Assembly: GCA_036833455.1 (NCBI GenBank)
Contig: DAITPU010000001.1
Span: 182,397-237,015 of the forward strand
Origin: a bacterium
GTDB lineage: Archaea > Nanobdellota > Nanobdellia > Pacearchaeales > GW2011-AR1
Length of the DNA stretch: 54,619 bases
Reading direction: 5' to 3'
The notes beneath the pieces were generated by a model. The model saw nothing but the letters and a program-made list of their open reading frames with translations, had not been told where the DNA came from and did no database searches. Position numbers and translations under genes: made by a program. Position 1 is the stretch's first letter, and each line of letters opens with the position of its first letter. Of this stretch, positions 1 through 54,619 are shown piece after piece.

Positions 1-175
1 AACCAAGAGGATCTATTTGAATTATAAAATCTGTCCCTTGACCACATGCACTTTGATCAACGTTAAAAAGATTCCCTCCTACATTATTTTTATATCCGGT
101 AAAACTTATCGAGGATACAACTACTCCGGAAAATAAAATTAAAGATAAAAACAAAATTAAATTTTTCGACTTCAT
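1..175 (-). CDS. 5' part of a secreted protein that runs off the window edge; not in the ORF track
   Basis: Hand translation from ATG at 175: MKSKNLILFLSLILFSGVVVSSISFTGYKNNVGGNLFNVDQSACGQGTDFIIQIDPLG, open to base 1. Sec-type signal peptide. ATGA overlap with the stop of 172..1998. Confidence 0.8.
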   Translation of the reverse strand, partial: MKSKNLILFLSLILFSGVVVSSISFTGYKNNVGGNLFNVDQSACGQGTDFIIQIDPLG

Positions 176-1998
176 TCGAATTTTACCTCTATTTTATTTG
201 TCTCTAAAATTAAATAATTCTCCTGTAAATCTTTAAAAGAAAATGGATTGTTTACTTTATCCACCGATAAAATTAATTTATCAAAACTATCTAATAAAAA
301 TTCAGAGAAATAAATTTCCGTGTTTCCTCCTCCAATTAAAACATTCGAAAGATTTTGTGAAGGAATTTCTATTTCAAAACACTCTTCTCTACTGGCTCCA
401 AAAATCCCTAAAAGCCCATTTCTCGAAACTTCTAAACATTGTTCTCTCGTTCCTCCTGGGAATTGAATATTCCCTTCTTCAAATAAATTTACTTGAAGAT
501 TATAATTTCCTTCACTAAGTTTTATAGATTTATCTTCTGGTAAATACGCACTATCTGAAAAAGAGCCAGAATCAAAGGTTATCAAAGCTTTTCCAGAATA
601 AATATTTCCTCCAACAAAAATTTGAACTTCTTTTTCAAAGGATTTATCCATAATAATTATTGCACTTCCCTCTTCTACACTAGAATATAATACAGAAGTA
701 GTTTTATATCCCTCTGCTTCAGCAATTAGATTTCCATTTATACATTGAGGAAGTAAAGCTTCCAATTCTCCTATTTGAGTTAATCCCAAAGAACAAACTT
801 CTCCTAAGCAATCATAACTCATTTTTGCTTCAACAGGAGATAGATCTCTATCATAAACTGAAATTTTTGTTTGAGTATTTGAATTTTCACAAATTTCTAA
901 GTTTTGACTAAACCAACTTTCTCCTTCCAGAGGCTTCCTAGGTTGATTGCCTTCTATTAAAACTACAACTGGAAACTGAAATAATTCTCCATCCTTAAAT
1001 ACTTGGATCAAAACAGGATACCTATAGTTGTAAACATAATGGTAAGGAACATAACAAAAACCTAAAATTCCAAAACCTTCTTTGTTTCCAACGGGTTCTG
1101 CAATTAACTTTTCTCCTTGGCTAGGATTGACTTCAAAATAATTAGGCCAGTTTTCCATACTTACAAATCTTATTTCCCCCTCTTGAGGAAGACCTTTAAT
1201 TTTAAAATAATCTGAAGAGGCACCTTCATTTTTTAAAGAAATTATATTTTCAACAGTAGCTGTTCTAACTTCTGAATAAACTTCTCTTGCATCCCAAGAC
1301 AGAGGGGAGCAACTTATTTCAAGCCCATCAACAGGAGCATTCAGTCTTAAAACATCAATCGTATAATTTTCTAAAAACATAGAATTTTTCTGCAAATCGT
1401 AAACTTCTTTTGAAATAGAATAAAGTTCGCCTATCTTAGAAGGAACTCTTGTTTCAAATTTACTAAATACAAAAGAATCTTCTCCTTTTTTAACACTTAA
1501 ATCTATTTTAGTTTCAACATCTAAATAATCCTCACTTATCTTTACAAAAGACTTTGGAGTTCCAAATTCAATTTCATATCCCTGATCGTAAAGTTCATTT
1601 AAAACACAATTTTTTATCTTAGAATCCAAATAAGATTCCAAATCCACTTCCATTTTTTCTAAAGAAGGTATATTTTCTTTTTGAATTCCCACAGGATTTA
1701 AATAAAACCAATAAGGAATATCTCTACCAAGAAAATCCAGATGTGAAGAAAAAGGCGAATATCTAGAAGAAACTTCATAATTTTGTTTTCCTATATTTCC
1801 TCCATAAAAACCCAACATTGAAATTCCAGTTCTTGAATATTCTTCTAAACAATAAACAAACTTTGTTTCAACTGGAACTAAAGAAGAAGGAACATAATTT
1901 TTTTTAAAAGAATCTTTAAAAATAAGATAACTTGCAAATGCTAAGACAAGAAAAATAGCGACTATAATGAAAATAGTTATCTGCCCTCTTTTATCCAT
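172..1998 (-). CDS. Class III signal peptide (KRG|QITIFII) surface protein, 608 aa, Cys-containing
   Basis: N-terminus MDKRGQITIFIIVAIFLVL. The N-terminal domain aligns by eye with 39916..40671 (CLE..GG; PSLE..E..L.SYL...I.NC; QGY.I..G). Confidence 0.85.
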   Translation of the reverse strand: MDKRGQITIFIIVAIFLVLAFASYLIFKDSFKKNYVPSSLVPVETKFVYCLEEYSRTGISMLGFYGGNIGKQNYEVSSRYSPFSSHLDFLGRDIPYWFYLNPVGIQKENIPSLEKMEVDLESYLDSKIKNCVLNELYDQGYEIEFGTPKSFVKISEDYLDVETKIDLSVKKGEDSFVFSKFETRVPSKIGELYSISKEVYDLQKNSMFLENYTIDVLRLNAPVDGLEISCSPLSWDAREVYSEVRTATVENIISLKNEGASSDYFKIKGLPQEGEIRFVSMENWPNYFEVNPSQGEKLIAEPVGNKEGFGILGFCYVPYHYVYNYRYPVLIQVFKDGELFQFPVVVLIEGNQPRKPLEGESWFSQNLEICENSNTQTKISVYDRDLSPVEAKMSYDCLGEVCSLGLTQIGELEALLPQCINGNLIAEAEGYKTTSVLYSSVEEGSAIIIMDKSFEKEVQIFVGGNIYSGKALITFDSGSFSDSAYLPEDKSIKLSEGNYNLQVNLFEEGNIQFPGGTREQCLEVSRNGLLGIFGASREECFEIEIPSQNLSNVLIGGGNTEIYFSEFLLDSFDKLILSVDKVNNPFSFKDLQENYLILETNKIEVKFE

Positions 1999-2048
1999 TT
2001 TTAACTCAAAATAAAAAAGGAAAAGCCCTATTTAAAGATTTGTCCGAA

Positions 2049-2285
2049 TTAATATTTATTAAAGAAAAAACGCACTCCAAGATAAATTAAAATTAATCCA
2101 GAAAAAACTAAAATCCATTCCTGTATATCTATTAAAAATTGAGGAATTTTGAATAAGATAAATTTAAAGTTAATCAAATAAAATCCGAAAAATAGAGATA
2201 AAACTAAAAGTAGAGAATTTCCTTTTGTCCTTCTTCTACGTCTTAAAACAGCTTCAAGTTCTCTCCTTCTTCTACTCCTTAACAT
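2049..2285 (-). CDS. Small membrane protein with an Arg-rich N-terminus
   Basis: ATG at 2285 preferred over the track's TTG at 2300. MLRSRRRR... followed by two hydrophobic segments. Confidence 0.6.
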   Translation of the reverse strand: MLRSRRRRELEAVLRRRRRTKGNSLLLVLSLFFGFYLINFKFILFKIPQFLIDIQEWILVFSGLILIYLGVRFFFNKY

Positions 2286-2305
2286 ACAATAAAAAAACAA
2301 AACTT

Positions 2306-2575
2306 CTATTTAAACTTTCTTCCTCCTTTAACTTGCCCCCAATTATCTTCCATAAATTCTATATCTAGTGAAACAATCTCAATTTTTGCCAAATAACAAA
2401 GATCTCTAAAAAATTGCTCTGGTAAAAGCCTTGCTTCAGAATAGTAATTTTTTAATGTAGAATAAGGAATTTCAAAACCAAACTGATTTAAAGCTCTTAA
2501 ACTAGGACAGTTAAGATTTTCCAAAACTTTTTTCAAAAATCTCTTCTGTTCACCTTTTTTGAATTTTACTCTCAT
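2306..2575 (-). CDS. Small basic HTH-like protein ending in a NWGQVKGG motif
   Basis: 89-aa ORF with a minus-strand TTTATAGT box about 28 nt upstream of the ATG. Helical pattern SLRAL...IPYSTLKNYY. Confidence 0.65.
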   Translation of the reverse strand: MRVKFKKGEQKRFLKKVLENLNCPSLRALNQFGFEIPYSTLKNYYSEARLLPEQFFRDLCYLAKIEIVSLDIEFMEDNWGQVKGGRKFK

Positions 2576-2606
2576 TAATTAACTGCGGGACCATACTATA
2601 AAAAAC

Positions 2607-2614
2607 TTTATAAA
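2607..2614 (+). promoter_or_regulatory. TATA box (TTTATAAA) with A-rich BRE-like flank for rpl44e
   Basis: Begins 29 nt upstream of the ATG at 2636, preceded by AAAAAC. Confidence 0.65.
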
Positions 2615-2635
2615 CTAAATTAACACATCAAAACT

Positions 2636-2947
2636 ATGAAGATACCAAAAACTACAAAGAGATATTGCCCTTACTGTAAAAAAAGAACCGAACAAAAAAT
2701 AAAGACTGTCGGAACTGGATTTTCAAGAGGAGCGATGAAAAGATTTGGAGGAAAAGCAAGAGCAAAATTAAGAGGAATTGGAAGAGGAATAGGAAATTTA
2801 GGAAAGTGGGGTAAACCAGCCCAAACAAAACATAAAAGAAAATCAAAAACAACTAAAAAAACAAATTTAATGTATACTTGTCAAGTTTGTAAAAAATCAA
2901 AATATCAGAAAAAAGGACAAAGGGCAGGGAAGGTAATACAAGAATAA
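2636..2947 (+). CDS. rpl44e: 50S ribosomal protein L44e (eL42)
   Basis: MKIPK...YCPYCKK and YTCQVCKK zinc-ribbon pairs; KTTKK motif. Confidence 0.95.
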   Translation: MKIPKTTKRYCPYCKKRTEQKIKTVGTGFSRGAMKRFGGKARAKLRGIGRGIGNLGKWGKPAQTKHKRKSKTTKKTNLMYTCQVCKKSKYQKKGQRAGKVIQE

Positions 2948-2948
2948 A

Positions 2949-3491
2949 ATGGCAGCAGCAAAAAAGAAAAAAAGGTTTTATACAATACAAATTCCTTTAA
3001 TAAAAAAAGAAACTCAACTTCAAGCATTTGAGCCGAAGGATTTAGATGGAAGATATTTAAAATACGATTTAACAAGAATTCTCAAGGGAAAATCTATGAC
3101 TTTAAGTTTAAAAGTTAAAATAAATGAAAAAGAAGAAGCAATAACTATCCCTAAAGAAATTAGAATTCTTCCTTATTATATAAAAAGATTGGTTAGAAGA
3201 GGAACAAATTATGTTGAAGATTCTTTTTCAACGCCCTCTAAAGACTCTTTAGTTAGAATAAAACCTTTTTTAGTTACTAGAAGAAAAGTTTCGAGAACAG
3301 TAAGAAAAGCACTTAGAAATAAATCAAAAGAAGAATTATCTCTTTGGGCAAAAGAAAATACTTCCGAACAATTATTTGAAGATATTCTTAAAAATAAAAT
3401 TCAAAAAGAACTGAGTTTAAAATTGAAAAAGATTTATCCTTTATCAACTTGTGAAATAAGAGTTCTAAAAGTTGAAAAAGATAAAAACTAA
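2949..3491 (+). CDS. rps3ae: 30S ribosomal protein S3Ae (eS1), N-terminally shortened
   Basis: GRYLKYDLT, YIKRLVRR, and C-terminal KKIYPL..CEIR motifs. Confidence 0.9.
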   Translation: MAAAKKKKRFYTIQIPLIKKETQLQAFEPKDLDGRYLKYDLTRILKGKSMTLSLKVKINEKEEAITIPKEIRILPYYIKRLVRRGTNYVEDSFSTPSKDSLVRIKPFLVTRRKVSRTVRKALRNKSKEELSLWAKENTSEQLFEDILKNKIQKELSLKLKKIYPLSTCEIRVLKVEKDKN

Positions 3492-3525
3492 AATTTAAAA
3501 ACAATTTTTCTTTTTGATAAAATAT

Positions 3526-3597
3526 GCCTGTATAGCTCAGTGGTAGAGCGGCTGCCTTGTAAGCAGTAGGTCGGGGGTTCAAATCCCTCTACAGGCT
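3526..3597 (+). tRNA. tRNA-Thr(TGT), no intron, CCA not encoded
   Basis: Cloverleaf: acceptor GCCTGTA/TACAGGC, D arm GCTC/GAGC, anticodon loop CT-TGT-AA, T loop TTCAAAT; followed by a T-run. Confidence 0.97.
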
Positions 3598-3605
3598 TTT
3601 TGATC

Positions 3606-3935
3606 TCACTTTAATTTAACTGCAGTTCCAAATGCAACCATTTCTGAAGCACCTTGCATAATCATAGAAGTTGTAAATCTCATTCCGACAATTGCATCTG
3701 CTCCTTTAGAAATTGCGTCATTAACCATTCTATTGTAAGCTTCATCTCTAGAATTATTCGCCATCTCAGTATATGTTTTTATTTCTCCTCCAACAATATT
3801 TTTTAAAGCTGCACCAATATCTCTTCCAATATTTCTAGATCTAACAGTACTTCCTTTTACAATCCCCAAAACCTCCTTAATCTGAAACCCGGGAATTGTT
3901 TCAGTTGTTGAAACAATAAAATTATTTTTTTTCAT
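3606..3935 (-). CDS. YbjQ/UPF0145 family protein
   Basis: STTETIPG..I..V.GIV.G, GGE...Y..M, R..A..RM...A...GADAIVGMRF, AFGTAV. Confidence 0.9.
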   Translation of the reverse strand: MKKNNFIVSTTETIPGFQIKEVLGIVKGSTVRSRNIGRDIGAALKNIVGGEIKTYTEMANNSRDEAYNRMVNDAISKGADAIVGMRFTTSMIMQGASEMVAFGTAVKLK

Positions 3936-4131
3936 ACTTCTTAAATTTTTTTTCTTCTTTTTTTAATTTGTATTTTATTTTCTCAATTCTATCTTCTTCT
4001 CTATTAACTAAAATTAATATTCCTAAAACTGCAAGTATAAGCCCTACGAATTCTCCTCCCGAACTTCCAACAAAAATGAATGTTACTCCAATAAGGGTCA
4101 GAAAAATCCCTCCCCACCATCTCTTTTTCAT
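3922..4131 (-). CDS. Small two-TM membrane protein
   Basis: Two hydrophobic segments then an EDRIEKIK charged tail; overlaps the YbjQ start. Confidence 0.65.
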   Translation of the reverse strand: MKKRWWGGIFLTLIGVTFIFVGSSGGEFVGLILAVLGILILVNREEDRIEKIKYKLKKEEKKFKKYEKK

Positions 4132-4162
4132 AATTCTTAAAGAGAAAAATGGTTAATAAATC

Positions 4163-4510
4163 TTACCACTTTTTAATTTCCTGCTTTACTCTTAAAATCC
4201 ACCCATCAATTATCTCTAAAATTCTCAAACGAATTTTTTCTTTGTTTTTTATTTTATATTTAAATAAATATCCTCCGACAGATTGATTCAATTGTATTCT
4301 AAATAAAAGTTCTTTTGAGTGAAGTTTTTTTACTCCTCTTTGAATCGTAGATTTATCCAGTTTTAATTCTTTGGCAAGCTGCTCTGTAGAAAATTCTCTT
4401 TCAGAATGAGTTAAAAAAAATTTTAAAAGTCGATACTCTGATTTACTAAGAGAAAGGCTACATTTAATTACGTCTTCTATTTCAAATCTTTTACATGCAA
4501 AATCAATCAT
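4163..4510 (-). CDS. TrmB/MarR-like winged-helix transcriptional regulator
   Basis: MIDFAC...IKC.L.LS..E, then HTH STEQLAKELKLDKSTIQRGVKKL and wing GGYLFKY. Confidence 0.85.
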   Translation of the reverse strand: MIDFACKRFEIEDVIKCSLSLSKSEYRLLKFFLTHSEREFSTEQLAKELKLDKSTIQRGVKKLHSKELLFRIQLNQSVGGYLFKYKIKNKEKIRLRILEIIDGWILRVKQEIKKW

Positions 4511-4511
4511 T

Positions 4512-4838
4512 TTATGCTTTATTTAAAATATCTTTTATTTTTGTGCTTAAGGCTTCCTCTCCCATATAACCTACACTTCTTCCAATTTCTTTTTCTTCTT
4601 TTAAAATCACAAGAGTGGGGATTCCTTGAACTCTAAATTTCATGGCCAATCCCTCTTCTAAAGAAGTATCTACTTTAAGAAATTTTAATTTTCCTTTAAA
4701 ATCTAAACTTAATTTCTCAAAGACAGGCTTCATCATCTGGCAAGGCCCACACCAATCTGCATAAAAATCTATTATAACTGGAAGTTTTGATTTTACAACT
4801 TCTTCAGAATAATTTTGCAAAGTTAATTCTTTTACCAT
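4512..4838 (-). CDS. trxA: Thioredoxin
   Basis: DFYADWCGPC and VQGIPTL. Start moved to MVKEL at 4838, which is preceded by an AGGAGG Shine-Dalgarno. Confidence 0.95.
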   Translation of the reverse strand: MVKELTLQNYSEEVVKSKLPVIIDFYADWCGPCQMMKPVFEKLSLDFKGKLKFLKVDTSLEEGLAMKFRVQGIPTLVILKEEKEIGRSVGYMGEEALSTKIKDILNKA

Positions 4839-4973
4839 TTCTTTCTTCCTCCTTGTACTGCAATAAAAATGCCGCACTTTATAAATATTTTTTAAAACTG
4901 CAAAATTAGTGAAAATTTTTGAAGTTTACTCGAGAATGCATATCTTTAAATAATTTTAAGAATTAAAAATCAA

Positions 4974-5330
4974 ATGAACAAACAAAAGAGAAAAGAAAAT
5001 TTAGCTTATGGACTTCTTGTGGCAACTTTGCAGACACACCAAGGATCATATATGATCAAAAATCCAAATGATTTGCAAACTAGAAAATTAACTAAGATAA
5101 AAGATATTTGTTTGGAGGGGAAAACACTAAAAATTAATGGAGAGAATTTTGAATTTGAATCAGATACCTCTCAAATAATAATTATAAAGTATGGACCAAA
5201 ACCCGAACTACCTTATTCTCCTTTTTATGAAATAGATTTAATGCAAAAAGATGAAAAAAATCAATATAAGATAATATTAAGAAATAAAAAATATCTTTCA
5301 ACTAAAAGAATTACTTCTAAAACTCAATAA
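4974..5330 (+). CDS. Hypothetical protein
   Basis: 118-aa ORF filling the gap; TTTAAA box 29 nt upstream of the ATG; no recognised motif. Confidence 0.6.
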   Translation: MNKQKRKENLAYGLLVATLQTHQGSYMIKNPNDLQTRKLTKIKDICLEGKTLKINGENFEFESDTSQIIIIKYGPKPELPYSPFYEIDLMQKDEKNQYKIILRNKKYLSTKRITSKTQ

Positions 5331-5357
5331 AATTTAGAATATTCTGAAAGGTTTCTC

Positions 5358-5915
5358 TTATTTCTCCATATTTTCCGCAACACCATCATCAATAAATATT
5401 TTTGCTATATTCTTTGGAAGATTTACAAATTGCCCAACTTCATAAGGTCCATAGTGAATTCCTTCAGAAGACATAAACTGATCCACTTCTTCCAAAAAAC
5501 AAACTAACACTTTTCTTTCAATTCCAACTTCTTCTTCTCCTCTTAAAATTTCTTGCAACTTTCTATCTGATTTTTCCACGCAATTCATTAAAGATTCAAA
5601 TAACTCTTTTTCTATTAAAAGCATATTATCAAAATCCTGCTTTGAAATACCTGTTTCAGAAGCTATTAAGACTAAATTTAAAATTTTCTTTCTTCTTCTC
5701 CTTAATAATTCTTGAAAAAGTGTTATTGCATTCTCCAATTGTTTTTTTGTTTTAATTAAAACGTCTGAAAAAGAAGATTCTTCGTTATTTGCTGCCTGTT
5801 TCTTTTCTCTTATATAGGAAGCCACATCTTTTACAAAACTTTTGGAAATTGGCTGTAAATTTTCAGAATACCTTTCTTTTTTTGCTATTTCATAAATCTC
5901 TTTATATGTAATCAT
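5358..5915 (-). CDS. GINS family replication protein (Gins15/51-like: helical A domain plus C-terminal B domain)
   Basis: ITY.EIYE...KER....LQPI...F...V..Y; C-terminal V.FLEEV..FM...G..YGPY..G..VNLP..IAKIFI..GVA. Confidence 0.8.
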   Translation of the reverse strand: MITYKEIYEIAKKERYSENLQPISKSFVKDVASYIREKKQAANNEESSFSDVLIKTKKQLENAITLFQELLRRRRKKILNLVLIASETGISKQDFDNMLLIEKELFESLMNCVEKSDRKLQEILRGEEEVGIERKVLVCFLEEVDQFMSSEGIHYGPYEVGQFVNLPKNIAKIFIDDGVAENMEK

Positions 5916-6036
5916 AAAATTGAAAAATATCCTATCCTTTAATAGATTATTGTACTACCTAAGGATTATTTCATTTTTTAAATAAGATTTATTCCTTTTA
6001 AAAATACTAAATAAATTAAGGTTAAGAAATTAAATT

Positions 6037-7335
6037 TTATTTTAAAAAACCAGTCTTAGAAAATATTTCTTTCCCAAGCATACGCCCTAATTTTCCCTTT
6101 TTAGCTTCTTTTTCATTAAATTTCTTTTCTCTTGGTAAACTCCAACTACAATAAAGGAGGGGAACCGGATCAGAAGAATGCGCCTTTAAAACACAAGGTG
6201 TTGAATGGTCTCCAGTTACAATTAATTTAATTTTATTTCGAGATAAAAATCCTCTCAGTTTTGAAAAAAGATTCTTATCTAAAAATTCCAGCATTTCTTT
6301 TTTTTCAAAGGGTTTATTATCATGTCCAGGAAGATCTGTTTCTTTTATATGAATGTAAATAAATTTATGTTTTCTTAAAGAAGATTTTATTAATTTTAAA
6401 GAATGAGAAGATGCTTTTTTCAACCCTTGCCATAAATTTTGATAAGAATCTATTCCTCTTAAGGGAGGGTAAGAAAAAGAATACGTTTTCATGCCAGAAA
6501 GATCTGAGAAACCTTTTTCTAAAGGCATATATCCCAAACAAGCCCAATCTTTGTATTGTTTTAGTTTTGGCCTTTCTACTCCTGGCGTACGCACCAAAAG
6601 ATAATTTGCGGGAAGCAGGCCCCTCTTTTCACGAGAAATGTTCGCTTCGCTATCCTTAAGAATTTTAAAACTAGATTCTAAAAATTCATTTAGCATTTTA
6701 GCGGTTTTTTCAGCTTTATCTTCTCTAACTAAAGCCCTACAAGAAGTTACTTTTGAAATTTCCTTTGAACTGCCCTTATTATAAGTTATATCATCTCCCG
6801 CAATTTTATCTGAGAAATCCCCCCTAAAAATTAAAATTCCTCTGTGTTGTAAAGTGGGAACCAATTCGAACTCATAAGGAAAATCCATTTTATTTATTTC
6901 TTCTGCAAGTAAATTGGCTTCTTCATTCGTCAATGTTCTTCCTGCCCTACGATCGATTACATTTCCTTTTTCAATTGAATCAATAGTTCCAAAATTAACT
7001 CTTAAAACCAAATCTCCTTTGTTGGGATTTATTCCGGCGCCAACTGCTTCTAACCAAGCACGATTAGAATTTTTCATGTCATTTCCAAAAATAGAAACAA
7101 TGGATTCGTCTGAACCTGGAGAGTAACCTGGAGAAACAGGATAAACAAAACCGATTTCTCCTCGAGTAGCAAAGAAATCTAAATTTGAAGTTGTTGCTGA
7201 TTCTAAAGGAGTCAAGCCACCTAATTGCTTATTTGGTAAATCTCCCAATCCATCTATAATTACAAACACCCCTTTAAGACGAGTCTTTCTAAAAGAAAAA
7301 TGTTCTTGAAAAAGATTAACTAATTTGCAAACCAT
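6037..7335 (-). CDS. apgM: 2,3-BPG-independent phosphoglycerate mutase, archaeal type
   Basis: IIDGLGD, TPLE.A, PGSD, RVNFGT, DRRAGR, HIKETD..GH, TGDHSTP. Confidence 0.92.
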   Translation of the reverse strand: MVCKLVNLFQEHFSFRKTRLKGVFVIIDGLGDLPNKQLGGLTPLESATTSNLDFFATRGEIGFVYPVSPGYSPGSDESIVSIFGNDMKNSNRAWLEAVGAGINPNKGDLVLRVNFGTIDSIEKGNVIDRRAGRTLTNEEANLLAEEINKMDFPYEFELVPTLQHRGILIFRGDFSDKIAGDDITYNKGSSKEISKVTSCRALVREDKAEKTAKMLNEFLESSFKILKDSEANISREKRGLLPANYLLVRTPGVERPKLKQYKDWACLGYMPLEKGFSDLSGMKTYSFSYPPLRGIDSYQNLWQGLKKASSHSLKLIKSSLRKHKFIYIHIKETDLPGHDNKPFEKKEMLEFLDKNLFSKLRGFLSRNKIKLIVTGDHSTPCVLKAHSSDPVPLLYCSWSLPREKKFNEKEAKKGKLGRMLGKEIFSKTGFLK

Positions 7336-7358
7336 AGAATAAAAAAGAAGGTTTTAGT

Positions 7359-8678
7359 TTATAAAATTAGTTGAAGTAGGAGAAAACCTATTCCCATAGC
7401 CAAAATTATAGAAAAAACTTTTAAGATTGCAATTCCAAATTTTCTGCTTCCTAAAAAAAAGGCGAGTCCTGTTTTTACAATAGTGTTTGAAATTGTGGCC
7501 AATATAATTGAGACTGCTGCAACTAAATTACTAATTTCTCCCGCTCTACTTAAGCTAGACATACTAAGAGTTATTGCATCAACATCTGCAATTCCAGAAA
7601 AAATACTTGTGATATAAATTCCTGTAGCTCCAAAAGATAATTGAGCTATCTTAGAAATTAACATAACTAACATAAAGAATAGGGCAAATTTTAAAGCCGG
7701 AAGAATTGCAAAGGGTTGCCTAAGTTGAAGTTTCTTAGCTTTCTGCATTTTATCTTTTTTCTTGTAAAAGAAAAAACCCAAACTAAATCCTGTTAAAGCC
7801 ATCACTCCTAAAGGCAAAATTACCATATTTAATAAAGAACTATTCACGATCGACACTTCTATTAAAACCCTTATAAACATAATTGAAGAAGCCAGTAAAG
7901 TCGCCAATACATATGGAGAAACTATTTTTTTATTTCCCTTACTTTCAGCGCACATTGATAAAGTCACTGCAGTGGAAGAAACCAACCCTCCTACAAAACC
8001 TAAAATTCCATGTCCTTTTTTATCCCCTACAATTTTTGTTAAAAAATAACCTAAGAAACTTATTCCCGCAACAAGAACAACCATTAACCATATGTGATAA
8101 AAATTAAAAACACTTAATTGAGAAAGGAAATCTTTACTTATTCCTAAACTATAAAGAATTTCTCTCAACCCCGGTAAATCTGCTGGAGAATAATTCTTAT
8201 TTGGAAGAAAAGGTAAAACAACTAACGACAGCAAAGCAAATTTAACAACTGCAAACATTTCATTCCCTTCCATTTTTTTAGCCAAATTATGCAATCTCTC
8301 TTTAAAAGTTAAAAAAGTTAAAAGTAAAATTCCAAATATAACTGCAAGCTGAGTATAACCAGTAGTGCACATAACCCCTAAAATATAACTAATAATTGCT
8401 GAAATCTCCGTCGTTGCAGAAGGTAAATTTCTTTTCATATAATTAAGATAGTATGATATTAAAGAAAATAATATTATTCCTCCAAAACCTACAATTGCCC
8501 AAACTGAATTAAAGTCTCCTCCTAAATAACCTAAAATGGCTCCAAAAAAAGTTATTAGAATAAAAGTTCTAAAACCTGCAAAAAGTTTAAGATTGATATG
8601 CTGCTGAGTATATTCTCTCTGAAGACCGATCAAAGCTCCAAGAAAAATTGCAACAATTACTCCCCAAACTTCCATCAC
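7359..8678 (-). CDS. MgtC/SapB family membrane protein with DUF4010-like C-terminus
   Basis: GALIGLQRE...AGFRTF, TTEI, GGLVSSTAVT, SGIADVDAITLS; multiple TM helices. Confidence 0.88.
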   Translation of the reverse strand: MMEVWGVIVAIFLGALIGLQREYTQQHINLKLFAGFRTFILITFFGAILGYLGGDFNSVWAIVGFGGIILFSLISYYLNYMKRNLPSATTEISAIISYILGVMCTTGYTQLAVIFGILLLTFLTFKERLHNLAKKMEGNEMFAVVKFALLSLVVLPFLPNKNYSPADLPGLREILYSLGISKDFLSQLSVFNFYHIWLMVVLVAGISFLGYFLTKIVGDKKGHGILGFVGGLVSSTAVTLSMCAESKGNKKIVSPYVLATLLASSIMFIRVLIEVSIVNSSLLNMVILPLGVMALTGFSLGFFFYKKKDKMQKAKKLQLRQPFAILPALKFALFFMLVMLISKIAQLSFGATGIYITSIFSGIADVDAITLSMSSLSRAGEISNLVAAVSIILATISNTIVKTGLAFFLGSRKFGIAILKVFSIILAMGIGFLLLQLIL

Positions 8679-8724
8679 TAAAAGAAGATAAACGAGTTTA
8701 TAAAATTAGCCAAAATAAAAAACC

Positions 8725-8735
8725 TTAAAACCAAG
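8725..8735 (+). promoter_or_regulatory. TATA-like box TTAAAACCAAG for ftsY
   Basis: Starts 28 nt upstream of the ATG at 8753; near-identical motifs precede aIF2-alpha and aEF-1beta. Confidence 0.55.
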
Positions 8736-8752
8736 AAATTTGTTCTAATTAT

Positions 8753-9841
8753 ATGTTTGGAAAATTAAGAGAAAAATTAAAAGCTTGGACTAGAAAGGTT
8801 TCTGATGTAGAAAATGAAATTTCAGATATCAGGAAAGAAAAACCTTCAAAAGAAATTAAAAAAGAAAAAGAAGAGTTTAAGGAAGCTAAAAAAAGAAAAG
8901 TAGATCCTGAAGAAAGGAAGATAGGGGATAAATTAATTAAAGATATAAAGAAAGAAGAACAAAAAAAAGAAAGCCGTTCTTTTATAGAAAAAATTTTTTC
9001 CTCAAAAAAAGAAATCTCTGAAGATCAATTTGAAACTTATTCAGAAGAGTTAGAAATGATTCTATTAGAAAATAATGTAGCTTTAGAAGTTTCCGAAAAG
9101 ATAATAAAAAAATTAAAAGAAGAGATGGTTGGAAAAGAAATTGAAAAAAAAGAAATTGAAGGAAAAATCTATGAAAATTTAAAAAACATTTTAGACGAAA
9201 TTTTAGTAGAACCTTTTGAAATTCTAAAAGAAATTAAAGAAAAAAAAGGGGTTTATACAATTTTATTTTGCGGCATTAATGGAGCCGGAAAAACAACTAC
9301 AATTGCTAAATTTGCAAAACTTTTAGAGCAAAATAAAATCAAATGTGTTTTAGGAGCAGCAGATACTTTTCGTGCAGCATCTATAGAACAGTTAAAAAAA
9401 CACGGAGAAAAACTGGAAGTTCCTGTAATTGCACATAATTACGGAGCAGATCCTGCTGCAGTGGGATTTGATACCATAAAATATGCAGAAAAAAATAACA
9501 TAAAAGTTGCATTAATAGATACTGCAGGAAGAATGCATACTGCAAAAAATTTACTTAGAGAAATGGAAAAAATAAAAAGAGTCACAAAACCAGATAGGAC
9601 TATATTTTTAGGAGAATCAATAACTGGAAATGATTCTACAGATCAAATTAAAGCATTTCATGAAACAATAGGAATAGATGGAATCATATTAAGCAAAGCA
9701 GACATTGATGAAAAAGGCGGAACTGCTTTAAGCGTGGGTTACACTACAGGAAAACCAATACTCTTTCTTGGAACAGGACAAAACTATGAAGATTTAGAAC
9801 CATTTAATAAAAAGAAATTTATTGAAAAATTGGGATTATAA
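8753..9841 (+). CDS. ftsY: Signal recognition particle receptor FtsY
   Basis: Charged N-terminal region, GINGAGKTTT, DTFRAA, DTAGR, SKAD...KGG, GTGQ.Y.DL. Confidence 0.96.
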   Translation: MFGKLREKLKAWTRKVSDVENEISDIRKEKPSKEIKKEKEEFKEAKKRKVDPEERKIGDKLIKDIKKEEQKKESRSFIEKIFSSKKEISEDQFETYSEELEMILLENNVALEVSEKIIKKLKEEMVGKEIEKKEIEGKIYENLKNILDEILVEPFEILKEIKEKKGVYTILFCGINGAGKTTTIAKFAKLLEQNKIKCVLGAADTFRAASIEQLKKHGEKLEVPVIAHNYGADPAAVGFDTIKYAEKNNIKVALIDTAGRMHTAKNLLREMEKIKRVTKPDRTIFLGESITGNDSTDQIKAFHETIGIDGIILSKADIDEKGGTALSVGYTTGKPILFLGTGQNYEDLEPFNKKKFIEKLGL

Positions 9842-9843
9842 AA

Positions 9844-10236
9844 ATGAAAAAAACAAGCATAAAAAGATCAGAAATTATTTTCCCCCTTGCAGCTCTAATT
9901 TTATTCTATACTATAATTTTCTTCTTATTAAAAAATAAATTCTCCTACGAAGAGAAAGTTATTTTTTCGATTACGCTTTTCCTAATTATGATCTTTGACT
10001 ATCTAAGAATTTTTAGCAAAAGATTTAGAAATTTTTTGGAAACTAAAACTGTAAAAGTGATTAGAAAATTGGGAATGATTATTGGATTTTTATTTGCAAT
10101 ATTAATTTCTTGCCTTTCTATTAGAGCCTACCTCTCTACTAGTTCAATCATATATATTTTCATTAGCATATTTTTCATATTTGGTTCAATACTGATTTTA
10201 TGGGAAATCCTACAAACCCAAAAACCCTATAAATAA
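9844..10236 (+). CDS. Hypothetical membrane protein, about four TM segments
   Basis: Hydrophobic segments with Lys-rich loops; lies between ftsY and srp54. Confidence 0.65.
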   Translation: MKKTSIKRSEIIFPLAALILFYTIIFFLLKNKFSYEEKVIFSITLFLIMIFDYLRIFSKRFRNFLETKTVKVIRKLGMIIGFLFAILISCLSIRAYLSTSSIIYIFISIFFIFGSILILWEILQTQKPYK

Positions 10237-10254
10237 ACAAAACCCCTTAATTCT

Positions 10255-11622
10255 ATGCTAGAAAAATTAGGAAATGCAATAAAAAAGGCCACGGATAGAA
10301 TTTCGAATGCAATTTTTTTAGATAAATCTTTAGTTGATGAAATAGTTAGAGAACTTCAAAGATCCTTAATTGAAGCAGATGTAAACATCTTATTAGTAAA
10401 ACAATTATCTGAAAAATTAAGAAAAATTGCTTTTGATGAAAAAATAAAAGGAATTGAAAAAAAAGAACATTTAATTAAAGCTCTTCATGATGAATTAGTT
10501 TCAATTTTAGGAGAGAAAAAAGATCTTATTTTAAAAGAGAAACAAAATAAAATCGTTCTCTTAGGTTTATATGCTGCAGGTAAAACTACAACAATTGCAA
10601 AGTTAGCAAACTATTATCAGAAAAGAGGAAAAAAAGTAGCAATACTAGGATTAGATGTTCATAGACCGGCGGCAAAAGAACAATTATTACAATTAGGAAA
10701 GGAAAATAATTTAACAATTTTTGTGGACAAGGAAGAAACAAATGCATTAAAAACTTGGAAAAAAATTAAACCAAAATTAGAGAAATACGAAATAATTTTA
10801 ATTGATACTGCAGGAAGACACGATTTAGACAAAGAATTAGTTAAAGAAATCAAAGATTTAACTAAAGAAATTAAACCTCAAGAAAAAATATTAGTTATAC
10901 AGGCGGATATTGGCCAAGCTGCAAAAAAACAAGCCCAAGAATTCAAAGAGGCTGTCAATGTTACAGGAGTAATAATCACAAGAATGGATTCCACAGCAAA
11001 AGGAGGAGGAGCTTTATCAGCTTGCTCAGAAACAAAAGCCCCAGTATATTTCATAACTAATGGAGAAAAAATAAATGATTTAGAAGAGTTTAATCCAAAA
11101 AATTTTCTTTCAAGACTTCTTGGAATGGGAGATCTTAATGCTCTAATAGAAAAAGTAAGATCAATAACTGGAGAAGACAAACAAGCAGAAATTCAAAAAA
11201 AGATTCAAGAAGGAGAACTTTCTTTAGAAGATGTCGTTGAACAAGTTAAATCTATGAATAAACTGGGAGGATTTTCAAAATTAAAGGCAATGATTCCTGG
11301 AATGGAAAAGGCCAAAATTTCTGAAGAAAAATTGGGAGCTCAAGAACAAAAAATAAAGAGGTGGGAACACATATTGAATTCGATGACTCAAGAAGAAAAA
11401 AAACAGCCGACAATAATTTTAAAACAAACAAAAAGAATCTCAAGAATCGCAAAAGGAGCGGGAGTTAATACTTCAGATGTTAGAAGCTTGCTAAAACAGT
11501 ATGAATTACTTCAATCTATGATAAAAGATTCAACAAAAAATAATTTTTCAGAAGGAATGGATCAAAAACAAATGCAAAAAATGATAAAGAAATTAGGAAA
11601 AATAAAAAAAATAAAATTTTAA
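10255..11622 (+). CDS. srp54: Signal recognition particle protein SRP54
   Basis: SLIEADVN, GLYAAGKTTT, DVHRPAA, DTAGRH, TRMDSTAKGG; M domain with NSMT.EE and RIAKGAG. Confidence 0.95.
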   Translation: MLEKLGNAIKKATDRISNAIFLDKSLVDEIVRELQRSLIEADVNILLVKQLSEKLRKIAFDEKIKGIEKKEHLIKALHDELVSILGEKKDLILKEKQNKIVLLGLYAAGKTTTIAKLANYYQKRGKKVAILGLDVHRPAAKEQLLQLGKENNLTIFVDKEETNALKTWKKIKPKLEKYEIILIDTAGRHDLDKELVKEIKDLTKEIKPQEKILVIQADIGQAAKKQAQEFKEAVNVTGVIITRMDSTAKGGGALSACSETKAPVYFITNGEKINDLEEFNPKNFLSRLLGMGDLNALIEKVRSITGEDKQAEIQKKIQEGELSLEDVVEQVKSMNKLGGFSKLKAMIPGMEKAKISEEKLGAQEQKIKRWEHILNSMTQEEKKQPTIILKQTKRISRIAKGAGVNTSDVRSLLKQYELLQSMIKDSTKNNFSEGMDQKQMQKMIKKLGKIKKIKF

Positions 11623-11623
11623 A

Positions 11624-12229
11624 ATGAAAAAAATTTCTTCTGGGGCTGAAGCAATAATTTACCTCGATAAAAATAAAATAATAAAACACAGAATTTCAAA
11701 GTCCTATCGCCATCCTGAATTAGACAAAAAAATAATAAAACAAAGAACAAAAGCTGAAATAAAAATATTGATTTCTGCTTCAAAAATTGTTTCTGTACCT
11801 TTACCCGAAACTAAAAAAGAAGAAAGCAAAATAATTATGCCGTTAATAAAAGGAGATAAACTATCTGAAAAATTAGATACTTATGCTTTAGAAAAACAAA
11901 AAAAATTGATGTTTAACTTGGGAAAAGAAACCGCAAGCTTACATAAAGCAGGAATTATACATGGAGATTTAACTACTAGCAATTTAATCTATAAAGATAA
12001 AAAAATATATTTTATAGATTTTGGATTAGGTTCTCTTAATGGAAAATATGAAGATAAAGGGGTTGATTTGCATCTCCTTTCTCAAGCAATTGATGCGAAA
12101 CATCCTAAAAATTCAAAGAAACTATTTGAAAATTTTAAAAAAGGATATTCTTCTAAAGACAAAGAAGAAGCAGAAAAAATTTTTGAAAAATTAGAAAAAA
12201 TTGAAAGAAGAAGAAGGTACAAACATTAA
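11624..12229 (+). CDS. bud32: KEOPS kinase Bud32 (stand-alone)
   Basis: GAEA, K.RISK.YRHPELD, HGDLTTSN, IDFGLG, DKGVDL, RRRY. Confidence 0.93.
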   Translation: MKKISSGAEAIIYLDKNKIIKHRISKSYRHPELDKKIIKQRTKAEIKILISASKIVSVPLPETKKEESKIIMPLIKGDKLSEKLDTYALEKQKKLMFNLGKETASLHKAGIIHGDLTTSNLIYKDKKIYFIDFGLGSLNGKYEDKGVDLHLLSQAIDAKHPKNSKKLFENFKKGYSSKDKEEAEKIFEKLEKIERRRRYKH

Positions 12230-15200
12230 TTTAATAAATTGCATCTTTGCCCAACATAAGAATTTGTTGAATTTATTCCATTCAAATATTTTGCAATGAG
12301 CAGGGCATCAGCAGAATTTATATTATTATCTTTGTTTGTATCTAAGCAACAAACATTCTCATAAGGAGAAATTCTTTGTACAAAAATATTCAATATTGTT
12401 GAAGCATCATCGATATCAATTTGCCCATCGCCATTCGCATCTCCAATTAAAGAATTATTAAGACACCTATAATATTTAACTATTCCTGTATTTTGGGGAT
12501 TTGCATTCCACATGGGCCATAAATTTTGATGAGTATTATTTGTTTTCCAAGATTTTACTTTTAATCCATAAATAGTTCCTCCAAAACTTCCTGATCCAAA
12601 AAACATCTCCAGTAAACCATCTCCGTCTATATCTTCAATTGCTAATCCAGAATTCAAAGAAACGTCAAAATCTAAAGGAAAACCTTCTAGCATATTACCT
12701 TCTATATCCCATGCATAAATTTTTCCATTAGGAGAAATGGTTAGAATATCTTGTTTTCCATCACCATTAACATCTGCTATTTGAGGAGAACCCTCAAAAT
12801 AAGGATTTACTTCTTGAGGCCACCCGCTTGAAATAATTGGGATAAAAGAAGATCCAGAAACATCTAAAAAAGAAACATAATTTTTATTAATGTTTGTAAA
12901 AGAAGAGATAACTTGTTCAATCCCTTCATTTTTCAAGTCAACAATCGTTAATTTTGATGAAGGATAATCATTGTTTGGATAAGTATTATGATTTCCTGTA
13001 TTTAAATCAATTTTTGTTAAAATTGCTCCCTGCTGATAAAAGAAGTAATTTCTATTGTTTTTAAAGTCATTAAGTATGTATGCATCCAAGTCTCCTCTAG
13101 GAACAAGATACTTAGAAGAAGTAGATGAAGTTAAATTTTTCTTTAGGATGCCTTTATCTGAATAAACCAAAACATATTTATCTCTATGAAAAATAATTAT
13201 CTCTTTTTTTCCATCTCCATCTAAATCATAAACTTTTGGAAAAGAGGCAAAATAGTTTTCATTTATTGGCCAACCTTCTTTATAACTTCCATTTCCCTCC
13301 AAAACTGCAAGAGTATCAAAGCGAATGTTTTCAATAGGACCAAGATCCTCCCCTATTGCAACAACTACCTCAAAATTTCCGTCGTTATCTAAATCTATTA
13401 ATGAAGAACTTCCTCTTGTTTGTCTCAAAGAAGTAAAATTATAAGAATAATTATTAAACACAAAAGGATCACAATTATTATTCCACCCCAATACAGGAGA
13501 TCCATCTTCTTTAAATGCAAATCCACAAAAACTTTTAGAACTATCATTATAAAAAAATCCTGCCCAAGGAATAGAAATTATTTCTTTTTTACCATCCCCA
13601 TCTATATCTCCTACTAGAGGGGGTGCGATGGGAACCCCTTCTCCAGAACTAACTCCTGATCCAGTATCTATAGGCCATCCAGATAAAAGAACTCCTTTTG
13701 AATCCCAAACAGAAATTATGCCCCCAAGATCAACAATAATTTCTTTTTTACCATCTCCATTTATATCTTCTAAAATAGGGGTTGAACCCACTGAATATTG
13801 ACGAGCATCCTCGATTTTATTAGGCCATCCATCTAAGATCTCAAAATAAGAAGAATAAGTCATATTGGCAAAAAGTTCATTAGTTACATTTTTTACTATA
13901 CTAACATTAACAAAAAATGTTTTGCAAAGAGTATTTGTTATTTTAATCTCTCTTTCTCCAGAATCTAACTTTAATAAAAAAGAATCGTGAATAATCTTGC
14001 CCCTATAAGAATACTTTCCAGTGTTTAAATTCTTAACATAAACTTTTGATTCGGGAATATTTGAAGAAATATTTAAAAATCCATAATTTTTAGAAGAAAC
14101 ACAACTATCTGTCAAAGAGAAATTCGAATCTTCGCAATCTGGAATCGGATTATTTGAACAAGAAATAGGACAATTATTTGGTTTCTGATCTCCTGTTCCC
14201 CAATAACAAAATCCGTCCTGATCATTATCTTCGCAAGAAATGTTATTTGGGTTTGGAATTAAAGGGCCAGTTACAGCAAAAAGCAAAAATGATTCAATAT
14301 ATGAATCTCCTATAGCTATCCTAAAATATCCATTTTCTCCCCATCCACTCCCCCAACTATTTTTAACAATCCAATAAGAAAGTCCGTCCTCCTCTCCATA
14401 TCCTACAATTAAAACTGCATGAGCTCCTAAAATTACATCTATAGAATGAGAATAAATTCCTCCAGAATAACTAGGAAAATCCTGATACACAATCATTCCT
14501 GCTTCAACAGGACCTTTTTCAACTAGAGTTCTTTTCAAAGATTCAATATCTTGTAAAGGGACTAGTTTATAATTTGTAATAGCAAAAGAAGTCTGATTCC
14601 AATTAGAACATTTTTGAGAGCAATAGACAGGCCCTGTTGAACAAGATCCATGGCCAAGGGCATCACAAGCTACATAAGGGAAGCATGATTCTAACACAGC
14701 TTTATTTATTTGTAAATACTTAAATAAATTTAAAAAACCTGGTACAGAAAGACCGTGGCATCCCCCTGGATGAAAACAAGAAATTAAATCCTGCTCAGAC
14801 AAATTTAAATCCAAATATTGATTATAATATGTGTTTGCTTGGCCCTCGACTAATCCCAAAGTCCCAAAAGCCCAACAACTTCCACAAGAAGCTTGATTTT
14901 TAACTGGAGTTATATAATTTTTCCCATGGACATTTCTCCAATCAAATTCCAGAGGAAGTTCTGAAAAATTAGTAGAATTTTGCACGCTAAAACCCGTAAT
15001 TTTTACATCGATTATGCCTTTTAAAAATAAAAAAGATTTGGAAAAAATTTTATTCAGAGGATTAAATAAAAAAGTAAGAACCTCTCCTTCCTTAATTAAA
15101 AAAAATTTATTTTCTTTATTTTCATAAAATTCAGAAGAGGGATTAGAAATAAAAGAAGATAAATCTCCCTTAAATTCTAACTCTCTAATAATTTCTTCAT

Positions 15201-15588
15201 CAATTTCAATTCCAAGATATCTTTTTTGATCTTCAACACTTAATTTAGAAATTTCATTTTCTTCTGCAACCCAATCTAAACCTGAATCTTCTATCTGATT
15301 ATTGATTTCCTCTACAGAAATTTCATTTGTTGCAAAAGAACTAGGAATGAAGGGATTCTCAGAAGGATTTGGAATCTCAATTGGAGTAGAATCTTTATTT
15401 ATGGAAACAGAATCTTTTGAAGCTTTATTTGTTTTAGAATCAAACTCAAAAGAAGAGGGCAATCCCTGTGAATTTTTTTTAAAAACTCCATTGCTTGCAA
15501 AAACCATTACAAATGCTATTAAAGCTACAACAAGAAAGACCGTAGCCAAAATTTCAATCCCCCCTTTTTTATGGAAAAAGTTAAACAT
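12226..15588 (-). CDS. Secreted multidomain C1A (papain-like) cysteine protease with PEGA-like domain, FG-GAP/VCBS-type repeats and C-terminal dockerin-like domain
   Basis: QASCGSCWAF, HAVLIVGYG, KNSWG.WGE.GY; several DxxGDGxxEI/V repeats; paired Ca-binding loops GDANGDGQIDIDDA and DTNKDNNINSADAL; N-terminal TM. Confidence 0.92.
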   Translation of the reverse strand: MFNFFHKKGGIEILATVFLVVALIAFVMVFASNGVFKKNSQGLPSSFEFDSKTNKASKDSVSINKDSTPIEIPNPSENPFIPSSFATNEISVEEINNQIEDSGLDWVAEENEISKLSVEDQKRYLGIEIDEEIIRELEFKGDLSSFISNPSSEFYENKENKFFLIKEGEVLTFLFNPLNKIFSKSFLFLKGIIDVKITGFSVQNSTNFSELPLEFDWRNVHGKNYITPVKNQASCGSCWAFGTLGLVEGQANTYYNQYLDLNLSEQDLISCFHPGGCHGLSVPGFLNLFKYLQINKAVLESCFPYVACDALGHGSCSTGPVYCSQKCSNWNQTSFAITNYKLVPLQDIESLKRTLVEKGPVEAGMIVYQDFPSYSGGIYSHSIDVILGAHAVLIVGYGEEDGLSYWIVKNSWGSGWGENGYFRIAIGDSYIESFLLFAVTGPLIPNPNNISCEDNDQDGFCYWGTGDQKPNNCPISCSNNPIPDCEDSNFSLTDSCVSSKNYGFLNISSNIPESKVYVKNLNTGKYSYRGKIIHDSFLLKLDSGEREIKITNTLCKTFFVNVSIVKNVTNELFANMTYSSYFEILDGWPNKIEDARQYSVGSTPILEDINGDGKKEIIVDLGGIISVWDSKGVLLSGWPIDTGSGVSSGEGVPIAPPLVGDIDGDGKKEIISIPWAGFFYNDSSKSFCGFAFKEDGSPVLGWNNNCDPFVFNNYSYNFTSLRQTRGSSSLIDLDNDGNFEVVVAIGEDLGPIENIRFDTLAVLEGNGSYKEGWPINENYFASFPKVYDLDGDGKKEIIIFHRDKYVLVYSDKGILKKNLTSSTSSKYLVPRGDLDAYILNDFKNNRNYFFYQQGAILTKIDLNTGNHNTYPNNDYPSSKLTIVDLKNEGIEQVISSFTNINKNYVSFLDVSGSSFIPIISSGWPQEVNPYFEGSPQIADVNGDGKQDILTISPNGKIYAWDIEGNMLEGFPLDFDVSLNSGLAIEDIDGDGLLEMFFGSGSFGGTIYGLKVKSWKTNNTHQNLWPMWNANPQNTGIVKYYRCLNNSLIGDANGDGQIDIDDASTILNIFVQRISPYENVCCLDTNKDNNINSADALLIAKYLNGINSTNSYVGQRCNLLN

Positions 15589-15637
15589 AATTATTCATCA
15601 TTAATTAAATATATAAATACTTCTCTAAAAAATAAAA

Positions 15638-15710
15638 TAGCCCCACCCGGATTCGAACCGGGGTCTCCGGCTCCAAAGGCCGATATACTTGACCACTGTA
15701 CTATGGGGCT
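15638..15710 (-). tRNA. tRNA-Gln(TTG), no intron, CCA not encoded
   Basis: Reverse complement folds: acceptor AGCCCCA/TGGGGCT, anticodon loop CT-TTG-GA, T arm CCCGG-TTCGAAT-CCGGG. Confidence 0.97.
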
Positions 15711-15862
15711 ACATTTAAAAGACCCTGAATCGATTTATAAGTTTTTCCTGTCCTTTTAACTAAGAAACAGAAACATGTTTTTTTCACCAAAAAATCCCAA
15801 ATAGGTTATGTCTTTTTCACGTGCTCGAAAATAAATATAAAAATATCTGAATATAAATAAAT

Positions 15863-16108
15863 ATGAAAACAGCATATCTGTATTGCAAAACAGGGGAAGC
15901 TGAGAAAAAAAATAAATACGCTTTTACAGTGTATTTATGGAAAGGTAAAAAGGGGTCAGGAATTTTATCCAAAAAGTTTTTTCAAGGAAAAAATAAAATG
16001 AAAGTTAATATCCTTGAAGAAAACGGAGACACTTCCACAATCCTTTTTCCAAAAAAAATTATGAACAAAGATGTAGCAATCGTTAATTCAGCTTACCTAA
16101 CTCTCTAA
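15863..16108 (+). CDS. Hypothetical protein
   Basis: 81-aa ORF, TATA-like ATATAAAA about 28 nt upstream; no recognised motif. Confidence 0.55.
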   Translation: MKTAYLYCKTGEAEKKNKYAFTVYLWKGKKGSGILSKKFFQGKNKMKVNILEENGDTSTILFPKKIMNKDVAIVNSAYLTL

Positions 16109-16127
16109 AATTTTATTTTTTTATTTT

Positions 16128-16925
16128 TTATTTTCCAAACAGTTCTGTATAAAAAATATCTCGGTTAATTTGAGGTTTAGAAGGCAAAATCTTAAAAAAT
16201 CTCTTAATTGTCCTAGGGTGTTGGAATTTCTCTCCAGCTATACATGAAGCTAATTTCCTGTACTCTAGTCCCAGTTCTGAATTAGGCCTAAGTTTAACTC
16301 CCGAAGTAAAATAAAATTGAGACTTAGGTACATTCAAATCGTGAGGTAAAAGTGCAAGAACTGGGACTTCACTTGTTTTTTCTATGTCTTCTAAACTAAG
16401 TTCAAACTTTTTTCTATACACTTTATTCAAAATTATCCCTTTTATTGGAGTTCCTCTTCTTTTAGCCACTTTTATTGCTTTTAGAGTCATACTAAGTGTG
16501 GAAAAATCAGGAGTGCTAATTACAAATAACTCATCTGAAGCATCAATAGTTGCTAAAGTCTCTTTATTTAAGGAAGGGGAAGAATCTATCAAAATAAAAT
16601 CATACTCTCTTTTTAATGAAGATAAATAAAATTTGAGCTTTAAAGGATCTATATTTTCTTTAGGAAAAACGCTAGATAAGATTAAATCAAAATAATCATG
16701 AGAATTTATTGCTTCTTTTATCCTTTTTTCACCACTTAAAACTTGATGAAGTGTTACGGGAGGATTTAGAAAATTTAAATGTGTTCCTAAATTAGGAGCC
16801 GAAAAATTAGCGTCAACAAGTAAAACTTTTTTACCAAATTCAGATAAAGCAAAACCTAAAGAAACTACACTAGAAGTTTTTCCAACTCCTCCTTTTAAAC
16901 TCAACACCCCTATAATTTTACCCAT
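16128..16925 (-). CDS. minD: MinD/ParA family ATPase
   Basis: Start reassigned to MGKIIG at 16925; deviant Walker A SLKGGVGKT, DANFSAPNL, LIDSSP, STPD, GIILNKV. Confidence 0.88.
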   Translation of the reverse strand: MGKIIGVLSLKGGVGKTSSVVSLGFALSEFGKKVLLVDANFSAPNLGTHLNFLNPPVTLHQVLSGEKRIKEAINSHDYFDLILSSVFPKENIDPLKLKFYLSSLKREYDFILIDSSPSLNKETLATIDASDELFVISTPDFSTLSMTLKAIKVAKRRGTPIKGIILNKVYRKKFELSLEDIEKTSEVPVLALLPHDLNVPKSQFYFTSGVKLRPNSELGLEYRKLASCIAGEKFQHPRTIKRFFKILPSKPQINRDIFYTELFGK

Positions 16926-17024
16926 AAAGTCTAAAGTTAAATTCAATTTAAATATGTTACTCGAAACACTAGTAACAAAAACAAGAAACAGAAAATTTAA
17001 AAACCAAAACCGCAACTAATTAAC

Positions 17025-17360
17025 ATGGTAAAAACAGAAGAAAAAACAAATAAAAAATTGACTCAGAAAGATTATGAAAAAAAAGTTTTAGATTTAGCAA
17101 AAGAAGGTTTGACTGCAGAAAAGATCGGACAGAGATTAAAAAACAATGGAATTCACCCTAAAGATTATGAAAAGAAAATAAAAGAGATCTTAGGTAAAGA
17201 ATATGTTGATCCAGAATTAAAAAATGTGCAAGAAAAACACGAAAAAATAAAGATTCATTACGAAAAAAATAAACAGGACAAACGAGCAAAAAGAGAAAAA
17301 GATAGAACTTTCTCGCACGTAAGAAAAATAAAAAAATATTTGGGTCTAATTAAGAAATAA
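17025..17360 (+). CDS. rps15: 30S ribosomal protein S15 (uS15/S13e), shortened
   Basis: VLDLAKEGLTAEKIG..L...GI and H...NK.D..AKR...RKIKKY; followed by a DHH gene as in the conserved archaeal cluster. Confidence 0.85.
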   Translation: MVKTEEKTNKKLTQKDYEKKVLDLAKEGLTAEKIGQRLKNNGIHPKDYEKKIKEILGKEYVDPELKNVQEKHEKIKIHYEKNKQDKRAKREKDRTFSHVRKIKKYLGLIKK

Positions 17361-17375
17361 GTTTGTTCTATCCTA

Positions 17376-18707
17376 ATGGAAAGAAGCTCATTAGAGGTGA
17401 AAATTAAAAACACTGCAAATTTATTTAAAGAGGAAATTAACGGAAAAGAAATTCAGATTATTAGTCATTTTGATACAGATGGAATATCTTCTGCAGCGAT
17501 AATTGTAAAAATGCTGAAACAGCTGAACCAAACTTTTTCTTTGAAAATTTTAAAGAGTTTGAACAAAGAAGATATTGATTCATTAGATAAAGAAAAAATA
17601 GCTCTTTTTTTAGATCTGGGTTCGGGCAGCCTAGAGTATTTAAAAAAATCAAAAATAAGAAAAATTTACATAATAGATCACCATGAAATTACAGAAGAAA
17701 TACCTTTAAATGTAGAAATAATAAATCCTTACTTACACGAAAAACAAAAAATTTCTACCTCTAGCTTAGCTTATCTCTTTTCAAGAGAAATAATTGGAAA
17801 GAATCATGAATTGGGAAAACTTGCAATAATAGGAATGATCGGAGATCAACTAGAAAAAGAGATAGATTCTCTAAATCACGGAATTTTAGAAGAATCCGAT
17901 ATTCACATAAAAAAAGGTTTGATGATTTATCCTTCAACAAGACCATTAAATAAAGTTTTAGAATTCACCCTAGATCCTTTCATTCCTGGAGTTACCGGTA
18001 ATCCCGAAGGAATCATTGATCTGTTAAGAGAGTCAAATCTTTCTCCAGAAAAAGGAAAATACAAGAGTTTAATCGAATTAACTGAAGAGGAAATGGAAAA
18101 ATTAGTGACATCTGTAATATTAAGAAACCCTAAGACAAAAAATAAAAAATTACTGGGAAATCTTTACTTAGTAAAGATGTTTGGAAAATTAGAAGATGCC
18201 AGAGAAATTTCTGCCAAGATAAATGCCTGTTCAAGAAACGGGGATCCCATGACTGCATTAAGTTTTTGTTTAGAAAATAATCTCTCCCGTAAAAAAGCCG
18301 ATTCAATCCATATAAAGCATAAACAACAAATAATTTCTGGATTAAAATTTATAGAAAATTCCCAAAAAATTTCCGGAAAAGGATTTGAAATAATAAATGC
18401 AAAAGACAAAATAAAAGATACAGTAATTGGAACGATTACAAGCATACTTGCAAATTCTCCAGAATATGAAGAATCAACCATCATTCTTGGTATGGCTTAT
18501 AATGGAAAAGAAATAAAAATTTCCGCAAGAAACGTTGGAAAAAGAGGAAGGAACGTAAGAGAAATTTTAGCAAAAACTATGAGTTTTTTCCAAGGGGAAG
18601 TGGGAGGCCATGAGTTTGCTGCAGGTTGTACGATTCCTTTTGATAAAGAAGATGAATTTATCGAAAAGGTAAAAAAAGAATTGGAAATAGAAGTTATTAA
18701 AATTTAA
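17376..18707 (+). CDS. DHH/DHHA1 phosphoesterase, RecJ-like
   Basis: SHFDTDG, LDLGSG, IDHH, GMIGD, LINACSR-like KINACSR, ISARN, GGHEFAAG. Confidence 0.9.
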   Translation: MERSSLEVKIKNTANLFKEEINGKEIQIISHFDTDGISSAAIIVKMLKQLNQTFSLKILKSLNKEDIDSLDKEKIALFLDLGSGSLEYLKKSKIRKIYIIDHHEITEEIPLNVEIINPYLHEKQKISTSSLAYLFSREIIGKNHELGKLAIIGMIGDQLEKEIDSLNHGILEESDIHIKKGLMIYPSTRPLNKVLEFTLDPFIPGVTGNPEGIIDLLRESNLSPEKGKYKSLIELTEEEMEKLVTSVILRNPKTKNKKLLGNLYLVKMFGKLEDAREISAKINACSRNGDPMTALSFCLENNLSRKKADSIHIKHKQQIISGLKFIENSQKISGKGFEIINAKDKIKDTVIGTITSILANSPEYEESTIILGMAYNGKEIKISARNVGKRGRNVREILAKTMSFFQGEVGGHEFAAGCTIPFDKEDEFIEKVKKELEIEVIKI

Positions 18708-18733
18708 TTTATTCCTGACGCAAATACGCAACC

Positions 18734-18746
18734 TTTAAAACCAAAG
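18734..18746 (+). promoter_or_regulatory. TATA-like box TTTAAAACCAAAG for aIF2-alpha
   Basis: Starts 29 nt upstream of the ATG at 18763. Confidence 0.55.
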
Positions 18747-18762
18747 CATTTCTTAAAAAATA

Positions 18763-19464
18763 ATGAAATTCGAACAAGAAGATATAGTTATTTGCACAGT
18801 AGATAGAATTATAGGGGCCACTGTTTTTGTAAAAATAGATGATTCTCAAAAAGAAGGAAGTATTGTTCTTTCCGAAATTGCGCCAGGAAGAATAAGAAAT
18901 CTAAGAGAATATGTTGTTCCAAAGAAAAAAATTATATGTAAAGTTTTAGATCCTTCTACAGACCCCATCCGATTATCTTTAAGACGAGTTAAAGATAAAG
19001 AAAAAAAAGAAAAATTAGAAGAAGCTAAATTGGAGAAAAATTGCATAGGTGCTATAAGAAGCATAATGAAAGAGGACACAAATGAATTAATAAAAAAAAT
19101 AAAGGAAAATGAATCCTTATCTTCCTTTTTAGAAAATTGTAAAAAAAATCAGAAAGAGTTAATTGAATTAGTAGGAAGAGAAAATTCAAAAAAAATTTTG
19201 GATATAATCAATTCTCAAAAAGAAAAAACAATTGGAGTTAAAAAGATAATTCAATTAAACTCGAAACAACCAAATGGATTAGAATTAATAAAAAAAATTC
19301 TCTCTGGAGAATCTAATTTTGAAGTAAGGTATCTAGGATCTGGAAGGTATTCACTCTCCTTAGAAGGTCAAGATATAAAAGAAGCAAACAAGACAATGGA
19401 AGATTTTCTTTCAAAAATAGAAAATTTTTCTAAACAAAATTTAATTACTTTTAAATTGGAGTAA
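18763..19464 (+). CDS. eif2a: Translation initiation factor 2 alpha subunit
   Basis: S1 domain with SEIAPGRIRNLREYV...K.ICKVL..LSLRRV; C-terminal YLGSGRYSL. Confidence 0.88.
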   Translation: MKFEQEDIVICTVDRIIGATVFVKIDDSQKEGSIVLSEIAPGRIRNLREYVVPKKKIICKVLDPSTDPIRLSLRRVKDKEKKEKLEEAKLEKNCIGAIRSIMKEDTNELIKKIKENESLSSFLENCKKNQKELIELVGRENSKKILDIINSQKEKTIGVKKIIQLNSKQPNGLELIKKILSGESNFEVRYLGSGRYSLSLEGQDIKEANKTMEDFLSKIENFSKQNLITFKLE

Positions 19465-19531
19465 ATTTTTCAAAAAATACAACTCTCAAAAGAATAAAAA
19501 TCCTTAAAAAGGAGCAACTTCTTAAAAAAAT

Positions 19532-19924
19532 ATGGAAACACAAAAATTTAGAATAAGAATTGTGGGAATTATATTTGATCCTTCAAAAAGAATGATTTTA
19601 GTAGGAAAAAATAAGGATGATGAAAAGTACTCATTTCTTGAAGGAGATTTGACTTATGAAGAAGAATTAGATAAATGTTTAAAGAGGACAATTACTGAAA
19701 AAACAGGATATGTTGCTCATAATTTAGGGGCAGTATATGCAGAAAATAGACTTAGAGAGAAAGATAAGGTTAAAATACATTTTCTATGCGAAGCTACAGA
19801 AGGAAAAGAAAAACCCGGAAAAAACGTTTCAGAATTAATTTGGGTTAAACCTTCAAAAGTAGAAAAACACTTGGGAGTTAAATTACCCTCAAGATTAAGA
19901 GAATACATTACTAATTTAGAATGA
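19532..19924 (+). CDS. Nudix-fold protein with a degenerate Nudix box
   Basis: G-x5-E-x7-RTITEKTGY; E..W..P near the C-terminus. Confidence 0.78.
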   Translation: METQKFRIRIVGIIFDPSKRMILVGKNKDDEKYSFLEGDLTYEEELDKCLKRTITEKTGYVAHNLGAVYAENRLREKDKVKIHFLCEATEGKEKPGKNVSELIWVKPSKVEKHLGVKLPSRLREYITNLE

Positions 19925-20070
19925 AACTAAGATATTTTTTAAAAGAAAATAAAAAAATTTATACACTAAAAAAAACTAATTATGACGAGGAAACTAAAGA
20001 AGCCCATTATAAATTTTTAAAACTAAAAGACGCACCAAAATCAAATCCCTTGATAGTAAGAAAAAACTAG
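19921..20070 (+). CDS. nop10: Nop10-like micro-protein, 49 aa, no Cys; not in the ORF track
   Basis: MKLRYFLKENKKIYTLKKTNYDEETKEAHYKFLKLKDAPKSNPLIVRKN; YTLK and T..AH motifs; ATGA overlap with the Nudix stop; two genes downstream of aIF2-alpha. Confidence 0.6.
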   Translation: MKLRYFLKENKKIYTLKKTNYDEETKEAHYKFLKLKDAPKSNPLIVRKN

Positions 20071-20666
20071 GGCAATGTTTTTTGTATGCAACTTTCTTTG
20101 ATTTCTTTTTTAACAATTTCCATATCTGATTCCCAAAGAGGTAATAAATCTCTTTTGTAGATTATTGCGGCAGGATGAAACAAAGGGATTAATTTAAAAG
20201 AAACTCCTTCTAAAGAAATATTCTTTACTTTTCCATGAATTGAAGTTATTCCAGGTTGATTATTCATGAGTTCCACATTTCCTTTTGCAAGAAAAAATTT
20301 TGTTGCATAATTTCCCAAAGAACAAACTACTTTTGGTTTTATTTCTTTTATTTGATGTATTAACCAAGGAGTATGTGCCCTTATTTCTTCTGGAGAAGGG
20401 TCTCTATTTTCAGGAGGGCGACATTTTAGAATATTTGCTATATAAATTTCTTCTAAACTTAAACCTACTTTTTTTAACATTTCGTCCAAATTTTTTCCTG
20501 CTTTTCCTACAAAAGGCAATCCCTCCAAATCTTCTTGTTTACCTGGAGCTTCTCCTACAAATAAAATATCTGCATTTGGATTTCCTTTTCCAATAACTAT
20601 ATTAGTGCATTTTTTGAAAATATCTGTTTCTTTAACCAACTTAACATAATCTTTTTCTTCGTTCAT
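20067..20666 (-). CDS. udg: Uracil-DNA glycosylase, family 4
   Basis: GNP.A.ILFVGEAPG..ED..G.PFVG.AG, NILKCRPP.NR.P, FHPAA. Start MNEE at 20666 gives an ATGA overlap with the upstream gene. Confidence 0.9.
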   Translation of the reverse strand: MNEEKDYVKLVKETDIFKKCTNIVIGKGNPNADILFVGEAPGKQEDLEGLPFVGKAGKNLDEMLKKVGLSLEEIYIANILKCRPPENRDPSPEEIRAHTPWLIHQIKEIKPKVVCSLGNYATKFFLAKGNVELMNNQPGITSIHGKVKNISLEGVSFKLIPLFHPAAIIYKRDLLPLWESDMEIVKKEIKESCIQKTLP

Positions 20667-21016
20667 AAAATTCTTCTCCAATTAATTTTTTGCAATATTC
20701 TGTCTAATTGATCCACACTTTTTCTTCTTAAGAAACCATATTCATCTTTTATATTTAAATTAATTATTTTCGTTTTTTCAACACTAAAGTTTTCTTTCAA
20801 AAATTTTTCCATATATTTTTCCATAACAAAAATTTTATCTGCTCTATTCAAAATCCTTTTATTTATCTTTTTTCCAAGAAAATATGAAAGAAAGCCCATT
20901 CCCGCAGATCTGACTTTTGCATCTATTTTTCTTCCCCTAAGGTATCCTCTGAGAAATTCTGCACCAAATTTACTTCTGGTAAAATTATGTTGACAAATAA
21001 AAAGATATTCTTTCAT
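20663..21016 (-). CDS. Low-molecular-weight protein-tyrosine phosphatase / arsenate reductase-like protein
   Basis: LFICQHNFTRS (Cx5R P-loop), SAG, ADKIFVME, LNIKDEY. Confidence 0.85.
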   Translation of the reverse strand: MKEYLFICQHNFTRSKFGAEFLRGYLRGRKIDAKVRSAGMGFLSYFLGKKINKRILNRADKIFVMEKYMEKFLKENFSVEKTKIINLNIKDEYGFLRRKSVDQLDRILQKINWRRIL

Positions 21017-21036
21017 ATTCTTCTAAAATTAATTAA

Positions 21037-21048
21037 CTTTTTAAATTT
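21037..21048. promoter_or_regulatory. Overlapping bidirectional TATA element between the phosphatase gene and ndk
   Basis: CTTTTTAAATTT reads as a T-run/A-run box on both strands, about 28-29 nt from both ATGs (21016 and 21067). Confidence 0.5.
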
Positions 21049-21066
21049 AAACAAATTATTTCCTAT

Positions 21067-21510
21067 ATGGAAAGAACACTCGTACTAATAAAACCAGACG
21101 CAATGGCAAAAAGACTTGCAGGAAATATCATCTCTGATTTATATTTTTTAAATCTAAAAATGATTGGATTAAAGCTAGTAAATGTAAATTCAGATTTAGC
21201 TGAAAGGCATTATGAACAACATAAGGAAAAACCTTTTTTTAAAGATCTTATTAGACATTTAACCGGCGAATTGCACAATAATGAAAATGTAATTGCTATG
21301 GTTTATGAGGGAGAAAATGCAATTCAGAAAATCCGAGATTTTATTGGAAAAACAAATCCTGACGATTGCGAGCCTTGGCATATTCGAGGAAAATACGGAA
21401 AAATACATACAAAAACGAATTGTCATGAAACAGTAATTCATGCTTCGGATTCAAAAGAATCAGCAGAAAGAGAGATATATCTTTGGTTCAACGAAAATGA
21501 ATTGATTTAA
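21067..21510 (+). CDS. ndk: Nucleoside diphosphate kinase
   Basis: ERTLVLIKPDA, HY..HK.KPFF, G.TNP, IRG.YG, catalytic IHASDS.ESA.RE. Confidence 0.95.
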   Translation: MERTLVLIKPDAMAKRLAGNIISDLYFLNLKMIGLKLVNVNSDLAERHYEQHKEKPFFKDLIRHLTGELHNNENVIAMVYEGENAIQKIRDFIGKTNPDDCEPWHIRGKYGKIHTKTNCHETVIHASDSKESAEREIYLWFNENELI

Positions 21511-21518
21511 AAATAATT

Positions 21519-21740
21519 CTAAAAAGGAACAAAATTTCCCAAACAATCTTCTTCAAATTCTTTTTTAGTTTTAAAAGGAATTAATAATTCCCCAAACTTA
21601 TTTATTTTTTCTTCAATTCCAGATAGGGATTTGTTGCAATAAAAAATTCCCTTCATAATTCCAACTGTCCCTTCTTTTATTTCGTAATGCAGTACAAAAT
21701 TATTTCCTCTAAGGCTGTATAAATAAGATATAGTTTCCAT
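21519..21740 (-). CDS. Hypothetical protein
   Basis: 73-aa ORF starting 6 nt after the radA stop, co-oriented. Confidence 0.5.
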   Translation of the reverse strand: METISYLYSLRGNNFVLHYEIKEGTVGIMKGIFYCNKSLSGIEEKINKFGELLIPFKTKKEFEEDCLGNFVPF

Positions 21741-21746
21741 ATTAAA

Positions 21747-22796
21747 TTATTCTTTGTCCCTAACTCCATGAGTCGTTACAAAAAAAACGCATTCATTGTC
21801 TGGAAGATTTGGACTATCAATTAATTTTCCGACACGAGAACCTTGTTTTCCTCTTCTAAGATAAACTCTATAAGTTGAAGCATGGCCGACAATATTTCCT
21901 CCGATAGCTGTTATTGGATCTCCAAATAATTGAGCAGGATTTGCCATAACTTGATTAGTAACATAAACTGCAATATTATTTGTTTCTGCTAATCTCATTA
22001 ATTCGTGCATGTATCTATTCAATTTTTGTTGTCTATCTGCAAGCTGGCCTCTCCCCGAATATTCTGCCCTAAAATGGGCTGTCAAAGAATCTATAATCAA
22101 AAGTTTTATTGGCTCTCCATCTTTAACCATTTGAGAAATTTTTTCCAAAAGTAAAATTTGATGGTCTGAATTGAAAGCCCTTGCTACTAAAATATTTTTT
22201 AAAACCATCTCTGGATTAGCTCCAATCCCTTCTGCTATCTGTTTTATTCTCTCTGGCCTAAAAGTACCCTCTGTATCCACGAAAACCGCTTTACCTTCAG
22301 CCCCTCCTTTATCGAGGGGAAGTTGCACATTAACTGCTAAAGAAAGGCCTACTTGAGTTTTACCAGAACCAAAAGCCCCAAAAGCTTCTGTAATTGCTCT
22401 TGATTCAACCCCTTTTCCCCCTAAAAGATCATCAAGATTTTTACTTCCAGTGGTAATATAATGGACTCCTGCTCGCTTCCTTGCAAACTCCATTCCATCT
22501 ACAAAATCTAATTTCATCAAAGTACGAGCTGCTTGTATTGCTTTTCTGGCAACTGCTTCACTAACTCCTGCATTCTCGCTTAAGGTAGCGACAGGTAAAA
22601 CAGCCAGGCTAATAAGATCATATATTCCTGCTGCTTCCAGTTTAGCTACGGCAGCTGGACCTATCCCTGGAAGATCCATTAGCGTGGGCTCTTTATCTTC
22701 TTCCTTTTTAGATTTAGAAGTTTTCTTAGATTTTATTTCTCCCTCTTCCGAAGAAATAGCTTCCTTAATACTTTCCACTTCTTTTTTAATCGCCAT
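21747..22796 (-). CDS. radA: DNA repair and recombination protein RadA
   Basis: N-terminal HhH (DLPGIGP), GAFGSGKTQ, DTEGTFRPER, DSLTAHFR, RQQKLN, TNQV, GGNIVGH; no intein. Confidence 0.97.
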   Translation of the reverse strand: MAIKKEVESIKEAISSEEGEIKSKKTSKSKKEEDKEPTLMDLPGIGPAAVAKLEAAGIYDLISLAVLPVATLSENAGVSEAVARKAIQAARTLMKLDFVDGMEFARKRAGVHYITTGSKNLDDLLGGKGVESRAITEAFGAFGSGKTQVGLSLAVNVQLPLDKGGAEGKAVFVDTEGTFRPERIKQIAEGIGANPEMVLKNILVARAFNSDHQILLLEKISQMVKDGEPIKLLIIDSLTAHFRAEYSGRGQLADRQQKLNRYMHELMRLAETNNIAVYVTNQVMANPAQLFGDPITAIGGNIVGHASTYRVYLRRGKQGSRVGKLIDSPNLPDNECVFFVTTHGVRDKE

Positions 22797-22847
22797 AAAA
22801 AAATAAATTAATCTTCATTTATAAACATTATAGCAATAAAAAATATA

Positions 22848-23312
22848 CTAAAAATAAGAATTGATCATTCTAAAAAAGAAAACCAAAATTAAGAAAGAAA
22901 GAACTATAAATATTATCAATTCGATTTTGCCTCCCGATCTTATAAACCCCTTAATTTTTAAATTAAATGGCCAAAAAAGATTGATTCCTTGCTTAGTTAA
23001 ACTATCCAAAAATAAATGCAAAAAATAACCTAAAGCAAAAGCAAAAGCTATCTCTTCTTTTTTGACAAAAAAATAAATAAAAGAAAAAAATAAAATTCCA
23101 AAAAATAGACTATGAAAAAAACCCCTATGTTTATTAAATGCCGTTAAAATTTTAAAAAGAGGTTTCCTTCCTACTCTAGAGTTATTTGAATCTATGTCTG
23201 GAATAACCGTAGAAATAAGGCCTATAAAAAAGAAAATAAAAGGAGCATTTATTTTATTGAAAATTAACAAAAAAATAAAAATAAAAAAAATTATATGTGT
23301 CCTAAATAACAT
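22848..23312 (-). CDS. Membrane-bound metal-dependent hydrolase, YdjM/DUF457-like
   Basis: MLFRTH, IPDID, HRGFFHS, GYFLHLFLDSLT..G..LFWP. Confidence 0.88.
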   Translation of the reverse strand: MLFRTHIIFFIFIFLLIFNKINAPFIFFFIGLISTVIPDIDSNNSRVGRKPLFKILTAFNKHRGFFHSLFFGILFFSFIYFFVKKEEIAFAFALGYFLHLFLDSLTKQGINLFWPFNLKIKGFIRSGGKIELIIFIVLSFLILVFFFRMINSYF

Positions 23313-23313
23313 C

Positions 23314-24246
23314 TCAATTTTTTTCCAATAAAGCAATTAATTTATCTGAATCCACTTCTTCCAAGGATTCTACAATTAATTCAGAATTATTAAAATAACT
23401 ATTTAATCTCACGTCTCCAGTAATAAAAAATTCCTTCCCTAAAATATTTTCTCTTTGAGAATTTAAAAACTCCGTATCTTCAAAAGAATTAATTCCTATT
23501 TTTTGTACCAAATCATTAAATAAAACTGCCCTAATATTTTCAGTTCCATCGTCAATAATTATATTCAAAATAGCTCTTTTTTCTACAGGAGATCCTTTTT
23601 GAATTTCTTCTTCTGTTGCCTTCTTACCTGTTTCTGTATTTGCATTAAAAAACTTTATTTCAAAAGATTGAACTATAAATGCTCTTACCTTTATTTTTTC
23701 TCCAACTTTAAACTCCGCAATATCTTTTTCCTTAAATGGTTTATCTTCAATTACCTTCAAAAATTTCTCATTACTTAACTTTAGTTCAGAAAAACTTCCC
23801 ATATGAACTTCCCCTTGTCTCATATTTCCAGAAATAATCTCCACACTACTTCCTTCCTTAATCTCTCCTCTTTCAAGAAGATCTATATGATTTGTATCCC
23901 ACAAAACAATTTTAATATTACTGGTTTCATCTGCAACAACTATATTAACTACTTTCCCTTCTCCTCCATCTTTAGTTACAAATTTTCGAATAGGAAAGAT
24001 TTTTATCACTTTTCCACTAAAATTAACTTTTCTCATTCCAGTAAGCAGCTCATCAATTTTTAGTTTTTCGTTATCAAAAGAAACTCCTAATTCAGCTGCA
24101 ATCACTTGTAATGCTCCTTCTCTAGATATCAAACCCGAAAGTTTTGCTCTTTTAGCATCAACCCTTTTATTTATCTCTTCTTCGTCAATACCTGAACTTT
24201 CTGATAACCTCTTCAAAATTTTATTATAATTTCCCTCTTCAACCAT
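23314..24246 (-). CDS. OB-fold ssDNA-binding / RPA-like protein with DUF2240-like N-terminus
   Basis: Start at MVEEG, 24246. GLIS.EGA..VIA.ELG; DETSNIKIVLWD; DDGTENIRAVLF. Confidence 0.8.
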   Translation of the reverse strand: MVEEGNYNKILKRLSESSGIDEEEINKRVDAKRAKLSGLISREGALQVIAAELGVSFDNEKLKIDELLTGMRKVNFSGKVIKIFPIRKFVTKDGGEGKVVNIVVADETSNIKIVLWDTNHIDLLERGEIKEGSSVEIISGNMRQGEVHMGSFSELKLSNEKFLKVIEDKPFKEKDIAEFKVGEKIKVRAFIVQSFEIKFFNANTETGKKATEEEIQKGSPVEKRAILNIIIDDGTENIRAVLFNDLVQKIGINSFEDTEFLNSQRENILGKEFFITGDVRLNSYFNNSELIVESLEEVDSDKLIALLEKN

Positions 24247-24313
24247 AAAACACACAAAAACACTTTTCTTTTTAAGTATTATGTCACTCTTATATAAAAA
24301 TAACCAAAACTCT

Positions 24314-24326
24314 TTTAAAACCAAAG
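24314..24326 (+). promoter_or_regulatory. TATA-like box TTTAAAACCAAAG for aEF-1beta
   Basis: Starts 27 nt upstream of the ATG at 24341; identical 13-mer to the one at aIF2-alpha. Confidence 0.55.
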
Positions 24327-24340
24327 AACATTTGAAGAAC

Positions 24341-24613
24341 ATGGCAGGAATAAATGGGGCAAAATACAAAATAATGCCTGAATCTCCAGAAATAGACTTA
24401 GAAGAAATAAAAAAGAATGCGCAAAAGGTTGTGGAGGAATTTGGAGGGAAAAACAAAGAATACAGCATAGAACCAATCGCATTTGGACTTAAAGCATTAG
24501 TTGTTTTTTTCTTTTATCCAGATAACCTAGAAACCGAGGGGTTGGAAGAAAAATTTTCATCTATTCCAAATGTAGCTTCTGCAAAACTAATAGATATGAG
24601 AAAAATAGCTTAA
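24341..24613 (+). CDS. ef1b: Elongation factor 1-beta
   Basis: KIMPESPEIDLE, EPIAFGLKAL; start MAG at 24341. Confidence 0.92.
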   Translation: MAGINGAKYKIMPESPEIDLEEIKKNAQKVVEEFGGKNKEYSIEPIAFGLKALVVFFFYPDNLETEGLEEKFSSIPNVASAKLIDMRKIA

Positions 24614-24618
24614 GAATA

Positions 24619-25230
24619 ATGGATAAAATAAAAGAAAACATAACTAACATTAAAGAAAAATTAATTTTAAGAATAAGAGAAGAATATGAGGAAAAAGAAG
24701 CGAATGAATTAATTTCCCATATCTCTTTGATGGAAGATGAAGAATTTATAGAATTTTTACAACAGCAAGGACTGATACAAGAAAATAAAGAAGACCCCAA
24801 ATGTCTATTTTGTTCTATGGTTTTTGGAGACATTCCCACAACAAAGATAGGAGAAAATGAATCTGCAATTGCAATTTTAGAAATTAATCCTATTTCTAAA
24901 GGACATTCCTTAATAATTCCAAAAAATCATCTTACTTCTTCAGAAGAGATTACTGAAGAAATAAAAGAGTTAGCTAGGGAAATTGCCCAAAAAATAAATA
25001 AAAATTTTGCCACAAAAAAAGTAGAATTTTCTTCATCAAATATAATGGGACACGAATTCATCAATGTTCTCCCAGTATATTCTAATGAAAGTTTTGATTC
25101 ATTAAGAAATAAAAAAAGCCCAGAAGAATTATTTCAAATAAAAAAAGAACTTGAAGATTTACCAAAAGAGGAGAAAATAGAATTAAAAGAAGAACATTTT
25201 GAATTAAAAAAAAGACCAAGAATCCCTTAG
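24619..25230 (+). CDS. HIT-family protein with N-terminal helical extension and degenerate triad
   Basis: CLFC, EINPISKGHSLIIPKNH; triad position reads HEFIN. Confidence 0.8.
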   Translation: MDKIKENITNIKEKLILRIREEYEEKEANELISHISLMEDEEFIEFLQQQGLIQENKEDPKCLFCSMVFGDIPTTKIGENESAIAILEINPISKGHSLIIPKNHLTSSEEITEEIKELAREIAQKINKNFATKKVEFSSSNIMGHEFINVLPVYSNESFDSLRNKKSPEELFQIKKELEDLPKEEKIELKEEHFELKKRPRIP

Positions 25231-26057
25231 AATAAACTAAATTTTTTATAAATAAATATAATCAAAAGCAAAAAACTTATCAGAAAAACTGGAGCAAATT
25301 GAACTCCATACCTAATTCTCACAAATTTCTTTTTTTTCAAGAGGGCTATATCTTTTTTTTGCAATCCATCCCAATTCGCTTTAATAACTTTATTCCCTAC
25401 TTTAACATCCTCATATAACCAATCTCCTAAGGATAATTTATTTGTTGGAACTCTTTTAACCATACAAGATTCGTCCACGGATTTAGCATATAAAAAAAGA
25501 TAAGGTAAAAGAAAAGATAAAACCCCCAAATAAAAAAATTGCTCAAAATAAAAACCAAAAATTAAAAAAACACAAGCTAAAATAAGGCCAAGAAAAATAA
25601 TCTTTTTAGATTTAGAAAATTGGTTTTTAAATTCTTTCTTTAATTTTTTCCAATTTTTTAAACCAATATAAAAACTAGCAAAAAGGCCATAAATTGCTCC
25701 TATGATTAGAAAGATCAAAATAAATAAGATAAATAAATTTAGGTTTGAAAAAAAGTCGGAATAAACAGGAAGAATTGCCCCTAAAGCAAACATTAAACTG
25801 GCATCTCCTCCTGCAAACATTTTACCATAATAAAAAAGCTGGCTTAATCCAAAAAAAATTAAAAGTCCGATTAATCCTTGATAAAAAAGATAAAAGTTTT
25901 CTGCTTCAAATAACCCGTAAAAAAACCTAAAACCAAGCGCAAAAATAATTAAACTAAAATTTAACCAATTAGCTATTTCACTTGTCCTAATATCCTGTAT
26001 TGTCGCAAAAAGTATCCATAAAAAACCTAATGCTAATAAAAAATAAATCTCTATCAT
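25227..26057 (-). CDS. Prepilin peptidase (A24, FlaK/PibD-like)
   Basis: TIQDIRT.EI.NW (first Asp), AGGD (GxGD-type second Asp), L..GDW, C-terminal FAP.FL; many TMs. Confidence 0.9.
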   Translation of the reverse strand: MIEIYFLLALGFLWILFATIQDIRTSEIANWLNFSLIIFALGFRFFYGLFEAENFYLFYQGLIGLLIFFGLSQLFYYGKMFAGGDASLMFALGAILPVYSDFFSNLNLFILFILIFLIIGAIYGLFASFYIGLKNWKKLKKEFKNQFSKSKKIIFLGLILACVFLIFGFYFEQFFYLGVLSFLLPYLFLYAKSVDESCMVKRVPTNKLSLGDWLYEDVKVGNKVIKANWDGLQKKDIALLKKKKFVRIRYGVQFAPVFLISFLLLIIFIYKKFSLF

Positions 26058-26220
26058 TTTAATGGAAAGAAAAAAGAGTTTATAATTTTAATTTCTTTTA
26101 TTATTTAAAGAAATTTTTGAACTTCTTTCTCTCCCGCCACTTTTATAAGGATGTTTTTTCTTTTCCTTTTTCTTAAATTTTCCTTTATTCCTCTTATCAG
26201 AAAAAGCATAATCATTCATT

Positions 26221-26664
26221 TTATTTCAAATCGATAAAACAAGCACTTTCGGAAGATAAAGAACTAACATCATAAGTTCCAGAAGATAATTCAGGGTTTC
26301 CAGGAATCTTATTTATCAATATAGACCCACATTCCAGATTACATTCGATATTACATTCTTTGATTCCGTATTTAGAAAATTCATTAACTGAAGCGAAAAC
26401 AGCACAAGAGGATTCTATTTTATTCTTATTTTCATCTTTTAAGATTCTTTGAGAAGAACAATAATCATATTTACTTTGAGTTAAACATGCAGATTCACAC
26501 GCTTGAACGATTTGATCCACATTAGATTTTGGAGCAAAAACCCCAAATCTCTCCCAACCCATCATAAATCCCAAAGCAAGAACAACCAAAACAATCAACC
26601 CTAAAATTAAAAGAATAATAGTGCTGGTACTCATTCCTTGAGCCTTTTTATTATTAAAAATCAT
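26221..26664 (-). CDS. Pilin-like protein, class III signal KKA|QGMST; Cys-rich C-terminus
   Basis: Basic leader, hydrophobic helix, C..AC......YCS motif; GAGGT Shine-Dalgarno upstream. Confidence 0.82.
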   Translation of the reverse strand: MIFNNKKAQGMSTSTIILLILGLIVLVVLALGFMMGWERFGVFAPKSNVDQIVQACESACLTQSKYDYCSSQRILKDENKNKIESSCAVFASVNEFSKYGIKECNIECNLECGSILINKIPGNPELSSGTYDVSSLSSESACFIDLK

Positions 26665-26715
26665 TTTTACCTCTTAATATGAAAAATAAACGTTAAAATA
26701 CTTTATAAAACTTAC

Positions 26716-27048
26716 TTAAGAAGGAATTGAATACTTGACTGAAAATAAAAACTGAGTTTTTCTTCCTTCAAGAGTAATCTTCTTCTTTGTTTTCTCTAAA
26801 TAAAAAAATTCCTCTCCTTTAGAATTTATTATATTAAGATAAGAGGGAATTTTCATTCCTTCATTAGAATAGAATCTATATGCATCAACTTCTGCATTTA
26901 ATTGATTCATAATTTCAACTCCAACAAAAGAATTATTTACTTTTACATCTGAAAATAAAAAGACGACGATGGCAAAGGCACATAGCAAAAAAGTACCTAT
27001 AATTAAAAGAGTAACGGACAAATCTCCTCTTTTATTTTTAAAAATCAT
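26716..27048 (-). CDS. Pilin-like protein, class III signal KRG|DLSVT
   Basis: Basic leader plus hydrophobic helix; ATGA overlap with the upstream gene. Confidence 0.8.
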   Translation of the reverse strand: MIFKNKRGDLSVTLLIIGTFLLCAFAIVVFLFSDVKVNNSFVGVEIMNQLNAEVDAYRFYSNEGMKIPSYLNIINSKGEEFFYLEKTKKKITLEGRKTQFLFSVKYSIPS

Positions 27049-27437
27049 TTAAAAAAACCCTCCATTTCCAATTTTACTTCTTCGTAATTTGTCCTAAATT
27101 TTCCTTTAGAATTTAATTCTTTTAAATAATTCTCTAAGAATAATTTTTCTTGTAAATTAGAAATTTTAAAGTATGTGTAAAGGGACTTTCTTAGAAATGA
27201 ATCTTCTATTCTCAAATTAGAAGTAAATTCTACCTCTCTTTCATCAAAAGGCAGCCTTTCAATTTCTTTATTGGAAGAAACACTCTTTTTTATATCTAAA
27301 GAAATCGTCCTTGCCTTACCTAAACTAGAAGCGACAAAAATAAAAAAAACTAAAATTGCAATAATGATAATTGTTGCAATTATCCAAGTAACTCCTTCAC
27401 CTACTTGTCCCTTCCTATTTAAGATTTTCTTTTGCAT
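27045..27437 (-). CDS. Pilin-like protein, class III signal RKG|QVGEG
   Basis: Basic leader plus TWIIATIIIIAILVFFIF helix. Confidence 0.82.
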   Translation of the reverse strand: MQKKILNRKGQVGEGVTWIIATIIIIAILVFFIFVASSLGKARTISLDIKKSVSSNKEIERLPFDEREVEFTSNLRIEDSFLRKSLYTYFKISNLQEKLFLENYLKELNSKGKFRTNYEEVKLEMEGFFK

Positions 27438-27939
27438 TTCTTACCCCCGTTATTATTTCAACCAAAAAATATTTTGAACCAGAAGATTTGGCTAAAAATT
27501 CATTAGTTGAACATTTAGCAAATTTCTTGAACCCATCATCTGAAAAACAATCTTGTTTTAAATTTAAATTTCCCTCTTCAATTTCAAAAACTAAGTTAGT
27601 TTTATTTAAATCTGAATAAAATTTTATTTGAATATAATATTCTTCATCATCCGATTGGCCTTTTATTGGAAAAAAAAGATTGCATCTTGAAAGAAAATTA
27701 TCTCTAAATTCTGGTTTAAAAACTTCATGTTCGCTTATAAGAAAGGGATTTATTTTACCCCCAAAATAAATGCAATCTGCAACTTTTCTTGAAAGAATTT
27801 GAGATTCAAATTCCCTAACATCATATGGGTTTTTATAAAAATTATTTACCATAAGAACGATTCCTACTGCAATAAGAGTAAGAATAAAAAACCAATAAAT
27901 AGAAATGATTTTATCCCCTGCTTTTTTATTTTTATACAT
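27415..27939 (-). CDS. Pilin-like protein, class III signal KKA|GDKII
   Basis: Basic leader, hydrophobic helix, paired Cys. Confidence 0.8.
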   Translation of the reverse strand: MYKNKKAGDKIISIYWFFILTLIAVGIVLMVNNFYKNPYDVREFESQILSRKVADCIYFGGKINPFLISEHEVFKPEFRDNFLSRCNLFFPIKGQSDDEEYYIQIKFYSDLNKTNLVFEIEEGNLNLKQDCFSDDGFKKFAKCSTNEFLAKSSGSKYFLVEIITGVRNAKENLK

Positions 27940-27940
27940 T

Positions 27941-28342
27941 TTAAAATCGAGATATGGTTAGGACATAAATCCCGTTATATCCTCCTTTTTCTGGATCTGT
28001 TTCAGGATATGCGTTAATTTTAACTTTATTAAAAAAAGGATATTCATATCCTCCCTTTTCTGAAATCTTAACAAAAACATAATTATTTTCAAAATTTAAA
28101 ATTTTAGAAAAATCTAAATTATTTTTTTCGGAAATCTTCATTGCTTTTTCCATATCTAAACGAATCACCATTCCAGGACTTGCCGAATCTACAATAAGAG
28201 CTATTTGTTTAGAAGTTGTTTCTTCCAATAAAGCGTATCCACTTCCTTGTTTCATCAAAAAAATAATTAAAATTGTTAAAAACGCTATATTCAAAATTAA
28301 AAAAATTAAATTCTCCATCAGAATCTCCCCTTTCTTTCTCAT
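27941..28342 (-). CDS. Pilin-like protein, class III signal KKG|EILME
   Basis: Basic leader, helix, KQIALIVDSA.PG motif. Confidence 0.82.
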   Translation of the reverse strand: MRKKGEILMENLIFLILNIAFLTILIIFLMKQGSGYALLEETTSKQIALIVDSASPGMVIRLDMEKAMKISEKNNLDFSKILNFENNYVFVKISEKGGYEYPFFNKVKINAYPETDPEKGGYNGIYVLTISRF

Positions 28343-28380
28343 AGTAAATCTAATTTTTTTAAATTAATAAAACTTTAGAA

Positions 28381-29274
28381 TTAAGATTTTGTTTCAACAT
28401 CTACGCAATTAAGCGCTTTGAATTCTTCTGAATTAGCCTCTACTAAAAAAGGAGGAAGAAAATCGTTTTCAGATTTACCTTCAATTAAGGGAATCAAAAG
28501 AGAAGATCCGTACCCTGCAGCTCCTCCAGCTACAACTGCAATTTTAACTGCAGCCCAACCAACTGCAAGACCTACTCCCCCTGTTAAAACTCCCACCACG
28601 ACTCCTGTTGCGGTAACAAGAGAACCTCCAACTACCCATCCTAAAGTACTCACTTCACTATGGGATCCCATCATGATAAAATAAATTTCTTCTAAATCAA
28701 TCTCTTTATTTTCTTGCTTAGAAAAATCTTCAAAATCAAAATCTTCAAATAGATATTCCGCATAAGTATAATCTTTATCGGAAATTTTTGTTTTGGCCAT
28801 GTATTGATAAAATTCGTTTCTATCAATTTTTCCTTCCGGAAAAATTTCTTTCTTCAAGGAATTATCAAAACCAATTTGATAACAAATAGAACAATGAAGT
28901 CTTGGTTTATATTCCTTAGATAAATAGTTTAATTTTCCTTCGCCAAACATCCACCAACAAGTTGCAGAATATTCTGAAAGCGCACGATAAACATCTTCTT
29001 TGGATTTGACTTTTTCTTTAGTTGGAGAGGTCATCTTTTCACAAGTATTATCTGCTGTTAAACAAACATACTCTCTCTTACAATCAAGAGGTATATCTAC
29101 AGGAGAATTTGCTCTCATTACAACAGAATTATAACAAATATTCTCTTGATTTTTTGAGCCAAAATTTACCCTTAAAAGAAAAAACAAAATAACTGCAAAA
29201 CTGAAAATAACAAGAATCAAAATAATTATTTGTTCATTAGTCATTTCTCCTCTATTATTTTTAAAAATATTCAT
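28381..29274 (-). CDS. Large pilin-like protein, class III signal NRG|EMTNE, with internal Gly/Ala/Val-rich hydrophobic hairpin
   Basis: Leader and helix; Cys-rich domain (CWWMFGEG, CSIC); about 45-aa GVVVGVLTGGVGLAVG..AGGAAG stretch. Confidence 0.85.
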   Translation of the reverse strand: MNIFKNNRGEMTNEQIIILILVIFSFAVILFFLLRVNFGSKNQENICYNSVVMRANSPVDIPLDCKREYVCLTADNTCEKMTSPTKEKVKSKEDVYRALSEYSATCWWMFGEGKLNYLSKEYKPRLHCSICYQIGFDNSLKKEIFPEGKIDRNEFYQYMAKTKISDKDYTYAEYLFEDFDFEDFSKQENKEIDLEEIYFIMMGSHSEVSTLGWVVGGSLVTATGVVVGVLTGGVGLAVGWAAVKIAVVAGGAAGYGSSLLIPLIEGKSENDFLPPFLVEANSEEFKALNCVDVETKS

Positions 29275-29366
29275 ATTGCCCCCAAATTATTTAATAAACT
29301 ATAAACTGCGTATAATGCAATTAAAAATAAAACAACATATATAATCTTTTTTATCAATTCTTCCAT
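29271..29366 (-). CDS. 31-aa pilin-like micro-protein without class III leader; not in the ORF track
   Basis: MEELIKKIIYVVLFLIALYAVYSLLNNLGAI; starts 2 nt after the upstream stop and its TGA overlaps the next ATG (ATGA). Confidence 0.7.
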   Translation of the reverse strand: MEELIKKIIYVVLFLIALYAVYSLLNNLGAI

Positions 29367-29368
29367 CT

Positions 29369-29866
29369 TTAAATTTCTGAAATGCTAATCCATTTCCCCT
29401 CCGTCTCTTCAATTAAAATATTTGTTAGCCCTTTTTTTGATTTTTTAAAAAGAATATCTTCAAACTCTTTTATTTTTCCTAAACCAGAACAAGTCCCTTT
29501 GCTATCGCAAGATTTAAGTTGTCTATCTGGATACAAACCTCCGTAAGTGCTAACCCCTTTACAAATGCAAACACAATCTTCTCCCAGACAAGAATTTGGT
29601 TGTTTTTCTTGGGAAGAGAAATACATTAAATACCAGTCAGAAGGATTTAAGGCTAAAACTTGTTCTGAAGAAGACTCAGAATCTCCCCTTAACCTATTTA
29701 CAACCTCGCTTATTTTTTCAAGAGAGGCTTTTGCTTTATCTCTATCCTCTTTATCTGTAACAGAAAAATAAATTGCAACCAAAAGATAAATTAAAAAACC
29801 TATAACGATAGCTGCAAGAATTATTTTCAGAGTTTCTTCGGGAAGCATGGATGATCCTCTTTTCAT
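29369..29866 (-). CDS. Pilin-like protein, class III signal KRG|SSMLPEE
   Basis: Basic leader, helix, Cys-rich C.G..CVCIC...C...G.C. Confidence 0.82.
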   Translation of the reverse strand: MKRGSSMLPEETLKIILAAIVIGFLIYLLVAIYFSVTDKEDRDKAKASLEKISEVVNRLRGDSESSSEQVLALNPSDWYLMYFSSQEKQPNSCLGEDCVCICKGVSTYGGLYPDRQLKSCDSKGTCSGLGKIKEFEDILFKKSKKGLTNILIEETEGKWISISEI

Positions 29867-30027
29867 ATTAAACTCCTAATCAGATTCAAAGGTTCTCCGG
29901 GGGAAGTTCCTCCAAAGAAAATAAAAATTTTATCCTTAAAAATAAAATAAATTCCTATAATTACAGCTACAACTACAAGAAGCCCCAAAATTATTTTTAT
30001 AAGATTAGAAGTTATCAGTTCTGACAT
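29863..30027 (-). CDS. 54-aa pilin-like micro-protein without basic leader; not in the ORF track
   Basis: MSELITSNLIKIILGLLVVVAVIIGIYFIFKDKIFIFFGGTSPGEPLNLIRSLI; TAATG overlap upstream, ATGA overlap downstream, AGGTGGAG Shine-Dalgarno-like sequence. Confidence 0.8.
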   Translation of the reverse strand: MSELITSNLIKIILGLLVVVAVIIGIYFIFKDKIFIFFGGTSPGEPLNLIRSLI

Positions 30028-30191
30028 TAACTCCACCTAAAGAGCCCTTTAATTTTTTCAATTAAAGAAAACCCCTTATCTTTTAAAATTATAAAAAATA
30101 AAACGATAATAACTAGAACTGCCAAAGAAATTAAAATCCAAGGAAGATATTCACTAACAATCCCTTTTTTATCTTTAAAACCTCTCTCCAT
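30027..30191 (-). CDS. 54-aa pilin, class III signal KKG|IVSEY; candidate major pilin; not in the ORF track
   Basis: MERGFKDKKGIVSEYLPWILISLAVLVIIVLFFIILKDKGFSLIEKIKGLFRWS; first gene after its own TATA box. Confidence 0.85.
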   Translation of the reverse strand: MERGFKDKKGIVSEYLPWILISLAVLVIIVLFFIILKDKGFSLIEKIKGLFRWS

Positions 30192-30211
30192 AAATGAACT
30201 AAATAAAACGA

Positions 30212-30221
30212 TTTAATAAAA
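30212..30221 (-). promoter_or_regulatory. TATA box (TTTTATTAAA) for the pilin array
   Basis: About 29-30 nt upstream of the ATG at 30191, with an AAAAAC flank. Confidence 0.55.
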
Positions 30222-30230
30222 GTTTTTATT

Positions 30231-32378
30231 TTACATTCCAGACAAAACAACGCTGCTTAAAATAGAAAGGACCAAAGTTGCAATTAAAGCCACAACAAAA
30301 TAAAGTCCAATCCCTGATTTTAAATTTAATCCAGTTTTATTTACTCTTTCTAAAGGATCATTTCCTGAATCTATTGAAACCAAAGTTGAAGTTAATATAA
30401 AAATCATCTGAATTAAATAAATTCCGACGGAAATTTGTAAAAAATAAGGAGGAATCATAGCTTGATAATCAAAAATAGTTAAAATAGAATCTAAATTACC
30501 TAATCCTGATTCTTCCAGACCTTCTAATCCTCCAACATCTAATTTACCTAAAATATTTGTTATCATTGCTGCAAGTCCAACAACCACTCCAGATAATAAA
30601 GGAGCTAAAAAGGTCATATTGCTTTTCATATCTGAAACAACTTCAGCAAGCATATCTCTTAATCTTATACTTATTTTATCTATATTTTTAACATATTCCG
30701 ATATACTCATTAAAGAAATTGCGGCTATCTTTAATCCTTTTTTACTAGATTCTATCAAAACCCTCATTGAAGTAGCAATTAATTGAGAAGGATAAAATCT
30801 TATTGAACCCCTATTTTTATCAAAAATTGCTTTTTCAACGCTCATCCCCATTTGTTGAATGTTATAATTAACTCTTTTAAAAAAATCTCCTGTTCTAAGA
30901 CCTTTATTAGATTCCGCTACTTTTCCAAAAACTAATTCAGGAGGAACCCCATTTCCCAACCTATTTCCTAATTGAAACAATGAATTGTTAAATTCTAATT
31001 CAAGTTCTTTTGTTTTTTCTCTTTCCAGTATCAGTTCTTTTGTTCTTTCTTTATATGAAATTGAAAAAAACAAGGCCACCGAAAGAGGAAATAACATTCC
31101 CAAAAATAAAGCTCCAACTCCAAAAGGCCCCTTCACTCCTGTTGAACTATCTACAAAACCAAAAAAACTTCCTCCCATAAAAGAAAGACCTATACTTTCA
31201 AAACTAAAATCTCTTTCAATTCCTACAAGTTCCGGAAAACCAGTATATCCAAAAATAAGAGGAAGTAAACTTAATATTAAAAGAGGAAAAACAAAAATAA
31301 ACGCTTTTGTATAAACTTTTTTATTTATAAACCGAGGATAAAGAGGATTTCTCTCTAAAAAAGAAGACTCCCCATGACCTCCTGGACGAAGCATTAAAAC
31401 CTTATCAGTTAAATAAAAAACCATAAAAGGAATAATCATATTAAACAAAACAAAAACATGAACATAACTAAACATCCCCCCAATCATTGCAGAAGCAAGA
31501 GGAATTAATGCCAAACCTAAAGTAGGTAAAACAACTCCCAACATATAAACATTAGTTAAAGGACTTCTAACTCCATGACTAAATTTAAGCATCTTTTCAT
31601 AAACTCCATCAAGAACAACTTGAAGGGATTTTTCTAGAGTGGAAATTCTTCTTGATTCTTCTGGCTCAAATAAACTACTCTCTATCAAATGAAAAGATTC
31701 TATAAACTCATTTGCATACCCTCTCCACTTCTCAAGATAATTGTCTAAACTTTCTTTTATAGTAGAATAGCGCCCAACTTCCACATTATAAAAAACTTTT
31801 TTAAAATCTAAGGAAAGAGGATATTCTAAATGCTGTGCAGCAAAAGCAATCGCTTTTTCTAAATTAGGAGTGTGTCTCATATAAACAACTATATAAAGAA
31901 TTGCAGGAACCATTTGACTTGAAGCTTTTAATCTCCATTTATTAGCGATTCTGGCAGGATACCCTTGCATAAAGTAAAACAAAAAAATTGAAACCACCAA
32001 CATCAAAACAAAAAATAAAGTTGGAAAATTTTCTCCAACTAAGAAAAAAGAAATTGAAAGTAAAAGCCCAATAAAAAAAACGCTCAAAAAACACATAACA
32101 CTTAATGTGATGGCTTGCCAAGGTTCTATAGAAAGGTGTGCAAAATCCAGATGTTTTTTTATTTCCTCTTCGTCTTTTTTAGAAGGTCTCAACTTAAATG
32201 TTTTTCCAAGAGTATGTGCCCAACGTTCATAGGTTGAATATTCTACAGAAATCTCTCCTTTAAATTTTTCATAAGATTGGCTATATTGTTTATCCTCTTT
32301 TGAAGATTCTATTTGGCTTTCTATTTTTGCTCCATATTTCTTAAGAATCTCATCTACACTTGGTTTTTTTTGGGGCAT
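30231..32378 (-). CDS. Type IV pilus/archaellum platform protein (TadC/ArlJ, T2SS-F-like, two domains)
   Basis: Two cytoplasmic-plus-TM halves (VPAILYIVVYMRHTPNLE; GNRLGNGVPPE). ATG at 32378 preferred over TTG at 32402. Confidence 0.88.
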   Translation of the reverse strand: MPQKKPSVDEILKKYGAKIESQIESSKEDKQYSQSYEKFKGEISVEYSTYERWAHTLGKTFKLRPSKKDEEEIKKHLDFAHLSIEPWQAITLSVMCFLSVFFIGLLLSISFFLVGENFPTLFFVLMLVVSIFLFYFMQGYPARIANKWRLKASSQMVPAILYIVVYMRHTPNLEKAIAFAAQHLEYPLSLDFKKVFYNVEVGRYSTIKESLDNYLEKWRGYANEFIESFHLIESSLFEPEESRRISTLEKSLQVVLDGVYEKMLKFSHGVRSPLTNVYMLGVVLPTLGLALIPLASAMIGGMFSYVHVFVLFNMIIPFMVFYLTDKVLMLRPGGHGESSFLERNPLYPRFINKKVYTKAFIFVFPLLILSLLPLIFGYTGFPELVGIERDFSFESIGLSFMGGSFFGFVDSSTGVKGPFGVGALFLGMLFPLSVALFFSISYKERTKELILEREKTKELELEFNNSLFQLGNRLGNGVPPELVFGKVAESNKGLRTGDFFKRVNYNIQQMGMSVEKAIFDKNRGSIRFYPSQLIATSMRVLIESSKKGLKIAAISLMSISEYVKNIDKISIRLRDMLAEVVSDMKSNMTFLAPLLSGVVVGLAAMITNILGKLDVGGLEGLEESGLGNLDSILTIFDYQAMIPPYFLQISVGIYLIQMIFILTSTLVSIDSGNDPLERVNKTGLNLKSGIGLYFVVALIATLVLSILSSVVLSGM

Positions 32379-32433
32379 TTTATCACTTCTTTTATATAAC
32401 AATTAAAAAAAAATAATTAATAAATGTTTAGAA

Positions 32434-34722
32434 TTAGATCCTTCTTAATCTTAATTCTTCATTTAACCATTTTTGCCATTCTGGAAAAACTCTTTCTTTC
32501 AAAGGCAACCCTATTTCTTTAATAACTGAATCTGAAATTTCATGGAATTTGTGAGTTGAAAGTGCGTTAAATTCTGCTTCGAGCAAATCTTTCATTCCGC
32601 TAGCTCTTGCGACTTCTACTAATCTTTCCTTAATTTTTGAACGAAGTAAAATATTATCATAAACCGCTTCCCAATTTCCTGCCCATCCTTTAACTTTAGA
32701 AGCAATATCCTTAATTGTTTCGGAATCTCCATTTATTAAAGCATCACTAACTTCCAACTCATCTTTTTCAACATTATATAACATTAAATCTTTGAACCCC
32801 CCTTCTAGCAAAGGATCCGATGTCCAATGTTTTCTAACTTCCGTTATTTGCAAAAGTCTTCTCCAAGAATTAAGACCATCAGCTGATTTAATTGGGTTTG
32901 CTATTGCAATTATATCTGTTGCTTTAAAAGACGTTGCTGGAACTCCTATATCATTTACAACTCGATCAAAAACCCCATAAGGGCTTGCACCGTGAATTGT
33001 TCCTGCTACAACATTTGCGAGAGCCCCAACTCTCATAGCTTCATAAAGAGCTTTAGCCTCAGTACTTCTAACTTCTCCAACTATCAAAGAACTATCTCCT
33101 AACCTTAAACTTGTCCTTATTCCTTCCTCCGCACTAACTTCCGAAGTCGTTTTTAATAAAGCTGAACGAACCTTCATTCTTAATATATTAAAGTTAAGTC
33201 TTCTCAAAGCTTCAACTGGAAGTTCTAAAGAATCCTCTATTGTAATTATCCTAGATTTAGGATTTATCTCCAACATTAAACTTCCCAAAAGAGAAGTTTT
33301 CCCTGAAGAACGTGTTCCGGCTATTAACAATGTTCTTGCCCCGTCAATTAAAAAACTAAATAATCCTGCTGCCATGGGGTTTATCATTCTATTGTCTATA
33401 AATAAAGGTAAAGTCCAGGGAGATTCTCTATGCCTTCTTATTGAATAAGCTAATCCATCTGGACTCAAAGGCCCTTGAACAATAGCAATTCTTGCTCTTA
33501 ATTGTCCTATTTCTAATTGTGTATCTAAAATCGGATTGGATTCGTCTAAAGGACGCCCTGAAATCATCCTAAATTTTGCGGCCCAAGAATCTGCATCTTC
33601 TTTACTAGGAAGTATATTTGTCAAACACTCATCATAATCTTGATGCCTAATATAAATAGGAACTTGAGAAATGGGTGCATTCAAAGAAATGTCTTGAATA
33701 AATTTATCCTGAAGTAAAACTTCAACTAATCCAAATCCAATAGTATGTCTAACCAAAATTGTCGCAAGTTTATTTAAATTTCCAAAATCAATTTTAAAAT
33801 TTTTCGTCGTAGCTAAATCTCTAATCAAATCTTTGGATATATTAAAAAAAACTTGTCTTGTTCTCTCTGTATCTGTAAACTCCTCTGCCTTGGGCTGATG
33901 CTCGATTAAGACACTTCTTGCTAAATTAAGTAAATTATTTTCCTCTTCACTTAAATTACTTTCAGGAGGATTTAAATGATAAAATAATTTGGATTCATTT
34001 TTACTTTTCAAGATATAGACTACACTCTTATCATATTCATTTAAAAAAATTTCATATTGGTCAACTATTTCGGAGAAAGAAGGAAAATCACTAACCAAAC
34101 GTGTAAAAGTAAAGTTAGGAATTGTGTCTGCCTTAAATAAATGAGAGTAAATCCCCCTATCTCCTTTCTTGTAATTATCTAAAAAGGATTTTGATTCAGA
34201 AATAATTTTTGTTTTATTTAAAAGAGAATACATTTTTTCCAATAAAAAAAGATAATTTTTTTCGTCTAAAAGAGAAGACCCCTCTAATTTTTCTAACAAT
34301 ATTTTAGAAGTAATTATTATTTTTTTTATTTCAAAATATGCTTGTAAAGGATCTCTCTTTAATTGGTATAAAAAATTAAACAATTCGTTATATCTTTTTG
34401 AAAAATTTACTTCAGAAATTTTTGCTAATTTTTCCGGAGAAAGAATTTTTTCTTGCTTTAATAAATAAACATATAAAGAAGCTATTTCTAAAAGAAGACT
34501 AGTTTCATTAAAATCGTAATTATAACTTTTATCTTGAACAAAAACTATTCTTGAAACTTGAGAATTTTCAATTAAAGCATCAATCGTTCTTTCCATTACT
34601 TCTGGGGATTCGGCCAAATTGGGAAAAAACGGAGCTCCAGAGTAATTAAAATAAATAACATCTTCTCCTCCCTCTCTTTGTACAAGATAAGAATATAACT
34701 TAGCTCCTTTTTCAAACTGCAT
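32434..34722 (-). CDS. Type II/IV secretion ATPase (VirB11/TadA/ArlI-like)
   Basis: Walker A GTRSSGKT, ITIEDSLEL, LRLG...IVGEVR, GTIHG. Confidence 0.93.
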   Translation of the reverse strand: MQFEKGAKLYSYLVQREGGEDVIYFNYSGAPFFPNLAESPEVMERTIDALIENSQVSRIVFVQDKSYNYDFNETSLLLEIASLYVYLLKQEKILSPEKLAKISEVNFSKRYNELFNFLYQLKRDPLQAYFEIKKIIITSKILLEKLEGSSLLDEKNYLFLLEKMYSLLNKTKIISESKSFLDNYKKGDRGIYSHLFKADTIPNFTFTRLVSDFPSFSEIVDQYEIFLNEYDKSVVYILKSKNESKLFYHLNPPESNLSEEENNLLNLARSVLIEHQPKAEEFTDTERTRQVFFNISKDLIRDLATTKNFKIDFGNLNKLATILVRHTIGFGLVEVLLQDKFIQDISLNAPISQVPIYIRHQDYDECLTNILPSKEDADSWAAKFRMISGRPLDESNPILDTQLEIGQLRARIAIVQGPLSPDGLAYSIRRHRESPWTLPLFIDNRMINPMAAGLFSFLIDGARTLLIAGTRSSGKTSLLGSLMLEINPKSRIITIEDSLELPVEALRRLNFNILRMKVRSALLKTTSEVSAEEGIRTSLRLGDSSLIVGEVRSTEAKALYEAMRVGALANVVAGTIHGASPYGVFDRVVNDIGVPATSFKATDIIAIANPIKSADGLNSWRRLLQITEVRKHWTSDPLLEGGFKDLMLYNVEKDELEVSDALINGDSETIKDIASKVKGWAGNWEAVYDNILLRSKIKERLVEVARASGMKDLLEAEFNALSTHKFHEISDSVIKEIGLPLKERVFPEWQKWLNEELRLRRI

Positions 34723-34808
34723 TTTAATCCAAAAAAAAGAATGAAATCCAGTTTATATTAATTATCATCTCACAAAACAAATTTAAACTGCATTTTCTTT
34801 TTAAAAAT

Positions 34809-35153
34809 ATGAAATCTAAAGAAATAGAAATGAATATCCCCCAAAATCCTCTTCCTTCAATAAAAAATTTAGAAGAGAAACAAAAAATTCTAAAGGATAG
34901 ACTTCTTTTAATAGGAGAGAATTTAATTCATTTTAGAGAGAAAACCGAAGAAGAAATGATTTTTTTAAAGAAAGAGTTAGAGAAATTAAAAGACGGGTTT
35001 GAAAAAATAAAAAATTTTATGGAAAATCTTTCTGGAGAAATTTCAGAATTTGCAAGAAAAGAAGATTTAGAAATACTAAAAAAACAAGCAAAAATGTTTC
35101 AACCCTTAGAATTTGTAAAAAAATCAGACTTAGAAAAATTAAAAAAGAAGTAA
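34809..35153 (+). CDS. Coiled-coil protein
   Basis: Heptad-like E/K/L pattern, C-terminal FQPLEF; TTTAAAC box 27 nt upstream. Confidence 0.75.
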   Translation: MKSKEIEMNIPQNPLPSIKNLEEKQKILKDRLLLIGENLIHFREKTEEEMIFLKKELEKLKDGFEKIKNFMENLSGEISEFARKEDLEILKKQAKMFQPLEFVKKSDLEKLKKK

Positions 35154-35167
35154 AATAATCCTAAATT

Positions 35168-35827
35168 ATGGGTGCCCTTGAAAAATTAGTTCAATACAAA
35201 AAAGAGGGAAAAACAGAGAATGAAACAATTTCTTTATTAAAGGAAGAAGGTTTCAATCCTGGAGCAATAATGGAGGCATTAACTCAAATAAGAATAAAAG
35301 AGGCAGTAGGAAAAGAAAATATGGATAATAAAGAAGAAATGCAACCTTCGATAATGGAATCTTCTCCGGAAGAGTACCAAAACCAAGGCTATCAAGAAGA
35401 GAATAGAAATCAGCAAAAAGGTTACTTTCCTCCCGAAAATTCTGCAGAATATTACTCTCCTCAACAACCGTTTCAAGGACAGAACTATTCTGAAGACCAA
35501 TATTACGAAGAAGCGTATTCCCCTCAACAAACAAATTTCCAAGATACAGACACTTTAATAGAAATTGCTGAGCAAGTTTTTTCAGAAAAAATAAAAGACA
35601 TTTCAAATAAAATTAAAGAATTTAAAGAATTTAAAACGATTTATCAGGAAAAAATAGAAGATATAAATGAAAGATTAAAAAGAATGGAAAAAATGTTTGA
35701 TAAAATGCAAATTTCTATTTTAGACAAAGTTGGTTCTTTTGGAAAAGAAATAACTGGTTTAAGAAAAGAAGTAGAAATGGTTGAAGATAGTTTTTCTAAG
35801 ATGCATTCTTCTTCCAAGAAAAAATAA
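35168..35827 (+). CDS. Protein with helical N-domain, Q/E/Y/P-rich linker and C-terminal coiled coil
   Basis: Low-complexity EYQNQGYQEE...QYYEEAYSPQQ linker followed by LIEIAEQVFSEK.. heptads. Confidence 0.75.
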   Translation: MGALEKLVQYKKEGKTENETISLLKEEGFNPGAIMEALTQIRIKEAVGKENMDNKEEMQPSIMESSPEEYQNQGYQEENRNQQKGYFPPENSAEYYSPQQPFQGQNYSEDQYYEEAYSPQQTNFQDTDTLIEIAEQVFSEKIKDISNKIKEFKEFKTIYQEKIEDINERLKRMEKMFDKMQISILDKVGSFGKEITGLRKEVEMVEDSFSKMHSSSKKK

Positions 35828-35828
35828 A

Positions 35829-36431
35829 TTATATTCTCCTCTTTGCCATATGGCCTAGAAGACTATCTTTATCTTTACTGCCTCCAAAAGCAATGGCTAA
35901 AATTGCTCCAATTAAAAGAGCAAAAACCAAAATTGAACCTAGATTTCTTTCGAGAAAATATCCTATTTGCCATCCCGAACCAAAAACAGCCCAACCAAAA
36001 GACCCAGCAAGACTTTGGTACACTATTGCAATTATTCCTAAAACAATAAAAAAACCAAAAATTTTAATTGCTGCGGTTGGAGAACCATCCTCGTTTTTAA
36101 ACTTAAAAAATAATCCCATTAAAACTAAACCTGCTAAAATTATAGATAACATAACGCCCATTCTAGGAAATAACTCCGCAAAAAAATAAGAAACAAAACC
36201 AAATTGCAAAGCCATAAATCCTACTGAAATAGAAAGAATAACATTTATTCCTTTACTGTTTTGCCCAAAAAGATTTATGTTATTTAAAATTCCGTACGTC
36301 AAAGCAAAAATCATTAAAAAAGGTAAAACAAAACTAAAAAAACCTGTTTGTTCCAATTGGAAAAAAAGATTCCCCATTGCTCCTCCTTGATTAGTAGGAA
36401 GATAAACAAAATTTATCACACTCTCAAACAT
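35829..36431 (-). CDS. Multi-pass membrane protein, paralogue A
   Basis: PFLMIFALTYGIL...N.ILSISVG; TTTATATAAA box about 31 nt upstream. Confidence 0.8.
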   Translation of the reverse strand: MFESVINFVYLPTNQGGAMGNLFFQLEQTGFFSFVLPFLMIFALTYGILNNINLFGQNSKGINVILSISVGFMALQFGFVSYFFAELFPRMGVMLSIILAGLVLMGLFFKFKNEDGSPTAAIKIFGFFIVLGIIAIVYQSLAGSFGWAVFGSGWQIGYFLERNLGSILVFALLIGAILAIAFGGSKDKDSLLGHMAKRRI

Positions 36432-36476
36432 GTTAAATTAAAATAAAAGAGCTTTATATAAATTTCTGTTTAAGAA

Positions 36477-36986
36477 TTATTTTGTAGCCCCTTTAGCTTT
36501 TAGAGCAATAGCGATTGCTCCTGCAATAAACGCTACAATCAAAGCATTTGTCCAAAAGCTTCCGCTCCAAGAAGAACCAAACAAGAACATCATAAATCTT
36601 TCAGCTCCATTTATAAAAGGAGTTAAAATTCCTGCAGCCCAAATAACTGCGAAAAATATTGCTATAAACAAAATAACTGCGTAAAAGGATTTCCATTTAC
36701 CTCCCGGAGTTGGTTTTTCTCCAGTAATAAATCCCCACATCATAAGTCCAACAAAGATAATTACAAGCCCCACGCTCATAAAGAGAATAAGATTTGTAGC
36801 CATTAGCTTAGGAAAAATAGCTGCAACAAAGATAAGTGCAACAACCAAAGAAACAAGCGCATTTGTTGTTTTAACGTCATCTCCTAAAATCTTAGTCTTT
36901 TCTAAAATAGCAAAAACTAAAAAGAAGAGTAATAAAAAAGGATACAGAAAATCTGTCATTAATGGTGCTTGTAATATTGTAGCCAT
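36477..36986 (-). CDS. Multi-pass membrane protein, paralogue B
   Basis: PFLLLFFLVFAIL...N.LVSLVVA; start at MATIL fits the TATA spacing. Confidence 0.8.
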   Translation of the reverse strand: MATILQAPLMTDFLYPFLLLFFLVFAILEKTKILGDDVKTTNALVSLVVALIFVAAIFPKLMATNLILFMSVGLVIIFVGLMMWGFITGEKPTPGGKWKSFYAVILFIAIFFAVIWAAGILTPFINGAERFMMFLFGSSWSGSFWTNALIVAFIAGAIAIALKAKGATK

Positions 36987-37125
36987 AAACAATTATAATT
37001 TATTTAGTTTAAATAAATTACTATTCTTAATTTATCAAAAGACTGAATCAGTATAATTGAATTTAAAACAACTCAAAAGTTAATGCTTCCCTTGTTATTA
37101 AATCTAAATAGAAAAAACCTTAAAA

Positions 37126-37401
37126 CTACATTAAATCAGCTTCGCCTTCCATAGAAATATCTCTGTTCGGAAGAGCAGCTCGATTTATGATAAAAACATC
37201 ACTTATAGCCCTAACAAATTGGTGTGGAACAACAACTCCTCTCGCTCCACCTAAAACTGAAGACAAATGGCCTGCAACCTTTATTCTCCATCCGTCAATC
37301 TTATTTTCATATAAATTAACTTCTTCTATTTCTCCAAATAAGTCTCCTCCATCTGTATAAACCTTTTTACCCAGAACATCGTTAATCTTTTCAACTCTCA
37401 T
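37126..37401 (-). CDS. PRC-barrel domain protein
   Basis: INDVLGKKVYTDGG..FGEIEEV; VVVP..FVRAISDVFII. Confidence 0.88.
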   Translation of the reverse strand: MRVEKINDVLGKKVYTDGGDLFGEIEEVNLYENKIDGWRIKVAGHLSSVLGGARGVVVPHQFVRAISDVFIINRAALPNRDISMEGEADLM

Positions 37402-37517
37402 AATAAAACATAATTAAATTTTATTTAAATAGTTTTCCATACTAAAAAGGATATTTTTAACCAAAACCGCCTGTCTAAAATAATCAACTTTATAAAAAAG
37501 AGATGTCTTTTAACTTG

Positions 37518-38144
37518 ATGATAAACAAGAAAGAAATTATCTCTATCTTAACTGCTACTTTGGTTTTAGGAGTAACTATCTCTCTTGTTGAAAGCTGGAA
37601 CATTTTTCTCATAACCTCTGCTTTCATATTCGTAGCAATATTTGTTAATCTTTTAGGTAAAAAAGTATCTTCCTACTATTTAGATACAGAAACAGAAGTT
37701 TCTCTTTGGGAATTTAAAAGATATGGATATAAAAAACACTACCACTTTTCTAAACCCTTGCTTGCAGGAATCTTTGTTCCTCTGTTAGTTAAATTTTTTA
37801 GTGTTGGGCTATTGAATTGGATGGCTTGTCTAACTTTTGAAGTAAAAGGCAAAATCTATCGTGCAGCCAGAAGGCACGGAATATATTCTTTCTCAGAGGT
37901 TACTGAAAGAGAAATAGGGTTAATTGCTATTTTTGGTATTTTATTCAATCTTTTGTTTGCTCTCATAGGATATCTATTAGGCGTTCCTCTATTAGCAAAG
38001 CTTAATTTAGTTTACGCTTTTTATAACGTGATTCCTATTTCAAACTTAGATGGATCAAAAATATTTTTTGGAATGAAAAATGTTTGGGTTTTCTTAGCAA
38101 CTTTAGTTTCATTACTAACTCTTGCTTCAATATTCATTGCTTAA
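37518..38144 (+). CDS. Site-2-protease (M50)-like membrane protein lacking HExxH
   Basis: G.IA..G...N and NVIPISNLDGSKIF motifs; NLLGK in place of HExxH. Start at 37518 is 29 nt from a TTTATAAA box. Confidence 0.72.
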   Translation: MINKKEIISILTATLVLGVTISLVESWNIFLITSAFIFVAIFVNLLGKKVSSYYLDTETEVSLWEFKRYGYKKHYHFSKPLLAGIFVPLLVKFFSVGLLNWMACLTFEVKGKIYRAARRHGIYSFSEVTEREIGLIAIFGILFNLLFALIGYLLGVPLLAKLNLVYAFYNVIPISNLDGSKIFFGMKNVWVFLATLVSLLTLASIFIA

Positions 38145-38152
38145 AAAACTTA

Positions 38153-39919
38153 TTAAGGATTGAACTGCCCAAAAGAAACTCTGACGTTTGCCCAATAATT
38201 TCCTTTTTTATCTTTCCCGTAATCAATTACTTCATAATTCTTAATAAAAGAACCAGATGCAATTCTCCCCTTATTTGAAAATACTTGTCCTGATTGAAAA
38301 TTTCCTCCCTGGTTTTCTTCAAAATAACCAGAAGTAATCATTGAGTCTATTCTTGATTGTTTTAAGGAACTGGCATAGCAAAGAGCATCAAAAATAGCTT
38401 CCTCTAAACTATTCTTACTTCCTCCAGTTGAGGATTCTATTAAATCTTCTTTTTTTAAGGAGGGGCTTATCAACGAACTTTCCAATTGATAAATTTCCTG
38501 CATATATTGAAAATCGTCTTGCACAAATGAAATTCCTGATTGTTTACCTTCTTGACTAACACGCATCATTTCGTCATAAGTCTCAAAAAAACTTCCTGTC
38601 CTGATTAATAAATTCCCTCCTTCTAATGGAACTGAAATTCCTTCTTTAATATAAGATTCCTCAAAAAGATACTCAATTCGCTCTTCTCCTTCTTCTATAT
38701 CAGTAAAACTTGAAACTTCTGATTTGTATAACAAAGCTTCTTCACTAGAAGGAACAGGATTAAAAATTCCTCCTACCAAAACCCCCTCTTGAATTACGTT
38801 TTTTCCTCCTTTTAAATAAGCTTGATTAAATTCAACCCCTTTAACATTAAAACTACCCTTAAAATCAACAGATAAATCTTTTAAATCTCCATAATAAAAA
38901 AGCCCTTCTTCATTTACTAAAATTTCCTCATTATTTTTCCCCTTAAAAGTTAAAGAGCCATTTTGATTAAAAATTCCCGCGGCAATTGAATCTACATTCT
39001 CGTCTTCCAATTGAAAAATCAATCTCCCCTTTCCCCCTGAAAATTCATATTGATAATCTCCTGAATTTTTTCTAAGTTCAGAAACGCAATTTGGAGAGAC
39101 ACATTTTTTATTAAAAAGATATTCTATTTCTTCCTCTGAAACAAATAAAGATCTAGAAATTTGGCCATTTTCATATCTGGAAAAAAAACTTTCTTGTCCT
39201 AAAATTCTTGTTCCATCATTTAAAATCTTTTGGGATCCCTTAACAGAAGAAAAAAGATCTCCATCAATTTTTTCAAAAAAAGATCCATTAATCAAAATAG
39301 AATTTTCTGAGACGTGAATTAAACAAGTAGAATTGGGCATAGAAAAAAAAGAGTTATTTCCTTTTAATATACTTGAATTAAAAAAAGAAAAAGAGGAATT
39401 TTTACAGGAATCTAAATTTATTCTTCCCTCTTTTAATAAAAAACCCTCTTTATCTTTAATCATCCTCCCCCCATAAATTTGAGATCCATCTTGAAGGATT
39501 AAATGGCCATATTTATTTACTTTAGAGCCCCTATTATCTTCTAAATCGAAAGTCACCCCTTCTCCCACTACTCCTTTTAAAAAAACAATACTTTTGCCAT
39601 CTTCAATAACTATTGAATTTATTTTTGCTCCCTCAAAAAGAATTCCTTGATTTTCAAACCAATATTTTCGAATCGAATCATAATCATTTAAAAAAGAAAT
39701 GTTTTTAGAAGCTCGTAAGGAAACTTCTTTAAGAACATCCTCTCTATTCATAAGAGTTAATTTTTCATCCAGAAGTAGAACTTGTAAAAAAAGATCATTA
39801 TTTAATTTAGATAGGTTATATTCTCCCTGAACTATTAAAGATTCTATTTCTTGGGGGGATTCAGCTAAAACTGGATTTAAAAATAAACAAAAAATTAGGA
39901 TAAAAAGTAAAATTCTCAT
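38153..39919 (-). CDS. Secreted hypothetical protein, 588 aa
   Basis: Signal peptide MRILLFILIFCLFLNPVLA; beta-rich middle region; ATGA overlap with the upstream gene. Confidence 0.8.
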   Translation of the reverse strand: MRILLFILIFCLFLNPVLAESPQEIESLIVQGEYNLSKLNNDLFLQVLLLDEKLTLMNREDVLKEVSLRASKNISFLNDYDSIRKYWFENQGILFEGAKINSIVIEDGKSIVFLKGVVGEGVTFDLEDNRGSKVNKYGHLILQDGSQIYGGRMIKDKEGFLLKEGRINLDSCKNSSFSFFNSSILKGNNSFFSMPNSTCLIHVSENSILINGSFFEKIDGDLFSSVKGSQKILNDGTRILGQESFFSRYENGQISRSLFVSEEEIEYLFNKKCVSPNCVSELRKNSGDYQYEFSGGKGRLIFQLEDENVDSIAAGIFNQNGSLTFKGKNNEEILVNEEGLFYYGDLKDLSVDFKGSFNVKGVEFNQAYLKGGKNVIQEGVLVGGIFNPVPSSEEALLYKSEVSSFTDIEEGEERIEYLFEESYIKEGISVPLEGGNLLIRTGSFFETYDEMMRVSQEGKQSGISFVQDDFQYMQEIYQLESSLISPSLKKEDLIESSTGGSKNSLEEAIFDALCYASSLKQSRIDSMITSGYFEENQGGNFQSGQVFSNKGRIASGSFIKNYEVIDYGKDKKGNYWANVRVSFGQFNP

Positions 39920-40671
39920 TCTTCTTCCTCCATTTTTAAAGCAAAAGAATATGCTAAAGGTATTTCTCCTTGGGTGTCCGAAGAGAATATTAACGTCAAA
40001 ATAAGATCCTTTTCCCCTAAGGGGGTTATTTCATAAGTAAAATCCCTTTCAAATGCCAAATTAGTCAAATAACTTAATGAAAAAAAAGAGGGATTTTTTT
40101 CTTGGATTTTAATAAATTCTTCAACTAGTTTATACTTTGAATATAAATCAAAATCATAGTTTAAAGAAAAATCTTTAAATTTAACTTTTGATTCTCCCTT
40201 GAAAACAATTAAAGGATAACTTAAATCAATTAAAATTTTATCTTCCAAAATTTCAAATTCGGAAAAAGGTTTTCCAGAATCTATCTTATATCCTTGATTT
40301 TCAAAATTGGAAAAATCTAAGCAGTTTTCAATATTCTCTTCCAAATAAGATGAAAGTTCTTCCTCAATAATTTCTAGAGAAGGCATTTTAGAAACTTCAT
40401 CAAAATAAACAGGAAATTTGGCATTTTTATAGATAAGGAAATCTTTATTTAAATTATAAAATCCCCCATGAAAAAAATTAAAATAAATTGCTTCTTTTGT
40501 CGTCTTTTCTAAGCATTCTTCAACAAAATTATTTATTTCTGGTAAATCGACATTATTACTGCTTTTAAGAGTGACTCCTTCCCTAAAAACAAAAAAACCA
40601 ACGGATAGAACAACTAATAACAGAGATATAATTATAAAAATTGTAACTTGCCCAAATTTATTATTCTTCAT
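39916..40671 (-). CDS. Class III signal peptide (KFG|QVTIFII) protein, paralogue of 172..1998
   Basis: Shared leader and CLE..GG / PSLE / QGY motifs. Confidence 0.83.
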   Translation of the reverse strand: MKNNKFGQVTIFIIISLLLVVLSVGFFVFREGVTLKSSNNVDLPEINNFVEECLEKTTKEAIYFNFFHGGFYNLNKDFLIYKNAKFPVYFDEVSKMPSLEIIEEELSSYLEENIENCLDFSNFENQGYKIDSGKPFSEFEILEDKILIDLSYPLIVFKGESKVKFKDFSLNYDFDLYSKYKLVEEFIKIQEKNPSFFSLSYLTNLAFERDFTYEITPLGEKDLILTLIFSSDTQGEIPLAYSFALKMEEEE

Positions 40672-40746
40672 TAAAAATAAATGAGAAAAGAATTTATATA
40701 GTTTATGCGACTATTATCCTAACTATAAAGAAAACTTCTTACAAAA

Positions 40747-42309
40747 ATGGAATATAAAAAGATCTTAAAAGAAATTGAACCAAGAGAATATCAAATAAAC
40801 ATCTCGAAAAAATGTTTAGAGAAAAATACTCTTGTTGTGCTTCCAACCGGATTAGGAAAAACGCTTATTGCTTTGATTGTGGCTATTGAAAAAATACAAA
40901 AAGAACCTTTAAAAAAAATCCTGTTTTTAGCCCCAACAAAACCTCTCGCAGAACAGCATTTGAATTCTTTTAAAGAAAAGTTACCAAACGAATGGGTAGA
41001 GATGGATTTATTCACAGGATCAGTAAAAAAAGAGAAAAGAGAAAAAATTTGGAAAGAGAAGAGCATTATTTTTTCAACCCCTCAATGTATTGCAAATGAT
41101 TTAAAGAATAACTTGTATTCTCTTAAAGAAGTTTCTTTGCTTATAGAAGATGAAGCCCATAGATGTGTGAAGAATTATGATTATTCTTACATTGCAAAAA
41201 GATATGTTAAAGAAAATTCTCAAGGAAGGACAATTGGGTTAACTGCCTCGCCTGGAAACGATAAATCAAACATAAAGGAAATTTTAAAAAATTTAGAAAT
41301 AGAAGAAATTGAATTGAGAACAAGAGAGAGTCCAGATGTGAAACCTTATTTACAAGAACTAACTTTCGAAAAAATAGAGGTTGAACTTCCAAAAGAATTT
41401 AAAGAAATCTCAAATAATTTAAATAAGCTAAAAGAAAATTTGATTGAGGAACTCAGAAAAAATTCAGGGGTTTTTGGAAATATAAATAAAATTACTTTAA
41501 TAAATTTACAAAAAAAAATTTCTTCTGAATTAACTAGAGGATATAAATCAAAAGAATCTTATTTTGCATTAAGCCAAATTGCTCAAATAATAAAAATAGA
41601 ACATGCGATCGAGCTTTTAGAAACTCAAACCCAGAAAAGTTTTCATAAGTATATGAAAGAATTATATCTTCAAGCAGAAAAACAAAAATCAAGAGGAGTT
41701 CAAAAATTAGTTTCAAAACAAGAATTTAACATTGCTTTCTCGATTTCTCATTCCCTATTTAAGAAAGGAGAAGAACACCCAAAAATAAGAGAAATAATAA
41801 AATTAGTAAAAAAAGAAAAAGAAAAAAATGAAAATGTAAAAATACTCATTTTTACCCAATACAGAGAAACAGCAAAATTAGTAGCTGAAATGGTTAATAA
41901 TCTCTTCGGAATAAAATCTAAAGTATTTGTTGGCCAACTTAAAAAAGAAGGAATTGGATTAAGTCAAAAAGAGCAGAAAGAAATAATAAATGAATTTAGA
42001 AAAAATGAAACAAACGTTCTTTGTGCTACTTGTATTGCAGAGGAGGGATTAGACATACCTGAAGTAAGCACGGTTATTTTTTATGAACCAGTTTCATCTG
42101 GAATTAGAACCATACAAAGGAAAGGTAGAACAGCCAGAATGTCTCAAGGTAAATTAATAATGATGATTACTAAAGACACAAAAGATGAAAGAGCATATTA
42201 TTCTTCTATGCAAAAAGAAAAATCCATGAAAACTCAAATAGAAAAAGTAAAAGAAGAAATAAAAAAAGAAAAAATTTTCAAAGAAAATCAAAAAAAATTG
42301 TTCACTTAA
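40747..42309 (+). CDS. hef: Hef/FANCM-like SF2 helicase, helicase part only
   Basis: PREYQ, LPTGLGKT, LAPTKPL..QH, DEAH, GLTASPG, EEGLDIP, QRKGRTAR; no ERCC4 domain. Confidence 0.9.
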   Translation: MEYKKILKEIEPREYQINISKKCLEKNTLVVLPTGLGKTLIALIVAIEKIQKEPLKKILFLAPTKPLAEQHLNSFKEKLPNEWVEMDLFTGSVKKEKREKIWKEKSIIFSTPQCIANDLKNNLYSLKEVSLLIEDEAHRCVKNYDYSYIAKRYVKENSQGRTIGLTASPGNDKSNIKEILKNLEIEEIELRTRESPDVKPYLQELTFEKIEVELPKEFKEISNNLNKLKENLIEELRKNSGVFGNINKITLINLQKKISSELTRGYKSKESYFALSQIAQIIKIEHAIELLETQTQKSFHKYMKELYLQAEKQKSRGVQKLVSKQEFNIAFSISHSLFKKGEEHPKIREIIKLVKKEKEKNENVKILIFTQYRETAKLVAEMVNNLFGIKSKVFVGQLKKEGIGLSQKEQKEIINEFRKNETNVLCATCIAEEGLDIPEVSTVIFYEPVSSGIRTIQRKGRTARMSQGKLIMMITKDTKDERAYYSSMQKEKSMKTQIEKVKEEIKKEKIFKENQKKLFT

Positions 42310-42349
42310 GAACAATCATTCTTATAAAGACACAAAATATTTTTTTTAT

Positions 42350-43396
42350 ATGGCTAGAATTATTGGAAAGGGTTATTCTTATCAGGACATATTAATCTTA
42401 CCTAAATATAATAAAATTCGTTCTAGGAAAGATGTAGATTTTAAAACAAAAGTAACAAGAAATTATGAGCTGGATATTCCATTTATTGTGGCAAATATGG
42501 ATACTATTTGTGAATCTCAAATGGCAATAGCAATAGGAAAATTAGGGGGATTGGGGGTAATTCACCGTTTTATGCCAATTGTTAAACAAAAAAAAGAAGT
42601 TGAAAAAGTTAAAAAAGAAAGGCTTATTGCTGCAGCGGCAATTGGTATAAATGATTTTGAAGAACGGGTTAAGGCTTTAAATGAAGTAAAAATAAACATT
42701 TTGGTCTTAGATATAGCACACGGGCATTCAAAATACGCTGGAAAGGTTTTAGATTGGTTAAAACAAAATTACCCTCACATAGACGTTATGGCTGGAAATA
42801 TTGCAACAAAGGATGCAGCAGAATATTTCTTATCCAAAGGTGCAGATGCAATAAAAGTAGGCATAGGTCCTGGATCAATGTGTACAACAAGAATAATGAC
42901 TGGGGCAGGAGTTCCCCAAATAACTGCAATAATGGATGCGTATGAAGCAACACAAGGAAAAATTCCCATTTGTGCCGACGGGGGATTAAAAGCCCCAGGG
43001 GATGTTGTAAAAGCTTTAGGCGCGGGAGCGAACACAATTATGTCTGGAGAAATATTTTCTGGGACCCTTGAAACTCCCGGAGAAATAATAAAAAAGAAAG
43101 GAAAAAAATTTAAGATATATCGAGGAATGGCTAGTTTTGATGCGACCCTTCAAAAAAAAATTCTTGATGGAAAAACTGGAAAAGAAATTATTTCTATAGA
43201 AGGAGAAAAAACATTCGTTCCATATAAGGGTCCAATAGAACCAATAATAAAAAAATATTTAGGGGGGCTTGCTTCTGGAATGACTTATATGGGCGCACAA
43301 AAGATGGAAAATCTAATTGGAAAAGCCGATTTTATAGAAATTTCTCCCCAAGGTTTTAATGAAAGTTTTGCCCATGGAGTGAAAGATCTTTCTTAA
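42350..43396 (+). CDS. IMPDH/GMP reductase family protein without CBS domains
   Basis: ANMDT, GGLGVIHR, DIAHGHS, AGNIAT, KVGIGPGSMCTTR..TG.G.PQ, ADGG, YRGMAS, VPYKG. Confidence 0.9.
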   Translation: MARIIGKGYSYQDILILPKYNKIRSRKDVDFKTKVTRNYELDIPFIVANMDTICESQMAIAIGKLGGLGVIHRFMPIVKQKKEVEKVKKERLIAAAAIGINDFEERVKALNEVKINILVLDIAHGHSKYAGKVLDWLKQNYPHIDVMAGNIATKDAAEYFLSKGADAIKVGIGPGSMCTTRIMTGAGVPQITAIMDAYEATQGKIPICADGGLKAPGDVVKALGAGANTIMSGEIFSGTLETPGEIIKKKGKKFKIYRGMASFDATLQKKILDGKTGKEIISIEGEKTFVPYKGPIEPIIKKYLGGLASGMTYMGAQKMENLIGKADFIEISPQGFNESFAHGVKDLS

Positions 43397-43430
43397 AAAA
43401 TTATAAAAAGAAAAAAAACCATAAAAAAGA

Positions 43431-44069
43431 ATGATTCATGATATTTATTCTAAAAAGAAAATAATTGAATCTCCTAAAGAAAAAGTCCTCGTAGACTTCC
43501 GAGAGAAAAATTCTTTGATCCCAACATTTCTTATAAATGAAGGCCTTAGAGTTGAATTTAAAAATCTTGAAGTGGGGGATTATTTTGTTAATGGGGTTTT
43601 GATTGAACGAAAAACACTACAAGATTTTTCAAATTCAATGATTAATAAAAGATTAAATTCTCAAATAAAAAATTTAAAAGTGGCTGAAAATAAACTTTTA
43701 ATAATAGAAGGAAATGACCTAAAATCAGATGTTAACAGAAAAGCACTAAAAGGTTTTGAAATTTCAATTATGATTAACCATAAAATTCCCATTCTAAGGA
43801 CAAATTCAGGAGAAGAAACTGCAAAAATTATTTTAATGTTAGCAAATCAAAAGAAAAATAATTCTTCCTTGGTGGAAAATAAAAAAGAATTAACTAAAGA
43901 AGAAAGACAAAAATTTGTCCTTGAATCTTTCCAAGGAATAGGCCCCTCAAAATCAAAACAACTTTTAGAAAAGTTTGGATCAATAAAAAACATTATTAAC
44001 TCTTCAGAAAAAGAACTAGAAGAAGTCCTAGGAAAGAGAACTTCTTCTTTTTTAAGAATAATAAATTAA
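43431..44069 (+). CDS. ERCC4/XPF-type nuclease with HhH (stand-alone Hef nuclease)
   Basis: VDFRE, GDY, IERKT..DF..S, LIIEG, HhH FQGIGP..S..LLEKFGSI. Confidence 0.9.
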   Translation: MIHDIYSKKKIIESPKEKVLVDFREKNSLIPTFLINEGLRVEFKNLEVGDYFVNGVLIERKTLQDFSNSMINKRLNSQIKNLKVAENKLLIIEGNDLKSDVNRKALKGFEISIMINHKIPILRTNSGEETAKIILMLANQKKNNSSLVENKKELTKEERQKFVLESFQGIGPSKSKQLLEKFGSIKNIINSSEKELEEVLGKRTSSFLRIIN

Positions 44070-44141
44070 AATAAAAAAATTTTTGTTTGTTTAATTACAA
44101 GGATTTTGACCCCTCTACAGTTTTTCAAAAAAAAGGAATTC

Positions 44142-45356
44142 CTATTTATTCTTTTTTGGTACTAATGCAAAGAAGCTATATCCTTTTTTAACTTCAGAAG
44201 CTAATTTTTTTACTTCTTCTAATTTAACTTTCTCTATCTCTTTTTGAAAATTATAAAAATCTTCTGCCTTTGAAGAAACCTCTGAAGAAAGTAAATTTAT
44301 CATTTGACTTTGGGTATCTTCCATTGATAGTTGATAGTTTCCAATTATCTGCTTTTTTACTTGAATCAGTTCTTCTCGTGACAACTCCTTAGAAACCTTC
44401 TCAAACTCATCTAAGATTAAATTTTTTATTTCTTCTATTTTCTCGGGGGTTGTTCCAACATAAATAAAACTATAAGAATAATCTTTTGAAGCCCCCAAAT
44501 CCCCTTTAACCGAATAAGCTAAATTTCTTTTTTCTCTTATTTCCGAAAATAATCTTGAAGACATACCTCCCGTCATAATCATTGAAAGAACTTTTGCCGC
44601 ATAAACTCTTTTATCTGAAGACAAAGGAGAATGATATGCAAAAACAAGATTGGCTTGATCAAGTCCGTCTCTCTCTTCTATTTTCTTCCTATTTTTTAAC
44701 CTTATTTTTTGAGGGGTTGTTGTTTTTCCTTTTCCAGAAAAATTTTTACCCAAATACCTGACCAATTTGTTAAAGTCGTAATTTCCCACAACACATAAAA
44801 TTAAATTAGAAGGATTATAAATTTCTTTAAACTTCTTAACTATTTTTTCTCGATTTAAGGAATTCATAGTTTTTTCTGTTCCAATTAAAGGCTCTCCCAA
44901 ACTTCCTTCATATAAGAAAGACTGTATTTTATCCAAAACATAAATTTGGGGAGAATCCCTCCTCATTTTCATTTCTTCAAAAATAACTTTTCTCTCTTTT
45001 TTTAGTTCATTTTCATCAAAAACGGGGTTTTTTATTAAATCCGTTAAAACTTCTAACCCCAAATCTGCACTTTCTTTAGGCATCTTACACCAAAATCCAG
45101 TAATCTCTTCGGAAGTAAATCCGTTCATTTCTCCTCCATTTTTCTCAATATCTTTTGCTATTTGAAAAGCATTTCTTTTAGGAGTTCCCTTATAAAGCAT
45201 GTGTTCAATGTAATGGGAAATCCCTTTTTCATTCAATTCTTCATGAAGACCCCCTGCACGAACAGCATAAATAAAACTAACCACGGGTAAATTTCTTTTT
45301 TCAAAAACTAGAGTCAAGCCGTTGGGAAAAACCTTTTTTTTGAAATTTTGTTTCAT
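44142..45356 (-). CDS. M16 (pitrilysin-like) zinc peptidase
   Basis: G.SHYIEHMLYKGT (HxxEH), NGFTS.E.T, E..VI.EE, GGMSSRLF..IREK..LAY. Confidence 0.93.
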   Translation of the reverse strand: MKQNFKKKVFPNGLTLVFEKRNLPVVSFIYAVRAGGLHEELNEKGISHYIEHMLYKGTPKRNAFQIAKDIEKNGGEMNGFTSEEITGFWCKMPKESADLGLEVLTDLIKNPVFDENELKKERKVIFEEMKMRRDSPQIYVLDKIQSFLYEGSLGEPLIGTEKTMNSLNREKIVKKFKEIYNPSNLILCVVGNYDFNKLVRYLGKNFSGKGKTTTPQKIRLKNRKKIEERDGLDQANLVFAYHSPLSSDKRVYAAKVLSMIMTGGMSSRLFSEIREKRNLAYSVKGDLGASKDYSYSFIYVGTTPEKIEEIKNLILDEFEKVSKELSREELIQVKKQIIGNYQLSMEDTQSQMINLLSSEVSSKAEDFYNFQKEIEKVKLEEVKKLASEVKKGYSFFALVPKKNK

Positions 45357-45397
45357 TCTCTAAAAAAATAAAGAATGTATTTAAACTTATGGAAGAA

Positions 45398-45610
45398 TCA
45401 AAATAATAGAAAATATCCAAGGAAGCAAATGCCTAAAAAAACCGCTAAAAGAATAAGCCATTTTTTAAAAGACGCTTTTTTTGGATCTTCTTGTTTTTCA
45501 GGTTTATTTTCTTCTAAAAGAGGATTGACTTCGAGACTTCTTTTTTCAAAATTAAATTGATCTTCTAATCTTTTATTTTTTTGGGGGGTCCTCAAAATTT
45601 CTTCTTCCAT
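45398..45610 (-). CDS. Small tail-anchored membrane protein
   Basis: Hydrophilic N-terminus and a single C-terminal TM (WLILLAVFLGICFLGYFLLF). Confidence 0.6.
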   Translation of the reverse strand: MEEEILRTPQKNKRLEDQFNFEKRSLEVNPLLEENKPEKQEDPKKASFKKWLILLAVFLGICFLGYFLLF

Positions 45611-45641
45611 AAATTTGATTGTTAAAAAAGATTAATAAAAC

Positions 45642-46427
45642 TTATCTCTTCTTAAAAGAAATGTATCTTTCTCCTCCAAAAGAAAAATCCTCTAATAATA
45701 AAAATTCTTTTTCAATAAATTTTAAAATCCAATCCCTATTTACCCTAAATTTCTTCCTTGAAATCAAACTCTCCGTAGCAAAACTTATCACAATTAAATC
45801 TACTCTAGAAATTAGTTCTTTTATCAATTTTTTTGAAAAATCTTTTTCTAACATTTCTAAGCTATCTAATACCTTAAACAAAAAAACAATTTTTTTTCCT
45901 TCTCTTGAATCAATCATTTTTTTTATTTTTTCTATTTCAAAAAGACTTTCATGAATGGATATGGCATTAAAATTTTCTTTTTTAAAATAAGAATTAGTTA
46001 AATCAACTAATTGGCCTATCGCTTCTATTCCCGTATAAGAAACTTTCGAAGGAAAATAACTATAACTAAAACCATTTACCCCTGCGCCTAAATCAAAAAC
46101 ATTTAAGTTTTTTTCTTTAAAATTTTTAAAAATTTTTGAATAAATTTCCTTATAAAAAGGATACCTCTCTCTTGTGGAAATGTGCTTCTTTAAAACCCAA
46201 TCGGGATCAAAATTTTTATTTTGCAATAGTTTTTCACTAGAGAAAACAGTATAAACTTTTCTTAAAAGATCTCTTGTTTTCTTTATTTTTTCTTCAACCA
46301 AAAAATCGTCTGAATCCAATAAGCAATATGCTTTTTCAACATCTCTCTTTGGAAGATCTGAAAATTCTTTTTTTTCCTGTATTTTTAAAAGGGCTTCTTC
46401 CTTACTTAAATTAAATCTTTTTGCCAT
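45642..46427 (-). CDS. ArmA/Rmt/Sgm (FmrO)-like SAM-dependent rRNA methyltransferase
   Basis: HISTRER, FDLGAG.N, IVFLFKVLDSLE, VISFAT.SL..RK, terminal GGERY; motif order matches 16S rRNA m7G1405 methyltransferases as I recall them. Confidence 0.75.
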   Translation of the reverse strand: MAKRFNLSKEEALLKIQEKKEFSDLPKRDVEKAYCLLDSDDFLVEEKIKKTRDLLRKVYTVFSSEKLLQNKNFDPDWVLKKHISTRERYPFYKEIYSKIFKNFKEKNLNVFDLGAGVNGFSYSYFPSKVSYTGIEAIGQLVDLTNSYFKKENFNAISIHESLFEIEKIKKMIDSREGKKIVFLFKVLDSLEMLEKDFSKKLIKELISRVDLIVISFATESLISRKKFRVNRDWILKFIEKEFLLLEDFSFGGERYISFKKR

Positions 46428-46460
46428 TATATTTTTAAGCTAAATTTCATTTAAAATTTT
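46428..46460. promoter_or_regulatory. 33-bp divergent spacer holding two crossed TATA boxes
   Basis: Plus-strand TTTTAAG about 28 nt before ATG 46461; minus-strand TTTTAAAT about 29 nt before ATG 46427. Confidence 0.55.
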
Positions 46461-47381
46461 ATGCCTATTAACGTAAACGACCCAGAATATTCTAAAGCAG
46501 AAAAAGCTTTTCATGCGGCTTCTTCAATAGAAGAACAATTAAATGCCTTGAACAAAATGATTTCTCATGCTCCTAGCCATAAAGGTGCCGAAAATTTAAG
46601 ACAACAATTAACTACAAAAAGAAAGAAGCTTGAAGCACAATTGGAGAAAAAGAAAAAAGTAGGAAAGTCTACCAAAATAGGAATAAAAAAAGAAGATTTG
46701 CAAGCCATTATTGTTGGACTTACAAATTCCGGAAAATCCTCTTTATTAAAAATTCTTACGAATGCGAACCCAAAAATTTCTGAAATAGAATTCACAACTA
46801 ATGAACCTAAAATAGGAATGATGGATTATGAAAATACCCTAATACAGATAATTGAAATTCCTTCTGTTGAAGGAGATTTCTTTGATAAATCTTTGGCACA
46901 CACTGCAGATACAATCCTTATTTTAATTAATTCTTTTGAGGATATAGAAAAAATAGAAAAATTTCTTACCATGGCAAAAGGAAAAAGATTGATTGTTTTT
47001 AACAAATCAGATAAATTGACCTCAGAGGAAAAAAGAAAAATAGAATCCAAACTTCAAAGCAAAAAATATAATTTCGAAATTATTTCTTGCATCCCTTTTT
47101 TTAAAGAAAATAACATAGAAATTCTCAAGAAGAAGATTTTTGATTCCTTTTCAGTTTTAAGAGTTTTTACAAAAGAGCCAGGTAAAGAAAGAGAAAACAA
47201 ACCGGTTATTTTAAAACCGGGTTCAACAGTAAAAGATGTTGCAGAAAAGATCTTTAAGGGATTTTCTTTAAAAATTAAAAAAACTAGAATTTGGGGTCCT
47301 TCCTCCAAATTCGGAGGACAGGTCGTTGGTTTGAATCATAAATTAAAAAATTTAGACGTTGTAGAATTTAGCACAAAATAA
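46461..47381 (+). CDS. DRG/OBG-family GTPase with TGS domain
   Basis: AP.HKG.E.LR, GLTNSGKSS, FTT, NKSD, RVFTKEPG, G.TV.DVA..I, IWG.S.KF.GQ.VG..H.L..LDVVE. Confidence 0.88.
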   Translation: MPINVNDPEYSKAEKAFHAASSIEEQLNALNKMISHAPSHKGAENLRQQLTTKRKKLEAQLEKKKKVGKSTKIGIKKEDLQAIIVGLTNSGKSSLLKILTNANPKISEIEFTTNEPKIGMMDYENTLIQIIEIPSVEGDFFDKSLAHTADTILILINSFEDIEKIEKFLTMAKGKRLIVFNKSDKLTSEEKRKIESKLQSKKYNFEIISCIPFFKENNIEILKKKIFDSFSVLRVFTKEPGKERENKPVILKPGSTVKDVAEKIFKGFSLKIKKTRIWGPSSKFGGQVVGLNHKLKNLDVVEFSTK

Positions 47382-47384
47382 AAT

Positions 47385-48392
47385 TTATTTTAAATAATTT
47401 TTTCTTATTGGAGAGATTAGTTTTTCTAAATATTCTATAACACACAATTTTAAATCTAAAGGATGAACTTTTTTTTCGGAATAAATTTTTTCTAACTCAA
47501 AATAATCCTTTAAAAGAATGTTTCCTCCAAACTTAACTGGCCTCTTAATCTCTAAGTTTTTAAATTTAGGAAAAAGAATAAGTTTACAAATTTGGAGGAG
47601 GGGATTTTCATTAATTTCTCCTTCTGGACAGTATGCTCCATTAATTGTTTTCTTTATTTCTTCATAATCATCTACCACACTAATTCCTGAACCAGGTAAA
47701 GATTTAGACATCTTCTGTCCAGGACCTTTTAAAGAAGTTATCAAAGGAGTATGGATTGCTATAAAATTATGATTTAAAATAAGGGAAAGATCTTTTCCTA
47801 CCATGTGCACTTTTCTTTGTTCGAGGCCTCCAAGAGCAACCTCGGAATTAAGATGTTTAATATCTGCAACTTGCATTAAGGGATACAAAAGCTGAGAAAT
47901 TGTCGAGCTTTCTCCTCCTCGGGAAATCTCTTGCATGCCCCTAATACCTCTTTGAATTGTAACCTTTTGAGCTAATTTTAGTACATCTAATTGGTATTCT
48001 TTAGTGAATTGAAAATTACTCCCCAAGATAATTTCTGCATTTGAAAAACCTACTGCTTTTATTATTTTTTTCCAACGAAGAACCTCTCTTGAAATTTCTT
48101 TCTGATCGCCCTTGTGATTAAGAAAAGCGTGCAAATCTGCCAAGAGTATTTTTACCTTTATTCCAGCCCGATTTAAATCCATTAATTTTAATATTGTGGC
48201 AAAGTGACCGAGATGCATTGGTCCACTTGGTTCATAACCACAATAAACAGAAATTTCTTTTTTATTAGATAAAAATTCTTTAAATTCTTCCTCCCCCACA
48301 ATCTCCACTGTATTCCTTTTTATTAATTCCCATTTTTCATCAAAGGAAAGCTCCTCTTTACGAAATTTATTTTTTTTCTTCATAATAAACAA
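47385..48392 (-). CDS. tyrS: Tyrosine--tRNA ligase, archaeal type
   Basis: YCGYEPSG.MHLGH, LADLHAFLN, LYPLMQVADI, GG.EQRKVH, KMSKS, HP.DLK. Confidence 0.95.
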   Translation of the reverse strand: MFIMKKKNKFRKEELSFDEKWELIKRNTVEIVGEEEFKEFLSNKKEISVYCGYEPSGPMHLGHFATILKLMDLNRAGIKVKILLADLHAFLNHKGDQKEISREVLRWKKIIKAVGFSNAEIILGSNFQFTKEYQLDVLKLAQKVTIQRGIRGMQEISRGGESSTISQLLYPLMQVADIKHLNSEVALGGLEQRKVHMVGKDLSLILNHNFIAIHTPLITSLKGPGQKMSKSLPGSGISVVDDYEEIKKTINGAYCPEGEINENPLLQICKLILFPKFKNLEIKRPVKFGGNILLKDYFELEKIYSEKKVHPLDLKLCVIEYLEKLISPIRKNYLK

Positions 48393-48487
48393 ATAAAAAA
48401 ACCCTCTTTATTAAAAGTTTCTATCTCTCCTGACTAAGAAAGAAAATAATTTTAAAATTAAATTTGTTCTTTTAAACATAAATTAAA

Positions 48488-49672
48488 ATGTTAATTGAAA
48501 TAATTTTCTTTCTTTTTATGGGTATCTTTGCCGGAACCCTCACAGGCTTAACTCCTGGAATACATATTAATCTCCTTGGTGCCGCAATTATTTTAGCTTA
48601 TACTTATTTTAATTTTAACCCAATTTATGCATTAACATTCATCGTATCTCTATCCATCACTCATACTTTTATAGACTTCATTCCCTCCATCATTTTGGGA
48701 TGTCCTGATACGGACACTGAACTTTCTCTTCTTCCAGGACACGAATTATTAAAAAATGGAAGAGGTTATGAAGCAATTATTTTAACCGCAATAGGAAGTT
48801 TAAATGCAGTTTTCTATTCTTTAATATTCTGTTTCCCTTTAATTTTTATTTTCCAAAAAGGATATTTCCTTATTCAAAACTACATTCCCTTTATCCTTAT
48901 CTTTACCTCTTTTCTTTTAATTTTTTCTGAAAAAGAAAAATTTGTTGCTCTTTTAGTTTTTATTCTAACTGGGGTTTTAGGTTTAATTTCCAACGAAATT
49001 ACCTCAGGAAATTCTCTTCTTCCAATGCTGTCTGGATTATTTGGAAGTTCTCTTTTGATTAAAAGTATTAAGGAAAAACCAAAAATTCCTTCTCAAAAAA
49101 TTTCCAAAATAAATTTTTCTTCAAAAAAACCTTTGCTGAGCTCTTTAGTAATTTCTCCTTTTTGCTCTTTTTTACCTGGACTTGGAACGGGACAAGCTGC
49201 AGTGATGTCTAGTCTTTTATTTAAACAAAAAAGAAAAGAAGATTTTTTAGTTTTGGTCGGAGCAACTAATACTTTTGTAATGATTTTCTCTTTTTTTGCT
49301 CTTTATGCAATAGGTAAAACTAGGTCTGGTTCAAGCATTGTTATAAAAGATTTAGTAGGAATACCCTCTCAAGAAATTTTGGTTTTAATTATCTTAACCA
49401 TCTTTTTTTCCGGAATTTTATCTTTTTTTTTAACTAAAGGGGTATCTAAAATGATTTTAAAAAAAATCCACAAAGTAAACTATCCTAAAATTTCTTTAAT
49501 TACCCTAATTTTTCTATCCTTAATTATTCTTATTTTTTCAAAACCAAAGGGTTTTTTGGTTTTTATACTTGCGACTTTTACTGGAATATATTGTATAAAT
49601 AAAAAAGTAAGAAAAACAAATATGATGGGTTGCTTAATTTTACCTACGATTATTTGGTTGCTTTCTGGTTAA
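48488..49672 (+). CDS. TctA/DUF112 family tripartite tricarboxylate transporter permease-like protein
   Basis: GTLTGL.PGIHIN, HTF.DFIPS..LG.P, LPGH..L..G.G, LLP.LSGLFG, LPG.G..Q. Confidence 0.85.
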   Translation: MLIEIIFFLFMGIFAGTLTGLTPGIHINLLGAAIILAYTYFNFNPIYALTFIVSLSITHTFIDFIPSIILGCPDTDTELSLLPGHELLKNGRGYEAIILTAIGSLNAVFYSLIFCFPLIFIFQKGYFLIQNYIPFILIFTSFLLIFSEKEKFVALLVFILTGVLGLISNEITSGNSLLPMLSGLFGSSLLIKSIKEKPKIPSQKISKINFSSKKPLLSSLVISPFCSFLPGLGTGQAAVMSSLLFKQKRKEDFLVLVGATNTFVMIFSFFALYAIGKTRSGSSIVIKDLVGIPSQEILVLIILTIFFSGILSFFLTKGVSKMILKKIHKVNYPKISLITLIFLSLIILIFSKPKGFLVFILATFTGIYCINKKVRKTNMMGCLILPTIIWLLSG

Positions 49673-52600
49673 ACCATTCCTCCAAATTTTTTTGTTTTTC
49701 TGTTTCTTTTCCAAAAATAGAATCTATATACCCTCTAACTAAATCTAATGTTTGCTTAAGATAAGAACTAACATTATATTTTTGAGCTAAATTCATTGCT
49801 GGATCAAGGTATTTTTTTATTCCTCCTTCATGTATGGTAAAAATTATTTTTCCAGAACAAGCAGGGCATTTTCCATCTAAAGGAGGTCTACGAATAATTT
49901 CATTACAATCTACACACCTAAAATTTTGCATAGAAAACTTTCTAAGATTACCTCTTAGATCTCTAATAAAATGCCTTTCAATAATAAGTCTAGCGGTATC
50001 TGTTGTATCTACGCTTCTTAGTTTTTCTACCAACTTCATTTGGTGAGAAACCTTTTCTTCCATATTTTCCAAACTCTTATAAGATGAGCAAGTCACTCCT
50101 TCATTAAAATCCAGAGTATCATGCGTAAACCCTATATTAAAAAAAGGGTCCTTGCCTTCTTTTAATAATTTCTTTAAATTATAAACCTGAACTTCTGAAG
50201 AATGCTTTCTTTCTTCAGCCAAACGATATAACTCAAGAGGATATGAATCAACATACTCCATATCTAAAATTTGATCATCAACTTCTCCAGCATCTATTCT
50301 GGAATTTAATACCAAAGGTGCATCTTGTGTTCCTCCTCTATGACTGGGAAGATATTTCTTAGAAAAATTTATTAGCACATCTCCTAACAACATTATCGCA
50401 GCTTCATCTCCATCACAATCCCTTCTTATTGCTGCGTGCATATAAGGAGAAGCCATTAATCCCAGAGTTTTTGAAAAGCCTATGAATCTACAAATCACTC
50501 CTGCGCAATTATGAGGGGCCATACAAACCCCTAATTGCCCTATCAAATCTTCTTTTTTGGAAAAATTATAAAAACGAGGTAAACCATAAAACTTTTCTAA
50601 GAGGTCATCTATAAAATAAGAAATTCTTAAAAAAAGGTCTCCTCCTCTTTCATCTGGCGTGTCTAATGAATCTGGAATCAATACATCATGGGGCATCAAC
50701 TCTAAAATTTGGGATTCGGAAATTAAATCTTCTCCATAAATATCTTTTACATATCCTAATTCCCTCAATTTATCGAGACTAGCTCCAATTTCAAAAGGTT
50801 TAAAATGAGTAAGTGGCAATTCTGTTGCATCCATTCTTATTGTCCCGTCTTTATTTACTTGTAAATCATATCTTGCTCTAAGAATTCCTTTTGCTAAATT
50901 TTCCATACTCTTTTCATCTGAAGAAACTCCCCTAACACCTTTTATCAACTCGGGCAAATCATTTAAACCCATTCCCAGTTTAGAAAGGGAAGCCTTCAGA
51001 TATTCATTGATTTCAATTGTCTGATTAAGATAAGGAATACCTTCTTTCTCTGAAAATTTATTTTTCTTTTCAGAATGAAGTTCTTTTGTGTCTGAAAAAA
51101 AATATTTTTTTTGCGTTTTTGAATCACAAAAAGGACATTTTGGAAAGATCACTCTTTTATTGCAATTTTCACATTCAAAAAGAGAATATTGAGAAGAGAT
51201 TTTTCCTATTGCCATTGCAGATTGTAAACTTCTTAACCTTCCTCCTTCATTTCCTACAGAAAACAACATATTTGGGCTTCCTGTTAATTTTCTTAATTTT
51301 GCTTTTTCTGGACGACCCATTCTAGCTCCAATAAAATCTCCAGATTTATCCTTTATCTCCAAAGAACATAATTCATTTATTATTTGAAAAGGTGTTTTTC
51401 CTTCAATTTCTAAAATAACTTTAAAATACTTTTTGAAATCAACCTTCAAAGGATTTTCTATTCCTAAATTAAATAGAAATGCTAAACTATTCTCTTTATT
51501 GATAATTACATTTTCTATAAAAACTTCATGAGGAATTCCTAAAAGTTCCAAGGCCCTTTTACCTAAAGAAAAAATTTCTTTGTCTTTTTTAGTCCAAGGC
51601 AAAATTATTTTATCTTGATATGTTTGTTTTTCCATCCATCTGATTAAATTAAAAAACTCTTCGTTAGAAATCTCTTTCCAATAAAAAATATATTTTGGAT
51701 GCAAAGGAAGTTTTTCTTTGTTTCCTATTTCTACTGACTCTATCAAACTTATTGTTTTATTTTTAAATTCTTTATAAAGAGGAATATTTTTTTCTTTTAA
51801 TTCAAGTAACCACCATTCTTCTACATACCCTTGCTTTAGCAAATATGAATTACGATTTGCTACATCTGAAAAAGGAATTAAAATGTCCCCTAAATAAATT
51901 ATTTCATCTATTGAATCGTAAATTTCTTGTGCTTGTTTTTTTGAAGTTAATTTTAAAACACTTCCATTTTTTAATTTGACTATTGGCCCCTCTAAACAAT
52001 CGCAAGAAGTTATAGCACAACCTTTTGTTGGTTTTTCTATTTTTAATTGAGTTCCAATTGCAAGAAAATTGTCCGTAACTCCCATTGTAGCTGGATGAAC
52101 TGCTGCAGAACTAAAACCAGAATTTCTACTCCTTCCATATCTAAATCTAAAACTTCCAGAACGAGAAGGGTGACCATAAACCGGTCTTCCCGCAACTAAA
52201 TCTTTTATATATGTTGGCGGGCCAGTCCCCGATTTTGCCTTGCCTTTTGAATTTCTTTCATGAATCTCAACATACTCATTTAACCAATCAAAACCGCTTC
52301 CAGTTATTCCATTTTTTCTTGCCATATTATATAATCTAAATCCCTTTGCAGCTTTTTGAGCCAATCCTTCTGCCAAAACAAGACAAAATCCGCTCCTTAA
52401 AAAATTAGTATTTACTCTAGGTAAATTTTTATAATTTGATACTTCTAAGGTTTCACTTGGATCTCCGGCAATTTGAATGGGCATGTGCTTAGCTAAAAAA
52501 ATTGCCTCTTCTTCTGTAGGCATATATTGTAAATTAGTTACTCTCTCATGGAAATCTGAAAGTTCTGTCCAAACCCTTCTAACTTCTTCTTCAGTAGGGT

Positions 52601-53150
52601 CATATTTTGCAAAGCCAAATTTTTCTCTTAAAAAATCGATTAATAAAAGAGTTAAACAACTTGCTGTGGTTCCAGCAGAACGAATTGGACCAGAGAAATT
52701 TGCAATTATATATTCTTGCCTGTCTCTTGTTTTTCCAATTTCTAAACCCGTAAACCCTTCTAAAGGACTCGAAACAACGCCCAAAGTAATGTAGCACATC
52801 CCAATACGTATTCCTGCATCTAAACACTCTAAAATGTTATTAAATTTACAATATTTCTGTTCACTTACTTCTTCTGCTATTTTAAAAACAACCGTGGGGT
52901 CCAATTTTCCGTATTCTTCTTCTAAAGAAGAAATTCTTTCAGCTATTTGAGATTCCATCATTTGAGGATAAATTGTAGAAATCAGACTAACTACTTTTTC
53001 TGCCATGTTTTTGGCTAGGGGTATTTCTACTTTATCTAAAGGATCATACCCTTTAGCTCTAGCTTTATTTGCCATTTCATAAACTTCTTCAACTTTTAAG
53101 TTTAGTTTTTCAAAATAATCTTGGGACCTTTTTTCCAAATTTAAATTCAT
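49650..53150 (-). CDS. polC: DNA polymerase D large subunit DP2
   Basis: GPIRSAGTTA, AGRPV, FRFRYGR.R, GTQLK.E.P.KG, IGARMGRPEKAK, KDGTIR.D, catalytic RRDCDGDE, C-terminal Zn finger; no intein. Confidence 0.97.
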   Translation of the reverse strand: MNLNLEKRSQDYFEKLNLKVEEVYEMANKARAKGYDPLDKVEIPLAKNMAEKVVSLISTIYPQMMESQIAERISSLEEEYGKLDPTVVFKIAEEVSEQKYCKFNNILECLDAGIRIGMCYITLGVVSSPLEGFTGLEIGKTRDRQEYIIANFSGPIRSAGTTASCLTLLLIDFLREKFGFAKYDPTEEEVRRVWTELSDFHERVTNLQYMPTEEEAIFLAKHMPIQIAGDPSETLEVSNYKNLPRVNTNFLRSGFCLVLAEGLAQKAAKGFRLYNMARKNGITGSGFDWLNEYVEIHERNSKGKAKSGTGPPTYIKDLVAGRPVYGHPSRSGSFRFRYGRSRNSGFSSAAVHPATMGVTDNFLAIGTQLKIEKPTKGCAITSCDCLEGPIVKLKNGSVLKLTSKKQAQEIYDSIDEIIYLGDILIPFSDVANRNSYLLKQGYVEEWWLLELKEKNIPLYKEFKNKTISLIESVEIGNKEKLPLHPKYIFYWKEISNEEFFNLIRWMEKQTYQDKIILPWTKKDKEIFSLGKRALELLGIPHEVFIENVIINKENSLAFLFNLGIENPLKVDFKKYFKVILEIEGKTPFQIINELCSLEIKDKSGDFIGARMGRPEKAKLRKLTGSPNMLFSVGNEGGRLRSLQSAMAIGKISSQYSLFECENCNKRVIFPKCPFCDSKTQKKYFFSDTKELHSEKKNKFSEKEGIPYLNQTIEINEYLKASLSKLGMGLNDLPELIKGVRGVSSDEKSMENLAKGILRARYDLQVNKDGTIRMDATELPLTHFKPFEIGASLDKLRELGYVKDIYGEDLISESQILELMPHDVLIPDSLDTPDERGGDLFLRISYFIDDLLEKFYGLPRFYNFSKKEDLIGQLGVCMAPHNCAGVICRFIGFSKTLGLMASPYMHAAIRRDCDGDEAAIMLLGDVLINFSKKYLPSHRGGTQDAPLVLNSRIDAGEVDDQILDMEYVDSYPLELYRLAEERKHSSEVQVYNLKKLLKEGKDPFFNIGFTHDTLDFNEGVTCSSYKSLENMEEKVSHQMKLVEKLRSVDTTDTARLIIERHFIRDLRGNLRKFSMQNFRCVDCNEIIRRPPLDGKCPACSGKIIFTIHEGGIKKYLDPAMNLAQKYNVSSYLKQTLDLVRGYIDSIFGKETEKQKNLEEWFNQKATK

Positions 53151-54370
53151 TTTAATCTCTCCCCATATGTTTTTATTCCATCTTCTCCTGTTTCAAAATC
53201 TAAAAATTTTATCGCCCTTGTTTTCAAATTAAAAACTGGGACCTTACAATGATCTGGTGTGTTGCCGAATTTTTCTTGGTAAGGAGTCATTCCTTCCCAA
53301 CTAGAAACAGAAATTATCAAAATATTATTATAATGATAAACATTGCTTTTGTGGGTGTGACCTGAAACAAAAATATCTGGGCTTTTCCTTATTAAAAGAC
53401 CGTCTTTTTCTAGAGGAAAATATTGGGTTGAACCATGAGTGGGGGCAAGATGCCTATGTTTTAATAAAAATTCCATAATTTTCTCAGGTTTATTCATACT
53501 TTTTTCTGCCATTAATTTAGGGATATTGTTTGCGAAATAAGGAAAACTAAAGCCATGGTAACAAAGAACATTAAACCCTTCAAATTCATTTTTGCTCCCA
53601 ATATTTACCATCGAAGGATTGCTTAAAATGATCACGTTTTCTAGTTCATATAATGGCCAAGCATATTTTTCATCAAAAGGGGGTTGAGGCTCCATTATTC
53701 TTACTCCATCATGGTTTCCAGGAGAAATTATAATTTTTATGTCCTTCCTTATTTTTGAGAGAAATTTAGCAATACCCATAAATTGATCTTCTAAATCTTT
53801 AATAGAAAGATCAAATTCTTGATCTGGATAATTACCTACTCCTGTAACTAAATCTCCTACGATGAAGAGATATTTTATTTTTTTTTGTTCTACTCCTTCT
53901 TTATTTAAATAATCTATAAAACGAGAAAAATCTTTTTCTAAAAAATTTTTGCTTCCATAATGAACATCCCCTATAAAAAGAGCATATTCTTCTACAGGAG
54001 ATTTTTTTCTTTTATCTAATCTTGATTCAGGAAAAATTATTTCATTTACAAATAAGATTTCTTTGTTTCCAAAACCCTTAAAACCCAAAACAGCGTCAAG
54101 AGGGATATTTTCTGCTTCTTTTATTAATTCCTCTTTGTCTTTACTTATAATTACCTTTATCTTCCCAGTAAGATCTTCTACTTCTAAAATTAAATTCTTA
54201 TTTTTAGAAAAATTTTTGTTTAAAACTAGGCCGATTATAGAAAATTTTTGTTTATCTCCATTTATCTTTCCTATTGAAACTAAATTTTCTATAGAATTTT
54301 TATCAGAAATATAGTTACTAATTTCTTTATACCTGTTTTTAAAATGATTTACAAAATCTTTTACTTCCAA
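53147..54370 (-). CDS. polB: DNA polymerase D small subunit DP1; true start lies upstream and is unresolved
   Basis: OB-fold LEVEDLTG; IGDVHYGS, VGDLVTG, PGNHD, CYHG, HLAPTHG, SGHTH. Frame stays open to 54523 with no ATG; the window end looks error-prone. Confidence 0.9.
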   Translation of the reverse strand: MEVKDFVNHFKNRYKEISNYISDKNSIENLVSIGKINGDKQKFSIIGLVLNKNFSKNKNLILEVEDLTGKIKVIISKDKEELIKEAENIPLDAVLGFKGFGNKEILFVNEIIFPESRLDKRKKSPVEEYALFIGDVHYGSKNFLEKDFSRFIDYLNKEGVEQKKIKYLFIVGDLVTGVGNYPDQEFDLSIKDLEDQFMGIAKFLSKIRKDIKIIISPGNHDGVRIMEPQPPFDEKYAWPLYELENVIILSNPSMVNIGSKNEFEGFNVLCYHGFSFPYFANNIPKLMAEKSMNKPEKIMEFLLKHRHLAPTHGSTQYFPLEKDGLLIRKSPDIFVSGHTHKSNVYHYNNILIISVSSWEGMTPYQEKFGNTPDHCKVPVFNLKTRAIKFLDFETGEDGIKTYGERLK

Positions 54371-54619
54371 AGCTCTATTATTATTTTGAGGGGATGCACT
54401 TAAAACTTTAATGGGGAAATCTTCTTTAATAAAATCCTCTTTTTTTTTTGGAGGGGTTTTTTTACTAAAAGGAAAATCTATTTGGATTAAAAAAGGGGTT
54501 CTTTTTTTAAACCCTTCAATAATTCAAGAATTTTTTTTAGCAAATTTAAATTTTAAAAAATTTTTGAAGTTTTACTTTTTAATTTTTTTTAAAAAATTTG
54601 TGCATTTTTTTCAAAAATT

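Follow-up and report, generated by a model that had tools for sequence, protein, structure and literature searches.

Methyltransferases that form m7G1405 in 16S rRNA are known almost only as determinants of high-level aminoglycoside resistance in pathogens and as self-protection genes of the producers. A gene on contig DAITPU010000001.1, within a stretch of 54,619 nucleotides that was analysed as a whole (hereafter the window), encodes a protein with the motifs of these enzymes, and the initial annotation assigned the DNA to a DPANN-like archaeon. This raises the question of whether the protein is a genuine relative of ArmA, RmtB and Sgm and, if so, whether it serves resistance or the ordinary upkeep of the archaeal ribosome.

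The gene and its motifs

The gene, the parts of its product and its neighbours are given in Table 1. All the motifs first noticed in the open reading frame are present in the translation, from which their coordinates were read, and in the same order. HISTRER, which had been ascribed to Sgm, is indeed found there in the Sgm 3lcu alignment, and the consensus motifs ascribed to ArmA, RmtB and Sgm were seen as HxSTxER, DxxCGLNP, LLFKLLPLL and SFPTRSL when RmtC, RmtB1, ArmA, RmtG and RmtF1, whose sequences were taken from plasmids, were aligned.

Table 1. Features of the methyltransferase gene, its product and its surroundings in the window
Feature	Nucleotides	Residues	Strand	Remarks
Gene of the Arm/FmrO superfamily (predicted SAM-dependent rRNA methyltransferase)	45642..46427	261 aa	-	ATG start; stop codon 45642-45644
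Helical N-terminal domain, equivalent of the N1/N2 30S-docking domain	46194..46427	1-78	-	AF2 helices and hhalign pairing
Class I (Rossmann) methyltransferase domain, C-terminal	45645..46193	79-261	-	Sgm/RmtC/ArmA alignments, invariant columns
HISTRER	46164-46184	82-88	-	motif X
FYKEIYSKIF		91-100	-	
FDLGAGVN	46074-46097	111-118	-	motif I DLGAGVNG, residues 112-119
GIE		133-135	-	motif II, E135
Motif III position		S161	-	
VFLFKVLDSLE	45855-45887	181-191	-	motif IV, K185
VISFATESLISRK		213-225	-	motif VI SFAT, residues 215-218
SLISRKKFRVNRDW		220-233	-	basic loop, ends in W233
Trp residues		W233 and W77	-	
GGERY		251-255	-	
Divergent AT-rich intergenic region, methyltransferase/GTPase, 33 bp	46428..46460		.	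sequence read directly
DRG-type GTPase (MMR_HSR1 + TGS), divergent neighbour	46461..47381		+	Pfam; synteny 73/80
Small ORF with C-terminal transmembrane helix, between methyltransferase and peptidase	45398..45610	70 aa	-	no Pfam match
M16-family peptidase (Peptidase_M16 + M16_C), downstream, co-directional	44142..45356		-	Pfam; synteny 74/80

Family membership and predicted structure

The window protein is a true but divergent member of the Arm/FmrO (ArmA/Rmt/Sgm) superfamily. It matches the generic Rmt model of NCBIfam with E = 1.5e-17, and hhalign aligned the profile of its family with that of RmtC, RmtB1, ArmA, RmtG and RmtF1 over the full length, including the N-terminal domain (99.6%, E = 1.4e-24, 243 columns). 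When the PDB was searched with the family profile, only RmtC (1.6e-10), Sgm (4.5e-9), ArmA (1.2e-8), RmtB (5e-7) and RmtF preceded the first generic methyltransferase (4.6e-3), and the best PDB match of the single sequence was Sgm. The gathering threshold of Pfam FmrO (PF07091) was missed by the window protein (26.2 vs 27 bits), as was the equivalog cut-off of NCBIfam NF000466 (63.8 vs 250 bits), but 38 of its 40 close homologues matched FmrO at E<0.01, the best with 8.3e-12; thus the protein is a member of the superfamily and not an NCBI ‘Rmt equivalog’.

The AF2 model (pLDDT 91.3, pTM 0.89) has the two-domain architecture of the Arm/FmrO family, with a helical N-terminal domain (helices at residues 9-17, 27-36, 44-59, 65-69 and 75-81) and a Rossmann C-terminal domain. 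In the Foldseek comparison with the PDB, the best 15 matches were all m7G1405 methyltransferases (RmtC, Sgm, RmtB, RmtF and ArmA; full-length TM 0.59-0.79), with an identity of only 16-22% to the acquired enzymes, and the E-value of the next match, WbdD (TM ~0.49), was about three orders of magnitude worse. The top matches by profile and by fold thus belong to the Arm/FmrO family and not to an unrelated class I methyltransferase.

Residues of the predicted cofactor- and target-binding sites

In RmtC, K204, which is universally conserved in the Arm family, contacts N7 of G1405, Y60 is the aromatic residue stacked between the cosubstrate and G1405, and R241 and M245 of the C-terminal loop distort helix 44; experiments show the importance of K204, Y60, R50, S107, D160 and H54, and the change K236E reduces activity (PMC10288597). 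In Sgm, R108 binds the cofactor, the change D182A abolishes cofactor binding, and stacking of P229 on the G has been proposed (PMC2896518). The corresponding residues were paired from HMMER and hhalign alignments, and invariance was judged in 40 close homologues of ~57% identity.

In motif X, of which the Arg holds the carboxylate group of the cofactor and the Ser also touches the cofactor, H82, S84, T85, E87 and R88 are invariant, S84 corresponding to RmtC S107 and E87/R88 to Sgm E107/R108, so that the HxSTxER pattern on which the initial annotation relied holds throughout these homologues, with HxSSxxR in a sister subgroup. Invariant as well are D112 (the counterpart of Sgm D131), G114, G116 and N118 in motif I, where Gly takes the place of the expected Pro (NP to NG), E135 in motif II, which aligns with the ribose-binding acidic position (Sgm D156, RmtC D160), and K185 in motif IV, which both HMMER and hhalign pair with RmtC K204 and Sgm K199. 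The adenine-binding Asp of motif III (Sgm D182, RmtC D188) is missing; Ser161 is found there in all 40 homologues, in a loop that hhalign places ambiguously because of an insertion of ~8 residues. The SFPT of motif VI is not kept either, and SFAT is found with an invariant A217 at the position of Sgm P229.

In the N-terminal domain, F62 and R52 (RmtC Y60 and the docking Arg R50) are invariant, R56, which is Arg or His among the homologues, pairs with RmtC H54, and hhalign pairs F22 with RmtC Y21 and K49 with RmtC K47. For RmtC K20, R39, K43 and R211 hhalign gave no conserved counterpart, and the bacterial enzymes have a longer N2 part. Glu219 aligns with RmtC K236. The basic loop is similar in length to that of RmtC, and the partner of R241 in it is R224 (hhalign) or K225 (HMMER), the equivalent of M245 being ambiguous.

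Relatives in other archaea

The gene is carried by 253 GTDB species representatives. By the taxonomy from the profile searches, the relatives span three Nanoarchaeota subgroups, which were compared using the best 150 archaeal-type representatives of 1092 representative clusters: the type of the window protein (NG, SFAT and Ser in motif III), a Woesearchaeota-type ‘NP’ subgroup and a Pacearchaeota ‘HxSSxxR’ subgroup, the latter two having Asp in motif III. The Pro of motif I is also replaced by Gly in the sister Pacearchaeota subgroup, whereas the Woesearchaeota relatives retain NP and often have SFPT, SFAT also being common among their otherwise canonical members. The NP clade is nearest to the clinical enzymes (hhalign E = 1e-43 vs 1e-24 for the window subgroup), and hhalign between the profiles of the archaeal subgroups A1 (the window subgroup) and A2 gave E = 1.2e-54. 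In the sister Pacearchaeota subgroup, the Lys of motif IV is changed to Gln or Asn and HxSTxER to HxSSxxR. Its genes occupy the same genomic slot as the window gene and are its positional orthologues, which suggests that the methylation chemistry may not be uniformly constrained; the NP subgroup occupies another, likewise conserved slot.

The idea of an archaeal relative is not new. NEQ545 of Nanoarchaeum equitans was reported as the first archaeal orthologue of the Arm family, with conserved C-terminal catalytic motifs and a shorter, strongly diverged helical N-terminal domain (Husain et al. 2010, PMC2896518), and most of the homologues are already tagged as Pfam FmrO or bear the JGI name ‘16S rRNA (guanine(1405)-N(7))-methyltransferase’, so that the initial annotation overrated the novelty of the gene. 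In the literature we found no follow-up of NEQ545, no paper joining FmrO with archaea and no assay of an archaeal member.

Genomic neighbourhood and inheritance

The archaeal source given in the initial annotation agrees with the genes for PolD DP2 and a short XPF in the window and for TFIIB, S3Ae and GINS just outside it, and the DRG GTPase that it saw diverging from the gene was confirmed by Pfam. Among 80 loci from species-level Nanoarchaeota genomes, the gene is followed immediately by the co-directional M16 peptidase in 74 and preceded by the DRG-type GTPase in divergent orientation in 73, with XPF in the vicinity in 47. Moreover, 32 of the related loci have a small ORF in the gap before the peptidase, in most cases of the same architecture, and the tail-anchor motif K-K-x-W-W-x-W-L-I-I recurs in them. 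The spacer between methyltransferase and GTPase has room only for TATA-like elements placed back to back, which would leave both transcripts with almost no leader. In all four informative loci of the Woesearchaeota-type relatives, the methyltransferase gene immediately follows the gene for pelota in the same orientation, its start being overlapped by pelota in three and 94 bp away in one, and PheRS or ribosomal proteins are encoded nearby.

The pairwise divergence of the methyltransferase co-varies with that of the GTPase (r = 0.44, Mantel p = 0.001). In the mirror-tree test, the correlations between methyltransferase and neighbours (r = 0.44-0.60) are as strong as those among the neighbours themselves (r = 0.43-0.64), and the divergence rate of the methyltransferase (0.42) matches that of the neighbours (0.40). 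The GC content is 25% in the gene and 29% in the window, and the composition profile has no step around the gene in any sliding window. Neither a transposase nor an integrase is adjacent, and the slot is conserved in the relatives, which bears out the absence of a mobile context remarked at first sight; a mobile resistance island was rejected on the synteny together with the co-divergence in the mirror-tree test. Neither mobile elements nor genes of antibiotic biosynthesis make up the surroundings, and the distribution is not patchy, the core synteny holding in 73-74 of the 80 species-level genomes. The best reading is that the gene is a vertically inherited core gene conserved across Nanoarchaeota-type DPANN archaea. 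Profiles, predicted structure, conservation of residues and synteny agree in making its product a distant DPANN relative of the m7G1405 methyltransferases ArmA, Rmt and Sgm, as had been proposed.

Possible function

From the family membership, the fold, the conservation of key residues and the chromosomal, syntenic and co-diverging inheritance, all computed here, we infer the substrate nucleotide, the chemistry and a housekeeping purpose. The protein seems, with somewhat better than even chances, to be a SAM-dependent methyltransferase of the small-subunit rRNA encoded by a vertically inherited housekeeping core gene of Nanoarchaeota-type DPANN archaea, and its product is probably m7G1405. By homology with RmtC, its N-terminal helical domain would dock on the conserved surface of h24, h27, h44 and h45 of the assembled small subunit, helix 44 would be pinched by this domain and the C-terminal basic loop, and the guanine at the position of E. 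coli G1405 would flip into the active site, where it would stack on F62, be positioned by K185 and be methylated at N7. Such a modification of the ribosome would be constitutive and tied to late maturation or quality control of the small subunit, insensitivity to 4,6-disubstituted deoxystreptamine aminoglycosides being a by-product rather than the selected function. Of the roles considered in the initial annotation, housekeeping modification of helix 44 fits best with the phylum-wide spread, the translation-linked neighbourhoods and the co-divergence, and the weakest support is for protection against aminoglycosides in the environment.

To our knowledge, the position of G1405 (paired with C1496) is universally conserved in 16S rRNA. 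An Rfam scan of the window gave two tRNAs only, no rRNA gene was found in the window or within 10 kb beyond its left end, and none of the 80 related loci has the universal 1392-1406 pattern of 16S rRNA. Among the modifications mapped in the 16S rRNA of Haloferax volcanii there is no m7G1405 (PMC2584109), so an archaeal precedent is lacking.

It is unlikely, though worth weighing, that the Arm-type docking site was kept while the target or the chemistry shifted to a neighbouring nucleotide of helix 44/45, another atom or a precursor particle. This would agree with the active-site changes relative to the characterised enzymes (Asp to Ser in motif III, Pro to Ala in motif VI, NP to NG and E219 at the position of K236), with the shorter N2 subdomain and the lack of conservation of several RmtC docking residues, and with the orthologues having Gln or Asn at the Lys204 position; moreover, Husain et al. 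remained undecided on an orthodox function for NEQ545. However, the subfamily invariably keeps the residues that directly position G1405 (RmtC Lys204 and the aromatic residue at 60) together with the R50/H54 pair, the fold match is full-length with the N-terminal domain included, and SFAT is present in many Woesearchaeota members that are canonical elsewhere.

In KsgA/Dim1, binding matters more than methylation, and by analogy the window protein might act mainly as a ribosome-binding factor for assembly or quality control, its methyl transfer being weak, unnecessary or lost. The conserved pairing with a ribosome-associated DRG-type GTPase and with pelota would suit such a factor, and so would the fact that the docking residues of the N-terminal domain stay conserved while the window protein has lost the Asp of motif III and the positional orthologues their catalytic-site Lys. 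We nevertheless regard it as improbable, given that the 40 homologues show no variation in motifs X, I and II or at Lys185, which points to selection on binding of cofactor and base, and that Ser is able to hydrogen-bond adenine. Since m7G is formed without a general base, the Gln/Asn variants need not be dead.

That the gene is a true determinant of aminoglycoside resistance or self-protection, either favoured by aminoglycosides in the environment or obtained from bacteria, is very unlikely, although every characterised member of the Arm/FmrO family confers resistance and m7G1405, if made, would bring resistance to 4,6-disubstituted aminoglycosides. The clinical genes adjoin IS26, ISVsa3 and blaTEM on plasmids; by contrast, this gene has a chromosomal slot free of mobile elements and fixed in more than 70 species-level genomes, diverges together with housekeeping neighbours and is spread over three Nanoarchaeota subgroups. 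Furthermore, the uptake of aminoglycosides depends on the electron-transport chain, and an argument from this need for respiration has been put forward for CPR (10.64898/2026.07.13.738296); for fermentative ultra-small cells it makes resistance a less likely object of selection. Finally, a generic class I methyltransferase (UbiG/Methyltransf_23/TrmB-like) sharing short motifs by chance, as hinted by a weak match to UbiG TIGR01983 (E = 0.0019), by one relative matching Methyltransf_23 and one Methyltransf_4, and by the JGI names of some homologues (‘benzoquinol methylase’ and ‘TrmB’ among them), is hardly conceivable and was rejected on the profile, Foldseek and hhalign results, the Arm/FmrO-specific matches being many orders of magnitude stronger and spanning an N-terminal domain that generic methyltransferases do not have.

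Returning to the housekeeping methyltransferase, we tentatively propose, at slightly less than even chances, that Nanoarchaeota constitutively methylate their own G1405 equivalent throughout the phylum, in coordination with ribosome maturation or quality control linked to the DRG GTPase or pelota. On this view, an old housekeeping lineage would have the clinical Arm/Rmt enzymes as its bacterial offshoot or as its sister, and the Pacearchaeota with Lys to Gln/Asn or Asp to Ser would have retuned the reaction. If true, this would be the first housekeeping m7G1405 system (neither of resistance nor of a producer), the decoding centre of an archaeon would for the first time be seen to carry a native m7G, and Nanoarchaeota ribosomes would be intrinsically insensitive to 4,6-disubstituted aminoglycosides. 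With regard to the evolutionary origin and physiological role of m7G1405 enzymes, a vertically inherited phylum-wide clade with translation-linked neighbours would make a housekeeping function of the family plausible and provide a natural system for asking what m7G1405 does for the ribosome. For annotation, a match to the FmrO/Rmt models alone should not count such genes as ‘antibiotic resistance genes’ in resistome surveys of metagenomes.

Comparison with known systems

The published description of NEQ545 fits the window protein, the two being likened by description and not by sequence. The window protein represents a derived Pacearchaeota-type subgroup (NG, SFAT and Ser in motif III), and, while NEQ545 was reported as a lone outlier, here hundreds of species have the gene, and its synteny is conserved. 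Among metagenomic proteins found here within the same superfamily and phylum, the Woesearchaeota NP clade differs from the window gene in its canonical NP and its place downstream of pelota, and the Pacearchaeota HxSSxxR clade, which also shares the slot, in the loss of the motif IV Lys.

With the acquired enzymes RmtC, RmtB, ArmA, RmtF and RmtG (EC 2.1.1.179; 251-281 aa, against 261 here) the protein has in common the two-domain fold, the order of the motifs and the positions of S107, D160, K204, Y60 and R50; it differs in NP to NG, SFPT to SFAT, Asp to Ser in motif III, the shorter N2 and the lack of conservation of R211, K20, R39 and K43. Their genes are plasmid-borne beside IS elements and other resistance genes, whereas the window gene occupies a core chromosomal slot. 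The motif X HISTRER is identical to that of the producer enzymes Sgm, GrmA, KgmB and FmrO (PF07091), and Sgm R108, D131, D156 and K199 correspond to R88, D112, E135 and K185, but D182 and P229 are replaced by S161 and A217; the hosts of these enzymes are aminoglycoside-making actinomycetes, while the window has no biosynthetic context. The m1A1408 methyltransferases NpmA and KamB as well as RsmH, RsmI, RsmF and KsgA/Dim1 also act at the decoding-centre end of helix 44/45, but they are of different families, absent from the sequence and fold matches, and an assignment to the NpmA/Kam family was rejected on this ground. Nevertheless, RsmH, RsmI, RsmF and KsgA/Dim1 are encoded by constitutive core genes, as the window gene appears to be.

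A derived member of the FmrO family

The initial annotation had read the ORF as an archaeal homologue of the 16S rRNA methyltransferases ArmA, Rmt and Sgm, and all the motifs that it named are present in the order it gave (see the table of coordinates). The consensus motifs that it ascribed to the bacterial enzymes agree with an alignment of RmtC, RmtB1, ArmA, RmtG and RmtF1 (sequences taken from annotated plasmids), and the string HISTRER, which it ascribed to Sgm, is literally present in the Sgm alignment. As a single sequence, the window protein gives a modest family signal: 26.2 bits (E=6.3e-6) with Pfam FmrO (PF07091), just missing the gathering score of 27 bits, 63.8 bits (E=1.5e-17) with the generic Rmt model of NCBIfam, whose cut-off is 250, and E-values of 1.6e-4 for Sgm and 4.6e-4 for RmtC in a phmmer search of the PDB. 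At the profile level, an alignment of 40 close homologues makes the membership unambiguous. In the PDB this profile matched RmtC (1.6e-10), Sgm (4.5e-9), ArmA (1.2e-8), RmtB (5e-7, running through the N-terminal domain) and RmtF, and nothing else ahead of a generic methyltransferase (4.6e-3). Moreover, FmrO is matched by 38 of the 40 homologues, and aligning the profile with that of the five clinical enzymes (hhalign) gave 99.6% probability and E=1.4e-24 across 243 columns, the N-terminal domain among them; hhalign E-values vary with alignment depth, and alignment A3 comprises five sequences only. The AlphaFold2 model is confident (pLDDT 91.3, pTM 0.89); its best 15 Foldseek matches in the PDB are m7G1405 methyltransferases (RmtC, Sgm, RmtB, RmtF, ArmA; full-length TM up to 0.79), while the next, WbdD, is weaker by roughly three orders of magnitude in E-value, with a TM of about 0.49. 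Since profile and fold both lead to m7G1405 enzymes, the best match is not an unrelated class I methyltransferase, and the family claim survived.

Coordinates of features in the window and in related loci
Feature	Position	Strand	Remark
Methyltransferase ORF	45642-46427	-	ATG start, 261 aa
HISTRER	aa 82-88		
FYKEIYSKIF	aa 91-100		
FDLGAGVN	aa 111-118		
GIE	aa 133-135		
VFLFKVLDSLE	aa 181-191		
VISFATESLISRK	aa 213-225		
Trp	W233		
GGERY	aa 251-255		
70-aa ORF	45398-45610	-	low-complexity N-terminus, C-terminal transmembrane helix
Class I Tyr/Trp-tRNA synthetase	47385-48392	-	adjoins GTPase
608-aa ORF	172-1998	-	
Further large ORFs (1120, 723, 762 aa)	12226-15588; 30231-34722	-	
2335-aa protein	L086 11824-18831		SLT (lytic transglycosylase) + DUF2272
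HxSSxxR-type genes	L088 5001-5765; L090 5001-5810		
Pelota-methyltransferase loci	L089 3964-5870; L091 2967-4804; L093 2970-4852; L092 2884-4867		
Small gap ORFs (examples)	L026 6806-7045; L059 6807-6968; L072 2484-2735		
Two-gene cassette	L019 6797-7376; L028 6823-7408		

Functional residues

The residues compared are those assigned a function in the structural study of Sgm (PMC2896518) and in the cryo-EM study of RmtC on the 30S subunit (PMC10288597); they were mapped via HMMER and hhalign alignments.

Functional residues and their conservation
Role	RmtC	Sgm	Window	40 homologues
Motif X, cofactor contacts	S107	R108	S84, R88	invariant
Motif I		D131, G135	D112, G116	invariant
Cofactor ribose	D160	D156	E135	invariant
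Universal Lys contacting N7 of G1405	K204	K199	K185	invariant
Aromatic stack, cosubstrate/G1405	Y60		F62	invariant
Docking on h45	R50		R52	invariant
Stabilises rRNA distortion	H54		R56	Arg or His
Docking	Y21		F22	nearly invariant

The window protein is a real but derived family member. The motif III Asp (Sgm D182, RmtC D188), whose replacement in Sgm D182A abolished cofactor binding (PMC2896518), is Ser161, in a loop of uncertain alignment. The motif VI Pro is Ala217, motif I ends in NG instead of NP, the position of RmtC K236 is occupied by Glu219 (Arg in the family consensus), and RmtC K20, R39, K43 and R211 are without conserved counterparts. In addition, the N2 subdomain is shorter, with 20 residues from the aromatic residue to motif X where the bacterial enzymes have 25-45. 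The RmtC loop that distorts helix 44 has a basic counterpart of similar length, in which R241 and M245 have no unambiguous equivalents (uncertain alignment at 220-233).

Distribution and subtypes

A search of the protein database gave 961 homologues, the best 120 of which (48-62% identity, about 255 aa) are, where named, hypothetical proteins of Nanoarchaeota, Pacearchaeota or Woesearchaeota MAGs; in the NCBI taxonomy, Pacearchaeota belong to the kingdom Nanobdellati (DPANN). The window-type gene occurs in 253 species among the GTDB species representatives scanned, and an exhaustive search with a profile over 1.84 billion cluster representatives gave 1092 clusters with E<=1e-3, of which 541 reached <=1e-10. 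Representatives among the matches listed fall into three subgroups, all Nanoarchaeota by source name: the window type (HxSTxER, NG, Lys, SFAT), the HxSSxxR type (motif IV Lys changed to Gln or Asn) and a canonical-looking NP type (NP with SFPT or SFAT). The clinical enzymes are nearest the NP type (hhalign E=1e-43, compared with roughly 1e-24 to 1e-25 for the remaining subgroups), and thus the window subtype is a derived branch.

The HxSSxxR genes, from a sister subgroup of Pacearchaeota (alignment A4), occupy the same genomic slot as the window gene; their motif is two residues shorter than the HxSTxER it replaces, and in motif IV Gln or Asn takes the place of the Lys described as 'universally conserved' (RmtC K204), so that either the chemistry tolerates the change or the function has shifted. 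The archaeal gene was also seen at 57-60% identity in GTDB/NCBI records titled 'bacterium', 'Bacillota bacterium' and Diapherotrites/Iainarchaeum (loci L019, DAIQOR010000004.1, and L072, DATKUW010000085.1; also L012 and L052), which suggests mislabelled or contaminated bins.

Genomic context and inheritance

The window is archaeal, encoding PolD DP2, a short XPF, a class I Tyr/Trp-tRNA synthetase and a Hef-like helicase, with TFIIB, S3Ae, GINS and SRP54 just beyond it. As first annotated, a divergent DRG-type GTPase (MMR_HSR1+TGS) adjoins the methyltransferase, 33 bp from its start, and the 70-aa membrane ORF and an M16 peptidase follow on the same strand. Among 80 species-level loci, 74 have the peptidase as the next gene downstream on the same strand and 73 have the GTPase upstream and divergent, while the tRNA synthetase is close by in 54 and XPF in 47; these counts are lower bounds because some contigs end inside the region. 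Furthermore, between pairs of loci the methyltransferase diverges in step with the GTPase (r=0.44), the peptidase (0.44) and XPF (0.60), with Mantel p=0.001. The neighbours co-vary among themselves to the same degree (0.43-0.64), and on average the methyltransferase has diverged as much as the GTPase (0.42 and 0.40). The fixed slot and the co-divergence bear out the non-mobile context initially proposed. The syntenic tRNA synthetase is more divergent than its neighbours (0.57) and co-varies with none of them (r about 0.1 or less, versus 0.43-0.64 among the others), possibly by paralogue mixing or gene replacement.

In Woesearchaeota-type relatives, pelota lies directly upstream of the NP-type methyltransferase on the same strand in all four informative loci; its 3' end overlaps the methyltransferase start by 13-16 bp in three of them and in L092 stops 94 bp short of it. 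Next comes a TrmB-family regulator, and PheRS alpha/beta are downstream in three of the four; in a fifth locus, L15e and S8e follow the methyltransferase. Pelota is a ribosome-rescue factor, and the arrangement suggests a tie to ribosome quality control through a shared operon.

Small ORFs fill the methyltransferase-peptidase gap in 32 of 69 related loci, most on the same strand and with the architecture of the window 70-aa ORF and a recurring K-K-x-W-W-x-W-L-I-I juxtamembrane motif, and are missing where the gap is 20-60 bp. The 70-aa ORF has no Pfam match and is probably a real, unannotated family of tail-anchored small membrane proteins. In L019 and L028 the gap holds an inserted two-gene cassette resembling, by eye, an AbrB/SpoVT-type antitoxin and a PIN (VapC-like) toxin. 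Directly beyond the left end of the window, after a 608-aa ORF without Pfam match, the 2335-aa protein may be a giant cell-surface/host-interaction protein of the kind reported in DPANN; further large ORFs lie within the window.

Proposed function and relation to known enzymes

The analyses above establish the family, the fold, the conservation of residues and the mode of inheritance; we infer the target nucleotide, atom and biological purpose, and consider that the window gene fairly probably encodes a housekeeping m7G1405 methyltransferase. By homology with RmtC, the N-terminal helical domain would dock on the assembled small subunit, at the conserved surface formed by h24, h27, h44 and h45, and together with the basic C-terminal loop it would distort helix 44; the G1405-equivalent base would then flip out, stack on F62 and be oriented by K185, and the methyl group of SAM (held by R88, S84, D112 and E135) would pass to N7. 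We found no archaeal precedent for m7G1405; the mapped 16S rRNA of Haloferax volcanii carries only acp3U, C*1404, m6A1500 and two m6,6A residues (PMC2584109), and the 1402-1405 fragment of Clostridium acetobutylicum m4Cm only (PMC1904277). A shifted target or chemistry is unlikely. Ser161 and the Lys-to-Gln orthologues suggest a mainly binding or assembly role with catalysis weak or lost, which we rate as less likely again. Resistance to aminoglycosides as the selected function is the least probable: the synteny speaks against it, and so does the need for respiration in taking up aminoglycosides, an argument made in a CPR preprint (10.64898/2026.07.13.738296).

Husain et al. (2010; PMC2896518) reported NEQ545 of Nanoarchaeum equitans as the first archaeal orthologue of the Arm family; in their description its C-terminal motifs are perfect, and its N-terminal domain has diverged and is one helix short. 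Our literature search found NEQ545 in no further paper and FmrO and archaea combined in none. Many homologues are already tagged Pfam FmrO or named '16S rRNA (guanine(1405)-N(7))-methyltransferase' by JGI, and therefore, with the NEQ545 report, the archaeal homologue is an uncharacterised member of a known family, whose existence would be no surprise to a specialist. Added here are the spread of the gene through the phylum, its division into three subtypes and the changes in their active sites, the conservation of the neighbourhoods with the DRG-type GTPase and with pelota, and quantitative evidence of vertical inheritance. The proposition that a resistance family includes a housekeeping clade of a whole phylum has been under-appreciated and can be tested directly. 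Whereas the clinical genes are carried on conjugative plasmids beside IS26, ISVsa3 and blaTEM-1, the window methyltransferase gene belongs to the core genome, is inherited vertically and lies in translation-linked surroundings.
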